A stretch of DNA of 64,000 bases from an uncultured Campylobacterales bacterium (lineage in GTDB: Bacteria; Campylobacterota; Campylobacteria; Campylobacterales; QNZT01): positions 13,802-77,801 of the forward strand of contig CAYUEN010000004.1 in NCBI GenBank assembly GCA_964443745.1. The letters run 5' to 3'. Positions 1 to 64,000 of the stretch are shown one piece after another. How positions within the stretch are numbered: position 1 is the first letter of the stretch; each line of letters starts with the position of its first letter. A program made the position numbers and the translations under genes. The notes beneath the pieces were generated by a model that was not told where the DNA came from, made no database searches, and was given only the letters and a program-made list of their open reading frames with translations.

Positions 1-287
1 ACGCCCATACCGCGATTTTGGCACGGGCTCTGAAATCGTCCGTTTTTCGTCCTCGTTACGGGCTACTGAGGGCCGGAAACGACGTCACCTATGCGGGCAA
101 ATCGCTTCGATACAGACAGACACACCCAAGAGAGTTCGTATGCGGTATCGAAACGGGTAGAGAAGTCGTGTTGGTCGATGATATCGTGACGACGGGCACG
201 ACGATTCTGGAGGCGAAAAATAGAGTCGAAAAAGCGGGCGCACACCCCCTCTTCGCGATTACGCTGGCCGATGCCAGAGAGCTGTAA
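1..287 (+). CDS. ComF-family phosphoribosyltransferase-like protein, C-terminal fragment (5' end lies left of the window)
   Basis: Frame is open from base 3 (AHTAIL...) into track ORF 18..287. PRPP-binding loop VVLVDDIVTTGTT lies near the C-terminus, as in ComF/PRTase-like proteins. Confidence 0.6.
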   Translation, partial: AHTAILARALKSSVFRPRYGLLRAGNDVTYAGKSLRYRQTHPREFVCGIETGREVVLVDDIVTTGTTILEAKNRVEKAGAHPLFAITLADAREL

Positions 288-333
288 GCCCCTATTGGAT
301 AAAATATCTTAATTTACTGCTACAAGGTATCCA

Positions 334-2811
334 ATGGACAATCTTTTTGAGAACGAAGAGATAGAGAATATCGATATCGAGGACTCCATCAAAGAGAGTT
401 ACCTCGACTACTCCATGAGCGTAATCATCGGACGTGCCCTTCCAGACGCCAGAGACGGTCTCAAACCGGTGCATCGCCGCATTCTCTACGCGATGAACGA
501 ATTGGGTCTCAGTTCGCGTGCACCCTACAAGAAGTCGGCCAGGATCGTGGGTGACACGATCGGTAAATACCACCCCCACGGCGATACGGCCGTCTACGAC
601 GCATTGGTACGGATGGCACAGCCCTTTTCGATGCGCCATCCATTGATAGACGGGCAGGGGAACTTCGGTTCGATCGACGGCGACAATCCCGCCGCGATGA
701 GGTATACCGAAGCGCGGATGACGTCGCTTTCCGAAGAGTTGTTGCGCGATATCGACAAAGACACCGTCGATTTCGTTCCCAACTACGACGACTCGCTTTC
801 CGAACCCGATGTCCTGCCTGCGCGCGTGCCCAACCTCCTGCTCAACGGCTCCGCGGGTATCGCCGTGGGTATGGCGACCAATATTCCGCCCCATCGTCTG
901 GACGAATTGATCGATGCTCTTTTGATGCTGATCGACGAAAAAGAGGCGACTCCGGAAATGTTGATGGAGCACGTCAAAGGTCCCGATTTTCCCACCGGGG
1001 GGGTGATATTCGGTAAAAAAGGGATTCGTGACGCCTATGCGACGGGTCGTGGGCGCGTCAAGATCCGGGCGAAAACCCATATCGAAGCGAAAAAGAACAA
1101 AGAGGTGATCGTCATCGACGAACTCCCCTACCAGGTGAACAAATCCAAGCTGATCGAGACGATCGCCAATCTGGTGCGTGAAAAACATATCGAAGGCATC
1201 AGCGAGATCCGAGACGAAAGCGACAGGGAGGGAATCCGTGTCGTGATCGAACTCAAACGTGACGCGATGAGTGAAATCGTTTTGAACAACCTCTTTAAAT
1301 CGACCTCGATGGAGATGACGTTCGGTGTGATTTTGTTGGCCATCGTCAACAAAGAGCCGAAAATTTTCACCCTCAAAGAGTTGCTCGAACTCTTCCTCTC
1401 ACACAGAAAGACCGTGATCATCCGGCGTACGATTTTCGAACTGGAAAAAGCCAAAGCCAGAGCCCATATTCTCGAAGGGCTCAAAATCGCGTTGGACAAT
1501 ATCGACGAAGTGATCAAAGTGATTCGCGCTTCCAAGGACACGCCGGAAGCCAAAGCGTCACTCGTGGCGAAATTCGGACTTTCGGAGGTACAGGCGGCCG
1601 CGATTTTGGATATGAAACTCCAACGTCTGACGGGTCTGGAGCGCGACAAGATCGAAAACGAGCTCGCGCAACTGCGCCGGGAGATCGAAAGACTCAGTGC
1701 AATTCTCAAAAGCGAGGCGCTGCTGAACGATCTGATCAAGACTGAACTTGGGGAGATCAAAGAGAAGTTCGGCTCCCCCAGACGTACCGAGATCGTGGAG
1801 GATTACGACGAGATCGATATCGAGGATCTGATTCCCAACGAGCCGATGGTCGTGACGATCACCCATCGCGGATATATCAAGCGCGTACCGCTCAAACAGT
1901 ACGAAAAGCAGCATAGAGGCGGCAAAGGGAAGACGGCGTTGACGACCTATGAAGACGACTTTATCGAGAGTTTCTTCGTCTCCAACACCCATGATACGCT
2001 GATGTTCGTGACCAATTTCGGCCAACTCTACTGGCTGAAGGTCTACAAGATTCCCGAAGGAAGCAGGAGCGCGAAAGGAAAAGCGGTCGTGAACTTGATC
2101 AATCTGCAGCCGGGAGAGACGATTCGGGCGATCATCCCGACGACCGATTTTTCTGAGGAGAAGTCGCTCGTTTTCTTCACCAAAAACGGTATCGTCAAAC
2201 GCACCAACCTCAACGAATTCAAAAACATCAGAAGTGTGGGCGTGCGGGCGATCACGCTCGATGAAAACGACGAACTGGTGGAGGCGAAGATCATCTATCC
2301 GGATGATCGCTTCATCTTCATCGTCACGAAAAAGGGGATGTGTATCCGTTTCCCGATCGAGGATGTCAGAGAGATGGGCAGAAACGCAAAGGGCGTCACC
2401 GGTATCAAATTCAAGGAGCCGGGCGATTATGTCGTCGGTGCCGCGATCATCAAAGACGAACATCAGGAAATCCTGACCGTCAGCGAAAAGGGAATCGGCA
2501 AACGTACCGAAGCGGCCGAATACCGAGAACAAAAACGCGGAGGAAAGGGTGTGATCGCTATGAAACTGACACCCAAAACCAAAGATCTCGTCGGTGTTGT
2601 TTTGGTGAACGAAAAGAAAGATCTTATGGCGCTGACCTCCAGTGGCAAAATGATTCGTGTCGATATGCAAAGCATCCGAAAAGCGGGACGCAATACGAGC
2701 GGCGTGATCGTCGTGAAGGTGGGAGCTTCCGAAGTGGTCGTCAGTATCGCCAGATGCCCCAAAGAGGAAGATCCCCTCGAAAAAGGGGAAAAGGAGGAAA
2801 CAGAGGAGTGA
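334..2811 (+). CDS. gyrA: DNA gyrase subunit A
   Basis: 825-aa ORF with [24 protein letters not shown] and the [10 protein letters not shown] catalytic-Tyr region. C-terminal repeated beta-pinwheel-like segments and an acidic tail ([10 protein letters not shown]). Confidence 0.97.
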
Positions 2812-2832
2812 TCCGCTTTCGATGATCGACGA

Positions 2833-3249
2833 TCAGGGAGATGCGAGAGGCAATCCCTCTTTTTTCCACTCCCGGATACCGCCTTCGAGATTGTAGGGAT
2901 GGTATCCCTCATCCGCGAGCACTCTCGAAGCGGTGACGCTTCGATGACCGCTTCTGCAATAGACGATCACTTTTTTTCTTCTCGAGGGGGTGAGTTCGTT
3001 CACTCTTTTCTTGAGTTCGTGCAAGGGGATGAGCTTCGCTCCTTCGATATATCCATCTTCTTTCTGTTCTTGCTGTGTACGTACATCCAGTAGTGTGACG
3101 TTGTGATCGTGCGATAACATTTCATAAGCGGCACGTGGTGTGAGATTTTCGAAGTCGGCGAAGATGTACCCTTTGTGATAGAGGTAGTAAAAGAGTGCAC
3201 CGGCGATCAAAATCCAATAGAGATGGCTCGTCAACTTTTTTATCGTCAT
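2833..3249 (-). CDS. Membrane-anchored rhodanese-domain sulfurtransferase
   Basis: Active-site loop CRSGHRS, one N-terminal TM helix (LYWILIAGALFYYLY). Start moved to ATG 3249 (MTIKKL), preceded by AGGAAAATT; the track ORF extends to 3300. Confidence 0.75.
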   Translation of the reverse strand: MTIKKLTSHLYWILIAGALFYYLYHKGYIFADFENLTPRAAYEMLSHDHNVTLLDVRTQQEQKEDGYIEGAKLIPLHELKKRVNELTPSRRKKVIVYCRSGHRSVTASRVLADEGYHPYNLEGGIREWKKEGLPLASP

Positions 3250-3342
3250 AATTTTCCTTTCGTCGGATTCACTCCACCCAAGACCAAGGACCATATCCAC
3301 CCCCTTGGTTGGATATGTCCCGCTTGTGCATCGTTTCTCTCC

Positions 3343-4923
3343 TTAGTGGTAAATGAGACGTAGTATACCAAGAGCGAAAAGAATCGATGCGAAAAGTTGT
3401 AGATCATGATTTAACAAGAGAGTGAAAATGGCTCCGAGTATCAAAACGACTCCCGATACGATCGGTTTGAGATAGTTTTGCAACTCCTTGGAAAGCCACT
3501 CCAGTTGAGGCGTGGAAAGCTGGACGCTCAACTCTCCCTCGCTTGCGAGCTTGAAGGTATTTTTGATCTCCCTGATCGTGAAAGGGACCGATTTGAATTC
3601 GTCGATCAGCGTTTCGACGATCGACTCCTGCGCACCCAGCGCACGGGGGATGTTTTTTTGTAAAATAGGCAAAATATCCTTGATACCGTTGAAATTTTCG
3701 ATATAGGTGGTGCCCAACCCCTCGATGATCGCACTGACTCTCAAGACGTAGATTGCTTCCTGCGGTAGCTTGAATGGAAAATTGCGCGTGGTGGCGAGGA
3801 CTTCGAAGGCGAGATTTTGCATACTCATCGCATCCAGCGATTCGTTGGAGAAGATATCGAACATCCGTTCGGTAAATTCGGCCAGTTCCGCTTTGGGCGC
3901 TTCGTAGGCGATCGTACCGAGCTTCTTGTTGGCGGCGACGTAGAGTTCGTAATCCCGCTCGTGGGCGGCTTTGATCAGCTCGATGATCGCAATGCGGGTT
4001 TGGTTGGGAATCCGTTTGACCATGCCAAAATCGAGCAAAATCAACTCGCCTCCCGGATCGACCAGTAGATTGCCCGGATGAGGGTCCGCGTGGAAATAGC
4101 CGCGTATGAGCATCTGTTCGGTATAGAAATAGACCAACTTCTCGATGAGCGGGCGAAAATCGATATTCGCATTTTCGAGCGCTTTCTTGTCGTCGAATCG
4201 AAATCCCTCTTCGAAACTCATCACCAGCGCGTCGTCGCTGCAGAGGTCTTCGAACGGGACGGGAAACTTTATCCCGCTGTCGTGGTAGACTTCGGAAAAT
4301 TTCTTGAGGTTTTCGAGCTCCTGGCGCATACTCACCTCTTGCATAATCATCGAAGAAAACTCCGCTATCACCGCTTCGATGGAGTTTTTGGTGTAGAAGG
4401 AAAAAAGCGGTTTGAAGAGAGAGTTGAAAAAATTGAGAATGGCGATATCGGCCCGTACCTGTTCGAGGATACCCAGGCGCCTGAGTTTGACCGCTACTTT
4501 GCCGCCCTCTTTCAGCCAGGCGACATGCACCTGCCCGATCGAAGCGGCGGCGATGGGGTGGGATTCGAACTTTGAAAAGGGATCTTTGCGATCAAACGCC
4601 TTTTCGTAGACCTCTTCGAACGACGGGGGATCCATAGGAGGGAGTTCGTCATGTAAGGATTTGAGCTCCGAAAGGTATGCCGGCGTGAAAAAGTCGGCCC
4701 GGGTCGCCAGTACCTGGGCGAGCTTGATGAAGCTGGCGCCGAGTTTTACGATCGCCTCTTTAAGCGCGACAGGAGAAAGGGGAGGGATTAGCATGAAGCG
4801 CTCTTTTCGCTTGATGACCAGAAAGAGGGTGAGCAGAAATCGGAAAACCAGCCAGATTCGCAACGGAGAGTAGAGTTGGAAAGTGCGTTTCATAACGACA
4901 TTGTATCCAAATTTTGACGACAA
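3343..4923 (-). CDS. ABC1/UbiB-family atypical kinase with C-terminal TM helices
   Basis: ABC1-type motifs: AAASIGQVH, KVAVKLRRLG, HADPHPGNLLVD, ILLDFGMV. Start uncertain: TTG 4923 or ATG 4893 (MKRTF). Confidence 0.8.
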   Translation of the reverse strand: MSSKFGYNVVMKRTFQLYSPLRIWLVFRFLLTLFLVIKRKERFMLIPPLSPVALKEAIVKLGASFIKLAQVLATRADFFTPAYLSELKSLHDELPPMDPPSFEEVYEKAFDRKDPFSKFESHPIAAASIGQVHVAWLKEGGKVAVKLRRLGILEQVRADIAILNFFNSLFKPLFSFYTKNSIEAVIAEFSSMIMQEVSMRQELENLKKFSEVYHDSGIKFPVPFEDLCSDDALVMSFEEGFRFDDKKALENANIDFRPLIEKLVYFYTEQMLIRGYFHADPHPGNLLVDPGGELILLDFGMVKRIPNQTRIAIIELIKAAHERDYELYVAANKKLGTIAYEAPKAELAEFTERMFDIFSNESLDAMSMQNLAFEVLATTRNFPFKLPQEAIYVLRVSAIIEGLGTTYIENFNGIKDILPILQKNIPRALGAQESIVETLIDEFKSVPFTIREIKNTFKLASEGELSVQLSTPQLEWLSKELQNYLKPIVSGVVLILGAIFTLLLNHDLQLFASILFALGILRLIYH

Positions 4924-5013
4924 ATTGTCTCTTCGTTTTTCCTTGGGAGATTTTTCATAAGCGGCTCTTATCCCAAATAGTATAGAATACGGAAAATATC
5001 CAAAGGATAGAAG

Positions 5014-5931
5014 ATGTTCCGATCCCTCTTAAAACTTCTCCTGCTGTTGACGATGTTCGCCGCGACCGACGGGTTCGGTGCGCAACCGGATATCTCCACA
5101 CTCTACGAGACGCGACTCGCTCCCGCCTACGAAAAACTCGCTCCTTTAAAGGACGAGGCCGCCAAACGCAAGAAGTATTACATCTTTTTGGCGCTCGCGG
5201 CGCTCGTTCTCTTTGTATTGGCGGTGAAATTTCTCCAGTTGCGCGGTGCGATCGCCGTGATCCTTATCGTCGCGGCGGCCATCACGTATCTAAAAAAGAG
5301 CGAACCCCTCGTTTCGCGCTATCAGGAGAAATTCAAAGAGGAGATCCTCACTCCGATCGCCGAAAGCGTCGGCGGATATCGCTTCACCAAGGGGACGATG
5401 AGCCCGGAAGATTTGAAACGAAGCCGTTTCTTCGGCCCCTCCGTGGAGGTTTTTCGGGCTAGCGATCTCTATACGGGCGATGGGGTGCGGTTTGGATATC
5501 TGCATATCGACTTCAACACCAAGGAGAACGAGGCGGCCGAACGGTTCGACGACAATGTCTTCGACGGAATCATGATCGAAATCGACCGCCCCAACACGCA
5601 GCGGGGGGTGATGATAGGCAGGAAACTCGCGGATGCCGTCGCTTTGCAGAATCTTTCGATGCGGGAGTTTTTCGCCGATATGAAACGTGCCGGAGAAAAA
5701 GGGGGGTATTCGCTTTTCGGGGAAGTGGACGAGAAAGCGCTCGAGAAGATGGAAGCGTTTTCCGATATGCCGGTGGGGGTTTCGTTTCAGAAAGACAAAA
5801 CCTACATCCTGCTCTATACGGGAGGCGATCCGCTGGCGGCGGATCCTCTGGAGAATTTCGATCTGAAGAAGGCGCGTCGCTATGCCGAAACCTTTCGGAG
5901 CGTACAACGTCTGATCGAAACGTTCCGATGA
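5014..5931 (+). CDS. Hypothetical membrane protein (signal peptide, two TM helices, C-terminal soluble domain; DUF3137-like layout)
   Basis: 305-aa ORF with normal codon usage, N-terminal hydrophobic leader and two TM helices (YYIFLALAALVLFVLAV, AIAVILIVAAAITYL). The family call is from memory of the architecture only. Confidence 0.45.
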   Translation: MFRSLLKLLLLLTMFAATDGFGAQPDISTLYETRLAPAYEKLAPLKDEAAKRKKYYIFLALAALVLFVLAVKFLQLRGAIAVILIVAAAITYLKKSEPLVSRYQEKFKEEILTPIAESVGGYRFTKGTMSPEDLKRSRFFGPSVEVFRASDLYTGDGVRFGYLHIDFNTKENEAAERFDDNVFDGIMIEIDRPNTQRGVMIGRKLADAVALQNLSMREFFADMKRAGEKGGYSLFGEVDEKALEKMEAFSDMPVGVSFQKDKTYILLYTGGDPLAADPLENFDLKKARRYAETFRSVQRLIETFR

Positions 5932-6046
5932 GCGTTTATAAGATCGTCTCTTGCATCGAATATCCGGAAGTGCCGGGCTTGCGTCCTATGCACTGCTTTT
6001 AATGATCTTCTGCTAAAATATCCCTTATTTCAACCCAAGGCAGCGT

Positions 6047-7405
6047 ATGAAGATCGCCATCGTAGAAGACGATATCAATATGAGAAAATCGCTCGAGATC
6101 GCTCTGAAAGAGTATCCCGAGTTTAAAATCGTCGCCTTCAAGAGCGCGACCGACGCCCTCAAAAAGCTGGATGAAAGCTTCGATGTGATCGTCACCGATA
6201 TCACGATGCCCAAAATGGACGGAATCGAGTTCATCCGACGACTTCCTTTCAAAAGCAATATCATCATTATGACCGGCAACGCCACCCTCTCCAGAGCGGT
6301 GGATGCGATGCGGCTGGGTGTGAAGGATTTTCTGACCAAACCTTTCGAGATCGAAACGCTGGTGACCGCGATCAGACGTACGGCGGAGGTCTCCCGCATC
6401 GAAAGCGAACACGAAAAGCGCTCTCTTATCAAGGATAGAAGAGTCGGCAAGCCCGATACGCGCGAAGTGAAAATAGAGCGCCGAAAAAAAGGAAGTGATC
6501 GCAGAAAGAAGTTTTTCGGCCACTCGCCCGCACTGGAGAGGATCCTGGCTCTGTTGAAAAAGGCGGCGACGACCGACGCTACCGTTATGTTGTTGGGTGA
6601 AAGCGGTGTGGGCAAAGAGCTTTTCGCAAGATTTCTGCACGAACACTCCGACCGTTACGCCGCACCTTTCGTGCCGATCAACATGGCCGCTATACCTGAA
6701 AATCTGCTCGAGAGCGAACTCTTCGGGTATGAAAAGGGCGCGTTCACCGACGCGACGGCGGCGAAAAAGGGGCTTTTCGAGATCGCCAACAGAGGAACCC
6801 TCTTTCTGGATGAGATCGGAGAGATGCCCATGAGTCTGCAGGCGAAACTTCTGCGGGTTTTACAGGAGCGTGAAATCGTCAGGGTCGGAGGTACCAAGCC
6901 GATCAAAATCGACGTTCGGATCGTCTCCGCGACCAATGCGGACATTCTCGAAAAGATCGCCGACAAAGCGTTTCGGGAAGATCTCTACTACCGCCTCAAT
7001 ACGATTCCTGTCAAAATCCCTCCGCTTAGGGAGCGAAAGGAGGAGATCGTAGATATCGCCTCCGAATATCTCTATCGGGTATGTAGAAAATACGAGATTT
7101 CCTACAAACGGCTCAGTGACGAGGCCCAAAACGCGCTGCTCTCCTACGACTGGCCCGGAAATATTCGCGAACTCCTCTCGGTGGTGGAGCGTGCCGCGAT
7201 TTTGAGTGAAGGGGAGACAATTACGGCGGAAGATCTCTTTTTGGAGAGCCGCCGCCCTCAAAAGAGTATCGCGTCGATGGAGAAGGAGTTGATCGAAGAG
7301 ATACTCGCGGAGACGGCGTACGATCTGACCGAAGCGGCGAAGATGCTAGGTATGAGCAAAGCCAATCTCGAAAAAAAAATCAAAAAATATCGAATTGAGG
7401 TGTAA
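6047..7405 (+). CDS. Sigma-54-dependent response regulator (receiver + AAA+ + Fis-type HTH), NtrC/FlgR-like, no adjacent kinase
   Basis: Receiver (VTDITMPKMDG), Walker A GESGVGKE, ESELFGYEKGAFTDA (GAFTGA variant), RVGGTKPIKIDVRIVSATN, C-terminal HTH LTEAAKMLGMSKANLEKKIKKY. Confidence 0.9.
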   Translation: MKIAIVEDDINMRKSLEIALKEYPEFKIVAFKSATDALKKLDESFDVIVTDITMPKMDGIEFIRRLPFKSNIIIMTGNATLSRAVDAMRLGVKDFLTKPFEIETLVTAIRRTAEVSRIESEHEKRSLIKDRRVGKPDTREVKIERRKKGSDRRKKFFGHSPALERILALLKKAATTDATVMLLGESGVGKELFARFLHEHSDRYAAPFVPINMAAIPENLLESELFGYEKGAFTDATAAKKGLFEIANRGTLFLDEIGEMPMSLQAKLLRVLQEREIVRVGGTKPIKIDVRIVSATNADILEKIADKAFREDLYYRLNTIPVKIPPLRERKEEIVDIASEYLYRVCRKYEISYKRLSDEAQNALLSYDWPGNIRELLSVVERAAILSEGETITAEDLFLESRRPQKSIASMEKELIEEILAETAYDLTEAAKMLGMSKANLEKKIKKYRIEV

Positions 7406-7407
7406 GA

Positions 7408-8439
7408 ATGAGAAGATTCAATGTCGCCGTCGTGGGTGCCACGGGAGCGGTGGGTGAAGAGTTCTATCGGCTTTTCGAAGAGTACGATTTTCCGATCGCG
7501 AAATTGGTTCCGCTGGCGAGTAGTCGCAGTGTCGGCAAGTCGATCGAGTTTCGCGGTGAACAGATCGATGTCAAGGAGTTGACCGCAACGGTTTTCGAGG
7601 AGGAGGATATCCAGATCGCTTTCTTCAGTGCCGGTGGAAGCGTATCCGAAAAATTCGCCGAATACGCCGTCGAAGCGGGAGCGGTGGTAATCGACAATAC
7701 GAGTTTTTTCCGGATGGATCCCGATGTTCCGTTGGTCGTTCCCGAAGTCAATCCGCAGGATATTCGTCTTTGGAGAGAGCGCGGTATCATCGCCAACCCC
7801 AACTGCTCCACGATCCAGATGGTGCAGGCGCTCAAAGCGTTGGACGATCTCTACGGGATCGAACGTGTCGACGTGAGTACCTATCAGGCCGTCAGCGGCG
7901 CGGGAAAGGCCGGTATGGAGGAGCTTGTCAGGCAGATGCAGGATTTTTTCGCGTTTCGGCTGGACGAAAGCGCACACGAAGCCTTCCCCCATCAGATCGC
8001 GCTCAATGTCATTCCGCAGGTGGATGTGGCGATGCCCAACGGATTTACCAAAGAGGAGATGAAGATGGTCAACGAGACCCGCAAAATTCTCCACAAAGAT
8101 ATCGAAGTCGCGGCCACATGTGTGCGGGTTCCGGTGTTGCGAAGCCACAGCGAATCGATCACCGTCACTTTCGCCCCCGATATCTACGTCGATTTGGATG
8201 AGGTGCGGCGCGCGTTCAGGGAGTTCGAACATCTAAATGTCATCGACAATCTCGAAAAAGGCGAATATCCGATGCCCACCATCGCGACCGATACCGACTT
8301 GACGTATGTGGGGCGTATCCGCAAGGATCTTTTTCGCGACAATATCCTCCACTTCTGGAACGTCGCCGATCAGGTGCGCGTAGGCGCGGCGACCAATGCG
8401 TTGCGCATCGCGCAAAAATGGATAGAGTTGGAGGAGTAG
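7408..8439 (+). CDS. asd: Aspartate-semialdehyde dehydrogenase
   Basis: VAVVGATGAVG Rossmann start, active-site IANPNCSTI, and RVPVLRSHSES. Confidence 0.93.
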   Translation: MRRFNVAVVGATGAVGEEFYRLFEEYDFPIAKLVPLASSRSVGKSIEFRGEQIDVKELTATVFEEEDIQIAFFSAGGSVSEKFAEYAVEAGAVVIDNTSFFRMDPDVPLVVPEVNPQDIRLWRERGIIANPNCSTIQMVQALKALDDLYGIERVDVSTYQAVSGAGKAGMEELVRQMQDFFAFRLDESAHEAFPHQIALNVIPQVDVAMPNGFTKEEMKMVNETRKILHKDIEVAATCVRVPVLRSHSESITVTFAPDIYVDLDEVRRAFREFEHLNVIDNLEKGEYPMPTIATDTDLTYVGRIRKDLFRDNILHFWNVADQVRVGAATNALRIAQKWIELEE

Positions 8440-8441
8440 CG

Positions 8442-8957
8442 ATGCAACTTTTGGAAAAGATATTCGAAAATTTTCTCTGGAACGGTCGGCTTTTCATTCT
8501 GCTGGCCGTTATTTTCGGAATGGCCGGTGCGGTGATTCTCTTTGTCGTGGCGAGTGTCGATATCTACGAAATCGCACTCAAGACCGCCGATGTCTATCTG
8601 AGCCACCACCATCCGGAGGGGTTTCATGAGATGGTGGTCAGCGCGATCATCGGAGCGGTCGACCTCTATCTGATCGCGGTGGTGATGCTGATCTTCAGTT
8701 TCGGCCTCTACGAACTCTTCATCTCCGAGATCGATCCGGCCAAACACTCCGGAGCTTCTCAGATACTCGAGATTCACTCTCTGGACCAGCTCAAGGACAA
8801 ACTGGCCAAAGTGATCGTGATGGTTCTGGTCGTCAGTTTTTTCAAAAGGGTGCTCCATACCGAATACAACGGCGCGCTCGAAATGCTCTATTTTGCCGGT
8901 TCGATTCTCGCTCTGGCGGTGGGGCTCTACTATTTGCACAAAGAAGGAGACCACTAA
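8442..8957 (+). CDS. YqhA-family (UPF0114) inner-membrane protein
   Basis: Starts MQLLEKIFENFLWNGRLFILLAVIFG, four hydrophobic helices. ATG 8442 follows GGAGGAG; the track ORF starts at 8418 inside asd. Confidence 0.6.
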   Translation: MQLLEKIFENFLWNGRLFILLAVIFGMAGAVILFVVASVDIYEIALKTADVYLSHHHPEGFHEMVVSAIIGAVDLYLIAVVMLIFSFGLYELFISEIDPAKHSGASQILEIHSLDQLKDKLAKVIVMVLVVSFFKRVLHTEYNGALEMLYFAGSILALAVGLYYLHKEGDH

Positions 8958-9986
8958 ATGATATTCGTGGATGCATGTTTTGGAAAGAAGACCCCCTATA
9001 CGCCGGTTTGGATGATGCGCCAGGCGGGCCGCTATCTGCCCGAATATATGGAAGTACGTGAGAAAGCGGGAAATTTTCTCAATCTCTGTCACAATCCCGA
9101 AATGGCGGCGGAGGTGACGCTGCAACCGGTCGATATCGTGGGTGTCGACGCGGCTATTTTGTTCAGCGACATTCTTGTCGTTCCCAACGAAATGGGAATG
9201 CATCTGGATTTCGTCAAAGGCGAAGGGCCGGTCTTTTCGGATCCGGTTCGCGACGAGGCTTCGATCGAAGCGCTTCTTGGCGGCGAGGAGGCCGCCGCGA
9301 GACTCACCTATGTCTACGAAACGATCAAGCTGGTGCGTGAAAAACTTGCGGACGAAAAGGCGCTGATCGGCTTTACCGGTGCGCCGTGGACATTGGCGAC
9401 GTATATGGTGGAGGGGCAGGGAACGAAAACCTACAATATCGTCAAAAAGATGCTTTATACGCAGCCAGATCTGATGCATACGCTGATGGCGAAAGTGACC
9501 GAAGTGGTCAAACACTACCTCGAAAAGCAGATCGAAGCGGGGGTGGATGTCGTGCAGATTTTCGACAGCTGGGCGGCCGCGATCGAAAAATCGAAATATC
9601 TGGAGTTCAGTTGGTACTACATCAAGGAGATTTGCAGCTATATCAAAAAAAGACATCCCCATATACCGATCATCGTCTTTCCCAAAGGGATCCCTGGCTA
9701 TCTGGACGATCTGGACGGTGAATTCGACGTTTTCGGTGTCGACTGGAGTACGCCGATGGCGTTGGCGAAAGAGAAGCTGGGTGATCGTTACGTATTGCAG
9801 GGGAATATGGAGCCGTGTCGACTCTATTCGAAAGATGCGACCTACGAGTGCGTCACCTCCATCGCCGAGACGATGAGAGAGGGGCGCCACATTTTCAATC
9901 TCGGTCATGGAATATTGCCGGACGTACCGGTAGAAAACGCCAAATACTTCGTTTCGCTCTGCAAAGAGGTTTCAAAAAGAGGATAG
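8958..9986 (+). CDS. hemE: Uroporphyrinogen decarboxylase
   Basis: [25 protein letters not shown] and [16 protein letters not shown] signatures. ATG directly follows the yqhA-like stop. Confidence 0.95.
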
Positions 9987-10003
9987 GAGCCGGTTTCGCT
10001 CCT
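9985..10003 (+). terminator. Candidate intrinsic terminator after hemE
   Basis: AGGAGC-cggtttc-GCTCCT hairpin overlapping the hemE stop, followed by CTTT. The T-tract is weak. Confidence 0.4.
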
Positions 10004-10155
10004 CTTTAGGGATGAAATGGTCGCACCCTTTTGGGTGTGGCGCCAAAATCCGACTCAAATCGCAATCGGCTTATTTATGGATCGGACCGTTTTCATACGC
10101 CAAAAGCGCCACTTCGCTATAATCCTACCAGATCACAAGAAAGCGAAAAATATCC

Positions 10156-10833
10156 ATGCTCCAACTCAAAAAGATAGACCCTTTCGAGAATCTCGGCGAA
10201 ACGCTTATCGAAGAGATCAATCGTCTGGGCGTCATTCGCCGCTATCCGAAAAATATGCCGGCTATGAACAGCGACGAGACTCTCGAACACTTCTATATCA
10301 TCCTCGCCGGACGCATCAAAGTCTATCGGTTCAATCCCGTAAAAAATCGTGAGCAAACGCTCTATCTTCTAGGACATGGCGACATGTTCGACGTATTGAC
10401 CGTGCTCGATCGGCGTGTGCATGAGGTGATGACGACAGCGCTTGAGGATTCGGAAGTGCTGCAGCTTCCGATCGAAAAGATACGCGAGTGGATCGATACC
10501 AATCCGGCGTTCAATCGCGCGTTTTTTCCCTATATGGCAAAACAGATGCGCCAGATCGAGGAGCTTGCGACCGATCTTTCGCTCTATGATACCTCTACGA
10601 GACTGATGAAGCTGATATTGAAAAACCTCGATACCAAAAATCCGCTCTCTCATCCGGGACTTTTGCATAAACTTTCGCATGATGAACTCGCTTCCATGAT
10701 CGGCACCGTACGTCATGTCGTCAACCGCCATCTTCAGCAGTTGAAAAAAGAGGGTATTCTCGATATCGAACGAAAGAAACTGGCCGTAAACAGTGTCGAA
10801 AAATTGTTACAAAAGGTTGAAAGTGAATATTGA
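10156..10833 (+). CDS. Crp/Fnr-family transcriptional regulator
   Basis: N-terminal cNMP-binding-like barrel (FYIILAGRIKVY, LLGHGDMFD) and C-terminal HTH (SHDELASMIGTVRHVVNRHLQQLKKEG). Confidence 0.85.
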   Translation: MLQLKKIDPFENLGETLIEEINRLGVIRRYPKNMPAMNSDETLEHFYIILAGRIKVYRFNPVKNREQTLYLLGHGDMFDVLTVLDRRVHEVMTTALEDSEVLQLPIEKIREWIDTNPAFNRAFFPYMAKQMRQIEELATDLSLYDTSTRLMKLILKNLDTKNPLSHPGLLHKLSHDELASMIGTVRHVVNRHLQQLKKEGILDIERKKLAVNSVEKLLQKVESEY

Positions 10834-11623
10834 TCCCCATCTACTGGAAGATATAGAAAATCCCGACCATCCGTCCGACTTCGTACCGGGTGAGGGGTAT
10901 GCGGTATTGGTACTGAGATTGCCCGAAATATCCAAGGATGACATCTCCGCCGTATCGTATGCGTTCGTCGTGGAGGGGGAGAGTTGTTACTGTTTCGACC
11001 GAAAAGGGAAGGAACTGGAGAGGATGGGCGATCTTACCGATCTGGACGATTTTCTCGATGCCAAGACGGAAAAACTGATCAAAGATATACAGCGTTATCA
11101 TTACGAGATCGAGATGTTGGAAGAGTCGCTTTACGAGGAGCGTTTCGGAAACGACTTCATGCAGCGGTGGCTCTCCTACAAAAAAGATGTCTCTCTCATA
11201 CATCGATTGATGTTTCATGCCGCACTTTCGTTCGAACTTTTCATTACGCATCACAAACGCGTGCAAGCCTATCGCTTTGAAGAGCTGGCGTACGCCGATT
11301 TGTACGAACATATGGTTCGGGTTCGCGACCTTGCCAAAGCGGCGATGGAGAAGTTGGATAACCTCTACGACTTCTATCGTGCCAAAGTCGACGAGCGCAT
11401 GAACCGCAATGTCTACTACCTGACGATCATCTCGGGTATATTTTTGCCGTTGACTCTCGCGACAGGCTTTTTCGGGATGAATACCGGCGGGCTTCCTTGG
11501 ACCGACGATCCGTACGGTACGGCCAAAGTGATCGCCATTTCGATTGTGTTGGAGCTTCTTTTTATCCTCCCTTTTATCTTCATAAATAGGCAAAAAATCA
11601 AAAAATTTCAACGAAACCGATAG
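10823..11623 (+). CDS. CorA/ZntB-type divalent-cation transporter
   Basis: C-terminal two TM helices with the GMN motif (GFFGMNTGGLP). Start ambiguous: GTG 10793, TTG 10817 or GTG 10823. I chose 10823, which sits 6 nt after AAAAGG. Confidence 0.8.
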   Translation: MNIDPHLLEDIENPDHPSDFVPGEGYAVLVLRLPEISKDDISAVSYAFVVEGESCYCFDRKGKELERMGDLTDLDDFLDAKTEKLIKDIQRYHYEIEMLEESLYEERFGNDFMQRWLSYKKDVSLIHRLMFHAALSFELFITHHKRVQAYRFEELAYADLYEHMVRVRDLAKAAMEKLDNLYDFYRAKVDERMNRNVYYLTIISGIFLPLTLATGFFGMNTGGLPWTDDPYGTAKVIAISIVLELLFILPFIFINRQKIKKFQRNR

Positions 11624-11709
11624 TTTTACTACTTAAGTAGCAGAAAACTTGAGTGAATTATACTAAAATTCTTTCGTGTAACAAATATTTTGACGAAAGA
11701 AGACAGAAC

Positions 11710-12564
11710 ATGAAAAAATTCATACTCTCGGTAACGACAGCCGCTTTGTTGTGCAGCACGTATGTGATGGCGAAAACTTCTTCGGAAGTTTCGAAACAGG
11801 CGGTTTCGGATGCGAAAGCAAAAGCAAAAAAAAGCGAGGTTCCGGTTATCAAAGGTGCCGTGGAAGCGGTTGTTTTGACACAGAAAGTGCTTGTCGATCT
11901 GGACAAGAACGATACCAAAAGGGCGATCGAAGATCTTGAAGATGCGATCGGCAAACTCGAAGTGGTACTTGCGGCGGAAAAAGCGCCCAAACTGCTGCCG
12001 ATCGACGCAACCGTCACCGCGGTCGAGTATCTTGGCGATGCAAAAGAGATCAAGAAAAATATCGATGCCGTTGAAGATCTACTTGAAGAGGGCAAAGTGC
12101 AGGAGGCGAGAAAACTGCTCGATACACTCCAAAGCGAGATCGATATCGTCAGTGTAAATCTACCGGTGGGCACCTATCCGGATGCGCTGAAACTGGCGGC
12201 GAAATATCTTCATGAAAACAAACCCGAACAAGCAAAGGCGGTTTTGGTCGCAGCGCTCAATACGATGGTAGAGCGGGTGGTGGTTATTCCCATCCCCGTC
12301 CTTAAAGCGGATGCGTTGATCGTCGCGGCAAGCAAGATCGCCAAAGAGGATAAAGAGCAGGCGCTCGAACACCTGGCACAGGCGAAAGCGGAGCTTGAGA
12401 GGGCGAAACTGCTCGGATACACCAGCAAGAGCGAGATAACCTACAAAGCGCTCGATGAAGCGATCGAAAAGACGGAAAAAGAGATAAAAGGTAAAAACAG
12501 AGCCGAAAAACTTTTTGAAGATCTGATCAAGAAGATCAAATCCTTCAAAGAGAATCAATCATAA
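11710..12564 (+). CDS. Secreted helical protein, YfdX-like
   Basis: Signal peptide MKKFILSVTTAALLCSTYVMA and repeated helical modules (KRAIEDLEDAIGKLE, GKVQEARKLLDTLQSEI, NKPEQAKAVLVAAL). The YfdX assignment is by resemblance only. Confidence 0.5.
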   Translation: MKKFILSVTTAALLCSTYVMAKTSSEVSKQAVSDAKAKAKKSEVPVIKGAVEAVVLTQKVLVDLDKNDTKRAIEDLEDAIGKLEVVLAAEKAPKLLPIDATVTAVEYLGDAKEIKKNIDAVEDLLEEGKVQEARKLLDTLQSEIDIVSVNLPVGTYPDALKLAAKYLHENKPEQAKAVLVAALNTMVERVVVIPIPVLKADALIVAASKIAKEDKEQALEHLAQAKAELERAKLLGYTSKSEITYKALDEAIEKTEKEIKGKNRAEKLFEDLIKKIKSFKENQS

Positions 12565-12575
12565 AAGGAGAGTAA

Positions 12576-13022
12576 ATGGCAGTAGTCGGTGCACACAAGA
12601 TAGAAGAGCTGTTCAAAGAAGCGGCCGGATTGCAGATTCATAGAAACAAAGTCAAAGAGATCAGCGATATCGTCGATAAAAAGTTTCACGATCTGCTCTT
12701 GATCGGCGAGGCGAATGCGAAATACAACGGTCGCGATGTCATCTGGTTCAGCGATCTGCCTTTGACCAAAGCGTTTCGTGAATCGATGCGAAAATTCGAA
12801 GAGCTCGATCAAGAGTTGGCTTTGGATGATGTTTTGGAACACATCAAAACCCTTCCGCCGCTCTATACGCTGGAAGTGGAGCTGGAGAAGAGAGTGACCG
12901 CGATCGTCGGAACGCTGGTCTATGTGATGGCCAAAATCGCCAAAGCGTTCTCTACAGACGACAATGTCGTTTCCGAAAAAGAGCTCAAACGCGTGGAAGG
13001 TATATTGGATTTAACGATGTGA
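12576..13022 (+). CDS. DUF1931-like histone-fold doublet protein
   Basis: 148 aa, strong SD (AAGGAGAGTAA-ATG) 11 nt after the yfdX-like stop. Two helix-strand-helix halves, as in pseudo-dimeric histone-fold proteins. Family call from memory. Confidence 0.45.
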   Translation: MAVVGAHKIEELFKEAAGLQIHRNKVKEISDIVDKKFHDLLLIGEANAKYNGRDVIWFSDLPLTKAFRESMRKFEELDQELALDDVLEHIKTLPPLYTLEVELEKRVTAIVGTLVYVMAKIAKAFSTDDNVVSEKELKRVEGILDLTM

Positions 13023-13370
13023 GTCGTATCCGTCGGATTGCCGGTTCGTATCCTTCGGTTCGTGGAAGAGCCACCCAAGAAGGCCGAATCCGAAAAGGAG
13101 GTTGAACCAACTTCCCTCCCCCAAAACCGCTTCGATACCTTTGTAGAGGTAGGATTCTCCCAAAGAGCCGGCATGTCGTGAAGCCTCTTGCGCCCAGGTT
13201 CCGATCGCATCTCCCCAGATGAAAGCGACCACTTCCGGCAGTATGAAAAAGAGCACCACGCCCGTTACGCCCCAGAAGGTTTTTGCCGGTTTCAGCGAAC
13301 GCAGCGCCTCTTTGGCCGCGGGATGGGCGGCGACTCTTTTTGCCTTGAGGCGGAACTTCTCTTTGATCAT
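13011..13370 (-). CDS. Small hypothetical membrane protein
   Basis: 119 aa with two hydrophobic helices (FWGVTGVVLFFILPEVVAFIW, WFNLLFGFGLLGWLF). Lies directly downstream of the FAD oxidoreductase gene. Confidence 0.5.
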   Translation of the reverse strand: MIKEKFRLKAKRVAAHPAAKEALRSLKPAKTFWGVTGVVLFFILPEVVAFIWGDAIGTWAQEASRHAGSLGESYLYKGIEAVLGEGSWFNLLFGFGLLGWLFHEPKDTNRQSDGYDSHR

Positions 13371-13402
13371 GACTCCTTTGAAGGGGAATGCGCCATTTTA
13401 TC

Positions 13403-14647
13403 TCAGCACCCCTGATAAAATCCGCTGAAGAGGAGAATATCGTCGTTTTGAGCGTTCGTCTGGTCTTTGAGGATCAGGTCGGTCGTTATCTGTGCGATCG
13501 CGGGGGCGAACGTGATTCCCAGCCATCCCAGCCCGGTGGCGTAGAGAAGATTGCGGTAGCGTTCGTCTCTGCCGATCAGAGGCATATCGTCGGGAGGGAG
13601 AGGACGGTTTCCCGCCCACGGTCTGGCGTTTTCGAGTTCGAAATCGATCGTGTACGCCTTGAGCGTGCGCAGGATTTTCTCCACTCTTTTGGGATGGGGA
13701 ATCTGATCCGGCACGTTCAACTCCAGTTTGCTCGTGATTCGGACGTCTTTCGCGCGCGGGGAGATGATGGTGAAGATGTCGTAGAACATCGTCGCCGTTT
13801 TGGGTTTGAGTTTTTCATCCATTTTGAAAGTGAGGCTGTATCCTTTGGCGGGTATCATCATCAGATCTCTGCCGATCGATTCGGCCAGAGCGGTATCGGC
13901 TCCGGTGGCCATCACAAAAAGATCCGCCTCGTAGCTTCTATGCTGCGAGACCGCCGCTTTGATTTCGCTTCCTTCCGTCTCAAAGGTCTCGATTCTTTCG
14001 TTCAAGACGAACTCCACCCCCTTTTGACGCAGCGTATATTTGAGCGACTCCATCAACGACCCGGGATCGAGATGGCCGTTTCGTTTCAGGAGTATCGCAC
14101 CCGCGATCTTTTCGCTTCTGGCAACGGGGACGTAACTTTGTATCTCTTGAGTGGAGAGGATATGGTAGTGGGGTGAGCGTTCCGCGTCCGGCAGTCTCAT
14201 CCGATAACTCTCCTCCTCGGTAAAGAGCAGCAGCAACCCGTCACGGTGGATTTCGAAAATCACCCCGTCCTCCTGCAGCGTTTCGTATCCTTTCATCGCC
14301 ATCTCCCCATATTTTTCGAAGAGAACCAGCGTTTTTTTCAGCCGCTCCCTGTTGGCGTTTTTGACGAATTTCCAAAGCCATTCGTAGAGTTTCGGATCGA
14401 GTGAAGGGTGAAGGATCAGCGGTGATTTCCCTGCGATCATGAGCTTGAGCGTGGAGGATACGACTCCCGGATAGGAGAGGGGGTACTTTTCGAAAGGAGA
14501 GAGGAGTCCGGCGTTTCCGAAAGAGGTGTTGGTCGTGATGTCGGATTGGTCGATCACCGTAATCTTGAAACCCTCTTTTCGCAGGTAGTGCGCATGCATC
14601 AAGCCGATGATTCCGCCTCCAACGATGCAGATACTCTCCTTTCCCAT
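13403..14647 (-). CDS. FAD-dependent oxidoreductase (DadA/DAO-like)
   Basis: Start re-called at ATG 14647 (MGKESICIVGGGIIGLMHAHYL, GxGxxG), preceded by AGGATGGAGA. The track extension to 14905 would run through the divergent radical SAM gene. Confidence 0.8.
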   Translation of the reverse strand: MGKESICIVGGGIIGLMHAHYLRKEGFKITVIDQSDITTNTSFGNAGLLSPFEKYPLSYPGVVSSTLKLMIAGKSPLILHPSLDPKLYEWLWKFVKNANRERLKKTLVLFEKYGEMAMKGYETLQEDGVIFEIHRDGLLLLFTEEESYRMRLPDAERSPHYHILSTQEIQSYVPVARSEKIAGAILLKRNGHLDPGSLMESLKYTLRQKGVEFVLNERIETFETEGSEIKAAVSQHRSYEADLFVMATGADTALAESIGRDLMMIPAKGYSLTFKMDEKLKPKTATMFYDIFTIISPRAKDVRITSKLELNVPDQIPHPKRVEKILRTLKAYTIDFELENARPWAGNRPLPPDDMPLIGRDERYRNLLYATGLGWLGITFAPAIAQITTDLILKDQTNAQNDDILLFSGFYQGC

Positions 14648-14758
14648 TCTCCATCCTTTCGTTTCTTTGTTTACATGATAGCAAATCTTGGTTACGGATC
14701 CGTCGGAAAATTGAGACGAGGTGGAGTATAATGGACAAAATTTCCCAAAAGGTGCGGT

Positions 14759-15667
14759 ATGTATCGATATCTTTTCGGTCCGATCAACTCTCGGCGTTTC
14801 GGACTCTCGCTGGGCATAGACCTGAGTCCGGAGGGCAAATCGTGCAATTTCGACTGTCTTTATTGCGAACTCGCTCCGGCGCCGCCGACCGATCGTATCG
14901 CCCATCCGCCGCCTGTGGAGGCGATCGTTTCGGAGACGGAAGATGCGATGAAAAAGTTCGGCGATTTGGATGTGATCACGATCACCGCAAACGGAGAACC
15001 GACGCTTTATGAGGATCTGGAGAGACTCATAGAGCGTCTCAACGAAATCAAGAGAGAAAAGAGACTCCTCATTCTCTCCAACGCTTCACGCATCGCAGAG
15101 CCGCATATCAGACGGACACTCGCCAAAATCGACATCGTCAAACTCTCCCTCGACTGTGCGACACAGAGGTGTTTTAAAAAAATAGACCGGCCGCTTGGCC
15201 GGATGGATATCGCCGAAATTATCGAAGGCATGGAGCGATTCAGAGAGGAGTATGAAGGCAGATTGATCATAGAAACGCTCGTGGTGCGAGGAATCAACGA
15301 CAAAGAGCGGGAGATGGAGAAGCTCGCCGACGTATTGAAACGGATCCGCCCGGATCGGATCGATCTGGGTACGATCGACAGACCGCCCGCCTACAGGGTC
15401 GAACCCGTATCGACCCGGAGACTTTATGAATTGGCTTCCCATCTTGGGGGGCTTCCGGTTTCTATCGTCCACAAGGAGGAGTCCGCGAAACGGATCGATT
15501 TTAGCGAAGAGGAGATTCTCGCTACCCTCAAAAGACGACCTCAAAGCGGTTTCGATATCGACTATCTCTTTAGCGAAGCGGCGAAAAAGCGGTTAAAACG
15601 GCTTATGAAAGAGGGAAAAGTACGAAAAAAAGAGATTGCGGGGGTGAGTTTTTTCATCCCCGCATAA
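14759..15667 (+). CDS. Radical SAM protein
   Basis: CNFDCLYC (CxxxCxxC) near the N-terminus after FGPINSRRFGLSLGIDL. Confidence 0.8.
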   Translation: MYRYLFGPINSRRFGLSLGIDLSPEGKSCNFDCLYCELAPAPPTDRIAHPPPVEAIVSETEDAMKKFGDLDVITITANGEPTLYEDLERLIERLNEIKREKRLLILSNASRIAEPHIRRTLAKIDIVKLSLDCATQRCFKKIDRPLGRMDIAEIIEGMERFREEYEGRLIIETLVVRGINDKEREMEKLADVLKRIRPDRIDLGTIDRPPAYRVEPVSTRRLYELASHLGGLPVSIVHKEESAKRIDFSEEEILATLKRRPQSGFDIDYLFSEAAKKRLKRLMKEGKVRKKEIAGVSFFIPA

Positions 15668-15682
15668 ATCGGCACGGGGGAA

Positions 15683-16222
15683 TCAGAAAGCGAATTCCCC
15701 TTTCGGCGAGACAAGACCGATCAACTTCGCTTCCGCGAGTATATGCCCTTCCATCGCGGCGATCACCTCCGCTTTGGTCCGGGGTGAATCGGGAAGATGG
15801 GGAATATCGAGTGCGAAAAGTCTGAAGGTGTAGTGATGCAAACCGCTCCCTTTCGGCGGACATGGCGGAACGTAGTGGGCTTTTCCGTCGCTGGCTTCGG
15901 CCATTTTGGCTCCTGCGGGGATGATTCCGCCGATGATACCGGGGGTATCGGCGGGCAGATCGTAGATGATCCAGTGATCATAGACGCCTCCGACCGCATC
16001 CGGATCGTCCATGATCATCACGAAACTCCGTGTTCCTTCGGGAGCTTGGCTCCATGCTAGAGGGATGGGCTCTCCCTCTCCAAAACATGTATAGACTTCC
16101 GGAATCGGTGTGTTGTTTACAAATGCACTGCTTCGAAACTGCATCGTATCTCCTTTCGCAAATAGTGTAGGTAAGAAAAACAGCGTACACGATAAAATAA
16201 AAACCAGACTCTTTCGCATCAT
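15683..16222 (-). CDS. YbhB/YbcL-family (PEBP / Raf-kinase-inhibitor-like) periplasmic protein
   Basis: Signal peptide, then DPDAVGGVYDHWIIYDLP and PPCPPKGSGLHHYTFRLFALD. Confidence 0.85.
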   Translation of the reverse strand: MMRKSLVFILSCTLFFLPTLFAKGDTMQFRSSAFVNNTPIPEVYTCFGEGEPIPLAWSQAPEGTRSFVMIMDDPDAVGGVYDHWIIYDLPADTPGIIGGIIPAGAKMAEASDGKAHYVPPCPPKGSGLHHYTFRLFALDIPHLPDSPRTKAEVIAAMEGHILAEAKLIGLVSPKGEFAF

Positions 16223-16235
16223 AATGGACTCCTTC

Positions 16236-16955
16236 CTATTTGATGGCCAAAAATCCCTCGAAAGGGATATGTTTCATAACCGTCGTCATATCCGTGAAAC
16301 CGGCACGTGAGAGAAGATCGAGATTGCCTTGCGTGGAGAAAGGCTCCAGTACCCCTTTGAGGCTTTGGGATTTGTTGAGTATCTCTTCGGCGCTGTAGCC
16401 CTGCTCCAGTTTGTAGTCGGTATAGATCGAAGTGAAGATATCCTGAAACCGTGCGTCCGGTCCCCGTACCTTTTCGAACATGATAAACGCCCCGCCCCAC
16501 TGGAGCGCTTCGTAGATTCGGTCGATCAACCGCTGCCTTTGGGAGGGGCGAATGAATTGGATCGTGTAGTAGGAGACGATCAGATCGGCTTTTTCGAAGT
16601 CGAAAACATTGATGTCTTCCTGAATGAAATCGAGATTTTCACTTCGGTAGGTGCGTATTGCCTTACGTACCATCTCCTCTTCTATCTCGATTCCCGTGAA
16701 GCGGGTGTTTTTTCGAAAGGCATGACGGGTGGCCAGACGATAACTCAAAAGTCCGGTCGACGCACCGATTTCATACACCTGCGATCCGTCCTTCACGAAA
16801 AAGTCGCTCAGTTTGCAGATGAGGTGGTGGCCTTCGTCGTAGAGGGGGACGGATCGACGGATGTGCGTTTCGAAATGTTCGCTCACGCTTCCGTCGAATC
16901 GCCACCCCGCCGTCTTGGCACTGATGCCGTCTCCGCTCGGTTTTTTGGTTTCCAT
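16236..16955 (-). CDS. cmoA: Class I SAM-dependent methyltransferase, CmoA-like (carboxy-SAM synthase family)
   Basis: WRFDGSVSEHFETHIRRSVPLYDEG, VYEIGASTG and YYTIQFIRPSQRQRLIDRIYEAL are colinear with E. coli CmoA as I remember it. Confidence 0.65.
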   Translation of the reverse strand: METKKPSGDGISAKTAGWRFDGSVSEHFETHIRRSVPLYDEGHHLICKLSDFFVKDGSQVYEIGASTGLLSYRLATRHAFRKNTRFTGIEIEEEMVRKAIRTYRSENLDFIQEDINVFDFEKADLIVSYYTIQFIRPSQRQRLIDRIYEALQWGGAFIMFEKVRGPDARFQDIFTSIYTDYKLEQGYSAEEILNKSQSLKGVLEPFSTQGNLDLLSRAGFTDMTTVMKHIPFEGFLAIK

Positions 16956-16975
16956 AAAGATATTATACCAAAATT

Positions 16976-17644
16976 TCAGGATGGAGGGCGGGAGAGGGTG
17001 ATATTGTCCAGATAGTCGTCACCCCCCTCGAAAAAGAAAAATTCGACAGCGGTGATGTTGTTGTCGGGTTCGAATGAATGCAACCACGCATTCAGGTCGA
17101 AATGCAGATGCTGCCAGACGTCGGGATGTTCGACATACTCCATACTGAGAGGGAAAGTATACTCGATGATGTCTGAAAAAACTTTTTTCTCCGCAGGGTA
17201 GTTGTTTTTGTCGTACCATGTCGAAAAGACGAGTCGTCTGGGTCCTTTCGCCGTTTTCACCTCAACGCCACAGTCGAAGCAGTAGAGCATTTCGTCGGGA
17301 CTGATATGCTTTTTTTTGTCGAAATCGAGAATTGTCCGAAGCGTATCATGCCAGTAACTTCCGTCCGGTAACAGCAGTTTGTAGCCCGCTTCGTTGGTGT
17401 AGTTTCCGTCAGGCTGTTTGACCCAGTTTTGGCGTAAGTAGATGGAGCGGCCGCTTCCGTTCGCTCCCCCTTCCACATTTTCGGCGTCGTATGGACACTT
17501 TTCGTAACGCTCCCACCGTTTGGTCGATCCATCTTCTCCATTTTCATAGACTTTGACGACGGCGTATTCGGAGGATACGCCACCCCCTCCGCATCCGGCC
17601 AGAATAAGGATGGAAAAAAGAAAGAGCGGGATCGTATATTTCAT
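16976..17644 (-). CDS. Hypothetical lipoprotein
   Basis: Lipobox LILAGC followed by GGGG. I recognised no family. Confidence 0.55.
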   Translation of the reverse strand: MKYTIPLFLFSILILAGCGGGGVSSEYAVVKVYENGEDGSTKRWERYEKCPYDAENVEGGANGSGRSIYLRQNWVKQPDGNYTNEAGYKLLLPDGSYWHDTLRTILDFDKKKHISPDEMLYCFDCGVEVKTAKGPRRLVFSTWYDKNNYPAEKKVFSDIIEYTFPLSMEYVEHPDVWQHLHFDLNAWLHSFEPDNNITAVEFFFFEGGDDYLDNITLSRPPS

Positions 17645-17782
17645 TGGACAACTCCTTTGTAAATTATAGAAATATCGTCTTTTTGAACAAAAAAATGAGT
17701 GAGACAGAAAGAATCGTCCACTCTCATTGTTTTTTCATCATCGGTATGCCATACTGTTCGCTATCGAAAAAGGAGTGAGAAA

Positions 17783-18379
17783 GTGACAGAAGGATATGCG
17801 TTTATAGACAGTGGAAGGTACGAAGTGAACGAAATGTATTGGGAGGTGATGGAGCGTCCCGAAAAGATGGATGGGGGTGCGAAAGTGGCAGCTCTCAGGA
17901 AGATCATCGAGAAAGACCCCGATTTTTTCGATCCCTATATCGCACTTTACGAGCACTATCTCTCGATCGGGGATACCGAAAGTGCGGCGGATATCCTCAA
18001 CGAAGGATTTGGACGTGCGATGGCTTTGGTCAGCAAAGGGGGGAAATTTCCGGATTTCATGCCTTGGGAAGCGTTGGGAAACCGACATATCATCCGGATG
18101 ATCTACAATTTTTCGACACTTTTGTGGCTGGTGGGTAGGACGAAAGAAGCCAAAGAGTTGTTGCAAAAACTACTCCGAGCCGATCCGGAAGACCATATTG
18201 GCGCCAGATTCGCGATTGCGGCGATAGAAGAGGGGTACGAATCGCTCTATGCATTCGAGATGGAATTTTCTTCCAAAGAAGGATCTGGAATCGATCCGGA
18301 AGCGATGGAAGTTTGGTATCGTAGTCGGGATGGAGGATACGGGGTACCATTGGGCGGTCATTTACGAAAAAGGATATAG
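17783..18379 (+). CDS. Hypothetical helical (TPR-like) protein
   Basis: GTG 17783 preceded by AAAGGAG. Helical repeat character (LLWLVGRTKEAKELLQKLLRADPEDHIGARF). The track ORF starts at 17699. Confidence 0.45.
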   Translation: MTEGYAFIDSGRYEVNEMYWEVMERPEKMDGGAKVAALRKIIEKDPDFFDPYIALYEHYLSIGDTESAADILNEGFGRAMALVSKGGKFPDFMPWEALGNRHIIRMIYNFSTLLWLVGRTKEAKELLQKLLRADPEDHIGARFAIAAIEEGYESLYAFEMEFSSKEGSGIDPEAMEVWYRSRDGGYGVPLGGHLRKRI

Positions 18380-18442
18380 ACGAAGCTTTGAAATATCTCT
18401 CATAAGAGCCGATATAGAGAAAAAGCTTCCAAAGGGTACGGT

Positions 18443-19075
18443 GTGTACAAATGCCAAAATTGCGGTGCGCCTCTGAAAGGGGTGGTGTGCCCCTACTGTG
18501 GTGTCCGCAATGAAATCGACCTGAAAAAACGCTATGAAATCCACAAAAAGAGTGAGCGGGTTTGTCCCAACTGTGACGTTTTTCTCGATACGGTGAGAGT
18601 GAGTGGAGCGGATCGTCTCTATATCGAGCGGTGCCGGCATTGTTTTGGTATTTTTCTCGACTATGGGGAGATAGAAGCGATCATGGAGCGGGAAATCGTC
18701 AAAAGTGAAAAACGTGACGATACACAGTTGCGTGAAATTCTCGACCATCCGCTAAGTCGAGAAAAAGAGATCAGATACAAAAAATGTCCCCAGTGCCGTA
18801 AAATGATGTCCCGCATCAATTATCGGCAGCGAAGTGGTGTCATTATCGATCGATGCAAAGATTGTGGTTATTGGCTCGATGGCGGAGAGTTGCGACAGAT
18901 CATGGAGTGGGCCAAACTTTCGAGTACGCGGGAATTTACACCTTTGATCTTGAAAGAGGAGATTTCTTTTGCCACGCCCGGAAGAAGACGAAGCGAATCG
19001 TACCGTTTCGACGGTGGTGAAGATGGTGTCGGATTTTTTGTGGAAGGGTTGATGCGCTGGCTTTACGGTCTATAA
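18443..19075 (+). CDS. Triple zinc-ribbon protein (zf-TFIIB-like ribbons)
   Basis: Three CxxC...CxxC pairs (CQNC..CPYC; CPNC..CRHC; CPQC..CKDC). The last two are followed by FLDYGEIE and WLDGGELR. Confidence 0.55.
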   Translation: MYKCQNCGAPLKGVVCPYCGVRNEIDLKKRYEIHKKSERVCPNCDVFLDTVRVSGADRLYIERCRHCFGIFLDYGEIEAIMEREIVKSEKRDDTQLREILDHPLSREKEIRYKKCPQCRKMMSRINYRQRSGVIIDRCKDCGYWLDGGELRQIMEWAKLSSTREFTPLILKEEISFATPGRRRSESYRFDGGEDGVGFFVEGLMRWLYGL

Positions 19076-19093
19076 GAAGGTAGGAGAAAAGAG

Positions 19094-20299
19094 GTGGAAA
19101 ACAGAAGCGATTTTCTGATTATAGGCGCCGGAATCATCGGGATGGCGGTCGCGAGGGCGCTTCTTCGCAAGGATCCCTCCCTCAAGATCACCATTCTCGA
19201 AAAAGAGCGAGATGTCGCGCTCCATAGCAGCGGGCGCAACAGCGGTGTACTTCATGCCGGATTCTACTACACGGCCGACTCCCTCAAAGCGAAATTCACC
19301 AGAGACGGAAACCGAGCCTTGCGCCGATATTGCGAAGAGAATCGGCTGGGAATCAACCGCTGCGGAAAGGTCGTCGTCGCGAAGGACGAAAACGAACGCG
19401 AAGCGCTGCACGAACTGAAAAGAAGAGGAGAGCGCAACGGCGTGAACGTCGCCCTGATCGACGAAAAAAGACTCAAACGAATCGATCCGAACGTCAAAAC
19501 CTACAAAGAAGCGCTTCACTCTCCCGATACGGCCACCGTCGATCCGGTGGAGGTTTGCCGTTTCCTCAAAAGCGAGTTGGTCGAAAAAGGGGTCGATTTC
19601 CGCTTCGGAGAGGGGTATCTTCGGAGGGTGGATATCCATAGCGTCGAAAGCCGAAACGCAAGAACGTATCGGGCGCGGATGATCGTCAACTGTGCCGGAT
19701 TGTATGCCGACAAGATCGCCAAAGAGTTCGGTTTTTCGCAAAACTACGTCATCGTCCCCTTCAAGGGGATCTATCTCAAATACGGAGGCGATCGAAAACC
19801 GGTCAGAACCAACGTCTATCCGGTGCCCGATCTGAAAAATCCGTTTCTCGGCGTTCACTACACCGTGACGGCGGATGGAACGATCAAGATCGGTCCCACC
19901 GCGATTCCGGCCTTCTGGCGCGAAAACTACCGCGGCTTGGAGCGTTTTTCGTTCGAAGAGATGAAAGAGATCCTGAAATACGAAACGAAACTTTTCGTCA
20001 CCAACGCCTTCAATTTCAGATCTCTCGCTTTCGAGGAGATGCGAAAATACCGTAAGCGCCACTTCGTCTCTTTGGCTGCGAAGATGGTCGAATCGATCGA
20101 CACCGCGGGATTCGACGAATGGAGCAGGCCGGGTATTCGCGCCCAACTCCTCGATATCCGATCGCTGGAACTGTTGCAGGATTTCGTGGTGGAAGGGGAT
20201 CGAAATTCCGTCCATATACTCAACGCCGTCAGTCCGGCGTTTACCGGCGCGTTTCCCTTTTGCGAATGGATCGTGGAGCGATATCTCGATATCCCGTGA
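19094..20299 (+). CDS. lhgO: L-2-hydroxyglutarate oxidase (FAD-dependent)
   Basis: DFLIIGAGIIGMAVA, SSGRNSGVLHAGFYY, VPFKGIYL, FLGVHYT and NAVSPAFTG are colinear with LhgO. Confidence 0.8.
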   Translation: MENRSDFLIIGAGIIGMAVARALLRKDPSLKITILEKERDVALHSSGRNSGVLHAGFYYTADSLKAKFTRDGNRALRRYCEENRLGINRCGKVVVAKDENEREALHELKRRGERNGVNVALIDEKRLKRIDPNVKTYKEALHSPDTATVDPVEVCRFLKSELVEKGVDFRFGEGYLRRVDIHSVESRNARTYRARMIVNCAGLYADKIAKEFGFSQNYVIVPFKGIYLKYGGDRKPVRTNVYPVPDLKNPFLGVHYTVTADGTIKIGPTAIPAFWRENYRGLERFSFEEMKEILKYETKLFVTNAFNFRSLAFEEMRKYRKRHFVSLAAKMVESIDTAGFDEWSRPGIRAQLLDIRSLELLQDFVVEGDRNSVHILNAVSPAFTGAFPFCEWIVERYLDIP

Positions 20300-20351
20300 C
20301 CGTAATGGAAGATACGCTACAATACCTATAACGTACGAAGAAGGAGCGGGG

Positions 20352-20789
20352 ATGGCGTATTACAACTGGATTCTGGCGTTTCATGTGATGAGCGTGCTGT
20401 CGTGGATGGCGATGCTCTTCTATCAGCCCAGGCTCTATGTCTATCATGTCGAGCGTATGGCCAACGGCCCCGCATTTACAGACGTCATCAAGATCCAGGA
20501 AGAGAAACTCTACCGTTTTATCGGTACGCCCGCCCTCTGGGCGTCTTTGCTCAGCGGGCTCACGATGATCTGGCTCAACCCCGCCCTTTTGCAAGGCGGC
20601 GTTTGGCTCTATGTCAAACTCGCCGCGGCGACGCTCCTGATCGCCTACCATTTCAGCCTCGGCTACTTTAGAAAACGGCTGAAGGAAGACAGCTGCACCA
20701 AAAGCGGAAAATTCTTCAGAGTCTGGAACGAAATCCCCACGCTGCTGATGATCGTGATCGTCATCATGGTGGTGGTCAAACCGGTTTGA
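20352..20789 (+). CDS. hemJ: Protoporphyrinogen IX oxidase HemJ (CopD-like membrane protein)
   Basis: 145 aa starting MAYYNWILAFHVMSVLSWMAMLFYQPRLYVYH, with four TM helices. Confidence 0.8.
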   Translation: MAYYNWILAFHVMSVLSWMAMLFYQPRLYVYHVERMANGPAFTDVIKIQEEKLYRFIGTPALWASLLSGLTMIWLNPALLQGGVWLYVKLAAATLLIAYHFSLGYFRKRLKEDSCTKSGKFFRVWNEIPTLLMIVIVIMVVVKPV

Positions 20790-20883
20790 AGCCGCCAGAA
20801 AGCGCTCGGAGCGATTTTTATCGTTGATCGCGATATAAAATTTCATTATATTTTGACCTCTTGCATACTTTACCCGAAACGTG

Positions 20884-20895
20884 TTACCATGGTAA
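20884..20895. promoter_or_regulatory. Perfect 12-bp palindrome TTACCATGGTAA upstream of the dehydrogenase operon (candidate operator)
   Basis: Read directly from the sequence. Lies 42-53 bp upstream of ATG 20937 and downstream of the AT-rich stretch GATATAAAATTTCATTATATTTTGA. Confidence 0.3.
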
Positions 20896-20936
20896 TGGCG
20901 GTATAGATACCGAACCCCACGACAAAGGAGCGAAAG

Positions 20937-21278
20937 ATGGGAAGAATGCAGGATAAACTCTCGGATATCAAACGGCTCATCGGAAAGTTGCAAAAACAGC
21001 AGCCCGAAGAGATCAAGGCGTTTTTGGATTTTATGACGGCGGCGGAGAAAGAGGGCGCTTTGTCCACCAGACAAAAAGAGCTCGTCAACGTCGGTCTGGC
21101 CGTCGCAGCACAGTGTGAATGGTGTATCGCGCTCCATGTAGAGGGGGCGCTCAAAGCGGGAGCGAGCAAGGAGGAGATTCTCGAAGCGGCGATGCAGGCG
21201 GTATTGATGCATGGGGGTCCGGCCCTGATGTATATGACGCCGGTCGAAGCGGCGCTCGAGGAGTTCGCCGATGGATAA
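20937..21278 (+). CDS. Carboxymuconolactone decarboxylase-family (AhpD-like) CxxC protein
   Basis: 113 aa with VGLAVAAQCEWCIALH. Overlaps the E1-alpha start by 8 nt. Confidence 0.8.
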   Translation: MGRMQDKLSDIKRLIGKLQKQQPEEIKAFLDFMTAAEKEGALSTRQKELVNVGLAVAAQCEWCIALHVEGALKAGASKEEILEAAMQAVLMHGGPALMYMTPVEAALEEFADG

Positions 21279-22242
21279 ACTGCTGGTGGAGAATTTCTAC
21301 TATCTTATGAAACTCGGCCGCGAATTCGAAATCGCGGCCAAAGAGGCCTATATGGAGGGGAAGATAGCCGGTTTTCTCCATCTGGATATCGGACAGGAGG
21401 CGATCAGTGCCGGATCGATGCGTGCCTTTGCCAAAGGGGATGTCTTCACGACCTATCGTGAACATGTGCTTGCGATCGCACGCGGTATTCCCGCCAAAAG
21501 CGTGATGGCGGAGCTTTTTGGCAAAGCCACGGGCGTAAGCGGAGGCAAGGGGGGATCGATGCACCTTTTCGAGCCGCAGTTGGACTTTTACGGCGGTGAC
21601 GCGATCGTGGGGGGACAATTGCCGCTGGCGGTGGGATGCGCCTACGCCAGAAAGATGCAGCGCGAACACAGCGGCGTAATGGTGCTTTTCGGAGACGGCG
21701 CGACCAACGGCGGCGCTTTTTTCGAATCGATCAACATCGCCAGCGCCTGGAAGCTGCCGTTGATCTTTCTATGCGAAAACAACCGCTACGCGATCGGAAC
21801 CGATATCGCTTGGGTCTCTCCTTTTACGCAACTCCACAAAAAAGCCAAAGGATATATGCCGGCCGTAGAGGTGGACGGGATGGACGTACTGGCAGTCTAC
21901 GAAGCGGTCAAGGAGGCGAAGGAGTATATAGAAGAGGGGTTGGGGCCCTACTTCATCGAAGCTCACACCTACCGCTACGAAGGCCATTCGATGAGTGATA
22001 GCGGGGATTACCGCTCCCCCGAGGAACTTTCGATCTACAAGGCGAAGGATCCCGTCGAAAACCTCAAAAACAAGGCGCTCGAAAAAGGGATCGTCGATCA
22101 AGGCTTTTTCGATACCATCGATCTGAAGGTGAAAGAGGAGGTGCAAGAGGCGCTTTCGTATGCGGAGTCTTCTCCCGAACCCGATCCGAGCGAATTGAAG
22201 ACGGACGTATTCTGCAAGGAGTGCACCTATGTTATATCGTGA
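21271..22242 (+). CDS. 2-oxoacid (pyruvate/acetoin-type) dehydrogenase E1 alpha subunit, ThDP-dependent
   Basis: GFLHLDIGQEA, YREH, GKGGSMH, and GDGATNGGAFFESINIASAWKLPLIFLCENNRYA (ThDP motif). Confidence 0.88.
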   Translation: MDKLLVENFYYLMKLGREFEIAAKEAYMEGKIAGFLHLDIGQEAISAGSMRAFAKGDVFTTYREHVLAIARGIPAKSVMAELFGKATGVSGGKGGSMHLFEPQLDFYGGDAIVGGQLPLAVGCAYARKMQREHSGVMVLFGDGATNGGAFFESINIASAWKLPLIFLCENNRYAIGTDIAWVSPFTQLHKKAKGYMPAVEVDGMDVLAVYEAVKEAKEYIEEGLGPYFIEAHTYRYEGHSMSDSGDYRSPEELSIYKAKDPVENLKNKALEKGIVDQGFFDTIDLKVKEEVQEALSYAESSPEPDPSELKTDVFCKECTYVIS

Positions 22243-23206
22243 AGCCCTCAACCGTGCGATCGACGAAGCGATGGAGATGGACGAACGGGTCGTGATGCTC
22301 GGAGAAGATGTGGGGCGCTACGGCGGCAGCTATCGGGTGAGCGAAGGGCTCTATGCAAAATACGGCGGTATGCGAGTCATCGATACGCCGATCGCGGAGC
22401 TTTCGATCGTGGGAAACGCGATCGGTATGGCGATCGGAGGACTTCGGCCGATCGCGGAAATCATGACAGTGAACTTTTCGTTGCTCGCGGCGGATCAGAT
22501 TGTCAACCATGCGGCCAAACTCCGCTATATGAGCGGCGGCAAAGTGGCGATTCCGTTGACGATACGGATGCCCGGAGGCGTCTCCAGGCAGTTGGGCGCC
22601 CAACACAGCGAAAACTACGAAGCCTTCTACGCTTCGCAACCGGGGTTGATCGTACTGGCCGCCTCCAATCCGGACTACGCCTACCACGGTCTCAAAAAGG
22701 CGATCATGATGGACGATCCGGTAGTCTTTCTCGAGCATGAACTCCTCTACAATACCGAAGGGGAGATTCGTTCGCACAAAACGTTCGACCCTTTCAGAGC
22801 GGAAATCGTCAAGGAGGGAAAAGATATCACGATCGTCACCTATCTCAAAATGCGTTACGACGTGATGAAAGCGGTCGGAGAAATCGAGCGGGAATTGGGC
22901 GCGAGCGTGGAGGTGATCGATCTCAACTCTCTCCGTCCGATCGATTTTGCGACCATCGAAACATCGGTACGAAAGACCGGACGGGTCGTCATCGTGGAGG
23001 AGGATCACAAGACGGGAGGTTACGGCGCGCAGATCGCGGCGCAAATCGCCGAAGAGCTCTTCTACCTTCTGGACGCTCCGATTCTCAGAATCGCGGGTGA
23101 AGACGTACCGATTCCCTACAACCGCCGGCTCGAACTCGCCTCCATCCCCACCCCGGATAAGATATCGGCGAAAGTGATCGCATGGGGAGGCAAACATGGC
23201 TTATGA
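22229..23206 (+). CDS. 2-oxoacid dehydrogenase E1 beta subunit
   Basis: REALNRAIDEAM, VMLGEDVG, RVIDTPIAE, VVFLEH, and the C-terminal transketolase-like domain. Confidence 0.9.
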   Translation: MLYREALNRAIDEAMEMDERVVMLGEDVGRYGGSYRVSEGLYAKYGGMRVIDTPIAELSIVGNAIGMAIGGLRPIAEIMTVNFSLLAADQIVNHAAKLRYMSGGKVAIPLTIRMPGGVSRQLGAQHSENYEAFYASQPGLIVLAASNPDYAYHGLKKAIMMDDPVVFLEHELLYNTEGEIRSHKTFDPFRAEIVKEGKDITIVTYLKMRYDVMKAVGEIERELGASVEVIDLNSLRPIDFATIETSVRKTGRVVIVEEDHKTGGYGAQIAAQIAEELFYLLDAPILRIAGEDVPIPYNRRLELASIPTPDKISAKVIAWGGKHGL

Positions 23207-24431
23207 GATCACGATGCCGATCCTCTCGGATACGATGGAGAGCGGAAAACTGATCAAATGGCATGTCAAACCGGGCGATCGCGTCAAAAAAGGGGATGTG
23301 ATCGCGGAGGTGGAGTCGGACAAGGCGATTATGGAGGTGCAGAGTTTCAAGGACGGAATCGTCGAAGAGCTCAAAGCAAAAGAGGGGGAAGAGGTGCCGG
23401 TCAAGAAGGTCATCGCTGTCATAAAGCCCGCCGAAACCGCCGAAAAAACACCGCCTCCGCCCGTCGATCTCCCTCCCTCCGAAAAGAAAGAAACTCCCCC
23501 ACCCGATAAGACCAATCCGATACTCGACATTATCGGCTCCCCCGTCGAATCTTCGCATCCGCCTTTTTTCGAAGCTTCTCCCGCCGCGAGAAAGAAAGCC
23601 GCGGAGCTCGGATTGGATGGGAAACGCCTCCAAGAAGAGGGGAGACTTCCCCGCCCCGCCCATCTGAAAGATTTGGAGAGCCTCTGGCTGGAGCGCTATT
23701 TTACTCCCGCGGCCAGAAAAACGATGGAGCGGTTTGGCATCGATCCTTTGAAACTCAAGCGGGAGCGAAAGGTGACGCGAGAAGAGGTGGAAGCCTATGC
23801 TCGCGCCCACCATCTGAGCGAAAGGATCGAAATCTCCTCCAACCAAAAAGCGATCATCTCCCATATGAAAAAGGCGGCGGCAAAGCCGGTCTACCGTATA
23901 TACGACAGACTCGATCTTTCGAATATACCCCGCACCGAAGAGATCAAGCTGACCAGTTGGATCGTGAAACTCTTCGCCGATACGATGGCGGCGTTTCCGA
24001 CGATGCGTACGATCTATCGGGAGGAAAGCTTTTGGCGGTATGCGGGCGCCAATATCGCCGTGGCCGTGGCGACGGACGAAGCGCTCTATACCCCCGTACT
24101 CAAAAATGCCGACGAAATGGCCCCGAAAGAGATCGACGATTGGATACGCAAAATCAAGAAAAAGGCCATTACAGGAGATTTCAAACCCGAGGAGTTTAAA
24201 GATTCGAGTCTGGGTATCAGCAATCTGGGTATGTTCGGTATCGAAGCGTTCGATGCGTTGATCAACCGGGACGACTGCGCGATGGCGGCGATCGGAGCGA
24301 TGAGAGAGCATGTCGTCTCCGTCACGGTCGCGTTCGACCACCGGGTGGTCAACGGCAAAGAGGGGGCGCGTTTCATCCAGGCGCTCAAAGAGCGTGCGAA
24401 CGATGCGCGCTACATTCGGACACTCGCTTGA
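23196..24431 (+). CDS. Dihydrolipoamide acyltransferase E2 (one lipoyl domain, E3-binding domain, catalytic domain)
   Basis: Lipoyl-Lys motif VESDKAIMEV, Pro-rich linker, ASPAARKKAAELGLD, and catalytic domain ending FDHRVVNGKEGARF. Confidence 0.9.
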   Translation: MAYEITMPILSDTMESGKLIKWHVKPGDRVKKGDVIAEVESDKAIMEVQSFKDGIVEELKAKEGEEVPVKKVIAVIKPAETAEKTPPPPVDLPPSEKKETPPPDKTNPILDIIGSPVESSHPPFFEASPAARKKAAELGLDGKRLQEEGRLPRPAHLKDLESLWLERYFTPAARKTMERFGIDPLKLKRERKVTREEVEAYARAHHLSERIEISSNQKAIISHMKKAAAKPVYRIYDRLDLSNIPRTEEIKLTSWIVKLFADTMAAFPTMRTIYREESFWRYAGANIAVAVATDEALYTPVLKNADEMAPKEIDDWIRKIKKKAITGDFKPEEFKDSSLGISNLGMFGIEAFDALINRDDCAMAAIGAMREHVVSVTVAFDHRVVNGKEGARFIQALKERANDARYIRTLA

Positions 24432-24439
24432 GACGACCG

Positions 24440-25339
24440 ATGGGCGAAACGTTTCACAAATTCGTCAAAATGGTCGGAACCGGCCCCAAAAGCAACCGGG
24501 ATCTAAGCCAAGAAGAGGCGGCTTCGATGATGGAGATGATACTGGAAAAAAGAGCGTTTTCGGAGCAGATCGCCGCCTTTTTGCTCGGTTGGCGTCTCAA
24601 GCCGGAAACCGATGCGGAGTTTCGCGGCGCCCTGGAAGCGATCGACAGATATACGAAGCGAATAGACATACCCGATTCGGTGGAACTGGGATATCCGTTT
24701 GACGGCAAGAACAAAAGCTTCTATCTGCTGCCGCTTGTAGGCAGGCTGCTCTCAAAAAAGGATCCGACCCTGATCGTCAGCGGCGGTGCCAGACAGCCCG
24801 CCAAAGGGGGAGTGACGCTGCGAGAACTGGATGAACGGACAACTTGGCCCCGATCGGTGCGGTATTTCGACCGCGCCGACTACGCGCCCGCCCTCGAAGC
24901 GCTCACTCCTATTAGGCAACGGTTGGGATTGCGTACGGCGCTCAATACGCTGGAGAAGCTGCCGTATGTGGCATCGAGCCGCTGGGCGATCACCGGAGTC
25001 TTTCACCGTCCTTACGTCAGAAAATACGCGGCGATCTTCGCGGGACGGTACGAAAGGCTGATGCTGCTGCAAGGAAGCGAAGGAAGTCCCGAAATCTTCG
25101 GAAAAAGCCGATTTTGGATCGTGGAGGGGGATACGATTCGGGAAGATTCGGTCGATCCGAGGGATTTTGGTATCGGTTTTCTGAAATCGTGGCGTAAAAT
25201 CACGCTCGATGAGGCGCTCGGAGAGCTTGAAAACCCCTCCGAAGAGGTGTGGGGGCTCGCGCGGCTCAATGCCGCGGTGATCCGCTACGTGGCGGGAAGA
25301 GCAAAAACGATCGAACAGGCATACGAGGAGTTGCTATGA
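24440..25339 (+). CDS. YbiB/TrpD2-like protein (anthranilate phosphoribosyltransferase paralogue, glycosyltransferase family 3 fold)
   Basis: VGTGPKSNRDLSQEEAASMMEMIL...AAFLLGWRLKPETDAEF mirrors the YbiB N-terminus (GRGKNHARDL...ALRIKGE). ATG 24440 lies 8 nt after the E2 stop. Confidence 0.55.
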   Translation: MGETFHKFVKMVGTGPKSNRDLSQEEAASMMEMILEKRAFSEQIAAFLLGWRLKPETDAEFRGALEAIDRYTKRIDIPDSVELGYPFDGKNKSFYLLPLVGRLLSKKDPTLIVSGGARQPAKGGVTLRELDERTTWPRSVRYFDRADYAPALEALTPIRQRLGLRTALNTLEKLPYVASSRWAITGVFHRPYVRKYAAIFAGRYERLMLLQGSEGSPEIFGKSRFWIVEGDTIREDSVDPRDFGIGFLKSWRKITLDEALGELENPSEEVWGLARLNAAVIRYVAGRAKTIEQAYEELL

Positions 25340-25728
25340 GAGAGAGATTGACGGTGCTGGGCATCGAGGAGATGGACGGGATCCACAGACAGGAGCTGGA
25401 AATGCTGGATGCGCTACTGGAAGCGATCGACAACGAAACGGACGAAACGCGTGTGACGTTGAAGTTCGAAGCGTTGTTGGAAGATATGCGCAGACATTTC
25501 GAATACGAAGAGTCGCTGATGCGCGGGAAGGGATTCGGGATGTACAATATCCACAAAAGCGATCATGACAAAATGCTTTCGGAGGTGCGCTATCTGCTGG
25601 GAGAGTGGCGCAGCCGTCGGGATCGCGCACGAATCAAGGAGTACTTCGAGTACGAATTCGCCTTTTGGCTTCCCCAGCATATCGCCGCGATGGATACGGT
25701 CCTTGCGGAGTTTTTGAGAGGATTGTAG
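25336..25728 (+). CDS. Hemerythrin-like metal-binding protein (bacteriohemerythrin)
   Basis: 130 aa from ATG 25336 (ATGA overlap with the upstream stop). His/Glu/Asp ligand pattern: GIHRQELEML, HFEYEESLM, HKSDHDKM, HIAAMD. Confidence 0.75.
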   Translation: MRERLTVLGIEEMDGIHRQELEMLDALLEAIDNETDETRVTLKFEALLEDMRRHFEYEESLMRGKGFGMYNIHKSDHDKMLSEVRYLLGEWRSRRDRARIKEYFEYEFAFWLPQHIAAMDTVLAEFLRGL

Positions 25729-25745
25729 AAAGAGGGGATTTTTTT

Positions 25746-27071
25746 ATGAAATACGACATCATCTATATCGGCGGCGGTTTGAACTACGAAGGGGCGATTT
25801 TGGCGGCAAAAGCCGGAAAGAGGGTGTTGCTGATAGAGCGGGACCTGAAGATGTTGGGCGGCACTTGCCTGCACAGAGGCTGCATCCCCTCCAAATATCT
25901 GCTCCATTTCGCGCAGACCCGGCTCGATCTTCGCCGTAACGTCTTTCGTATTCACAAAAACAGGTTGAAGATGGATCGAGCGCTTGCCGAAATAGAGGGT
26001 GTGCTCGCCAAGGCGACCGAAGCGATCAAAAAGCAACTGGTTTACGCGAAAGTGGAAGTCGTCGAAGGAGAAGGAGTCGTCACCGCTCCCCATATCGTGG
26101 AGGCGGCAGGTCGTCGTTTCGAGGGGGAGCATATCGTTTTGGGTATCGGTTCGGCCCCTTTCGTCCCGGAGGGGTTCGAGTACGACGGCAGGCGGGTGAT
26201 CACGAGCGACGAAGCGCTGAGACTCGATACGCTACCCGAATCGATCGGAATCGTGGGCGGCGGGGCGATCGGGTTGGAGTTCGCCTCCTTTTTCGCGGCA
26301 AACGACACGAATGTCACCCTCTTTCTTCGCCACGATACGATTCTGCCCAAATCCCATCCGCTTCTCTCTTCCGCCTTGATGAAAAAACTGCGGGAGATTG
26401 GCGTGAAATTCGTCACCGATGCGAAAATATCGGGTGTGAAATCCGAAAAGGAGTACGCCGAGGTGACAACCCTTTCGCAGCGCTACCGGTTCGATCGTCT
26501 TCTTGTCGCCACCGGCCGCAAACCTCTCACCGACGCGGTCGCGACGCCCGAAATCACGCTCGGCAAGGGAATCGAGACGGATAGCCGTTTCGAAACCACC
26601 CTGCCCGCCCACTATGCGATAGGGGATTGCAACGGCAAACTCCAGCTCGCTCATGCCGCCAGGGCCGAGGTGCGTTACGTCACCAGACGGATACTCGGCG
26701 AAAATCCCAAAATCGTGACGATGGAACAGATTCCCAAATTCATCAACACCCTACCGATGGGTTTTGCGGAGGTCGGACTCACGAAGCGGGAATTGGAAGA
26801 TCGGGGTATCGATTACAAGGAGTCGTTTTTCGCTCTCTCGGCACTCACCCTTTCGGGTGCGTATGATGCCCTCGAAGGGATGGTCATACTCTACGCCGAT
26901 AGCGAAAACTTCATCGTGGGAGCCGAATTGCTCGCACCCAATGCCGCCGAACTGATCGGTATCGCGGCGACCGCTCTGAGCGGCCAGTTGGATCGTGACA
27001 CTTTTCTCGAAACCGTCTTCGCCCATCCGACGTTCAGCGAAGGGTTCGATCATGCGGCGATGCGCCTGTGA
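25746..27071 (+). CDS. lpdA: Dihydrolipoyl dehydrogenase (E3)
   Basis: MKYDIIYIGGGLNYEG, redox-active disulfide GGTCLHRGCIPSK, second Rossmann IVGGGAIGLEFA, C-terminal FAHPTFSEG. Confidence 0.88.
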   Translation: MKYDIIYIGGGLNYEGAILAAKAGKRVLLIERDLKMLGGTCLHRGCIPSKYLLHFAQTRLDLRRNVFRIHKNRLKMDRALAEIEGVLAKATEAIKKQLVYAKVEVVEGEGVVTAPHIVEAAGRRFEGEHIVLGIGSAPFVPEGFEYDGRRVITSDEALRLDTLPESIGIVGGGAIGLEFASFFAANDTNVTLFLRHDTILPKSHPLLSSALMKKLREIGVKFVTDAKISGVKSEKEYAEVTTLSQRYRFDRLLVATGRKPLTDAVATPEITLGKGIETDSRFETTLPAHYAIGDCNGKLQLAHAARAEVRYVTRRILGENPKIVTMEQIPKFINTLPMGFAEVGLTKRELEDRGIDYKESFFALSALTLSGAYDALEGMVILYADSENFIVGAELLAPNAAELIGIAATALSGQLDRDTFLETVFAHPTFSEGFDHAAMRL

Positions 27072-27643
27072 TCCGAATCGTCGAAAAGGGCGTCTTGCCC
27101 TACAAGACGGCGATGGCGGAGATGGATCGATACCATGTCGAAGTGGTCGCCGGAGCGGATCCCGTGTTGATCGTTTGTGAGCACGAGCCGGTCTATACCG
27201 TCGGCAGCGACGTATCCGAGTGGGAGGTTCCGGTCGTTCGAAGCGACAGAGGCGGTTCGATCACCTACCATGCTCCCGGCCAGTTGATCTGGTATTTTAT
27301 CTTTCCCGTATCCGACCCGCCCGGTTTCTACAGGCGCGTCGTGCGGATTTTGCGCACCTATCTGCGGGAGTTGGATCCGAAGATCCGATACGATACGAAG
27401 ATGCCCGGATTCTATATCCGAAATCGAAAACTCCTCTCTCTGGGCTTTCGCTATCGAAAAGGGGTTAGCAGACACGGTATCGCGTTGAATGTCGATCTTG
27501 ATCTCGCCCCTTTTCGCAAGATTCGTCCGTGCAATCTGGAGGGAATCGTTCCCACTTCGCTTCGGGCGGAAAATCTCCCTTGCGACAAAACCGAAATCCG
27601 CTCCGAACTCACCCGAAGGATCGTCGATGGTTTCTCCCTATAA
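27068..27643 (+). CDS. lipB: Lipoyl(octanoyl) transferase
   Basis: GTG start overlapping the E3 stop (GTGA). RGGSITYHAPGQL and KGVSRHGIALNV motifs. Confidence 0.88.
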   Translation: MIRIVEKGVLPYKTAMAEMDRYHVEVVAGADPVLIVCEHEPVYTVGSDVSEWEVPVVRSDRGGSITYHAPGQLIWYFIFPVSDPPGFYRRVVRILRTYLRELDPKIRYDTKMPGFYIRNRKLLSLGFRYRKGVSRHGIALNVDLDLAPFRKIRPCNLEGIVPTSLRAENLPCDKTEIRSELTRRIVDGFSL

Positions 27644-28457
27644 GCCCCGCGTCAAAGCTCCCGCTTCAAAGAGCGTCGAGGCGGTGCGAAATATCGTCGA
27701 GGATTTTGGCCTCCATGTCGTCTGTCGGGAGTCGGCTTGTCCCAATATCGCCGAATGTTTCGAACGAAAAACCGCGACTTTTCTGATTTTGGGAGAGCGA
27801 TGCACGAGAAGTTGTCGTTTCTGTAACGTCGCCACCGCCAAACCGCGGCCTCCCGATCCGCTGGAGCCTTACAGATTGGCCGAAGCCGTCGATATATTGG
27901 GCCTTTCGTACGTTGTGCTCACCTCCGTCGATCGCGACGATCTGAAAGATTTCGGTGCCGCCCATTTCGTCCGTAGCATAGAAGCGCTCAAGGCGAAAAT
28001 CCCCGCGATCCGTATCGAAGCGCTCACTCCCGATTTCAAAGGCGATTTTGCCGCGCTGGATCTTCTGATCGAGAGTCGACCCCACAAACTCGCCCACAAT
28101 ATGGAGACGGTTCGCCGCCTCTCCGCGGCGCTTCGTCCGCAGAGCGACTACGACAGAAGCCTGATGGTACTTTATCGCTACGCCAAGAGCGGTATCGCGA
28201 CCAAAACCTCTCTGATGGTGGGGCTTGGCGAAACGAAGGCGGAAATAATCGAAACGATGAAAGAAATCCGCGATGCGGGCGTGCGCGACCTGACGCTGGG
28301 ACAGTATCTAAGACCTACCCCCCGCCATGCGCCGGTCGCACGCTACTATGCGCCGGAAATCTTCGTCGAACTGGGTGAAATCGCCAAAGAGATGGGGTTT
28401 GTCGGAGTCGCCAGCGGACCGCTGGTGCGAAGCTCCTATTTTGCGGACCGACTCTAG
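27627..28457 (+). CDS. lipA: Lipoyl synthase (radical SAM)
   Basis: CPNIAECFERKTATFLILGERCTRSCRFCNV (both Cys clusters). Start ATG 27627 overlaps lipB by 17 nt; the track ORF starts at 27489. Confidence 0.93.
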   Translation: MVSPYKPRVKAPASKSVEAVRNIVEDFGLHVVCRESACPNIAECFERKTATFLILGERCTRSCRFCNVATAKPRPPDPLEPYRLAEAVDILGLSYVVLTSVDRDDLKDFGAAHFVRSIEALKAKIPAIRIEALTPDFKGDFAALDLLIESRPHKLAHNMETVRRLSAALRPQSDYDRSLMVLYRYAKSGIATKTSLMVGLGETKAEIIETMKEIRDAGVRDLTLGQYLRPTPRHAPVARYYAPEIFVELGEIAKEMGFVGVASGPLVRSSYFADRL

Positions 28458-28524
28458 GAGGCGAAGTCGAAGCGTTTTTATCGAAAAAGATGAAGGAAAA
28501 ATATGGAATGATATCGAAAACGAC

Positions 28525-28542
28525 GGTGTGCGTCCGCACACC
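28525..28542. promoter_or_regulatory. Perfect inverted repeat GGTGTGCG-tc-CGCACACC between lipA and the NiR/SiR-like gene (terminator or operator)
   Basis: Read directly from the sequence. Followed by ATTTCG; lies 25 bp upstream of ATG 28567. Confidence 0.3.
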
Positions 28543-28566
28543 ATTTCGCTGAAACGGGGAGGTCGG

Positions 28567-30198
28567 ATGCAACGCCTGAACAAAATCGAAAAACTCAAAG
28601 CCGCCATGCCTCCTTTCAGTTTTCGCCAAAGGCTACGGACACTCGATCCGGAGGCGCTGACGGAAGCGGATCGTTTCTATCTGAAAAATTTCGGTATCTA
28701 CAATATCAAACTCCGTCCCGAAGCCTTCATGATACGCCTGAGGATCGCGGGGGGACGCATCGACAGGCAAAAAGTGCGAATCCTCGCACGAATCGCCGAC
28801 GAATACGACTTGAAAATCGTGTTGACGACGCGTGCCCAGATCGAACTGCACAATCTTGACGCGAAAAACCTTTTTAAAGTCTACGATTTGCTGCGGCGGT
28901 ATCGATTTTCGTCGTTGCAGACGCTGAGCGACAACGTGAGAAATATCGTGACCGATCCGTACGACGGCCTGCTTCCCCAAAGCCCCTATGCGGTCTATCC
29001 GCTGATCGAAAAGATGCAGGATTTCGTGCTCGACGATCCGGAGTGGATGGGAATGCTACCGAGGAAATTCAACACGGCGATCACCGCGAACGAAGCTTGT
29101 CATGAGGCTTTTTTTCACAACGATCTTCTTTTCGCTCCGGCTGCAAAAGGGCGGATGCGGGGTTTTAACCTCTATCTGGGCGGCAAAAATTCCGAAACGG
29201 CGCGAAGTGCGAATCTGTTCGTTCTCTACGAAGAGGTGTTTTGGATCTTTGTCGCGGTGCTTCGGGCCTACAGACGTTACGGGCTGCGCGCTTCCCGTTC
29301 GAAAGCCCGGCTTTTTCATCTGTTGCGGGAGATTTCGATGGAGCGGTTTCGGGAGTATATCGGTGAATTTTCTTCCGTTCCTTTGCGACCGGAAGGGAAA
29401 CTTCTTCTGAAAAAAGTACCGATCGCTCCGTTTCGGGAACTCTCCGACGGCCGCTACGGGGTGTGTTATCAGACGCGTTTTGGAGAGATCTCTTCGCGGG
29501 AGCTCTCCCGGATAGCCGATTTCGTCGAAAAGAAGGGATTGGAGATTCGTCTCTCCACCAGCCAAAATCTCCATCTGTTGGGACTGGATGATAAAAAGAC
29601 GCCTTTCGCGCGGATCGAGGGCGCTTCGCATACGTTCGCATGTGCGGGTAGCCGGTACTGCGCTCTTTCGCTCTGGGATGTCAAAGGCGAGACGTCCTAT
29701 TTGCCGATGGGGCGTATCGAACGGCTGGATATACGCGTGGGTTTCAGCGGTTGTTTGAAGGGTTGCGGCCACCATCATCATGTCGATATCGGGCTGGTGG
29801 GGCTTCGCACCAACCTCTTCGGCCCTACGGACAAAGCGGCCAGGCTCTTTTTGGGCGGAGTCTATACCCGAGGCCTCGCGCCGGCGCGCCTGCTTTTTTA
29901 CGTCGTGCCGCTTGCACATCTTCATGAAGTGGTTTCGGAGATTCTCGACGCCTTCGAAGAGAGCGGATTTTCGGATTTCGAACGTTACAGCATGGAGCGT
30001 CTCAACCGCTTTAGCGAAGGATTGCTGCGTCTATGGCTGCTCGCCAGGCTCTATTTGAGGCGAAAGATCGCTTTGGAGGCGGTTTCCGAGGCGCGGATGT
30101 TCGAAAAACTGCGTACCCTCGAAGGGTTTCCCGAGGAAGAGGATTACGAAGGGGCCACACGTCTGATAATGCATGCCCTCTGGGATACGAAAAAATAG
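28567..30198 (+). CDS. Nitrite/sulfite reductase-family hemoprotein (siroheme/[4Fe-4S]-type)
   Basis: Start ATG 28567 after GGGAGG. NIR_SIR-like FYLKNFGIYNIKLRPEAFMIRLRIAGGRI, and cluster ligands CAGSRYC ... CLKGC (Cx5C...Cx3C). Confidence 0.7.
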   Translation: MQRLNKIEKLKAAMPPFSFRQRLRTLDPEALTEADRFYLKNFGIYNIKLRPEAFMIRLRIAGGRIDRQKVRILARIADEYDLKIVLTTRAQIELHNLDAKNLFKVYDLLRRYRFSSLQTLSDNVRNIVTDPYDGLLPQSPYAVYPLIEKMQDFVLDDPEWMGMLPRKFNTAITANEACHEAFFHNDLLFAPAAKGRMRGFNLYLGGKNSETARSANLFVLYEEVFWIFVAVLRAYRRYGLRASRSKARLFHLLREISMERFREYIGEFSSVPLRPEGKLLLKKVPIAPFRELSDGRYGVCYQTRFGEISSRELSRIADFVEKKGLEIRLSTSQNLHLLGLDDKKTPFARIEGASHTFACAGSRYCALSLWDVKGETSYLPMGRIERLDIRVGFSGCLKGCGHHHHVDIGLVGLRTNLFGPTDKAARLFLGGVYTRGLAPARLLFYVVPLAHLHEVVSEILDAFEESGFSDFERYSMERLNRFSEGLLRLWLLARLYLRRKIALEAVSEARMFEKLRTLEGFPEEEDYEGATRLIMHALWDTKK

Positions 30199-30222
30199 AG
30201 AAGAATTTCGATGAAGTAAAGC

Positions 30223-30247
30223 CCAAGCGCCGTTTTCGTGCGCTTGG
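30223..30247. terminator. Bidirectional hairpin in convergent intergenic region
   Basis: CCAAGCGC-cgttttcgt-GCGCTTGG, a perfect 8-bp stem, between the stops at 30198 (+) and 30289 (-). Confidence 0.5.
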
Positions 30248-30256
30248 ATAATACAC

Positions 30257-30276
30257 CTTGCGTAAAAGTACGCAGG
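30257..30276. terminator. Second hairpin in the same convergent gap
   Basis: CTTGCGTA-aaag-TACGCAGG (8 bp with one G-T pair). Confidence 0.35.
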
Positions 30277-30288
30277 CACTGAAGAGTC

Positions 30289-33200
30289 TCAATATTTCCC
30301 GACGAGGTTCACGAACCATCCCTGGGCGTCGTAGTCGTTGGTGTGGGTCAGATCGTCGCTGAAACTGCTGAAGTTGTAGCCAATCCCCACTTTCATATGT
30401 TCGCCGACCGTTTTGTAAAGTCCCGCGAGCAGACCGCTTTTTGTGACGTCGTCGTCATCGTCAAGCCAATGCATCTCCATCAAAGCGTCCCAACTGCTGA
30501 GCAGATGGTAGTTGAGCCTGAACGCGGCGAGTCTGAGCGCACTTTCGTACCATACGCCCGCGTCACGGTTTTGTCTTAGTTTGTAGCGTTTGTATCCCAG
30601 TTTTCCTCCCACGCTCCAGCGGTTGCCGAGCAGCCAGGAGAGTTCGGCTTCGACGATATGGGATTTTTCGTCCGGTCTGATGTCGCTTTGCGCGGTGGTC
30701 ACCAAATCGTAGAGATAGGTGTATTTCGCGATCATGTTGAAACGCGGCTCGCTGACCGGTCGCCATGCGAATCCGATGCCCGTTTCGATGAATTTGGCGA
30801 TATTGGTGTCGGAAAGACGATCGCGGGTGAGGGAGTAGTTGAGTTTGGCGAGCAGTTGCCAGGAGGGATCGAGTCTGTATCGGATCTTGTTGGCGGTCAG
30901 ATATTGACGCTGCTTTTTGGTATCGGATTTGTCTTCCCTATATTCCAGTTTCGAGGAGGCGCGCAGTCTCTTGTCGGCATAATGGATTCCTCCGGATATG
31001 GAGTTTCGTCTGATCGTATCGGTTTCGGTGAGCCGGATTCCCTGGAGGGAGAGGTCGTAGGTGAGATAACGGCTCGCGGCATAGCTAAGACCAAACGTAT
31101 GGCCGATACCGTCGCTTTCGTCTCCGCCGACGAATTGATGTTCGCTGTAGATTTCGAGCGCTTTCGTGATTTGGCTTCTTTGTCCGACGGTGAAGACGTC
31201 GCGCTTCCCTTCGGTGCGGTCGGTGCTGATGGTGTAAGTGCCGTAAATCGTGCGCGCGTCGCTCAGCGCGTAATCGGCTCCCAATTGCAGGGCGTCACCC
31301 CTCTCTCCCGTACTCGCTTCGGCATGCATTGTCATTTTGGATAGATGGGCGTTCGCGCCGACGGTATAGAGATCGTTGTCGGTATAGGTGCCTTTTTTGT
31401 CGATCGTTTGCTGTACGATGGTATAAAGATCAAACCATGAATTGAGCGCATATCCCAGCTTCACGGCGGCGAGTGTCCCTTCACCGTCTCCGGTGGTGCG
31501 TTCCTCCTTGATGTAGCTGGCTTGTGCCGCGGCGAGAAAGCGCCCCTTCTTCATATCGACCTGTGCGCTTAAGTGGGTGTCGCTTCGTTCTCCGCGCTCG
31601 TTTTTGGTCGCGCGTGCCTGGAGGCCGGTGTGGGCATCCATTTTTACGCTCGCTTCGATTCCCATATCTTCGCTCGCTTCGTTCGAATCGGAAACGTAAC
31701 GTCTGGAAGAGTAGCCGGCTTGACGCCTTTTCCACCAGGCTCCGACGGCACCGTCGGGAGCGTCGGGGTGGAGATCTTTCAGGTCGACGCGGCTTTCGAC
31801 GCCGACCGCTTCACCGCTTTGGGGCGTGAGTCCGTCGTCCAGAGAGTGGAAACTCAAGCCGCCGTCCAAAGACTCCAGACTCGGTGCAAAAGTCTCCCTC
31901 CCTTCGGTTTTGGCGTATTCGAGTTTCAGATAGCTGCGTTCGTTCGCTTTGAGTGTCAGATCCGCCCCTTTGAGCTCGTAGTCTCTTCCTTCGCGATCTT
32001 CATGGGCGTAGGTGGCCCCGAGCGCGACATGGTCGTTGATCCACCGTTTGCCTCTGGCGCCGTAGGTGGCGCGGTCGGGTTCGAAACCGTCCGGAACGTA
32101 TTCGTAATCGACCATCAGATAGAGGCGGTCTCCATCGAGCGGCTTATCCTTGATCAACGATGGGCCTTTCTCCTTGACGACGCTCATAAGAGGACGGGAG
32201 AGGATGATGCGTCCTTGGAGATCGTCGATTTCGTAATCCCGGCCGCGTACGAGGGGGATACTGCGGATCGTGCGGTCTCCGTTTTTCTGGCGTACCTCCA
32301 CCCACACTTTGGCGCTTCCCTCGACGATATCGGTATGTTTGAGATAATAGAGACTCCCGCCCGTTCCGAGAAAACGGTTGTGCGCCAATACCGACTGCGC
32401 GGGGGAGGCGTAGAGGATCAGGTCGCTTTCGGTGTCGTTTTGATTCGTGGTGTCGGTGGAGCTGTATTTGAGTTTGGCGCCGTAGAGAGAACGGTCGACC
32501 TGGGCGAATTCGTTTCCTGTGATTCCGGTGTTGTAATCTCCCCAAAGGGCGCTCGATTTGTCCCAGTCGACTCTGACGTAGAGTCTACCCTGGGAGTCGG
32601 CGTCGGAGCGAAGCGAAGCCCCGTCACCGTAAACGTAGTAGTAACGGTCGGGATCCAAATGCCTGAAAAGCGTCCTGGGATCTTTGCGGTCGAACGTCTT
32701 GGCTATATTCTCCAACTCCTCTTGCTGCGTATCCATCTGAGCGGTAATCAGATATTTGCCTTTGATCTTCCCTTTCAGATAGAAAGCGAGCCTTCCTTCG
32801 GTGAAGATGTCCTCGTCATGATAGGTATCGGAGGTAAGCGGCGCGATATGTCCGGAAATGTCGTATTTGCCGATCGTCGCGTCGGCGATACCGACCATGA
32901 AGAAGTAGGTGTCCTTTACGTTTACCGAAAGACGCTTTTTGTAGATTCGCCCTTTGGGATCCATCATCGCCATCAAGATTTTCTGTTTTCCGACGGGCTT
33001 GATCTCTTCGACGACGAAGCGGCCCCTCTCGTCGATACGGACGTTTTCGCCTTCGATGTTGAGTTTGTAGTCGGCGGGGATCTTCTCTCCGTAGATTCGT
33101 ACTCTTGCGCCACGAATGGGAATGTGCGCGGTTTTGAGATGACTCTTGCCGTAGATCAGATCGGCGGGATTTTGCAGCGGGGTGGAAGCGGGAGATTCGC

Positions 33201-33792
33201 CGAGCCGTACCGATCGCTCCGCCGTCTGGTCGTAGCGGCCCGATTTGTCGTAAACCCTTAAAACGTAGTAAATCCGCATACCGTTTTGAAGCTTCATACC
33301 CGAAGCTGTATCGCCTTTCCAGACGATTTTTTGCGGCAATCCTTTACCCTCGAAAAGTTTGAGAGGGAGATTGCGTCCGACATGGTCTTTGGTATATAGC
33401 ACCATTTGATAGCGGTTGAAGAAGTCGCGGTAGTTGTTGTAGGTCGCGAATGTCAGCGGATGCAGGAGGTGTCCGTCGGCTATTTGCGCGTATTCGTACG
33501 TTTTGATGTCCAGATGTCGCCGGATATTCGCCGGATCGCTGGTGGTCCAGATGACGCCGCCGTTTTCGAGGCGGAGGGTTCCGGTCTCCTTGATTACCTT
33601 GGTCCGGGTGGTCTGCAAAGAGACGTCGGCCCGTCTGTTTTTGGCCATACCTTTGCTGGGAGCGTCGTTGACGGCTATAGGATCGCATTCGCTCTTGTCG
33701 ACGATTTCCACGCTGAAAGGCGCTTGTGCCGCCTCGAGTGCCGAAAGCGTCATCAGGGTCGCCAGACTGTAACGTATCAGAGAGGTTTTCAT
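30289..33792 (-). CDS. Very large outer-membrane protein (N-terminal periplasmic/surface modules plus large C-terminal beta-barrel)
   Basis: Start ATG 33792 (MKTSLIRYSLATLMTLSALEAAQA signal peptide), ATGA overlap with the upstream OmpA-like stop. C-terminal half is alternating-hydrophobic and Y/G/D/T-rich, ending in the aromatic terminus NLVGKY typical of OM barrels. Confidence 0.6.
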   Translation of the reverse strand: MKTSLIRYSLATLMTLSALEAAQAPFSVEIVDKSECDPIAVNDAPSKGMAKNRRADVSLQTTRTKVIKETGTLRLENGGVIWTTSDPANIRRHLDIKTYEYAQIADGHLLHPLTFATYNNYRDFFNRYQMVLYTKDHVGRNLPLKLFEGKGLPQKIVWKGDTASGMKLQNGMRIYYVLRVYDKSGRYDQTAERSVRLGESPASTPLQNPADLIYGKSHLKTAHIPIRGARVRIYGEKIPADYKLNIEGENVRIDERGRFVVEEIKPVGKQKILMAMMDPKGRIYKKRLSVNVKDTYFFMVGIADATIGKYDISGHIAPLTSDTYHDEDIFTEGRLAFYLKGKIKGKYLITAQMDTQQEELENIAKTFDRKDPRTLFRHLDPDRYYYVYGDGASLRSDADSQGRLYVRVDWDKSSALWGDYNTGITGNEFAQVDRSLYGAKLKYSSTDTTNQNDTESDLILYASPAQSVLAHNRFLGTGGSLYYLKHTDIVEGSAKVWVEVRQKNGDRTIRSIPLVRGRDYEIDDLQGRIILSRPLMSVVKEKGPSLIKDKPLDGDRLYLMVDYEYVPDGFEPDRATYGARGKRWINDHVALGATYAHEDREGRDYELKGADLTLKANERSYLKLEYAKTEGRETFAPSLESLDGGLSFHSLDDGLTPQSGEAVGVESRVDLKDLHPDAPDGAVGAWWKRRQAGYSSRRYVSDSNEASEDMGIEASVKMDAHTGLQARATKNERGERSDTHLSAQVDMKKGRFLAAAQASYIKEERTTGDGEGTLAAVKLGYALNSWFDLYTIVQQTIDKKGTYTDNDLYTVGANAHLSKMTMHAEASTGERGDALQLGADYALSDARTIYGTYTISTDRTEGKRDVFTVGQRSQITKALEIYSEHQFVGGDESDGIGHTFGLSYAASRYLTYDLSLQGIRLTETDTIRRNSISGGIHYADKRLRASSKLEYREDKSDTKKQRQYLTANKIRYRLDPSWQLLAKLNYSLTRDRLSDTNIAKFIETGIGFAWRPVSEPRFNMIAKYTYLYDLVTTAQSDIRPDEKSHIVEAELSWLLGNRWSVGGKLGYKRYKLRQNRDAGVWYESALRLAAFRLNYHLLSSWDALMEMHWLDDDDDVTKSGLLAGLYKTVGEHMKVGIGYNFSSFSDDLTHTNDYDAQGWFVNLVGKY

Positions 33793-34724
33793 TTTTCGCC
33801 TCCGCTTCTCTTTTCGCATTTCGTGCCGAGGACGGTGCACTCTTTGGGAAGCCTGGGCGGATTGGGTTTGCCCCACCAGTCGTATTTGGGATCGAACCAC
33901 ACTTCGCCGCATTTGTCCAGATAGGTGATCTTGACCCGTTTCATCAAATCTTTTCCGATGCGGTATCTAAGCTCTTTGTAAACGGTTTGTGCGCGTCTTT
34001 TGGCGAGTTTCGTGTTGTACCATTTGGGAGCTCTGGCGTCCGTATTTCCGGTGATGGTGATCTTCCCGCCACGATATTTTCGGATCGTTTTGGCGATTTT
34101 GTCGAGTTCGCACACCTGATCGGGACGGATGCATGCTTTGTCGGAATCGAAAAAGATCGATCCGATTTCGATCCGGACCGTTTCGTCCACGTTTCTGGTT
34201 TTTTCCACTTTCGCGACAAACGGTGTCTGTTTCGGCAACTTCACGCCGAAATCGATCCGGTTGAGCTGACCTGCGGTGATTCGGTAGACTCTGGGGTTTT
34301 CGGTAGTGACAAGGGCTCCCTCGGGTAGGGATGCGCGATCGATTTTGACGATGGCGTTACGGCCGCGACTGCCGAACCCTCCGCTTTCGCAATCGGGTAT
34401 GTGATAGCGTCCGTAGGCATCCGTTTCGATGACAAGCCCCCTCGCGGTGGCCAGCCGCACACCGGGAATTCCCCGTTCGTTTTTCTGCTGGATTCCGTCT
34501 TCGTTGGGATCTTCGAAAACGGTTCCTACGAGCGTCGCGCAATCGGTAAAGAGAGAAAAGGTATCGGAAACCTCCCCGTCCGGTCCGATCGGTGGAGGTG
34601 GAGGGGTCACGGGTGGTGGAGGTGGAGGGGGAATGTACCGACTCTTCGGAGTTTCCGCGCCGGAAGCAGTAAGTATTAGAAAAAATAATCCTATGAAAGC
34701 GGTGAAAATTCGTGATATATGCAT
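33789..34724 (-). CDS. OmpA-C-like peptidoglycan-associated protein with polyproline linker and SdrD/Cna-B-like fold
   Basis: Signal peptide, PPPPPPPVTPPPPP, GTVFEDPNEDGIQQKNERGIPGVRL (B-type repeat), and OmpA_C-like IFFDSDKACIRPDQ...ITITGNTDARAP..NTKLAKRRAQTVYKEL. Confidence 0.7.
   Translation of the reverse strand: MHISRIFTAFIGLFFLILTASGAETPKSRYIPPPPPPPVTPPPPPIGPDGEVSDTFSLFTDCATLVGTVFEDPNEDGIQQKNERGIPGVRLATARGLVIETDAYGRYHIPDCESGGFGSRGRNAIVKIDRASLPEGALVTTENPRVYRITAGQLNRIDFGVKLPKQTPFVAKVEKTRNVDETVRIEIGSIFFDSDKACIRPDQVCELDKIAKTIRKYRGGKITITGNTDARAPKWYNTKLAKRRAQTVYKELRYRIGKDLMKRVKITYLDKCGEVWFDPKYDWWGKPNPPRLPKECTVLGTKCEKRSGGEK
34591..34630. repeat. Perfect 16-bp direct repeat GGTGGAGGTGGAGGGG x2, 24-bp period, inside the polyproline-coding segment
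   Basis: Copies at 34591-34606 and 34615-34630, separated by TCACGGGT. Encodes the P-tracts on the minus strand. Confidence 0.8.
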
Positions 34725-34742
34725 CTAAGTGCTCCGTTTGAG

Positions 34743-34750
34743 TGTATAAT
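34743..34750 (+). promoter_or_regulatory. Extended -10 promoter element TGTATAAT for the HAD-family gene
   Basis: Exact TGnTATAAT match 49 bp upstream of ATG 34799, in the divergent intergenic region. Confidence 0.4.
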
Positions 34751-34798
34751 ATAGAGATAAAATCGGCAAATTCAAAATATTGTTTAAAAGGAGCGGTT

Positions 34799-35554
34799 AT
34801 GAAGATGATCAAAGGGTTGCTCTTCGATATCGGTGGGGTTCTTTATGTAGGCGAAAAACCGATCGAAGGTGCGCGCGAAACGATCATGATGCTTCGAAAA
34901 ACCTATCCGATGCGGTTTCTTACCAATGCGACGCGCAAAACGCCGCGATCGATATTGGCGAAATTGCGTGGAATGGGGTTTTCTCTGAAAGATGAAGAGC
35001 TCTTTACCGCACTGGATGCCGCCAGACGTTACGTTTCGGATCGTGACGGTCGCGTCTATACCGTGTTGACGGACGAAGCGGAAGCGTGGTTTGCGAACCT
35101 GAAATCCGACAAGCCCGATTTCGTAGTGGTGGGCGATGCCCATACCAATTTCGACTACCGCCGTCTCAACGGAGCTTTCAGAGCGCTGATGGAGGGGGCG
35201 GAGTTGATCGCGGCGGCGAAAAACCGCTATTTCAAAGACGAAGACGGCGAGCTTTCGCTGGATGCGGGCGGGTTCATCGCCGCGTTGGAGTATGCAGCGG
35301 GAAAAGAGGCGAAAATCGTCGGAAAACCGAGTGAAGCGTTTTTTCGTATGGCGGTCGATTCGATGGGGCTGGAGCCGGAGGAGGTATTGATGGTGGGAGA
35401 CGATATCGAATCGGATGTCAAAGGGGCGCAGGATGCGGGATTGAGAGCGGTACTTGTACAGACGGGTAAATATCGCGAAGAAGATCTCAGGAAAGGTATC
35501 GTACCCGATGCGGTTTTGACGGATGTGACGGCACTGCCTTCGCTACTGATGTAG
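34799..35554 (+). CDS. HAD-superfamily hydrolase, subfamily IIA
   Basis: MKMIKGLLFDIGGVLY (DxG motif I variant), LTNATRKT, KPSEAFF, and MVGDDIESDVKGAQDAG (motif IV). Confidence 0.8.
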   Translation: MKMIKGLLFDIGGVLYVGEKPIEGARETIMMLRKTYPMRFLTNATRKTPRSILAKLRGMGFSLKDEELFTALDAARRYVSDRDGRVYTVLTDEAEAWFANLKSDKPDFVVVGDAHTNFDYRRLNGAFRALMEGAELIAAAKNRYFKDEDGELSLDAGGFIAALEYAAGKEAKIVGKPSEAFFRMAVDSMGLEPEEVLMVGDDIESDVKGAQDAGLRAVLVQTGKYREEDLRKGIVPDAVLTDVTALPSLLM

Positions 35555-35568
35555 AAGAAAGAGGATAT

Positions 35569-35582
35569 TCCCCAAAAGGGGA
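35569..35582. terminator. Small hairpin in convergent gap
   Basis: TCCCC-aaaa-GGGGA between the stops at 35554 (+) and 35586 (-). Short stem, so weak. Confidence 0.25.
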
Positions 35583-35585
35583 GAA

Positions 35586-37232
35586 TCACTCCTGCAGGTG
35601 GGGTGTCTCCAGATCGATCATCGCGACGAAGCAGATACCATGGGGAGTGTTGTAGTCGATGGTCAGTTCACCACCGAGTAGATGAACCAGATGTGCCAGG
35701 CGAAAAAGCGGTGCAAGCGGACTCGAGTGGTCGTACTGGAGATGTTGGTCTTTTTTGTAGAACTGGCTTCTGACGATAAGACGCCGCTCTTTTTCGGAGA
35801 TGTGGCTCTGATGGTCGCAAACGGTAATACGGATTGCGGTTTTGGCCTCTTTTTCCGCCACCTGGTCGAAAAAAACATCGATTTGGTTTTGGCTCGATGT
35901 TTGTTGTTGTAGATAGTGGAAAGGCAAACGCACGACTTCCACGATTTTTTGCAGATCTCCCATACAGCTGTCAGGAAGTGACGGGTCAATTTTGTATACG
36001 AGCTTTTGTTTGCGCTTTCTACTCTCCTGGATCAACGCATCTATCAGAGACCTGAACTCTTCCAGCGGATTGAATTGGTGCAACTGGAGAGGTTTGGGTA
36101 TATAGTGCGTATCCATCTCGTTCAGAGCGCGTTCCTCTTTGCGGATATTGGTCAGGGGGAGTGCCGAATCGCTCTCTTTCGAAACGCTTCTTAGGGTAGC
36201 GGTCTCCTCTTTGGGTGTAGCCTCTTTTTTTGATCTTCTCTCTTTGAGATAATCGAGCGTGATGTAGTCGTCGGGTCTGTATCCCTTTTTGAAAAGAGAC
36301 CTCGACGAAATGACGATCAAGACGAACGCTCCGAAAGTCACCAAGATATAGAGTAGAGGTTGCAAATAGAAGAGATCTTCCTTTTCGGTCGAATATTCGA
36401 TATCGCGAATGATCTGCTCCTCGAAATCGGAGAGTTTGTCTGTCCAACTGTTTAAATGTCCTACCCAGGCGGTAGCGCTGATAGTGTAGTTTCCAGATGA
36501 AGCGTGTCGCACAACGGGGATACGGATAGTCCGCATCGACTCCGCAAAAGCGACAGGATCGGAAAAAAGTTTGATGCCGAGTTTCGTAGAAGCCTCTTTT
36601 CGGGGAAAACGGTACGATGTCAGTAACGTCTCCCACAATCGAAGCTCTTTGGCGTTCATGGGTTTGTTGCGTCCGAGTATAAAAGCGATATAACTCTTTT
36701 CCTGTGAGAGCGTGAGCATAAAATCGATACTCTCTTGATAGAGGGAGAGGGCGTTGTCGTATGAGGGGATCGTGTCTATGACCTCTTTGAGCGTTTTGTG
36801 GAGAGAACCGATGATCTCGTCTTGAAAATAGTCGAAGAGGATATTGTGGTATTCCGGTGTCACGACGTCGATACGCGAACGGACGTACTGGAGATTTTCA
36901 CCTATTTCCGAAAGCCTTCTGGGAAGATCGGGAAGAATTTTCGAATCGGCGAGTGTTTGGAGTCTTTTAAGTTGATCGTCGGTCTCTTTTCTCGCTTTTT
37001 CTAGTTGATTGAAATCGGTTTTCCCTCCATAACCGAGATAGACCGCGCTAAGTGCCTGTTCGTTTGTGATGGCATGCAGTGATTTTGTCGAAGCTTCGAG
37101 TAGAGAAAAGAGTGTGTCGTTCCGGGAAAGAGATTGATCTTGACGATAGTTTTGAAATATTTTAAAACTACCGAATCCAAAAACCAGAAGCGAAAGCAGC
37201 AGCAGAATAAAAGAGAGTGTTTTTTTCATCAT
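35586..37232 (-). CDS. Membrane sensor-like protein: periplasmic NIT-like domain, TM helix, cytoplasmic degenerate HATPase_c (pseudo-histidine-kinase, no H-box)
   Basis: N-terminal TM, about 270-aa helical periplasmic region (NEQALSAVYLGYGG..., YIAFILGRNKPMNAKELRLWE), second TM (LLYILVTFGAFVLIVI). The C-terminus is colinear with kinase ATP-lid regions, but the N, G1 and G2 boxes are replaced (RLPFHYLQQQT, CDHQSHI, SSPLAPLF). No HExxxP-type phospho-acceptor. Confidence 0.55.
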   Translation of the reverse strand: MMKKTLSFILLLLSLLVFGFGSFKIFQNYRQDQSLSRNDTLFSLLEASTKSLHAITNEQALSAVYLGYGGKTDFNQLEKARKETDDQLKRLQTLADSKILPDLPRRLSEIGENLQYVRSRIDVVTPEYHNILFDYFQDEIIGSLHKTLKEVIDTIPSYDNALSLYQESIDFMLTLSQEKSYIAFILGRNKPMNAKELRLWETLLTSYRFPRKEASTKLGIKLFSDPVAFAESMRTIRIPVVRHASSGNYTISATAWVGHLNSWTDKLSDFEEQIIRDIEYSTEKEDLFYLQPLLYILVTFGAFVLIVISSRSLFKKGYRPDDYITLDYLKERRSKKEATPKEETATLRSVSKESDSALPLTNIRKEERALNEMDTHYIPKPLQLHQFNPLEEFRSLIDALIQESRKRKQKLVYKIDPSLPDSCMGDLQKIVEVVRLPFHYLQQQTSSQNQIDVFFDQVAEKEAKTAIRITVCDHQSHISEKERRLIVRSQFYKKDQHLQYDHSSPLAPLFRLAHLVHLLGGELTIDYNTPHGICFVAMIDLETPHLQE

Positions 37233-37885
37233 TTGTTTCCAAGTCTTCCTTCCAGATCATACAGCGCATAGGATAAAATCGTAGGAATTTTTGTCTGGGT
37301 GTTGATCAGAGGTCTATAGTTTTTCCACAATTTCTTAATGGAGTCGTCCATCTTCATCGAAAGCGTATCGATTTTGTAGAGGGTCCTGGCGAGTTTTCCC
37401 GTATCGGAATCGAATCCGAGGTGATATTCCAGATAGGATCTGAATGCCGTGGCCAGATAGAGATTCATCTGCCAATTGCGGGGGATGGAGACCGTTTTGG
37501 GTTGAATCGATTCCGCACCTTCCTGCAGACCGGTACAGTAGTCGAGAATCTGCGTCATATTCTCCTTGGTCAGCTTTTTGGGAAGTGTCGATTTGATTTT
37601 GTCTTTACTGAAGGAGAGATACTCCAGGACGTTTTTGGCGTTGTCGTCCGGAGCGTTGATCGCCGCCTTTCGAAACGCTTTCTCCAGTGTATGGATCGTT
37701 CGCTCTATTTCGTCGGAGAGAAGCGGGTTGTGTGCATAGTAGTGAAGGAAAAGAGCGTCCGCCGCGATTTTTTGACTGGCATACTGTATCTGGGTGACCG
37801 CGATCACGAAATCCTGCATCGATGCGAAAAGTGTCGTCGAACACCACAACAGAAGAGAAGCGATTACTTTTTTGGAGATATACAT
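37229..37885 (-). CDS. Secreted helical protein (degenerate PilJ/NIT-like module)
   Basis: Signal peptide MYISKKVIASLLLWCSTTLFA. Helical; IQYASQKIAADALFL sits where the neighbours have GKQRMLSQRM. ATGA overlap with the downstream gene. Confidence 0.45.
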   Translation of the reverse strand: MYISKKVIASLLLWCSTTLFASMQDFVIAVTQIQYASQKIAADALFLHYYAHNPLLSDEIERTIHTLEKAFRKAAINAPDDNAKNVLEYLSFSKDKIKSTLPKKLTKENMTQILDYCTGLQEGAESIQPKTVSIPRNWQMNLYLATAFRSYLEYHLGFDSDTGKLARTLYKIDTLSMKMDDSIKKLWKNYRPLINTQTKIPTILSYALYDLEGRLGNK

Positions 37886-38701
37886 CTATTTGTAAAGCTC
37901 CACATAGAGTTTCGTGACTTCGTCCATTTTCTTTGTGATATCGTCAGTCGTCGTGAAGACGATAAAAGGAAGTCCTCCTTTTTCGATACCGAGATAGAAT
38001 TTGTAGACGATTTTCCACAGTTTGTCGATCTGTTTCAGTTTGTGATCGATGGTAGGGGTGTTGGTGGCGTTCGCCATCAAGTCCGCATGGTTTTGCGCGA
38101 ATTCATTGACTGCCTGTTTCATCTGATCGACCGTATTTTTGTCGTTGATCCCCGATTGATACGCGATGTAGTATTTGGCGATACGTTGCGCCAGCATTCG
38201 CTGCTTTCCGGATTTGGCGACGATGACCGACTCTTTGTGGGCCGATCCCTTCTTGAGTGCATCCACTACGAACTGGCTTCCTTCCAGAATCGATTCGCTC
38301 AGATCGAGTGCCAGCTGGGCGTTGTCGAGGTTGAAAGGTTGCTTGAGCAACGCTTTGAACTCGTCGCTGCTGAGTTTGACGAACGAGAGTAGGTTTTTGA
38401 TTTCGGGATCACTGATGGCGGAATTGAGACGCTGATAGTTGCTCTCGAACTCTTTGAGTGTGGCATCGAGTTGTTTGCTGGCCTTTCCTACGGCTATCTT
38501 TTTCCCCAGGTAAAGATAGTCTTTCGCCATTCGCTGGGAGAGCATTCTCTGTTTTCCCGCTATGTCTATCAATGCCATTTTTTCCGATTTGTCCACCGTT
38601 ACGATGTCGTTGTTTTGGGGAGTGCCGGCCGCAAAAGCTATACCGCTTCCTCCTGTAAGTATGAGAAACAACAACGCTGTTTTGAAAATCTCTTTTTTCA
38701 T
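37886..38701 (-). CDS. Secreted double PilJ-type (NarX P-box-like) four-helix-bundle sensor-module protein, no output domain
   Basis: Signal peptide, two modules with IAGKQRMLSQRMAKDY and KSGKQRMLAQRIAKYY. The stop abuts the next start with a 0-nt gap. Confidence 0.6.
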   Translation of the reverse strand: MKKEIFKTALLFLILTGGSGIAFAAGTPQNNDIVTVDKSEKMALIDIAGKQRMLSQRMAKDYLYLGKKIAVGKASKQLDATLKEFESNYQRLNSAISDPEIKNLLSFVKLSSDEFKALLKQPFNLDNAQLALDLSESILEGSQFVVDALKKGSAHKESVIVAKSGKQRMLAQRIAKYYIAYQSGINDKNTVDQMKQAVNEFAQNHADLMANATNTPTIDHKLKQIDKLWKIVYKFYLGIEKGGLPFIVFTTTDDITKKMDEVTKLYVELYK

Positions 38702-38705
38702 AATA

Positions 38706-39494
38706 CTATTTTCCTTTCGTTTCTGATTCCATTTGAGCGTACAACCCCGTTACCGTATTCATATCTTTGAGTATTTCGTTGGATTTTTTGTATATCAAAG
38801 AGGGGATGAATTTACTGCTCGATCGGTTCATGATTTCGAAAAACATGAACGAGCGTTTCACTTTTTGCAGCAGTTTGGAAATTTCCGGTGTATTTTTCTC
38901 GTAGCCGATGAGCAGATCCAGGGAGTCTTTGAAAAGTTTCATCGCACTCTCCATTTTCCGTTTGAATTCCGGATCGTCCACACCCCAGACTCTGAGCATG
39001 TAAAGTCCGGCCATACGCTGTGAAAGCATTCGCTGGCGTCCGGAGATATTGATGATCTCCCCTGACTTTTTACCGGTCGCTTTGGCGAAAAGTTTCGTCG
39101 TGTCGTCGGCGTACTTGAGCAGTGTCTCGAGCTTTGGTTGAAGCATTTTCGCCTTCTCTTTTTCGGGTTTTTCCAGTAGCGTTTTTTTGAGAGGTTTCCA
39201 GAGGGCCATACTCTTTTCGATACTTTTTTTGATTTGGGAGTCGTTCGTGAAACGGTAGAGCAACTCCATATGGTTTTCGAAAGCTTCCATCGTTTTACGC
39301 AGATCCTCTTCGGGATTTCCAAAGGCGTTTCCCATTCCGATCATAGCGTAGTCTTTCAACATGCGCTGCGTGAACATACGCTGTTTTCCGGCGACATCGA
39401 CTGCCTGGGAAAGCGAGGTGATTTCCAGAGCCCATCCAATCGTCGAAAAGAGCAGCAAACATAGTATCCATATCGTTTTAATCGGACCGAAAAT
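38706..39494 (-). CDS. Secreted double PilJ-type sensor-module protein (start codon uncertain)
   Basis: Modules VAGKQRMFTQRMLKDY and ISGRQRMLSQRMAGLY. Track start TTG 39458 cuts a signal peptide in half and has no SD. The frame stays open upstream to ATT 39494 / ATC 39497, just after AAGGAG (39506-39501). Confidence 0.55.
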   Translation of the reverse strand: MFGPIKTIWILCLLLFSTIGWALEITSLSQAVDVAGKQRMFTQRMLKDYAMIGMGNAFGNPEEDLRKTMEAFENHMELLYRFTNDSQIKKSIEKSMALWKPLKKTLLEKPEKEKAKMLQPKLETLLKYADDTTKLFAKATGKKSGEIINISGRQRMLSQRMAGLYMLRVWGVDDPEFKRKMESAMKLFKDSLDLLIGYEKNTPEISKLLQKVKRSFMFFEIMNRSSSKFIPSLIYKKSNEILKDMNTVTGLYAQMESETKGK

Positions 39495-39647
39495 GATCGA
39501 CTCCTTATGCTGTTTCGTTGATTTTGTTGCCTATATGGCTATTATGAGCTATATCGGCCGTTTTAAAATTGTCTTGAGTGGGGAAGAAGAGACGGTTTTG
39601 ATGTTACATGATTGCCTCTCTTGTGCGACCGAAAGAGAATACGGCTG

Positions 39648-40172
39648 ATGTTCAAAAGAGATCAAGCAAAGACTCAATACCATGTTCGAATGGTACGGAG
39701 AATCTTCAAAAAGAACAGAAACAATCGAAAGCTCGATGCCTTCATCGCCAAATACAAAATCCCCAGAGAGTATCTCTCCGTCAACCGGAGATCGATCTTT
39801 CGGGGGATTTGGATCGGCCTTTTCTGGGGATTTATCCCGATGCCGTTCCAGATGCTGGGGGTGCTTTCGCTCACGCCTTTTTTGAGGTTCAACGTTCCTA
39901 TCGCGATTACGATGGTGTGGCTCAGCAATCCCGTGACGATGCCTTTTATGTACTATATGGAATACAAGACGGGGTTGTTTTTGATGGGAAAAGAGGGGCT
40001 TCCCGACGTGCAGTTGACGCTGCAGTGGTTTCAGGATCACTGGGACGATATTCTCGTGCCGCTTTATGTCGGGACGCTTCCGTATTCTCTGCTTGTGGCG
40101 CCGCTGGTCGCCTATCTGATCAACTGGCTTTGGATCCACTCCGTCAGGCGCGAAAGGGCGGAGCGCAAATAG
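39648..40172 (+). CDS. DUF2062-family membrane protein
   Basis: FIAKYKIPREYLSVNRRSIFRGIWIGLFWGFIPMPFQM...NPVTMPFMYYMEYKTG. Start ATG 39648; the track ORF starts at TTG 39612. Confidence 0.65.
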   Translation: MFKRDQAKTQYHVRMVRRIFKKNRNNRKLDAFIAKYKIPREYLSVNRRSIFRGIWIGLFWGFIPMPFQMLGVLSLTPFLRFNVPIAITMVWLSNPVTMPFMYYMEYKTGLFLMGKEGLPDVQLTLQWFQDHWDDILVPLYVGTLPYSLLVAPLVAYLINWLWIHSVRRERAERK

Positions 40173-40175
40173 CGC

Positions 40176-41339
40176 CTATGCGATGCACTCCACCGGTGCG
40201 AAGCCGTTTAAGAAACTATCCTCGATGCCCCACCATCTTTTGACGATCGTCCGATAGAGCGAGCGGTAATCGGTCGTGTATTTCAAATCGCCGTTGCTAT
40301 CCAGGTCGGTGAGTGAAGGCTGTTTCGAGTAAAAACCCCCTTTGACTTTTCCGCCTATCATGAAATGCGGCGCAGCGGTGCCATGGTCGGTGCCGTTGCT
40401 GGCGTTTGCGGCCGGGCGTCTGCCAAACTCCGAGTAAGTCATGATCACCGTCTTGTCCCAGTGGCCGGTTTCGATCAAGCCCTCTTTGAAGGCTCGAAGC
40501 GCGTCGGAGAACTCCTCCAGCAATCTTTCATGCGTGGGCGCCTGGTTTTGATGGGTGTCGAAACTCCCCAGCGCCACTTTGAAAACGGGCGCCTTGATGC
40601 CGTTTTTGAGCAAAAAGGCGATGTTTTCGAGTTTTTTGCCGAATTTGGTCTTCGGAAATTCCGTTTTGATCGGTTCTGGATTTTCCATACTCCGTTTCAT
40701 CTTTTGCACCGCATCCGCAAGATCGTTTTGTGTGTTCACAATATGGCTGAGCATCGCATCTTCGAAACGACCTTCGATATGCGCTACGTCGCCCGCTTTT
40801 TCGAGAAAACTCTGGGGCGAATCGAAGACGATGTTGTTCATCCCGGGTGCCGTGAAAGGTTTGGTGTCGTCGTTGCCGACGGTGAGCGAATCGCTGAAAA
40901 AGCTGCCGGGCACCTTGTGCGTTTCAAAGAGTCTGCCGATCCATCCTTTGCTCAGATACCGACCGCTGCCCGATGCCGTGGTCCAGATATCGATGGAGCG
41001 AAAATGCGAACGGTTCGGATCGGGATACCCCACACCCAAAACGATCGCCAGCTCCTCTTCGTCCCAGATCTCTTTGAGTTTCGAGAGTTTCGGGTGAAGC
41101 CCCAGTCTCTCATCAAGCGCCAAAACCTCCTCTTTGGGTACCGCCAGTGTGCCTCTTAGTTCGTAATAGTGTGGATCTTGATAGGGAATGACGGTATTAA
41201 GACCGTCGTTTCCACCCTCCAGCTCCACCAACACGACGATTCTCTCTTTCGGTATGCCGCTATTTGCCCACATCGCGGAAGGTATCGCCAACGACGCCGC
41301 GCTCAATGCGCCGAATCTGATAAATTCTCTTCTTTTCAT
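40176..41339 (-). CDS. DUF1501-family (sulfatase/alkaline-phosphatase-fold) Tat-exported protein, copy 1
   Basis: Start ATG 41339 after GAGGTG. Twin-arginine leader MKRREFIRFGALSAASLAIPSAMWA, EGGNDGLNTVIP, GSFDTHQNQ, TDHGTAAP. Confidence 0.8.
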   Translation of the reverse strand: MKRREFIRFGALSAASLAIPSAMWANSGIPKERIVVLVELEGGNDGLNTVIPYQDPHYYELRGTLAVPKEEVLALDERLGLHPKLSKLKEIWDEEELAIVLGVGYPDPNRSHFRSIDIWTTASGSGRYLSKGWIGRLFETHKVPGSFFSDSLTVGNDDTKPFTAPGMNNIVFDSPQSFLEKAGDVAHIEGRFEDAMLSHIVNTQNDLADAVQKMKRSMENPEPIKTEFPKTKFGKKLENIAFLLKNGIKAPVFKVALGSFDTHQNQAPTHERLLEEFSDALRAFKEGLIETGHWDKTVIMTYSEFGRRPAANASNGTDHGTAAPHFMIGGKVKGGFYSKQPSLTDLDSNGDLKYTTDYRSLYRTIVKRWWGIEDSFLNGFAPVECIA

Positions 41340-41347
41340 GATGCACC

Positions 41348-42667
41348 TCATTTGAGATTGTAGACAGGATCGAGCAGAATCGACGAAAATCGACTCTTCG
41401 GATCCGTCGTTTGTGTGACCGGACCGGTTACCAGCAGCCATTTTTGAAGCGTAGCGTATGTCGGGTCGGTGCGTTCTTGGTATCGCCTCTGCATCGCTTT
41501 GACCGCTTTTTGCAGAAAGCTTCGCCTCTTAGCCAGTGAGCCCGTGGTGATCCACGCCTTTGCCCCCGGCCATCCTTTGACGTTGGGCGGATTGAAAAGC
41601 TCCTGTCCCATCGCTTTGGCGGAGTTGAAAAGGTAGCGGTGCGGTACGGACTTGATTCCAAACGTTCGCACGCTTCCTACGACCAGCTCCACCGGAGATT
41701 TGATCAGATACGCTCTCTTCGCTTCGTTTTTGAAAGCCTCCGAATATAGAATCTCCCGCAGCAACACCTCGATCTCGTAGCCGCTTTTTCTGAATTTTTC
41801 CGCGATACGCGCTACCTCGTGTTTGTTGATTTCGGGTGAGACGAATTCGCGATAGAACTTTTCGGAGATAAATTCGGCGGTACGGTTTTGTTCCAGGATG
41901 ATATCGATGATATCGTCTCCGTCGAATCGTCCCGTTTTGCCAAGAAATCTCTTTTCCCCGAAATCGTGTACCTTCGGATTGAACTTGAATTTCCCGCTTT
42001 TTCTATCGACCGTCCAGCCGGTAAAAGCGCGTGCCGCCGCTTTGATGTCCGCTTCGGTGTAGTGCCCCTCGCCCAGTGTGAAAAGCTCCAGCAACTCTCT
42101 GGCGAAGTTTTCGTTGGGATGGGATTTTTTGTTGCTGACATTGTCCAGATAGATCAACATCGCCGGATCTTTGGCGATCTCTCTCAGAAGTACCGCGAAG
42201 TTTCCCAGCGCCTCGCGCCTGAGCAGTATGTTTTGTCTCAGCATCAGATTCGGCCACTTGACCTTCGGAAGTTGCGAGGTGAAATGATTGTGCCAAAAAA
42301 GCGTCATCTTCTCCGTGACGGGGGAGGTCGTGGCGATCATCTCGTCGATCCACCACAACTGCAGTTGTCTCCATCTTCGGCGACGAAGCTTGCGAAGCAG
42401 CTTTTTCTCCTTTGCGGTGAGTTGTCTGTATCTCTTCTCTTTCAGCAGGGAAGTCCCGTACCACTCCGGATAGGGGGTTTGCGCCTCATCACCGCTCTCT
42501 TCGAGCAATTTTTTGACGGCTTGCTCGTATGTCAGGGGCCGGAGGGCTTCGATCTCTTCTATCGAAGCGCCAAAACCGGTGCGATCGAGTAAAAAACGCG
42601 CCATTTCGAACTCCAGTGCCAGAAGCAGCGTGGGCAACAACGCCACCAGCAGCGCCACTCTTTTCAT
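41348..42667 (-). CDS. DUF1800-family protein, copy 1
   Basis: Signal peptide, ARFLLDRTGFGAS, FWHNHFTS, NENFARELLELFTLGEG, and PPNVKGWPG. Confidence 0.8.
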   Translation of the reverse strand: MKRVALLVALLPTLLLALEFEMARFLLDRTGFGASIEEIEALRPLTYEQAVKKLLEESGDEAQTPYPEWYGTSLLKEKRYRQLTAKEKKLLRKLRRRRWRQLQLWWIDEMIATTSPVTEKMTLFWHNHFTSQLPKVKWPNLMLRQNILLRREALGNFAVLLREIAKDPAMLIYLDNVSNKKSHPNENFARELLELFTLGEGHYTEADIKAAARAFTGWTVDRKSGKFKFNPKVHDFGEKRFLGKTGRFDGDDIIDIILEQNRTAEFISEKFYREFVSPEINKHEVARIAEKFRKSGYEIEVLLREILYSEAFKNEAKRAYLIKSPVELVVGSVRTFGIKSVPHRYLFNSAKAMGQELFNPPNVKGWPGAKAWITTGSLAKRRSFLQKAVKAMQRRYQERTDPTYATLQKWLLVTGPVTQTTDPKSRFSSILLDPVYNLK

Positions 42668-42710
42668 GATATCCTCCTCGTTCGTTTGGATGGTGAAAGT
42701 GTAGAACGGA

Positions 42711-42732
42711 AGTGTTTAGCGAGTGTTTAGTG
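42711..42732. promoter_or_regulatory. Tandem 11-bp-phased direct repeat AGTGTTTAGCG-AGTGTTTAGTG (site 1)
   Basis: Read directly from the sequence. Overlaps the cytochrome c stop codon and lies 44-65 bp upstream of the DUF1800 start (42667). Near-identical to the site at 45001-45022. Confidence 0.5.
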
Positions 42733-43425
42733 GTTCGAAAAATTCGATCGCTTGATCCATTCGGTGAGCGCCTCTATCTCCTGCTCGCTGAGTCTCTGTT
42801 TGAACGCGGGCATCGTCATCCTCTCGAATCCTTTCCATTTGCCATGGCTTCCGTTGGCGATAACATCGGAGATTTCGACGGCGGGTTTGTGTGCAATTTC
42901 TTTAAAGGAGGGAGCCGCTTTTTTCGTTAAGACACCATGGCACGTCAGACACCCTTTGCGTGTGGCCAACTGTTCTCCCAGAGGCAAAGCGTCGAAAGCG
43001 GCCTTTTCTTTCATTTTCGTCAGATATTTTTCCTGATCGTAGTAGTCGAAGATGTATTCCGCGATCGCTCCCACCTCGTCTTCGGTGACGTTTCCTTTTT
43101 GTGAAGGCATCAAACCGTAGGATTCCAGACTCTTTTTGTCGCAAAACGATTTGCTCGCATCGGGATTAAGAACGTAATCTTTGAAAAAATCGACGAATTT
43201 CGGTTTCTTGTCGCTTGGAGAGTCGACTTTGATGGAATCCTTGATATGGAACGCCACCGCCATCATCGGGGGTGCTTTTTCCTCTTCGTACGTTTTGGGC
43301 GGCATATCGAGATTGTGGCAGGATGCGCATTTGTCATGCAGCAGGGTTTTGCCGTCGTAGCGGATCTCTTTTTCGTTGCAGCCGCCCAGGAGAACGATGA
43401 TCAGAAGCGGTAGCAGATTATTCAT
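42727..43425 (-). CDS. Dihaem c-type cytochrome lipoprotein
   Basis: Start ATG 43425 (MNNLLPLLIIVLLGGC lipobox). Two CxxCH motifs (CASCH, CLTCH). Confidence 0.85.
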   Translation of the reverse strand: MNNLLPLLIIVLLGGCNEKEIRYDGKTLLHDKCASCHNLDMPPKTYEEEKAPPMMAVAFHIKDSIKVDSPSDKKPKFVDFFKDYVLNPDASKSFCDKKSLESYGLMPSQKGNVTEDEVGAIAEYIFDYYDQEKYLTKMKEKAAFDALPLGEQLATRKGCLTCHGVLTKKAAPSFKEIAHKPAVEISDVIANGSHGKWKGFERMTMPAFKQRLSEQEIEALTEWIKRSNFSNH

Positions 43426-43729
43426 TCTCTTCCCCGATCTCTTTGGTGATGGAAATGGCTTTGGTATGTAGCAGCGCATCCGCAATCTTTCGATGGGCGC
43501 TTTCGAGGATGCGGGAAAAAGTGGTGCGGGAGATCCCCATTTTTTCCGCCGCGTCCTGCTGATAGAGACCTTCGTAGTCGCTCAGTCGTATGGCCTCCAT
43601 CTCGTCTTTGGCCATCACCACCTTTTCGAGTTCGATTCTTCGTATGCCGCATGGCTTGAAACAGACTCCGGTGTGGTCTTTTTCGATCTTTCGTCTGATC
43701 TTTCTGCGCCCGTGAAGACAAGGGGTCAG
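43418..43729 (-). CDS. DUF134 (UPF0251) family small DNA-binding protein; no canonical start for the conserved N-terminus
   Basis: Track ORF (GTG 43621) holds only the HTH half (EAIRLSDYEGLYQQDAAEKMGISRTTFSRILESAHRKIA). The same frame is open upstream and encodes the family's N-terminal GRRKIRRKI...VCFKPCGI. The only start-like codon there is CTG 43729, and the in-frame stop is at 43733-43735. Confidence 0.55.
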   Translation of the reverse strand: MTPCLHGRRKIRRKIEKDHTGVCFKPCGIRRIELEKVVMAKDEMEAIRLSDYEGLYQQDAAEKMGISRTTFSRILESAHRKIADALLHTKAISITKEIGEENE

Positions 43730-43767
43730 TGCTCACAATGCCCCAATGCCCCAGTGCCTTCAATGTC

Positions 43768-44268
43768 TCAATACTCCAACATCTCTTCGATAAATCGTAC
43801 CATCTCCGACGCTTCGTCATCTCCCAGATCGGCGGCTTTTTGAAACCACGCTTTCGCTTTGTCCAGATCCTGCTCCACCGCTTCGCCTTTGTAGTAGTAC
43901 CACCCCGTGATGAGCATCGCGTCTTTGTCTCCGAGATTTGCGGCGCGTTCGTACCAGTAGAGCGCTTTTTGCGGATCTTGGGGGACGATGTTTCCCTCTC
44001 CGTAGGCGACGCCGAGCAAAAAGGCTGCATCGGCGTTGTGCTGCTCGGTAGCGGCTTTGGAGAGAAGGGTGATCGCTTCTTCGTTGTTGGAGCGGTTGTC
44101 GTCGTAGTAGGCTTTGAGTCCCAGCAGATAGCTCTCGTGCGCAGCCCATAGCGTCAGTGCCGAGTTTTTCAATGTTTTGTCGTGGTAAGAGGTAATGCCT
44201 TCCATGCTTTTATCCATTTCGGCACTAGCGAGTACGGAGCAGAGAAACAAAAACGCCAGATAGCGCAT
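43768..44268 (-). CDS. Secreted Sel1-repeat (TPR-like) protein
   Basis: Signal peptide MRYLAFLFLCSVLASA. Sel1 repeats (AAFLLGVAYGEGNIVPQDPQKALYWYERAA, GDKDAMLITGWYYYKGEAVEQDLDKAKAWFQKAA). Confidence 0.85.
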   Translation of the reverse strand: MRYLAFLFLCSVLASAEMDKSMEGITSYHDKTLKNSALTLWAAHESYLLGLKAYYDDNRSNNEEAITLLSKAATEQHNADAAFLLGVAYGEGNIVPQDPQKALYWYERAANLGDKDAMLITGWYYYKGEAVEQDLDKAKAWFQKAADLGDDEASEMVRFIEEMLEY

Positions 44269-44543
44269 CAGGGGGCGACCTTTAGCTTATGAAGTTTGCG
44301 CTTGATGCGGTTTTCTCTCATTTTTTGCCGAAAACGGCTCTTTTTGAGTCTCTTTTTGAGCTTTTTGCGAAGCTTGTGCGCCCGCGCTTTTTTGAGCTTT
44401 TCCCTGAGTATTTTGCGTTTGAGTTTTTTGGTCTGTTTGACCTTTTCCAGCAGCATAATACGCTCTTTGGGAGTGAGCTTTTCCATCCGCCCGCTCCCAA
44501 AGAGAAACGTCATCGTCAAAACGGCAAGTAACACGATTCGCAT
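44268..44543 (-). CDS. Small exported or anchored, extremely Lys/Arg-rich protein
   Basis: Strong SD (AGGAGATTATT-ATG), hydrophobic N-terminus MRIVLLAVLTMTFLFG, then about 73 aa of which I count 35 K/R. TGATG overlap with the Sel1 start. Confidence 0.6.
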   Translation of the reverse strand: MRIVLLAVLTMTFLFGSGRMEKLTPKERIMLLEKVKQTKKLKRKILREKLKKARAHKLRKKLKKRLKKSRFRQKMRENRIKRKLHKLKVAP

Positions 44544-44598
44544 AATAATCTCCTGATGGGATATTGTACCAAATCAGCGTGCGAATTGACAAAAGAGA

Positions 44599-44952
44599 CT
44601 ATTTGTGTACAATGTCGCCCCTTCCTTTCGCTTTGCCTTTTCCGCCGATGATACCTCTGCCCACACCTTTTCCTTTTCCTTTAAAGCAGCCTTTGCCGAT
44701 GGCGATACCCCTGCCGGAAACCGTACCGTTGCCTTTTTTGTAGCGGATGTGACCTTCCCGATCTTTATAGATGACGATACCTTTTCCGCTGACGGTACCT
44801 TCGCCCTTAAGAGCGAATTTTCCCCGTCCCGCACCTTTTCCTGCGAAGATTCCTTTGCCTTTGACGACACCTGTCCCTTCTACTGTATCTGCCATCGCCG
44901 GAACCGTTGCCAATACCGCGCCCAAAAGTGCTACTGTCATAAGATGTTTCAT
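44599..44952 (-). CDS. Secreted Gly/Lys-rich repeat protein (G-[KR]-G repeats)
   Basis: ATG 44952 after AAGGGG. Signal peptide MKHLMTVALLGAVLATVPAMA. The mature part has about 11 G-K/R-G triplets (KGKGIFAGKGAGRGKF...GKGKGVGRGIIGGKGKAKGRG). Confidence 0.6.
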   Translation of the reverse strand: MKHLMTVALLGAVLATVPAMADTVEGTGVVKGKGIFAGKGAGRGKFALKGEGTVSGKGIVIYKDREGHIRYKKGNGTVSGRGIAIGKGCFKGKGKGVGRGIIGGKGKAKGRGDIVHK

Positions 44953-45000
44953 TTCGAACCCCTTGTGCAAAATTTAATGACAACGTAAATGTAACATCGG

Positions 45001-45032
45001 AGTGTTTACTGAGTGTTTAGCGAAAAACACTC
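45001..45032. promoter_or_regulatory. Tandem 11-bp-phased repeat AGTGTTTACTG-AGTGTTTAGCG plus inverted third copy AAAAACACTC (site 2)
   Basis: Read directly from the sequence. Lies 49-80 bp upstream of ATG 44952 (minus-strand operon). GAGTGTTT-agcgaa-AAACACTC can also form an 8-bp hairpin. Confidence 0.5.
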
Positions 45033-45099
45033 TTGCCGGGGTGAAAGTATGCTATAATTTTCTCAGTTCAAATATTTGAAAGTCGATCGAAAGGTTTAT

Positions 45100-45342
45100 T
45101 TGCCAACCGTACTGAAAATTGGTCCATATAAATTTTATTTCTATAGCCATGAACCAAATGGACCGGCACATATTCATATTGATAGAGATAATTTGAGTGC
45201 AAAGTTTTGGTTGAATCCTGTTTCACTTGCCAGAGATATAGGATTTTCGCCAAAAGAATTGAGAAAAATAGAAAAAATCGTAATTGAGAATCAAGAAAAA
45301 TTATTGGAGGCGTGGAATGGGTATTTTGGCTTTGGGTGCTGA
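45100..45342 (+). CDS. DUF4160-family protein
   Basis: PTVLKIGPYKFYFYSHEPNGPAHIHI matches the family N-terminus. TTG 45100 lies 5 nt after AAGG; the track ORF starts at TTG 45076. Confidence 0.6.
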   Translation: MPTVLKIGPYKFYFYSHEPNGPAHIHIDRDNLSAKFWLNPVSLARDIGFSPKELRKIEKIVIENQEKLLEAWNGYFGFGC

Positions 45343-45592
45343 TGAAAGAGTGAAAGATGTCAGAATCGATGAAGATACGTTGAGTGTGGATGTGATGGAT
45401 GGTCGAACCATAACCGTACCGTTAGTTTGGTATCCTAGACTCGAACATGCCACCAAAGAACAGCGTCAGAATTGGAAAGTGTGTGGCGGGGGATATGGAA
45501 TCGAGTGGGAAGATATCGATGAGCATCTCAGTACGGAAGGACTCCTTCGTGGAGCGCCCGCACCCAGACTCAAAAATCAAAAAGTCGCATAG
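45317..45592 (+). CDS. DUF2442-family protein
   Basis: ATG 45317 after GGAGG. VKDVRIDEDTLSVDVMDGRTITVPLVWYPRL...GYGIEWEDIDEHLSTEGLL. Overlaps the DUF4160 gene by 26 nt. Confidence 0.6.
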   Translation: MGILALGADERVKDVRIDEDTLSVDVMDGRTITVPLVWYPRLEHATKEQRQNWKVCGGGYGIEWEDIDEHLSTEGLLRGAPAPRLKNQKVA

Positions 45593-45605
45593 GCTTATAA
45601 CCGAG

Positions 45606-46568
45606 TTAGACTTTTATAGTGCTAAAATCGAGAGTGACCGTCGTACCTGAACCGGATTTGCTTTCGATATCTAAGGCGATCCCGTAGTGCTCACACACCT
45701 CCTTGACGATCCCAAGTCCAAGTCCCAGCCCTGGCATCGAACTCTTTTCGCGGTAATAGGGTTCGAAGATGCGTTCGGGATGGGCGATGCCCTGCCCTCG
45801 ATCCTGGATGGTGAGTCTGTTTTCTGCGAGGGTGATTTGGATGGGGTGGTTGTTTAGATTGTATTTGATCGCATTGGAGAGGAGATTGTCCAGCATACGG
45901 GCGATCATGACGCTGTCTGCCCGGATGATGATTTCGTTTTGGCATCGAAGCTGCAGGAGCGGGGAGCGCTCCCGGAGTTGTCCGCAGAGTTCGCACAGGT
46001 AGATACGCTCCTCTTTGTAGTCGATTTTGGCGTGGGCGATGGCGTTTTTGAGCCGTTCTTCCAGAGACTCGAGCATCTGCAGACTTTGTAGAATACGTTT
46101 GACCCTTTTGCGCTGGGCGTCGTTCAAGTCGAGTTTTTGTAAGGCGGTAGCGTTCAGATGTGCGGTGGTGATGGGGGTGTTGAGATCATGAATCATCGAT
46201 CTGGCGAAATTTTCCACCAGATCCACCGCTTCGCGCATCGGACGCAGCGAGATGCGGGCGAGGTAGTAGCTCAGTCCCAGCCCGAAGAGAAAAAGAAGCA
46301 GCGCGGCGAACGCAAGTTCGCGGTAGAGTGTATCGTACGCTTCGGTGAAATCCGGCTTTTTGATCGGGCATTCGAACCCTTCGGGGGCATTTTTCAAAAG
46401 CCTTTTGCACTGCAGATCATGAAGTTTGAGGGCGATTTTCTCTTCCTGATGGATACGGCGCGTCTCTTTGTGGCCGTACCACCAGAAGATGAGCGCGCCC
46501 ATCAACATGATGCCCCCCAGATAGAGCGCCATAAAGGTCAATAAAGAGCGGCGTTCATACGATCTCAA
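45606..46568 (-). CDS. Sensor histidine kinase (two TM helices, short Cys-containing periplasmic loop)
   Basis: H-box SMIHDLNTP, N-box LLSNAIKYN, G-boxes QDRGQGI and GLGLGLGIV. The periplasmic loop contains CKRLLKNAPEGFEC. Confidence 0.9.
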   Translation of the reverse strand: MRSYERRSLLTFMALYLGGIMLMGALIFWWYGHKETRRIHQEEKIALKLHDLQCKRLLKNAPEGFECPIKKPDFTEAYDTLYRELAFAALLLFLFGLGLSYYLARISLRPMREAVDLVENFARSMIHDLNTPITTAHLNATALQKLDLNDAQRKRVKRILQSLQMLESLEERLKNAIAHAKIDYKEERIYLCELCGQLRERSPLLQLRCQNEIIIRADSVMIARMLDNLLSNAIKYNLNNHPIQITLAENRLTIQDRGQGIAHPERIFEPYYREKSSMPGLGLGLGIVKEVCEHYGIALDIESKSGSGTTVTLDFSTIKV

Positions 46569-47205
46569 AACGGTATCCTACCCCGCGGACGTTTTTGAGT
46601 CCGGCGTAGCCTTCCAGATGGGTGTTGAGGTGTTTGATATAGACTCGAAAAGTGGTGTCGCTGATAAACTCGTCTTCGTAAAGCTCGCTCATGATCTCCT
46701 CTTTGGAGACGATGCGCTTCTTGTGTCTGATGAAGTAGTCGAGTATTTCGAACTCCTTTTTGGGAAGGGGGTGGGGCGTACCGTCGACGATGAGAGCGTA
46801 TTGCTCCCTGTCGAGCGCCAGATGGGGGCTGACGATCAGCTTTTCGTCTTTGATCTTCGCTTCGATGCGAATCAACAGCGTCTCCATATCGAACGGTTTG
46901 ACCACATAATCATCCGCCCCCGCGCCGAACCCCTCTCTCAGATCGTTCGCTTCACCCCGTGCGGTCAGGAATATCGCCGGCGTATCGTCTCCGCTGTTTC
47001 GGAGCGAAGCGAGCAGATCGAAGCCGCTCATCCCGGGTACGTTGACATCCAGAAGGTAGAGATCGTAGCGGTTTTCGAAAGTGCGTTCCGACGCTTCGTC
47101 GGAGTTTTTGACCCACTCCACCGCATATCCGGCTTCCTGCAGATCTTCATAGACCGTCTCGCCCAGTAGAGGGTCGTCTTCGAGAAAAAGGATGGTTTTT
47201 CGCAT
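46555..47205 (-). CDS. OmpR/PhoB-family response regulator
   Basis: Start ATG 47205 (MRKTILFLEDDPLLG), receiver Asp in YLLDVNVPGMSG, winged-helix C-terminus (LKNVRGVGYRFEIV). Overlaps the kinase start by 14 nt. Confidence 0.92.
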   Translation of the reverse strand: MRKTILFLEDDPLLGETVYEDLQEAGYAVEWVKNSDEASERTFENRYDLYLLDVNVPGMSGFDLLASLRNSGDDTPAIFLTARGEANDLREGFGAGADDYVVKPFDMETLLIRIEAKIKDEKLIVSPHLALDREQYALIVDGTPHPLPKKEFEILDYFIRHKKRIVSKEEIMSELYEDEFISDTTFRVYIKHLNTHLEGYAGLKNVRGVGYRFEIV

Positions 47206-47251
47206 ATTTCGGCTTTCGAATCCGTTTTCGTTATTGTAACACAATCGGGAT

Positions 47252-48370
47252 TCACCCCGCGGGGGTGTCGGAGCGCTTTTTGGGGGAAAAACGGGATTTG
47301 AAAAGAAGGCGGAAAACGAGTGCCCAGAGAATGAGCGAGCTTGCGATTGCGACGACCCCGCCTTCTTCCTGCGTATGGACGATCGACGTGACGTCGATGC
47401 CACCGGCAGAAAAGAGCGCATCGAGTCCCAGACCGAAAAGTATGCTGCCGACTACGATCGAGAAGAGATAGATGAAGAGCGTCTTGTCGCCGAGCATCTT
47501 TCTGACCACCCCGATTGTGACGGTGTTGGTCGCGGGACCCGCGGAGAGAAAGACAAACGCCGCCCCCGCACTCACCCCCGAGAGCATCAATCCGGCGGCG
47601 ATAGGCAGGGAGGCGGTCGCACAGACATACATGGGGACGGCGATCGCGATCGCGATCAGATAGGAGAGGGTGGGGTGCAACCTGAGAATTTCGCTCAGAT
47701 TTTCCGGAATCGCGACGGTGATCGCCGCACCTAGCAATACACCCCAGAGCAGCGGTGCGGCTATATCTCCAAGTAGCGTGACGAAGGCGTAACGTATCGC
47801 GGCGGAAAGTGAAAAGCCCTTTTTGTTTTCGTTTGCGCAGCAGCCGGCATTCTTCTTCGCTTCGGGAGGCCCGAAGGTCGTGAAATCGCGTGAGAAGGAG
47901 GTGGTGGCGCGAAGAGAGACGGGTTTGGGAGATGCGGCGAAGGAGGACTGCGGCCGAGAGGGGGCAATGAGATTGGTCAGAATGCCTGCGACTGTCGCGA
48001 TGATCATCGAAGTTATGAGACGATAGAGGGTAAAGAGCCAGCCGAACATCCCGAACGTCGCCAGAATCGAATCGACCCCGGTGATCGGTGTGGAGATCAG
48101 AAAGGAGAGTGTCGCGCCGTTGCTCGCGCCGCTTTTTTTGATCGAAGTGGCCAGCGGAATCACCCCGCAAGAGCAAACCGGCAGAGGGATTCCGAAAAGT
48201 GTCGATTTGACGATGGAGCCGACCGAATCGTTTCCCAGATGTCTGGTCACCAGCGAATCGGGTACCGTCTCATGAAGGATTCCGGCAAAAAGAAGACCGA
48301 AAAGAATATAAGGCGCCATCGCGTTGCTCAGCTCCCAGAGTGCGCCGAAAAAAGAGAGAACCGCCTCCAT
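47252..48370 (-). CDS. Two-repeat permease of the COG0701/ArsP-like family with vicinal-Cys motif
   Basis: FGIPLPVCSCGVIPLATS, cytoplasmic loop with GCCANENKKG, about 8-10 TM helices. The substrate (metal/metalloid?) is not inferable. Confidence 0.6.
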   Translation of the reverse strand: MEAVLSFFGALWELSNAMAPYILFGLLFAGILHETVPDSLVTRHLGNDSVGSIVKSTLFGIPLPVCSCGVIPLATSIKKSGASNGATLSFLISTPITGVDSILATFGMFGWLFTLYRLITSMIIATVAGILTNLIAPSRPQSSFAASPKPVSLRATTSFSRDFTTFGPPEAKKNAGCCANENKKGFSLSAAIRYAFVTLLGDIAAPLLWGVLLGAAITVAIPENLSEILRLHPTLSYLIAIAIAVPMYVCATASLPIAAGLMLSGVSAGAAFVFLSAGPATNTVTIGVVRKMLGDKTLFIYLFSIVVGSILFGLGLDALFSAGGIDVTSIVHTQEEGGVVAIASSLILWALVFRLLFKSRFSPKKRSDTPAG

Positions 48371-48373
48371 CCG

Positions 48374-50746
48374 CTAACGCCTCTTTCTTCTTCGAAACCA
48401 CCAGTAGGCGATCGCGATGCCCGCCAGCAAACCGCCCAGCACCTGTACCCATGCGCTTATCAGGAGGCTTTTGTTCAAGATCGTTCGGTGCGTCTTGTTG
48501 TCGATCGTCACGCCCGCAACTTCGGCGGTATGGACCATCAACGATACGGCCAGATCTTCGTCGGGTATCTCCTTGTGGCAGCTTAGACAGACGCCCCGTC
48601 GGTCGACTCTGGCGCGGGTTTGGTTGTCGAGTGCGCGCGAGAGTCGCCAGTGGTTGCCGACCGTTTGGAGTTGGGTACCGTTTTCGTCGACGAAACGGGA
48701 GTAGTCGTCTTTTAGGTTGGGGATGGCGGGAATCTGCTCGTCGACGTTTTTGGGGAGGATTTTCCGATCGGCGCTCATCAAATCGACGATCGTCGTTCGG
48801 GTTTGGTCGGCGAAATACGTTCCGCCCCCGATGCCGTAACCGAGCGCTTTGGCGCTGGCGTGGCAGCTCTCGCAACTGCGTCCCTTTTTGGTGATCGTGT
48901 GGGGGTTGACAGGTGACATGACGATCGAATTGACTCCCTCCTCCCCGTGGCCTTCGACGTTGGGAATCTTGAAGATATGGTTTTGCAGCAGCGCCTTTCC
49001 GCTTTTGCCGATGACGGTGAGGGTCACCTGGCATCCGGGGATGACCGGCGAGACGCGCCCTTCGCCGTTTTGGGCCAGCGGAGGATCCTCCCACCTCAGA
49101 TAAGAGCGGGTTTCGGTCACCTTGCCGTCGACTAGAAACGATTTGAGGTTGTCGACTTCGCCGGTGATGCCGTGACGGTGGCTTTTGGAAGCGGCGAGAT
49201 AGTCCGGATTACGTTTGCCGCCGGAGTAGTCGATTTTGACATGACAGCCGTAACACTGCGGAGCCCATGCGGCATGACAGGTATAGCATTCGAGTCTATC
49301 GGTATGCGCTTTGATCCGATCCATCGCCACGAGCCCTTCGCGGGAGAGTTTGCCCTCCTTTTTGAGTCCTTTGAGCGGCGTAAGCGTAAGATCCCTGCCC
49401 GAAGCCAGATGCATCACCACTTTGTTTCCCTTACGGACGGCGTGCGGCATCGGATTGCCTCTGGCGCTCAGCAAAAATCCGTCGCCGCGATCTTTGGGGA
49501 CATATCCTTTTTCGAGATATTCAGCAAGTGTCCGGACCGTACCGCGCGGGGCGCCTTTTGCCGGTGTAGTGGCGAATTCATCGCCGTATCCGAGCGGAAG
49601 CTCCCACGGATATCTGTCGGTCGTACCATGACAATCCTGACATTCGATCTCCACCGCTCCCAGATTGGCACCCGTGATGAAGCCGTCGCCGTGGAGGTCG
49701 TTGGAGGTGTGGCAATCCTGACAGAGCATCCCTTTGGTGTAGTGGATGTCCTCCTGAAGATGGAGATAGCGTTTTGTGTGGAGTTTGGGCTGGGGATTGC
49801 CCGCATCGTCGAAAGTCGCCTTATATTCGGTCTCCATAAGTCCCTGGTAGGAGACGCCGATTCGCTTGCCGCGATTGTGACAGGTGGTACAAGTTTCGAC
49901 CGGTATACCGGAGTAGCAGACGCCATGAATCGAGACGTTTACGTCGCGTGAAGACTGGATCGCATGGACGAGAAGATGACCCGGCTCCTTTTTGGGGATC
50001 GTGGGATCGCCCCCTTCGTAGAAGCCTTCGTTGGAGTAGGGGATATGGCAGGAGGAGCAGCCGATACCCCGGAAGTCTCCCCGTCTGTATCTGCCTTTGC
50101 CGCCGGTGTGACAGCGCAGACACTCCTGGCGCAGGTAGGTATAGACGGAGAGTGTCGGATCCTTCTCCACCTCTTCGGCCGTCGGTGCGGGCGGGAGTTC
50201 GATCTGCTTCTTCAAAAATGCCTGCGGCTCCTTTTTGGACAGACCTTTCATATAGTTTTCGTAGGTGTCGGTACCGAGGCGTTTGTGGATATTTTCGACA
50301 CCGAAGTTGGCGTAGGTGTGGTTGTAACCCTCCTTGGCTCCGAATCCCCAGATCGCCCCGTGTATCTTTCCGCTTTCGGTCGCCATCAGGTTGTTCCACT
50401 GTGCGCTTACCTGCTCCTTGTGGCAGATGCCGCAGGTGTTTTCGTTGATCCACGGACTTCCGGGTGCGGGATAGAAGGCTTTGGGGCCCTTGTGGTCGAG
50501 AAAATAGGGAAGGGTGCCGCTATGGGCGTCGCTTTTCTCCTTCGCTTCGGGGTTTCCGCCGTGACAAACGATACAGTCGTTGCCTTTCGCCCCCGCTTTT
50601 TCGGCGATGCGATAGATCTCCCGCATCATCTTCGAATGGGGATCCCGGATCTGTTCGATCCCTTTGTGGCATGCCATACAGCCGTTGGCTCCATGGAGCG
50701 AAAGCGTCACCAGAAAAATCGAAACGAAAAACGAAAATATACGCAC
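48374..50746 (-). CDS. Dodecahaem c-type cytochrome with C-terminal membrane anchor
   Basis: 12 CxxCH motifs by my count (CMACH, CIVCH, CGICH, CLRCH, CSSCH, CTTCH, CQDCH x2, CYTCH, CYGCH, CESCH, CLSCH). C-terminal TM LLISAWVQVLGGLLAGIAIAYWWF plus RRRKRR. Start re-called at GTG 50746 after AAGGAGG; the track ORF starts at 50782. Confidence 0.85.
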   Translation of the reverse strand: MRIFSFFVSIFLVTLSLHGANGCMACHKGIEQIRDPHSKMMREIYRIAEKAGAKGNDCIVCHGGNPEAKEKSDAHSGTLPYFLDHKGPKAFYPAPGSPWINENTCGICHKEQVSAQWNNLMATESGKIHGAIWGFGAKEGYNHTYANFGVENIHKRLGTDTYENYMKGLSKKEPQAFLKKQIELPPAPTAEEVEKDPTLSVYTYLRQECLRCHTGGKGRYRRGDFRGIGCSSCHIPYSNEGFYEGGDPTIPKKEPGHLLVHAIQSSRDVNVSIHGVCYSGIPVETCTTCHNRGKRIGVSYQGLMETEYKATFDDAGNPQPKLHTKRYLHLQEDIHYTKGMLCQDCHTSNDLHGDGFITGANLGAVEIECQDCHGTTDRYPWELPLGYGDEFATTPAKGAPRGTVRTLAEYLEKGYVPKDRGDGFLLSARGNPMPHAVRKGNKVVMHLASGRDLTLTPLKGLKKEGKLSREGLVAMDRIKAHTDRLECYTCHAAWAPQCYGCHVKIDYSGGKRNPDYLAASKSHRHGITGEVDNLKSFLVDGKVTETRSYLRWEDPPLAQNGEGRVSPVIPGCQVTLTVIGKSGKALLQNHIFKIPNVEGHGEEGVNSIVMSPVNPHTITKKGRSCESCHASAKALGYGIGGGTYFADQTRTTIVDLMSADRKILPKNVDEQIPAIPNLKDDYSRFVDENGTQLQTVGNHWRLSRALDNQTRARVDRRGVCLSCHKEIPDEDLAVSLMVHTAEVAGVTIDNKTHRTILNKSLLISAWVQVLGGLLAGIAIAYWWFRRRKRR

Positions 50747-50892
50747 CGCCCCTCCTTTTGATATCTGCGGATATACTACCACAATTTTACCAATCTCTCA
50801 TATCGCGCCCTTTTCATCCTGCTGAAGCACACCCGTTGCGTATGACAAGGTAAAGAAGCATATCTACCCCTCTCCTTTTTTTGAGAGGATTC

Positions 50893-50908
50893 ATGATAGA
50901 ATGATAGC
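50893..50908. repeat. Tandem 8-mer ATGATAGA-ATGATAGC in divergent promoter region
   Basis: Read directly from the sequence. Lies between the cytochrome gene (minus) and the flavin reductase gene (plus), next to the CCTCTC-cttttttt-GAGAGG hairpin at 50869-50888. Confidence 0.4.
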
Positions 50909-50949
50909 GATTAAATATAAATAAATATTATATATTAAAAGGAGAGTGC

Positions 50950-51543
50950 ATGGTGATCGACTACCGGAAAACCACACCGGCCGAAAACTACAAGCTGATG
51001 AGTCAATCGATCGTTCCAAGACCGATCGCCTGGATCGTGACCGAAAGCGGGGGTGTCGTCAACCTCGCCCCTTTCAGCTATTTCACCGCTCTCTCTTCGC
51101 ATCCGCCCACGGTGATCGTCTCCATCGGTCACAAAAGCGACGGTACCAGCAAAGATACGCTTCGAAACCTCCGCGAAAGCGGCAGATGCACTCTTTGCAT
51201 GGTGGACGAGGCGCATCTGGAAGCGATGCATCTGACTTCCAAAGAGATGGCGGCCAACGAGAGCGAGGCCGAAGCGTTCGCGATTCCGCTGCGAAAAAAG
51301 ATGGAGGGGTATCCGCCGATCGTCGCGGGCGTTCCGATCGCCCTCTTCTGCAGACTCTACGAAGAGATCGATCTGAAAGGAAGCAAAACCGTCCCGCTGA
51401 TTCTGGAGATCGAGGCGCAGTATCTGGACGATACGATCGTATCCGACGCAGACTCTCTTCTAATCGAGTGGCGGCCGATCGGCAGGGTCGCGAAGCGCTA
51501 CGCGAAGATGGGCGAAGAGATCGCTCCTGCGAAAATCCCGTAG
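50950..51543 (+). CDS. Flavin reductase-like (FMN-binding split-barrel) protein
   Basis: YKLMSQSIVPRPIAWIVTESGGVVNLAPFSYFTALSSHPPTVIVSI. SD AAAAGGAGAG. Confidence 0.8.
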   Translation: MVIDYRKTTPAENYKLMSQSIVPRPIAWIVTESGGVVNLAPFSYFTALSSHPPTVIVSIGHKSDGTSKDTLRNLRESGRCTLCMVDEAHLEAMHLTSKEMAANESEAEAFAIPLRKKMEGYPPIVAGVPIALFCRLYEEIDLKGSKTVPLILEIEAQYLDDTIVSDADSLLIEWRPIGRVAKRYAKMGEEIAPAKIP

Positions 51544-52083
51544 ATGCGAAAGTTTCGCACCACCTTTTCCGTCGCCGTCCGCATTTTTCTCTGGGTGCTT
51601 TTGCTCGCGGGCGGAGCGGTCGGAGGCATCTGGCTCGATTTGCGTTTTTTTCGGACGCTCTTTTTCGATCCGCTCTTCCATCTGTTCACGTTCGTCGTGG
51701 GAGTGGGATTGATGGCGCTCGCTTTTCGCGCGGCGGCTGTCGGAGGAAGGGCGTTGGCCAGATACGGCAGAAGGGGGGATCTTCCCAGGCTTGAGACCGA
51801 CCGTCTCGTGACGACGGGAATCTATGCGAAGATGCGCCATCCGATGCTTTTCGGGCTCGCCCTCGTTCCGCCGGCCCTCGCGCTCATGATCGGTTCGCCT
51901 TCGTTTATCGTGGGGATCGCTCCGCTGGAGATGCTCTTTATCGTGGTGATGGTGATGACGCTGGAAGAGGCCGAATGCAGGAGGAAATTCGGTGCCGATT
52001 ACGACGACTACGCCTCGAAAACCCCCGCCGTCTGTTTCAGGCCGGAGTGTCTAAAGGCGCTTTTTGGCGCAAAAGAGCGTTAG
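51544..52083 (+). CDS. Isoprenylcysteine carboxyl / phospholipid methyltransferase-family membrane protein
   Basis: [17 protein letters not shown] and [18 protein letters not shown] motifs, about 4 TM helices. ATG follows the upstream TAG directly. Confidence 0.75.
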
Positions 52084-52790
52084 TCGATATTGGTGTATAC
52101 GGCTTGTACGTCGTCATCCTCTTCGATACGGTCCAGAAGTTTTTCGACATCTTCCATCTGCGTTTCCGTAAGCGTGATGGGTTGGTTGGGGATATACTGC
52201 AGCGAAGCCTTCGCGGGTTCGATTCCTCTGTCCCGAAGCGCGTTGGAGAGGGCGCCGAAATTCTCGTAGGAGCCGTAGAGATAGAGTGTGTCTCCTTCCG
52301 TTTCGAGCTCCTCCAATCCCGCGTCGATCAATTCCAATTCCAGCTCTTCGACATCCGGAATCTCGTTTGCATGCAGTTGGAAAACCGATTTTCGTGTGAA
52401 CATGAAATCTAGCGAACCGGAAGTCAGCGGTTGCCCGCCGAGTTTGTTGAAATAACTCTTGATATTGGCGACGGTGCGGGTGTTGTTGTCGGTCGCGCAC
52501 TCCACGATGATCAGTGCACCGTGCGGTCCCTTGCCCTCGTAGGTGATCTCCTGGATCTGATCCGCATCTTTTCCGCCGGCACGTTTGATCGCCGCTTCGA
52601 TGTTCTCCTTGGGCATATTGTTGGCTTTGGCCGTCTGGATCGCACTGCGGAGTTTGGGGTTCATCTCCGGGTCGGGACCTCCCTCCTTGGCCGCCATCGT
52701 GATCGATTTGGCCAGTTTCGGAAAGATTTTGGACATCGTAGCCCACCGCTTCTCTTTCGCCGCTCGGCGATACTCGAACGCTCTACCCAT
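52080..52790 (-). CDS. yebC: YebC/PmpR-family DNA-binding regulator
   Basis: Start ATG 52790 ([23 protein letters not shown]...). AIKRAGG and [26 protein letters not shown]. The track ORF is over-extended to 53114. Confidence 0.92.
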
Positions 52791-52852
52791 TGAAAAATCC
52801 TCGTTATGGTCTTGAAATGGGCGCATGATAGCACAAAAAGTTTTCATCATGA

Positions 52853-53362
52853 TCAATCCCGCTTTAAAAACCGTTCGTACAAAAGCCCCTGGACGACACC
52901 CGTGACGATCAGCCAGAAAGAGAAAAGAAGAGCGTATTTCCAGCCGAAATAGTCGACCAAGATGGGAAGAAGAGGAAGCTTGATCGCGCGGGTGTAGAAG
53001 AAGGTCACGAGAAGGCCCTCTTTGGCGCCGTGGTCGCGTATCTTGGCCAGCATAGGATACCAGACGTAGGAGGGGCCGTGGCTGAGAATACCGCCTACCG
53101 TGGCATAGACCCACCCTCTTAGGCCCGATTCCCGCCCCAGGTGGCGGCTGATCTTTCGCGCGTCGAAGAAGTGGTCGATCGCACCCAACAAAAAGATGAC
53201 GACCAGCAGTATCGGCAGGATCTTCAGAAAGACCGCACCGCTTTTGTGGAGAGCCAGAAGGGTTTTGTCGGGAAAGAGGCGGTAGAGTACGGCGTAGAGG
53301 CCAAGAACGAGCGTCAGAAAGAGCGTGCCGCCGACTTTGACCCGTTTTCGTTTTTCGCTCAT
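52853..53362 (-). CDS. Half-size permease subunit (second gene of a split COG0701-like pair)
   Basis: 169 aa, 4-5 TM helices, [37 protein letters not shown] overlap with the upstream gene. Confidence 0.5.
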
Positions 53363-53808
53363 GAAAACATCTCCGCGCTCACGGTCGTCAACCAGGCGGT
53401 GACAAAGGCGAAAACGAGGCTCAGAAGGTTGCGCGTGAGGGTGAAACGCGCGCCGAAAAGCGACCACTCTAGCGGTAGCTGCGTGATGCCGAGCGTCACC
53501 CATGAAAGGATGAAGGCGCTGACGGCATAGAGGCTCACGCCGTTGCGCAGCAGATCGCCTCCCAGAATGTAGCTGATGATCGGTTGGCCCGTCGCGACGG
53601 TGCCCGCTCCCACGCCGATCGCCATATCGACCAGAGGGCCGTGTCCGAAGAGGGCGGTGAGCGTTTTGGGTGTGACGAAAGTCTCGAAAAGGCCTATCAG
53701 CAAAAAGAGGGCGGCAAGCATGGGAGAGATTCTTATGAACATGACAAAGCCGCCCAGTAGGGATTCGGCGAAAGTTTTCTTCTCTTTGTTTCGCTTCATG
53801 CTCATCAT
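53359..53808 (-). CDS. Half-size permease subunit (first gene of the split pair)
   Basis: [17 protein letters not shown]...[35 protein letters not shown] is colinear with the N-half of the 372-aa permease at 47252-48370 but lacks CSCG. Start taken at ATG 53808; the track ORF starts at 53877 in an AT-rich, non-coding-looking stretch. Confidence 0.5.
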
Positions 53809-53913
53809 ACTACGCAAAAGGGGATTAAAAGAAAATTTGGCGAAAAAATAAAATGAATTATTGACTTTAAGCGTCATAAAAGGCTATAATTTCCAAAACT
53901 GCAGCAGGAGCGA

Positions 53914-55110
53914 ATGGCGATGAAAAAGGTATTGATACTAGGAGGCGGCTTTGCCGGCGTGGAAGCGGCGATTTTCCTGAAAAAAGAGGGGGATTTCGAT
54001 GTGACGCTCGTGAGCGATCGAGACTACTTCTATATCTATCCCACCTCCATCTGGGTACCCACGGGAGAGGCGACGTTCGAATCGCAGTGTATCGCGCTGG
54101 AAGATCTGAAATACGTTCATGATTTCGAGGTAGTGATCGATACGGTCCAAGAGATCCACTCCAAAGAGCGACGTATCGTCTGCAAAGAACGCGAATTCAG
54201 GGATTTTGACTATCTGATTATTGCGATGGGCAGCGGAAAGGTCCGTCACAAAGGAAGCAAAAACTTCCTCTCCATCTGCGGCAAACCGGAAGAGTCGGTC
54301 AAAATCAAGGAGCGGCTGGATGCGCTGATCGAAAAGGGGAGCGGAAAGATCGCGATGGGATTCGGCGGCAACCCCAAAGATCCGAGCAACGTACGGGGAG
54401 GACCCGCTTTCGAAGTCCTCTTCAATGTCCACCACAAACTCGAAAAACTGGGCATACGGGAGAATTTCGAACTCACCTTTTTCGCGCCGATGAAAGAACC
54501 TGGTGCGAGGATGGGTCCCCAGGCGCTCAAGATGATGGATCTCTTCTTCAATCGTCTGGGCATCAAGCGCCAAACCGGCAAAAAGATCAAGGAGTTTACC
54601 GAAAAAGGGGTCGTGCTCGAAGACGATACGCTGATCGAAAGCGATCTGACGATGTTCATTCCCGCAGGAAACGGCCATCCGGTCTTTAGAAAATCGGACC
54701 TTCCGCTCAACCAGGCGGGATTGATTCGTATCAACGACTACTGCGAAGTACGCCACGACTACGACGAAACGGAGGATAAATATCCGATTTTCGCCATCGG
54801 AGACAGTGCCGAGCTCGAAGGGCCAGACTGGCGGGCCAAACAGGGGCATATCGCTGAAGTGATGGCGCGCAATACCGCTTTCAATATCGTGCAGATGGAA
54901 AAAGGGAGCAGCGAACGCAGGGGTTACAAGGAGCATATCAATATCCTTTGCGTGATGGATAGCGGTGACGGGGCGGCTTTCGTCTACCGAAACGACAAAG
55001 GTGGCAAGATGATTCCGATGCCGTTTGTCGGACACCTGCTCAAGAAGGGGTGGGGATGGTACTGCCGAAACTCCAAACTCGCCCGCATTCCCAGAATCCC
55101 CGGATTGTAG
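53914..55110 (+). CDS. FAD-dependent pyridine-nucleotide-disulfide oxidoreductase, sulfide:quinone reductase / NDH-2-like
   Basis: KKVLILGGGFAGVEAA, AIGDSAE, and the late Cys in INILCVMDSGDGAAFV. Start ATG 53914, or more likely ATG 53920 (9 nt after AGGAG). Confidence 0.65.
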   Translation: MAMKKVLILGGGFAGVEAAIFLKKEGDFDVTLVSDRDYFYIYPTSIWVPTGEATFESQCIALEDLKYVHDFEVVIDTVQEIHSKERRIVCKEREFRDFDYLIIAMGSGKVRHKGSKNFLSICGKPEESVKIKERLDALIEKGSGKIAMGFGGNPKDPSNVRGGPAFEVLFNVHHKLEKLGIRENFELTFFAPMKEPGARMGPQALKMMDLFFNRLGIKRQTGKKIKEFTEKGVVLEDDTLIESDLTMFIPAGNGHPVFRKSDLPLNQAGLIRINDYCEVRHDYDETEDKYPIFAIGDSAELEGPDWRAKQGHIAEVMARNTAFNIVQMEKGSSERRGYKEHINILCVMDSGDGAAFVYRNDKGGKMIPMPFVGHLLKKGWGWYCRNSKLARIPRIPGL

Positions 55111-55116
55111 TGGAAG

Positions 55117-55323
55117 ATGGCCAAACTCTTCGTCGGCATCGGTCTCTTTTTCGTCTTGATCGGGGTCGCGATTTGGGTGGGGCAGTATCTGCATATCCCT
55201 TTCGGCAGGTTACCGGGGGATATCGTGATCGAGAGGGAGAATTTCACCTTTTATTTTCCGATCACCACGATGATACTGCTCAGTATCGTACTCTCGCTGC
55301 TTTTTAACTTTTTCGGCCGATGA
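55117..55323 (+). CDS. DUF2905-family small membrane protein
   Basis: 68 aa with FGRLPGDIVIERENFTFYFPITTMILLSIVLSLL. Confidence 0.7.
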   Translation: MAKLFVGIGLFFVLIGVAIWVGQYLHIPFGRLPGDIVIERENFTFYFPITTMILLSIVLSLLFNFFGR

Positions 55324-55733
55324 AACGAAATATTCTTCCGCTTCTGCTGGCGGGGCTGCTGGCCGGCTGCGGCCCCAAACCCGTCACCCGTATTTACGAC
55401 GAGAGCCGTGTAGGCAAGATCGAATGTCTGAAGCTGCGCGTCGTTCCGCCGGATTCGAAGCTGGAGCGTTTCATGCAAAAACGCTACCCTTTTGAGACCT
55501 CATGCAAAACGGTACTCGAAATCACCACCAAATGCGGCATCGTCTGCAACAGCAACCAAAACGCTCCGCGCAAGAATCTCTCCGCCTTTCCGGACAGCTA
55601 CCTGCGGATGGAGGTGCGAGAATCCCTCCGTCTTCTCTACAGCTATTATGTCGATTTGCAGGGAGAAGTCGACGAAAAAGCGCTCGAAAGGGGATGGGAA
55701 AGGCTTAGGAGGGATTTGAAACTCACCCCATAA
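55320..55733 (+). CDS. Hypothetical lipoprotein
   Basis: ATGA overlap with the upstream gene. Lipobox LLAGC. Confidence 0.5.
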   Translation: MKRNILPLLLAGLLAGCGPKPVTRIYDESRVGKIECLKLRVVPPDSKLERFMQKRYPFETSCKTVLEITTKCGIVCNSNQNAPRKNLSAFPDSYLRMEVRESLRLLYSYYVDLQGEVDEKALERGWERLRRDLKLTP

Positions 55734-57114
55734 ACCCCAGATCCGTCCCGCTGAACGCACCGATGTTCGGAAAGATTTTCAGCAATTCCGGTTCACTTGC
55801 GCCGAACCACCGCAAAACGGTGGCCAGATACTGTTCCATCGAGGTGGTGGGGATCATCCTGTCTTCCCACGCATCGGGAGAGTCGGGTCTGAGTTCGGGC
55901 ATTTTGCCGTAGATATCGCCTCCTTTTACCGCCCCGCCCATTACGAAGGCATGACTTCCCCATCCATGATCGGTTCCGGCGCTATTGGATGTGAGCGAAC
56001 GTCCGAAATCGGAGAGGGTGAGTGTCGTGACCTGGTTTTGGAGTCCGAGCTTTTCGAGAGCGTCGGCGAATGCGCCCAGAGAGTCGCTCAGGTATCCAAC
56101 CTGATGGGCATTGTCGCTGTCATGCGTATCCCATCCGTGATGGTTTACGAAAAAGATCTGTCTTTTGGGAGTGCCCGGAAACCTTTCCCTGACCGAGAGG
56201 ATCTGCGCGACCAGTTCCAGCTGCCTGCCCAGTGCCCGGCCCGTCTCGTGCACCCCGCCGCCGAAGCCGTCGAAAGTGACGACGTTGTCGAAGAGGCCGG
56301 AGAGTTTTTCGGGTAGATCGAGTTTTTCGACATGTCGGGTCGCGAAAGCGGCCATCAGCTTGTTGGGGTCTTTACGTTTTTGTTCGTAGAGCTTTTGATA
56401 CACACCTCCCAAATCGCCGCCTCCCGCGTCGGGTCCGAATCCGTAGCTTTTCATCGTATCCGATGGGATCGAAGCGTCGTCGAAGTAGAGCGCGTCCGCC
56501 TTTCCCCCGTACTGGAGTGTATTGGCGTAACTGTCCGCCACCGAGATGTTGAAGTAGGGATTGGGTGTGTCGTAGAAGGTATCGGCGACTCGTGCCGCCC
56601 ATCCGGTGTGGGAGCTTCCCGTCGCATCGCCCATCAGCCACATCGCACGTTGGGTGTTGTGGGCGAAGAGTTCGAAAGGTATCGGCGCCCCCTCCTTGAT
56701 ATCCGAAAGGCTCACGGGACGAATCAGCGTACCGACGTTGGCGACGACCGCGAGCTTTTTTTGTCCGAAAAGCTCCTGCATCCGCCTCATGTTCTCACGC
56801 ATTCCGTATCGGAGCGGATTGAGTCCGTTCGTGTTGGCGTGGGTGAGCGGAAGCAGACTCTCCCTGGAGAGGGCGATGTTCGATCGTGTTCTGCGGTAGG
56901 CGTCGTAGGGGTCGGCTTCACTGGGTGCGATCATGTTGAAGACGTCCGCCCCTCCCTCCAGCAAAATGCAGACGATCGCTCTGTATTCGCCCGCGGTTTG
57001 TGCCGCTTCGAGGCGCGTGAACGAGCCGAGCAAGCCCATCAGGGGCGACACTCCCGCCGTGGCGGCGAGGGCATATCGGAGGAACTCTCTGCGTGTATAT
57101 GTTTTTTTTCTCAT
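55723..57114 (-). CDS. DUF1501-family Tat-exported protein, copy 2
   Basis: TRREFLRYALAATAG twin-arginine leader, LEGGADVFNMI, HGWDTHD, TDHGWGSH. SD AAGGAG right after the upstream stop. Confidence 0.8.
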   Translation of the reverse strand: MRKKTYTRREFLRYALAATAGVSPLMGLLGSFTRLEAAQTAGEYRAIVCILLEGGADVFNMIAPSEADPYDAYRRTRSNIALSRESLLPLTHANTNGLNPLRYGMRENMRRMQELFGQKKLAVVANVGTLIRPVSLSDIKEGAPIPFELFAHNTQRAMWLMGDATGSSHTGWAARVADTFYDTPNPYFNISVADSYANTLQYGGKADALYFDDASIPSDTMKSYGFGPDAGGGDLGGVYQKLYEQKRKDPNKLMAAFATRHVEKLDLPEKLSGLFDNVVTFDGFGGGVHETGRALGRQLELVAQILSVRERFPGTPKRQIFFVNHHGWDTHDSDNAHQVGYLSDSLGAFADALEKLGLQNQVTTLTLSDFGRSLTSNSAGTDHGWGSHAFVMGGAVKGGDIYGKMPELRPDSPDAWEDRMIPTTSMEQYLATVLRWFGASEPELLKIFPNIGAFSGTDLGFMG

Positions 57115-57125
57115 CTTGATCTCCT

Positions 57126-58880
57126 TTATCGCTGAAGGGCGTAATCGGGTGAGGTCATGACCAGACCGACGGCGTGGCGGGCCAATTTCTTTGCATCGAG
57201 GCGCTTATGGGAGCGCAGATAGTTTTTGATCTCTTTAAGGCTGGATTCGCTGAGATTTCCGGCGCACAACAGCGTGTTCAGATGCGAAAGCAGTCCGTCG
57301 AAATCACCCGATTCGATCAGCTTTTTCTCCTTCTTCAGGTCGAGTTCGGCTGAAATCTCAAACAGATCGTAGATCGAATCGACCTTGTTGATGAGCCCCA
57401 TCAAAACCTCGTCGATACCCTCTTTGCCGTAGAGGGTGAGTTCGGGAGCGACGAGATTTTGTTTTTTGAGGGTGTAGGGGGCGTCTTCCGGCGTGAAGTA
57501 GTTGAAGACCGTAAGTGCCTCCAGCGCTCCCTCCTGGCGGGTGTAGCCGGTGCCGTTGAAGTTGAAGGAGCGATATCGATACAGAGGCGTATCTCCTTCC
57601 TTGAGGGTATGGATGCCGTTTTTGGCGTCGAATGCGCGAAAGAGGTGGGTAAAATAAAGAAGCGGTTCGCGGAACTTGCCGAAGGTTGGTTCGGATCGTA
57701 CGCCTTTTGCGCCTTTAAGCGCCTCTTGATCCAGCAAAATCGCCTTGATTACCGCCTTCAGGTCGCCGCGGACCCCTTTGCCGTTGTCGGCGAAAGCTTC
57801 GGCGACCCTTTTGACGTAGGCGGGAGAGGGGTTGGAGGTGACCAGGCGCTGAATCAGCTGTCTGGCGATGAACGGGCCGGTATTGGGATGGGTGAAAAGC
57901 AGATGCAGGGCCTCTTGGATCTCTTTTTTGGTGGTGTTTCCGGCGTGAAAGGTGTGGTTGAGTACCACCTTCTCTCCCGTGTCGTGATAGGTTTCGACCG
58001 CTATCATAGGGGTGGTTCGAGAGCGGTGGGAAGTCCCCCCTTCGTCGGGAAAGAAGTAACCGTTGTCGTCCGTAAGCCCCGTAAAGATACGCGCCATTTC
58101 GCGAACGTCTTTTTGGGTGTAGGTGGCGATGGGATGGCCGTTTTTCAATTTTTTCGTACCGTCCTCGTTGAGTTGGTAGAGTCCGATCGTAAAGAGCTGC
58201 ATCACCTCTCTGGCGTAGTTTTCATCCGGATGGCTTCCCGTGGTCGGGTCTGCCTTGGCGTTTCCCAGATAGCTCAGATAGCGCCCCATGGCCGGATGGA
58301 AAGTGACCTCTTTCAGCAGCGTTTCGAAATTTCCGAAGGCGTTTTCAAGCAAGACATCGTAGTAGGAAAGCCGTGCGTCGGGGAAGGTGAGCAGCGGACC
58401 GTTTCGGGAGATGACGAGGATTTCGCTCAGGGCGAAGGCGACCCGCTGGCGCAGCTGATCCTCGCCGTGTACCGCAATCTCCATCCAAGCGTCGCGTTCC
58501 ATAACTCCGATCGCATCGGCATGAACGCGCCACTCTGCGGGATGGTCGCGAAGTTTTCCGGTGTTGTTGACTTCCTCGGCATGATCGGCCATCCACCGCA
58601 TATGATAGGTGGGAGGTTTTTCGAACTGCTCCTCTAGCCATTTTTCGTAGCCGACTTTCATGAGATGGTCGATCGCATCCGGTGTCGTGCCGAAAGTGGC
58701 CCGAGAAAGAAAGGCGGAAGCTTCGTTTGGGGTGAGGTTGGAGGGAAGATTGTTCGGAGGATTGCCCCCCGCTTTGGTTCCGTTGTCCTGAATGGAGGCC
58801 GGCTCCGTAGCGCCGCCGCATCCGGAAAACGACCAGACGATGCCCGCTGTCAGAAGTATGGCGAAGATTCGAGGCTTCAT
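57126..58880 (-). CDS. DUF1800-family lipoprotein, copy 2
   Basis: Start ATG 58880 (MKPRIFAILLTAGIVWSFSGC lipobox). SAFLSRATFGTT and ENYAREVMQLFTIG. The track ORF starts at 58919. Confidence 0.78.
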   Translation of the reverse strand: MKPRIFAILLTAGIVWSFSGCGGATEPASIQDNGTKAGGNPPNNLPSNLTPNEASAFLSRATFGTTPDAIDHLMKVGYEKWLEEQFEKPPTYHMRWMADHAEEVNNTGKLRDHPAEWRVHADAIGVMERDAWMEIAVHGEDQLRQRVAFALSEILVISRNGPLLTFPDARLSYYDVLLENAFGNFETLLKEVTFHPAMGRYLSYLGNAKADPTTGSHPDENYAREVMQLFTIGLYQLNEDGTKKLKNGHPIATYTQKDVREMARIFTGLTDDNGYFFPDEGGTSHRSRTTPMIAVETYHDTGEKVVLNHTFHAGNTTKKEIQEALHLLFTHPNTGPFIARQLIQRLVTSNPSPAYVKRVAEAFADNGKGVRGDLKAVIKAILLDQEALKGAKGVRSEPTFGKFREPLLYFTHLFRAFDAKNGIHTLKEGDTPLYRYRSFNFNGTGYTRQEGALEALTVFNYFTPEDAPYTLKKQNLVAPELTLYGKEGIDEVLMGLINKVDSIYDLFEISAELDLKKEKKLIESGDFDGLLSHLNTLLCAGNLSESSLKEIKNYLRSHKRLDAKKLARHAVGLVMTSPDYALQR

Positions 58881-58980
58881 GAAAATCCTTTTTTTCGCCA
58901 TTATAGTATAAAAATACAATTAATTTCAATAAATATATTAAAAATTTAATAATTTGATAAAAAATATGGAAAAAACCGCG

Positions 58981-59421
58981 TTAAAACGCTTCAATTCTCT
59001 CCAGAAAGGGGAGTTGGGATTCGACGATCACCTCTTTCGCTTTTTCGAGAGGAAACCATGCCGCTTTGTCGATCTCCGGGAAACGGAGGATTTTTCCCGA
59101 TTTGGGCGGCCACTCCATTTCGAACGTATTGGAGCGGACTTTGGTGGAGGGTTGGGCTTCGACGGCCCAGACGTGGATGGTTTTGTTCGCCGTCTTGACG
59201 CTGCCCAGGGATGCGAACTTCCCTTCGATGCGAATCCCCGTCTCTTCGTAAAATTCGCGTTTCGCCGCCTGAAGAGGCGTTTCGTCCGCTTTTATTTCGC
59301 CTTTGATGACACTCCATGATCTGCGTCTCTTTTTCCAGAAGGGTCCGCCCATATGTCCCAGATAGACTTCGACTTCTCCGTTTTTGCGTCTGAAAGGGAG
59401 GATTCCCGCACTCTTTTTCAT
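58981..59421 (-). CDS. NUDIX hydrolase
   Basis: Nudix box GEIKADETPLQAAKREFYEETG. Start ATG 59421 after GGGAGAA; the track ORF starts at 59454. Confidence 0.8.
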   Translation of the reverse strand: MKKSAGILPFRRKNGEVEVYLGHMGGPFWKKRRRSWSVIKGEIKADETPLQAAKREFYEETGIRIEGKFASLGSVKTANKTIHVWAVEAQPSTKVRSNTFEMEWPPKSGKILRFPEIDKAAWFPLEKAKEVIVESQLPFLERIEAF

Positions 59422-59500
59422 ATCGTTCTCCCGCATCTTCGTATGCTTTACCATATTCGATTCCCCCTTATGCTATCATGAGAGGAGGAAAGGAGAGGCC

Positions 59501-60154
59501 ATGGCGCGGTTGAGACAGGAAGATTCGAAGGTGGAGGTAAGAGGCTGGGAAGCCCGCCACTACGATATGTTGATGAACGTGATCACGCTGGGATGGTATC
59601 CGAGATTCATCCGAAGAGCGATCGGCGACCTGGGGCTCGAAGAGGGGGATCGTATCCTCGATCTGGGTGCGGGAACGGGGCGAAACGCGCTGTTGATGCG
59701 GGAGTATATCGGTGAGAGTGGCGAGATCGTGGGGCTGGAGATCGGTCCGGAGATGCAGGCGCAGTTTTTGCAAAAAAGCATCCCTTTCGACAATATCCGT
59801 CTAGAAAACCTCCGTATCGACGAACCCCTTCCCTACAAAGAGCGGTTCGATCTGGTCTTTATCTCCTTCGTGCTGCACGGTTTTGTCCCCCAAAAGCGGG
59901 AGCGTATCGTCCAAAACGCCTACGATGCGCTCAAACCCGGCGGAATCTTCGCGATTCTCGACTACAACACGTTCGAAGTGGACGAAGCGCCGTGGTATAT
60001 CCGTTTCGCGATTCGGAAAGTGGAGTGTCCTCTGGCCGAAAATTTCATCGAACAGGATCTTAAAGGTATGCTTGCCGAAAGGGGGTTTGGAGCCTTTACG
60101 CAGAAAACCTACTTCAAAAACCATATTCGGCTTCTCAGAGCGAAAAAATCTTGA
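59501..60154 (+). CDS. Class I SAM-dependent methyltransferase
   Basis: Start ATG 59501 (MARLRQ). Motif I ILDLGAGTGRNA and post-I/II LVFISFVLHG. Confidence 0.8.
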   Translation: MARLRQEDSKVEVRGWEARHYDMLMNVITLGWYPRFIRRAIGDLGLEEGDRILDLGAGTGRNALLMREYIGESGEIVGLEIGPEMQAQFLQKSIPFDNIRLENLRIDEPLPYKERFDLVFISFVLHGFVPQKRERIVQNAYDALKPGGIFAILDYNTFEVDEAPWYIRFAIRKVECPLAENFIEQDLKGMLAERGFGAFTQKTYFKNHIRLLRAKKS

Positions 60155-60168
60155 AAAAAGGGTGAGAG

Positions 60169-63100
60169 ATGATGGAAACGGTCGAAATCTCCCGGATTCT
60201 TTTCGATCTCTCGCTGATTTTTTTCCTCACCTTCGCTTTGGGGGCGTTGTTGGCCCGCGTGCGTATTCCGGTGATTCTCTCCGCTCTCTTCGTGGGGATG
60301 GGGTTGCGTTATCTGCCTCTTTTCGAACACATCTTACAAACTCCCCGCCTCGCGGAGATCTTCGATTTCCTCTCCAATCTCGGGGTTCTCTTTCTGCTGC
60401 TTTATATCGGATTGCAGATCGAGATGAAAAAGATGATGCAATCAAGCAGAGATATCGTCTGGCTGACGGTTTTGAACACACTTTTCCCTTTCGTACTGGG
60501 AATGGCGGTGATGTTCGCGTTCGGATACGGTCCTGTGATCGCTTTCGTGATCGGTATGACACGGATGCCCACGGCCGAGGCGGTGATCGTACCGATACTG
60601 GACGAATTCAAGATGATCAAAAGCCGTATCGGTACCTTCATTATCGGTGCCGGTGTTCTGGACGATGTGATCGAAGTCTTTTTGGTGGGATTCGTCTCCG
60701 TCTGGATCGGCGTGCGTGCGGGTGCGGGAGAGGGCGGAATGGTGGTGTTGTTCTTCGGTATCCTCTCTTTCGTTATCTTCTCCTATATCTTCTACGCCTA
60801 TTTTGCCAGGATCGTCCACCGCTTCATCCCCAAATCGACGAGCAATCTGCTGATTTTTTCCCTCATGATTCTCTTCGTTTTCGGAGGATTCAGCGAAAAG
60901 ACCGAAATCGGTATGGTCGTGGGGGCGATCACGGCGGGGGTGGTGTTGCGCCCGATTCTGGAAAAAGCCGGCAAAAACGGCGCCTTCGTTTCCAAGACGA
61001 TTTCGACCGTCAGTTACGGCTTTTTCGGAATCATCTTTTTCTTCTGGATCGGATTCAATATCGATCTGGGCGGCCTGCTCGAAGAGCCGATATTGGCGAT
61101 CGCCCTCTATCTGGCGGGTACGATAGGCAAACTTTTGGGTGTCTTTTTGATGGTGCCTATGAAACGGCTTTCTTTCAAAGAGGCGCTTACGATAGGGGTG
61201 GGACTGGATGCGAGGCTGACGACCGAGATCATCGTCGCGCAGTTGCTTTTCTTCTCACATATTATCGATTCGACGCTTTTTACCGCGCTGGTCGCCGCCT
61301 CCTCCTTTACGGCACTTACGGTACCGCTGATTTTCACACTGCTGGTGCGCCACTACGGAAAATCCCTCGAAGGCGGCGGTACAAAGCCCCTTTCGGCTCC
61401 GAAAAAGAGGCTCTATCCATGGCATGCAAAACCGTTGAAAGAGATTCTCTCGCGTCTGGATACCGATCCCCAAAAAGGCCTGGATGCATCTAAAGTGCGC
61501 GAAAGAGCCGCCTATTTCGGTCCCAACGAATTGCAAAAGATCAAAAAGACACCATGGTATCTAATTTTGTTGCGGCAGTTTACCGACGTCTTGATTCTGA
61601 TTCTTTTCGCGGCGGCGATCGTTTCGCTCGCATTGGGAGAGACGGCTGATGCGATCACGATCTTCGTCATCATCCTTCTCAACGCTCTGCTCGGTTTCGT
61701 CCAGGAGTACAAGGCCGATACCGAAATCTACAAACTCCAGCAGATGCTTTCGCCCGAGTGCAAAGTGATCCGAGACGGCAAAGAACGGATCGTCGACGCC
61801 AAATCGCTGGTGCCCGGAGATATCGTCGTGTTGGAGATCGGTGATCGTGTTCCGGCGGATCTAAGGCTGATCGAAGCGCAAAATCTCAAGGTGGACGAAT
61901 CGTCGCTGACGGGAGAGTCTTTGCCCGTTCACAAAGATCTCGAACCGGTCGCGCCGGATACCCCGCTGGCGCAAAGAAGCGATATGGTGTGGATGGGAAC
62001 GACCGTCGTCAACGGATTGGCGAGGGGTGTCGTCGTCCGTACGGGGATGGAGACGGAGTTCGGAGAGATCGCGAGACTCACCCAGACGGTGGAGCACAAA
62101 CCCACACCTTTGCAGAAAAAGCTGGCGCGACTCGGAAAAAGATTGGGGATCTATTCGGTTTCGATCGCCGTATCGGTCGCGCTGATCGGCTGGATGACGG
62201 GCAAGGGGTTGATGGAGATGTTCTTGACCGGCGTTTCGCTGGCGGTGGCGGTCGTGCCGGAGGGGTTGCCGGCGGTCGTGACGATCACGCTGGCGCTGGG
62301 AATCCGTGCGATGGTCAAGCAAAAGGCGCTGCTCAGACGTCTGCAGGCGGCCGAGACGCTGGGGAGTGCGACGGTGCTTTGTTCGGACAAAACCGGAACG
62401 ATCACCCAAAACGAGATGACGGTCAAAAAGATCTGGCTTCCCTCCGGTATGCTCGACGTGACCGGTATCGGATACGATCCCGCCGGCCACTTCGAAAAAG
62501 AGGGAAAACGGTTCGATTACGAAAACGCGCCCGATTTGCGTCTTCTTCTTAAGACGGGATTGGTGTGCAACCATGCGAAAGTGACAAAAGAAGGAGACGA
62601 ATGGAAAATCATCGGAGAGCCGACGGAAGCTTCGCTCATCGTCGCGGCCTACAAGGCGTGGATGAGTCCCGAACCCCGCCGTGTCGTTACCGAATTTTCC
62701 TTCAACTCCATTCGAAAACGGATGAGCGTCGTCGTTGAGGAAAACGCGCACCTGCGTGCCTATGTCAAAGGGGCGCCCGAAGTGATTCTGGAGCGATCGC
62801 GGTGGTTGCTCGATTCGGGAAAGGTGCGAGAAATCGACGATAAAAGCCGTGAACGAATTATGACGCAATACAAAAAGATGGCATCCGAAGGGCTTCGCAC
62901 GTTGGCACTCGCCTATCGCGATCTGCCGGCCGATACGCCTATGCGGGAGGAAGCGGTGGAAAAAGAGTTGGTCTTTTTGGGTATCGTCGGTATTATCGAT
63001 CCTCCCCATGAAGAGGCCGCCGAATCGATCGCGATGGCGAAAGAGGCGGGTGTCAAGGTGATCATGATCACTGGTGATAGTCCCGAGACGGCACTCGCGA

Positions 63101-64000
63101 TCGCCGAAAAAGTGGGATTGGAGACGGAACAAGCCTACACCTCCGAAGATATCGCCCGGATGGATGACGAAACGCTTGAAAAGGTGTTGAACCGAAAGGT
63201 CCTTTTCGCCAGAGCCCGTCCCGAGGACAAACTCAGAATCGTAAAAAACCTCCAGAGGATGCACCATATCGTGGGGATGACCGGAGACGGAGTCAACGAC
63301 GCGCCCGCCCTCAAACAGGCCGATATCGGTATCGCGATGGGCAAAAAAGGGACCGACGTCGCCAAGGCCGCCGCCGATATGGTACTGCTTGACGACAACT
63401 TCGCCACGATAATTCGCGCACTCAGAGAGGGTCGCCGTCAATACGACAACGTCAAAAAATTCGTCACCTATCTGCTTTCGTCCAATACCGGCGAGGTGAT
63501 CGCGATTTTTATGAACATCATCCTCGGAGGCCCGCTGATTCTGTTGCCGGTGCAGATTTTGTGGATGAATCTGGTCACCGACGGGATGACGGCCGTGGCG
63601 CTCGGCGTGGAGCCGGCCGAAAAAGGAATCATGAAACGTCCTCCCAGATCGCTGGAAGAGCCTATAGTGGGAAGATGGGAGATCGGAATGATCGCCGTGT
63701 TGGGTGCCTATATCGGCATCGCGACGCTCTGGCTGCATCATCACTATCTCGCATCCGGTCAACCCGATGGCGAAATTCTCGCCCAGACGGTCGCATTCAC
63801 CGGTATCATCGTATTGGAGAAGATGAATGTCTTCAACTATCGCTCCTTTTCGGGCCCGATCGTGAAGACGACGGGATTTTTCTCCAACGGATGGATTCTG
63901 GTGGCGATCGTCACGACTCTGGGATTGCAGGCGTGCGCCCTCTATCTGCCGTTTTTGCAAAAAGCGCTCCATACGGTACCGCTTGGCTGGAGCGAGTGGG
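60169..64000 (+). CDS. Fusion protein: N-terminal CPA-type cation/proton antiporter domain plus P-type cation-transporting ATPase (3' end beyond the window)
   Basis: By hand translation the frame is open from ATG 60169 to the window end, consistent with its absence from the stop-bounded track. About 395 aa are antiporter-like TM helices, then WHAKPLKEIL..., TGES, PEGLPAVVT, CSDKTGTITQN, TGDSPETA and GDGVNDAPALKQADIG. Confidence 0.8.
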   Translation, partial: MMETVEISRILFDLSLIFFLTFALGALLARVRIPVILSALFVGMGLRYLPLFEHILQTPRLAEIFDFLSNLGVLFLLLYIGLQIEMKKMMQSSRDIVWLTVLNTLFPFVLGMAVMFAFGYGPVIAFVIGMTRMPTAEAVIVPILDEFKMIKSRIGTFIIGAGVLDDVIEVFLVGFVSVWIGVRAGAGEGGMVVLFFGILSFVIFSYIFYAYFARIVHRFIPKSTSNLLIFSLMILFVFGGFSEKTEIGMVVGAITAGVVLRPILEKAGKNGAFVSKTISTVSYGFFGIIFFFWIGFNIDLGGLLEEPILAIALYLAGTIGKLLGVFLMVPMKRLSFKEALTIGVGLDARLTTEIIVAQLLFFSHIIDSTLFTALVAASSFTALTVPLIFTLLVRHYGKSLEGGGTKPLSAPKKRLYPWHAKPLKEILSRLDTDPQKGLDASKVRERAAYFGPNELQKIKKTPWYLILLRQFTDVLILILFAAAIVSLALGETADAITIFVIILLNALLGFVQEYKADTEIYKLQQMLSPECKVIRDGKERIVDAKSLVPGDIVVLEIGDRVPADLRLIEAQNLKVDESSLTGESLPVHKDLEPVAPDTPLAQRSDMVWMGTTVVNGLARGVVVRTGMETEFGEIARLTQTVEHKPTPLQKKLARLGKRLGIYSVSIAVSVALIGWMTGKGLMEMFLTGVSLAVAVVPEGLPAVVTITLALGIRAMVKQKALLRRLQAAETLGSATVLCSDKTGTITQNEMTVKKIWLPSGMLDVTGIGYDPAGHFEKEGKRFDYENAPDLRLLLKTGLVCNHAKVTKEGDEWKIIGEPTEASLIVAAYKAWMSPEPRRVVTEFSFNSIRKRMSVVVEENAHLRAYVKGAPEVILERSRWLLDSGKVREIDDKSRERIMTQYKKMASEGLRTLALAYRDLPADTPMREEAVEKELVFLGIVGIIDPPHEEAAESIAMAKEAGVKVIMITGDSPETALAIAEKVGLETEQAYTSEDIARMDDETLEKVLNRKVLFARARPEDKLRIVKNLQRMHHIVGMTGDGVNDAPALKQADIGIAMGKKGTDVAKAAADMVLLDDNFATIIRALREGRRQYDNVKKFVTYLLSSNTGEVIAIFMNIILGGPLILLPVQILWMNLVTDGMTAVALGVEPAEKGIMKRPPRSLEEPIVGRWEIGMIAVLGAYIGIATLWLHHHYLASGQPDGEILAQTVAFTGIIVLEKMNVFNYRSFSGPIVKTTGFFSNGWILVAIVTTLGLQACALYLPFLQKALHTVPLGWSEW

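What the first reader, a model, noticed from the sequence alone, without database searches (positions are those of the whole stretch)
60169..64000. Unterminated ORF of more than 1270 codons fuses a CPA-type cation/proton antiporter in frame to a P-type (PEGL/DKTGT) ATPase
The six-frame track lists no plus-strand ORF in this frame between 60169 and 64000, as expected if the frame never meets a stop inside the window. Hand translation starts at ATG 60169, which has a GGGTGAG SD-like motif just upstream and lies 14 nt after the methyltransferase stop. It gives about 395 aa of polytopic Na+/H+-exchanger-like sequence (MMETVEISRILFDLSLIFFLTFALGALLARVRIPVILSALFVGMGL ... FTALTVPLIFTLLVRHYG), then a short polar linker (KSLEGGGTKPLSAPKKRLYP). 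With no stop and no SD-preceded ATG/GTG, it then runs into the canonical N-terminus of a type-II P-type ATPase (WHAKPLKEILSRLDTDPQKGLDASKVRERAAYFGPNEL, TGES, PEGLPAVVT, CSDKTGTITQN, TGDSPETA, GDGVNDAPALKQADIG). This puts a secondary antiporter and a primary pump in one polypeptide, which implies obligatory coupling or mutual regulation of the two fluxes. I do not know a characterised example of this architecture.
Basis: partly seen in the sequence, partly recalled or inferred. Interest (0 to 1): 0.72.

Follow-up and report, generated by a model that had tools for sequence, protein, structure and literature searches.

The report
Antiporter fused to calcium-type pump
One real 1305-residue gene joins a NapA-like cation/proton antiporter to a SERCA-like P-type pump; it is the fused form of an uncharacterised antiporter-plus-pump gene pair that many bacterial phyla keep side by side.

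Summary
Window 60169-64000 (+) is open for 1277 codons. The full gene is 1305 aa and ends 89 nt beyond the window. Two independent metagenome assemblies cover the junction without any indel.

The N-terminal ~398 aa form a 13-helix NapA-like CPA2 antiporter (AF2 pLDDT 89; TM-score 0.79 to NapA). Its DD motif and TM10 lysine are invariant. The remainder is a complete P2A ATPase with every SERCA site-I and site-II ligand invariant.

The fusion is not a one-off. At least 73 protein clusters in vent Campylobacterota share it, including complete genomes of Nitratifractor, Hydrogenimonas, Nitratiruptor and Sulfurimonas. They are annotated only as "P-type ATPase".

The new result is that the fusion is the covalent form of a conserved gene pair. 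In 63 of 69 evaluable species loci from several other lineages as well (Desulfobacterota-type groups, Gammaproteobacteria, Nitrospirae, Planctomycetota, among others), this CPA subfamily is fused to the orthologous ATPase, overlaps it stop-to-start, or is separated from it only by a Usp gene. Fused and split states interleave on the tree, and the two modules co-diverge (r = 0.87).

Most likely the two form a stoichiometric complex of two active transporters. The ions and the logic of the coupling are inferred, not shown. Seven literature searches found no description.

The parts
60160..60166 (+). Shine-Dalgarno-like GGGTGAG, 5 nt upstream of ATG 60172 and 2 nt upstream of ATG 60169
   Evidence: Sequence read. 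The public gene call P0001 starts at the second ATG.
60172..64000 (+). Fusion gene for the CPA2-P2A ATPase. It is 1305 aa in full, and the last 29 codons plus the stop lie 89 nt beyond the window. An alternative start is ATG 60169.
   Evidence: No stop in 1277 codons. Full length comes from the window's own contig, L083 8001-11918. Independent assemblies agree.
60169..61359 (+). CPA2 (NapA-like) antiporter module with 13 TM helices, aa 1-397
   Evidence: Pfam PF00999, 2e-42. TIGR00932 CPA2. NapA 4bwz at 1e-13 by sequence. AF2 pLDDT 89 and pTM 0.84. Foldseek TM-score 0.79/0.82 to NapA.
60568..60579 (+). P-T-A-E in the unwound stretch of broken helix TM4. It is invariant in the fusion family, and P, A and E are invariant across the whole CPA subfamily.
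60661..60666 (+). DD motif in TM5 (D165/D166 in window numbering), aligned with NapA D156/D157. Invariant.
61129..61131 (+). TM10 lysine (K321), aligned with NapA K305. Invariant.
61213..61227 (+). R-L-T-T-E in the unwound stretch of broken helix TM11. The R aligns with NapA R331. Invariant in the fusion family.
61360..61419 (+). Interdomain linker KSLEGGGTKPLSAPKKRLYP. In the family it is polar, hypervariable in sequence and length, and predicted disordered.
   Evidence: Linker alignment of 73 proteins. pLDDT below 50 at 402-411.
61420..64000 (+). P2A-type (SERCA/PMR1-like) P-type ATPase module, complete except for M10 and the tail, which lie beyond the window
   Evidence: Pfam. TIGR01522 761 bits and TIGR01116 675 bits. 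PDB: SPCA1 1e-181, LMCA1 1e-166, SERCA 1e-145.
61909..61920 (+). TGES dephosphorylation motif of the A domain. Invariant.
62257..62271 (+). PEGLP in M4. The glutamate corresponds to SERCA E309, a site-II and gating residue. Invariant.
62386..62400 (+). DKTGT, containing the phosphorylated aspartate. Invariant.
63283..63300 (+). GDGVND hinge motif of the P domain. Invariant.
63484..63495 (+). M5 N-T-G-E. The N and E align with SERCA1 N768 and E771 (site I). SPCA1 lacks both.
   Evidence: Direct alignment to SERCA1. SPCA1 alignment. Invariant.
63568..63582 (+). M6 N-L-V-T-D, aligning with SERCA1 N796, T799 and D800 (sites I and II)
   Evidence: Invariant.
63817..63819 (+). M8 glutamate at the position of SERCA E908 (site I)
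   Evidence: It aligns with the SPCA1 M8 Asp. The equivalence to E908 rests on established knowledge and was not aligned directly here. Invariant.

Best explanation
The gene encodes one 1305-residue membrane protein. A complete 13-helix NapA-like CPA2 cation/proton antiporter is tethered by a flexible ~20-residue cytoplasmic linker to the N-terminus of a complete SERCA-like P2A ATPase. It is the covalent version of a conserved two-gene unit, CPA followed by the ATPase, sometimes with a Usp regulator between them. In Campylobacterota an MgtC/DUF4010 membrane protein follows the ATPase. Most lineages express the unit as translationally coupled separate genes.

Shown: the fusion is real; both modules keep every catalytic and ion-binding residue under strong purifying selection; the pair is linked in 91% of evaluable species loci; the two modules co-diverge; fusion and fission have happened repeatedly.

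Inferred: the two proteins assemble 1:1 in the membrane, probably as a dimer of heteromers because CPA antiporters dimerise. Both modules transport. The ATPase uses ATP to expel a divalent cation from the cytoplasm in exchange for protons, most likely Ca2+, two per cycle given that both SERCA sites are intact, and possibly Mn2+. The CPA module exchanges a monovalent cation (Na+ or K+) for protons, driven by the proton-motive force, and is NapA-like and electrogenic given DD plus Lys. Tethering secures equal stoichiometry and proximity, so that cation extrusion and the proton and charge movements it causes are handled locally and regulated together, by Usp where it is present. The linker itself transmits no force.
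For: Real fusion: no stop; independent assemblies show no indel; 73 clusters of 1299-1331 aa at 56-86% identity and 98-100% coverage, including complete genomes.

Active CPA: best sequence and fold match is NapA; confident 13-helix model with the two broken, crossing helices; D164/D165, K320, PTAE and RLTTE are invariant in 73 proteins, and D, D, K and E are invariant across the wider subfamily.

Active ATPase: TGES, DKTGT, KGAPE, TGD and GDGVND are invariant, as are E(M4), N/E(M5), N/T/D(M6) and E(M8). M5-M6 aligns residue for residue with SERCA1 N768, E771, N796, T799 and D800.

Conserved pair: of 80 species loci, 16 are fused, 26 adjacent or overlapping and 21 CPA-Usp-ATPase, so 63 of 69 evaluable loci are linked. 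The partner ATPase is always 58-68% identical to the window's module, against about 43% for generic P2A ATPases. Stop and start overlap by 4-11 nt with SD-like motifs. Pairwise identities of the two modules correlate at r = 0.87, Mantel p = 0.001.

Flexible tether: the linker is hypervariable in length and sequence and scores below pLDDT 50. Fused and split states interleave on the ATPase tree.

Topology: the 13-TM NapA fold puts the C-terminus in the cytoplasm (established for NapA), as the ATPase N-terminus requires.
Against: No experiment exists. Ion specificities are read from conserved residues only. The CPA subfamily carries two extra invariant glutamates, in PTAE and RLTTE, that are absent from NapA and could change its substrate. 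AlphaFold gave no confident arrangement between the modules (pTM 0.46), although that construct lacked M8-M10. Some genomes have the CPA without an adjacent ATPase (L008, L052, L063, L076; L017 and L075 have CPA-MgtC), and a 57%-identical ATPase stands alone (P0077), so neither module strictly needs the other. In the usual direction both modules would import protons, so the physiological logic of pairing them is not obvious. No riboswitch or other ion-specific regulator was found to pin down the ion.
Confidence: 0.55

Rival explanations
1. Neutral or convenience fusion of two independently working, merely co-regulated transporters. They share an operon because they answer the same stress (salt, alkalinity, divalent cations). 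Loss of the overlapping stop fused them, with no physical or functional interaction beyond co-expression.
For: The fused or split state is labile. The linker is hypervariable and disordered. AlphaFold predicts no interface. The CPA occurs without an adjacent ATPase and the ATPase without a CPA. An overlapping stop and start makes accidental fusion easy.
Against: Linkage holds in 63 of 69 evaluable loci across several phyla, in fixed gene order. Stop-start overlap, which is typical of subunits made in equal amounts, recurs in different sequence forms. The modules co-diverge tightly (r = 0.87). Fused forms persist across whole genera, with both modules under strong constraint.
Confidence: 0.2
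2. A Kdp-like or ArsAB-like hybrid pump in which the two modules form one coupled machine. Either ions pass between the CPA site and the ATPase site, or the ATPase cycle drives or gates the CPA elevator. The result would be an ATP-energised antiporter or a pump with a new ion-entry subunit.
For: There are precedents for P-type or other ATPases teamed with a channel-like or carrier-like subunit: KdpA-KdpB and ArsA-ArsB (established knowledge). Here the pairing is tight, the genes are translationally coupled and the modules co-diverge. The CPA subfamily has extra invariant carboxylates in both unwound helices, which could adapt it to a divalent ion shared with the pump.
Against: The ATPase keeps all ten-helix P2A features and both complete SERCA-type sites including the M4 gating glutamate, so its own pathway looks intact. 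The CPA keeps the full self-sufficient antiporter signature. Standalone members of both partners exist. AlphaFold predicts no interface (inconclusive).
Confidence: 0.13
3. The CPA module no longer transports. It serves as a sensor, a dimerisation scaffold or a membrane-targeting domain that regulates the ATPase.
For: Transporter-like sensor domains are known in other systems (established knowledge). CPA dimerisation would dimerise the pump.
Against: All transport-critical residues (DD, TM10 Lys, both unwound motifs) are invariant in 73 fusion proteins and in standalone relatives. The fold is a complete, confident NapA-like antiporter. Standalone members of about 400 aa, with no partner domain, look like ordinary antiporters.
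Confidence: 0.08
4. Assembly or sequencing artefact: a missed stop or frameshift has joined two separate genes.
For: Some close relatives really are split at exactly this point. One MAG locus, L070, looks like a frameshifted copy of a fused gene.
Against: Two independent runs from different studies assemble the junction without an indel. Dozens of independent genomes, including finished ones, carry the same fusion. There is no in-frame SD-preceded start after the linker.
Confidence: 0.01

Closest known systems
NapA, the Thermus thermophilus Na+/H+ antiporter (CPA2; PDB 4bwz, 5bz2)
   Same: It is the best sequence and fold match to the N-terminal module (1e-13; TM-score 0.79/0.82). It shares the 13 TM helices, the two broken crossing helices, the DD motif in TM5, the Lys in TM10 and the Arg in TM11.
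   Different: Identity is only about 23%. The window's subfamily has an invariant Glu two residues after the TM4 Thr (PTAE), and its TM11 acidic residue is shifted by two positions (RLTTE against NapA PRGEV). NapA stands alone, whereas this module is fused or genetically coupled to a P-type ATPase.
SERCA1a, SPCA1/PMR1 and Listeria LMCA1 (P2A Ca2+-ATPases)
   Same: The domain set and catalytic motifs are complete. The overall best PDB hit is SPCA1 (1e-181), followed by LMCA1. The M5-M6 ion-site segment is closest to SERCA1, with N768, E771, N796, T799 and D800 all identical.
   Different: Scores fall just under the NCBIfam equivalog cut-offs for the PMR1 type (761 against 798 bits) and the SERCA type (675 against 703 bits). 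Unlike SPCA1, it keeps the site-I residues. None of these pumps has an N-terminal transporter domain or a dedicated antiporter partner.
KdpFABC (the P1A ATPase KdpB with the channel-like subunit KdpA)
   Same: A P-type ATPase is genetically and physically teamed with a member of a different transporter superfamily, encoded by adjacent genes (established knowledge). It is the nearest precedent for a pump combined with another type of transport protein.
   Different: In Kdp the partner comes from the K+ channel superfamily and the ion passes from KdpA into KdpB. Here the partner is an elevator-type antiporter, the ATPase is a P2A type with its own complete sites, and no shared ion path has been shown.
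ArsAB (the ArsB carrier with the ArsA ATPase)
   Same: A secondary carrier that can work alone is teamed with an ATPase, giving two ways of energising transport (established knowledge).
   Different: ArsA is a soluble ATPase with no membrane pathway. Here the ATPase is itself a full membrane pump.
Usp-associated CPA2 and P-type transporters, such as plant CHX C-terminal Usp-like domains, the KdpD Usp domain and Rv1996-ctpF in M. tuberculosis
   Same: A Usp gene sits between the CPA and the ATPase in 21 loci. Some related ATPases carry a fused Usp domain (P0086, P0091, P0102). The standalone relative P0077 is preceded by a tandem Usp.
   Different: The window's fused gene has no Usp. In Campylobacterota an MgtC/DUF4010 gene follows instead. 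The comparison systems are cited from general knowledge and were not tested here.

Membership tests
CPA2 cation/proton antiporters (NapA/KefC/NHA2 type; Pfam PF00999, TIGR00932) | Significant match to the family profile over its full length | tested here: met
   PF00999 at 2e-42, model positions 4-372 of 375. TIGR00932 CPA2 at 6e-26, which is below its subfamily cut-off of 238 bits.
CPA2 cation/proton antiporters (NapA/KefC/NHA2 type; Pfam PF00999, TIGR00932) | NhaA fold: 12-13 TM helices with two discontinuous helices (TM4 and TM11) crossing in the core domain | tested here: met
   The AF2 model (pLDDT 89) has 13 helices, broken at 122-131/137-146 and 336-345/351-362. Foldseek gives NapA at TM-score 0.79/0.82, then KefC, NHA2 and PaNhaP.
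CPA2 cation/proton antiporters (NapA/KefC/NHA2 type; Pfam PF00999, TIGR00932) | Ion-binding DD motif in TM5 and a salt-bridging Lys in TM10, the signature of the electrogenic CPA2 type | tested here: met
   D165/D166 align with NapA D156/D157 and K321 aligns with NapA K305. All are invariant.
CPA2 cation/proton antiporters (NapA/KefC/NHA2 type; Pfam PF00999, TIGR00932) | Measured cation/H+ exchange, ion selectivity and stoichiometry | not testable with these tools
   This needs proteoliposome or everted-vesicle assays.
P2A-type P-type ATPases (SERCA/PMR1/LMCA1) | All P-type catalytic motifs: DKTGT, TGES, KGAPE, TGD, GDGxND | tested here: met
   All are present at verified coordinates and invariant in 73 proteins.
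P2A-type P-type ATPases (SERCA/PMR1/LMCA1) | Best profile and structure matches fall within P2A | tested here: met
   TIGR01522 at 761 bits and TIGR01116 at 675 bits are the top hits, both slightly under the equivalog cut-offs. PDB gives SPCA1, LMCA1 and SERCA at 1e-181 to 1e-145.
P2A-type P-type ATPases (SERCA/PMR1/LMCA1) | Ca2+ site ligands: E309 (M4); N768 and E771 (M5); N796, T799 and D800 (M6); E908 (M8) | tested here: met
   M5 and M6 align directly to SERCA1. M4 PEGLP and the M8 Glu are placed through the SPCA1 alignment. All are invariant. The E908 equivalence is by homology and was not aligned directly.
P2A-type P-type ATPases (SERCA/PMR1/LMCA1) | Ca2+-dependent ATPase activity and Ca2+ transport | not testable with these tools
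   This needs biochemical assay.
KdpFABC-like hybrid pumps | A P-type ATPase encoded next to, and co-assembled with, a subunit from another transporter superfamily | tested here: inconclusive
   Genetic linkage and translational coupling are shown. Co-assembly is not testable here, and AlphaFold pTM of 0.46 on a truncated construct is uninformative.
KdpFABC-like hybrid pumps | Ion translocation path shared between the two subunits | not testable with these tools
   This needs a structure of the whole fusion or complex.
KdpFABC-like hybrid pumps | Homology to KdpA or KdpB | tested here: not met
   KdpB models score only 1e-31 to 1e-28, far below the P2A models. The partner has a CPA fold, not a KdpA/SKT fold.

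The most novel reading that the evidence does not exclude
The CPA and the P2A ATPase work as one integrated machine, a new class of hybrid primary/secondary cation transporter. In this reading the ATP-driven cycle of the pump gates or energises the elevator antiporter, or the antiporter, with its two extra invariant glutamates, handles the same divalent ion as the pump. That would be a bacterial single-unit counterpart of the eukaryotic NCX-plus-PMCA pairing, or a second Kdp-like solution that evolved independently.
Probability: 0.15. Interest if true: 0.85.

Novelty: new variant of a known kind. Interest (0 to 1): 0.62.

Why it matters
P-type pumps and CPA antiporters are two of the best-studied transporter families, yet I found no description of a dedicated partnership between them. 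This analysis shows that a specific CPA2 subfamily and a specific SERCA-like P2A subfamily are kept together across many bacterial lineages and have fused repeatedly in hydrothermal-vent Campylobacterota. By the Rosetta-stone argument, that predicts a physical and functional complex of a primary pump and a secondary antiporter.

If the prediction holds, it gives a tractable bacterial model for how ATP-driven cation export is coordinated with proton and monovalent-cation fluxes. It also gives a natural single-chain construct for cryo-EM, and it points to a function for hundreds of genes now labelled only "HAD-IC family P-type ATPase" or "cation:proton antiporter". Cultured hosts with complete genomes exist (Nitratifractor salsuginis, Hydrogenimonas spp., Nitratiruptor tergarcus, Nitrosophilus alvini), so the question can be tested directly.

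Tried and rejected
- **Assembly artefact:** rejected, because two independent assemblies show no indel and 73 homologous fusions exist.
- **Separate translation of the ATPase from an internal start:** rejected for this gene. No in-frame ATG lies between aa 2 and aa 526, and the GTG and TTG near the junction have no SD.
- **Riboswitch clue to the ion:** Rfam gathering-threshold scans of 22 loci (about 289 kb) found only one tRNA.
- **Conserved neighbours that might reveal the ion:** all-against-all clustering of flanking ORFs found only Usp (30 loci) and, by tblastn, MgtC/DUF4010 (Campylobacterota only). Nothing else is shared by more than 6 loci. The upstream methyltransferase is not conserved.
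- **AlphaFold model of both modules together:** the tool's 1200-residue limit forced truncation of M8-M10. The result (pLDDT 70, pTM 0.46) is uninformative about an interface.
- **Crude hydropathy count of TM helices:** too noisy to use. It was replaced by the AF2 secondary structure.
- **Literature:** seven full-text searches with different term sets found no paper on a CPA-P-type ATPase fusion or operon. One further search failed on a syntax error.
- **Other fusions of this CPA with an ATPase elsewhere in protein space:** the exhaustive search of 1.84 billion representatives found only one fused 50%-identity cluster, the window's own. All other top-150 hits are standalone CPAs of about 400 aa or fragments.

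Full report
**1. Observation**

Translating window 60169-64000 on the + strand gives 1277 codons without a stop.

Pfam places these domains:

| Domain | Residues | Note |
|---|---|---|
| Na_H_Exchanger | 22-392 | 2e-42, almost the whole model |
| Cation_ATPase_N | 418-486 | |
| E1-E2_ATPase | 526-717 | |
| HAD hydrolase | 738-1052 | |
| Cation_ATPase_C | 1122-1277 | cut by the window end |

The window's own contig (L083; a 111.6-kb contig of assembly GCA_054029515.1) shows that the gene is 1305 aa long. It starts at the second ATG (window 60172) and ends 89 nt beyond the window. The GGGTGAG motif at 60160-60166 lies 5 nt from that ATG and only 2 nt from ATG 60169, so 60172 is the more likely start.

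The junction does not come from a single assembly. A contig from run X1, a hydrothermal-vent metagenome, covers 61017-61900 with no difference. A contig from X2, from a different study, covers 60900-61900 with two substitutions and no gap.

Near the junction there is no in-frame ATG, and the in-frame GTG (aa 393) and TTG (aa 423) have no Shine-Dalgarno motif.

**2. The two modules**

*N-terminal module.* By sequence, the ~398 N-terminal residues match the Thermus Na+/H+ antiporter NapA best among solved structures (1e-13), then KefC. NCBIfam places the module in CPA2.

An AlphaFold model built on 18 subfamily sequences is confident (pLDDT 89, pTM 0.84). It has 13 helices, two of them broken, at 122-131/137-146 and 336-345/351-362. 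These are the crossing discontinuous helices of the NhaA fold. Foldseek returns outward-facing NapA first (TM-score 0.79/0.82), then KefC, NHA2 and PaNhaP.

In the NapA alignment:
- D165/D166 match NapA D156/D157.
- K321 matches K305.
- R349 matches R331.

NapA's 13-helix topology puts the C-terminus in the cytoplasm. This is established knowledge for NapA, and it is what the N-terminus of a P-type ATPase needs.

*C-terminal module.* This is a complete P2A ATPase. The top NCBIfam hits are the PMR1-type and SERCA-type Ca2+-ATPases, both just under their equivalog cut-offs. The top PDB hits are SPCA1 (1e-181), Listeria LMCA1 (1e-166) and SERCA (1e-145).

When only M5-M8 is searched, SERCA1 is clearly the closest (1e-29, against 1e-17 for LMCA1 and 1e-14 for SPCA1). 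SERCA1 N768, E771, N796, T799 and D800 align with identical residues. SPCA1 lacks the two M5 ligands. The module therefore carries both SERCA-type sites.

**3. Conservation of the fusion**

A search of 5.8 billion clustered proteins returned 73 clusters of 1299-1331 aa that cover 98-100% of the query at 56-86% identity. All carry PF00999 together with the P-type domains. They include complete genomes of Nitratifractor salsuginis, three Hydrogenimonas species, Nitratiruptor tergarcus, Nitrosophilus alvini and a Sulfurimonas. The sources name them only "HAD-IC family P-type ATPase" or "Ca2+-transporting ATPase".

In an alignment of the 73 proteins, these residues are invariant (P0001 numbering, which is window numbering minus 1):
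- CPA module: PTAE 133-136, D164/D165, K320, RLTTE 348-352.
- ATPase module: TGES, PEGLP, DKTGT, KGAPE, TGD, GDGVND, N1105/E1108, N1133/T1136/D1137, E1216.

The linker between the last CPA helix and the conserved W-H/Y-A/T that opens the ATPase varies in length and has essentially no conserved sequence, yet it is in frame in every case.

Both modules are therefore under strong purifying selection, while the tether is free to vary.

**4. The fusion is one form of a widespread gene pair**

An exhaustive HMMER search of 1.84 billion representatives with the CPA module alone found the fusion family as a single 50%-identity cluster. All other top hits were standalone CPAs of about 400 aa at 34-56% identity that share the same signature motifs.

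A scan of one genome per species (GTDB) with a profile of this subfamily found 246 relatives. The best 80 were fetched with flanks. I classified them by tblastn and ORF tracing:

| Architecture | Loci |
|---|---|
| Fused | 16 |
| CPA directly followed by the ATPase | 26 |
| CPA-Usp-ATPase | 21 |
| CPA-Usp, then contig end | 1 |
| CPA-MgtC, no ATPase | 2 |
| CPA with no ATPase in the flank | 4 |
| Not evaluable (contig ends) | 10 |

So 63 of 69 evaluable loci are linked. The partner ATPase is always 58-68% identical to the window's module, whereas unrelated P2A ATPases reach about 43%.

Besides Campylobacterota, the linked loci come from records labelled:
- Thermodesulfobacteriota, Desulfobacterales, Desulfuromonas and Geobacteraceae
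- Gammaproteobacteria (Thiohalobacter, Chromatiales)
- Nitrospirae
- Methylomirabilis
- Caldilineaceae
- Hydrogenothermaceae
- Acidimicrobiia
- Desulfurellales
- the planctomycete Stieleria marina

In the directly adjacent forms, the CPA stop and the ATPase start overlap or abut (ATGA, TGATG, or ATG...TGA with 4-11 nt overlap), and an SD-like motif lies upstream. That motif is often encoded by the conserved W-G-K-E codons of the CPA tail. This is the classic arrangement for translational coupling.

The intervening gene in the three-gene form is a universal stress protein (PF00582, 4e-18 to 5e-25).

In Campylobacterota an MgtC/DUF4010 membrane-protein gene follows the ATPase or fusion. In the window's contig it overlaps the fusion gene by 37 nt.

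**5. Evolution**

A neighbour-joining tree of 54 ATPase modules, rooted on the standalone relative P0077, places all lineages outside Campylobacterota as split. Within the clade of Campylobacterota plus Hydrogenothermaceae and Desulfurellales, fused and split forms interleave:
- Split L003 is sister to fused L005.
- A split Sulfurovum/Sulfurimonas clade sits beside the fused group that contains the window.
- Split Desulfurellales loci sit inside a fused clade.

That implies at least three changes of state. The tree has no support values, and one "split" locus (L070) may be a frameshift error.

Pairwise identities of the CPA and ATPase modules across 51 loci correlate at r = 0.87 (Mantel p = 0.001), so the two have been inherited as a unit.

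**6. Mechanism**

*Shown:*
- The gene encodes a single polypeptide.
- Both modules are intact.
- Linkage is conserved and the split genes are translationally coupled.
- The tether is flexible and the covalent join is dispensable.

*Inferred:*
- The two proteins form a stoichiometric membrane complex.
- Both modules transport.
- From its site residues, the pump most likely exports Ca2+ (possibly Mn2+) with proton counter-transport, as SERCA-type pumps do.
- From DD plus Lys, the CPA most likely runs NapA-like monovalent cation/H+ antiport.

A hypervariable, disordered linker of about 20-35 residues, together with repeated fission, argues that the tether carries no mechanical signal. Selection appears to act on equal dosage and proximity.

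Why a proton-importing pump should be paired with a proton-importing antiporter is not explained by anything I could compute. Joint control of cation extrusion, local pH and charge under salt, alkaline or metal stress is plausible, and it fits the Usp regulator and the vent and sediment habitats. It is still a guess.

Two subfamily-specific invariant glutamates, in PTAE and RLTTE, differ from NapA and leave the CPA's substrate open.

The AlphaFold model of residues 1-1200 gave pTM 0.46. Because M8-M10 had to be cut, this neither supports nor excludes an interface.

**7. Rivals**

- **Convenience fusion of merely co-regulated genes (0.20).** It fits the lability of the state and the existence of unpaired relatives. 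It does not account for the breadth of the linkage, the stop-start overlap or the co-divergence.
- **Kdp-like or ArsAB-like integrated machine (0.13).** This is the most interesting possibility. It is not excluded, but both modules look self-sufficient.
- **Non-transporting regulatory CPA (0.08).** It is contradicted by the invariant transport residues.
- **Artefact (0.01).** It is excluded for practical purposes.

**8. Comparison with what is known, and novelty**

Each module is an ordinary member of a well-known family (see the membership table). The combination is what is new.

I found no description of it in seven full-text searches. Among the PDB matches returned for the CPA model and for the ATPase module, I saw none that combines the two.

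The proteins themselves have been in public databases for years, annotated as plain P-type ATPases. The fusion is therefore "known" to databases but uncharacterised.

I rate it a new variant of a known kind. Interest is moderately high because the conserved pairing makes a clear, testable prediction and cultured hosts exist.

Noticed in passing
L083 11882-13177, which begins at window coordinate ~64053, just beyond the window end: A 431-aa MgtC + DUF4010 membrane-protein gene overlaps the 3' end of the fusion gene by 37 nt. The same gene follows the ATPase or fusion in 16 related Campylobacterota loci, and it follows the CPA directly, with no ATPase, in L017, L075 and L004. The MgtC family is classically co-transcribed with the Mg2+ P-type ATPase MgtB.
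   Followed up: partly
L023-L027, L030-L032, L037, L039-L041, L043, L047, L048, L055, L056, L059, L060, L073, L081 (for example L023 7237-7656): A conserved universal stress protein of about 135-150 aa lies between the CPA and ATPase genes in lineages outside Campylobacterota. Related ATPases P0086, P0091 and P0102 carry a fused Usp domain, and the standalone relative P0077 is preceded by a tandem Usp.
   Followed up: partly
L032 7696-10269 and 10677-12296: In one Thermodesulfobacteriota locus, a second and more distant P-type ATPase (36% identity) lies between the Usp and the orthologous ATPase (57% identity).
   Followed up: no
L002 772-782 (Logan contig of SRR30181637): This is a split relative in which the CPA ORF ends ...WGKEVCDAK-TAG. 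It overlaps by 11 nt an SD-preceded ATG that starts the ATPase (MQNSLSWHTQ). Its linker is much shorter than in its fused relatives.
   Followed up: yes
window 61861-63972 (-) and 59883-61493 (+): Two long ORFs, of 703 aa antisense and 536 aa in another frame, overlap the fusion gene. They have no support as genes and look like by-products of codon bias in this ~55% GC region.
   Followed up: no
window 48374-50782 (-): An 802-aa multihaem cytochrome matches MtrC/MtrF domains II/IV and the cytochrome c3, c7 and c554 families. This looks like an outer-membrane-type electron conduit in a vent campylobacterotal genome.
   Followed up: no
window 55723-57114 (-) and 57126-58919 (-): An adjacent DUF1501/DUF1800 gene pair lies upstream on the opposite strand. 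Its function is unknown.
   Followed up: no
L083 16701-19462 (about 5 kb downstream of the fusion gene, outside the window): TrkA and TrkH K+-uptake genes lie nearby. This is another cation-homeostasis system in the neighbourhood, though it is not conserved next to the pair in other loci.
   Followed up: no
P0136 (570 aa): The first 166 residues are 61% identical to the CPA module up to the DD motif. The sequence then switches abruptly to a ketosynthase-like sequence, so this is probably a chimeric contig.
   Followed up: no
window 59384-60154 (+): A SAM-dependent methyltransferase (UbiE/COQ5-like) ends 14-17 nt before the start of the fusion gene, so the two are probably co-transcribed here. 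This neighbour is not conserved in related loci.
   Followed up: partly
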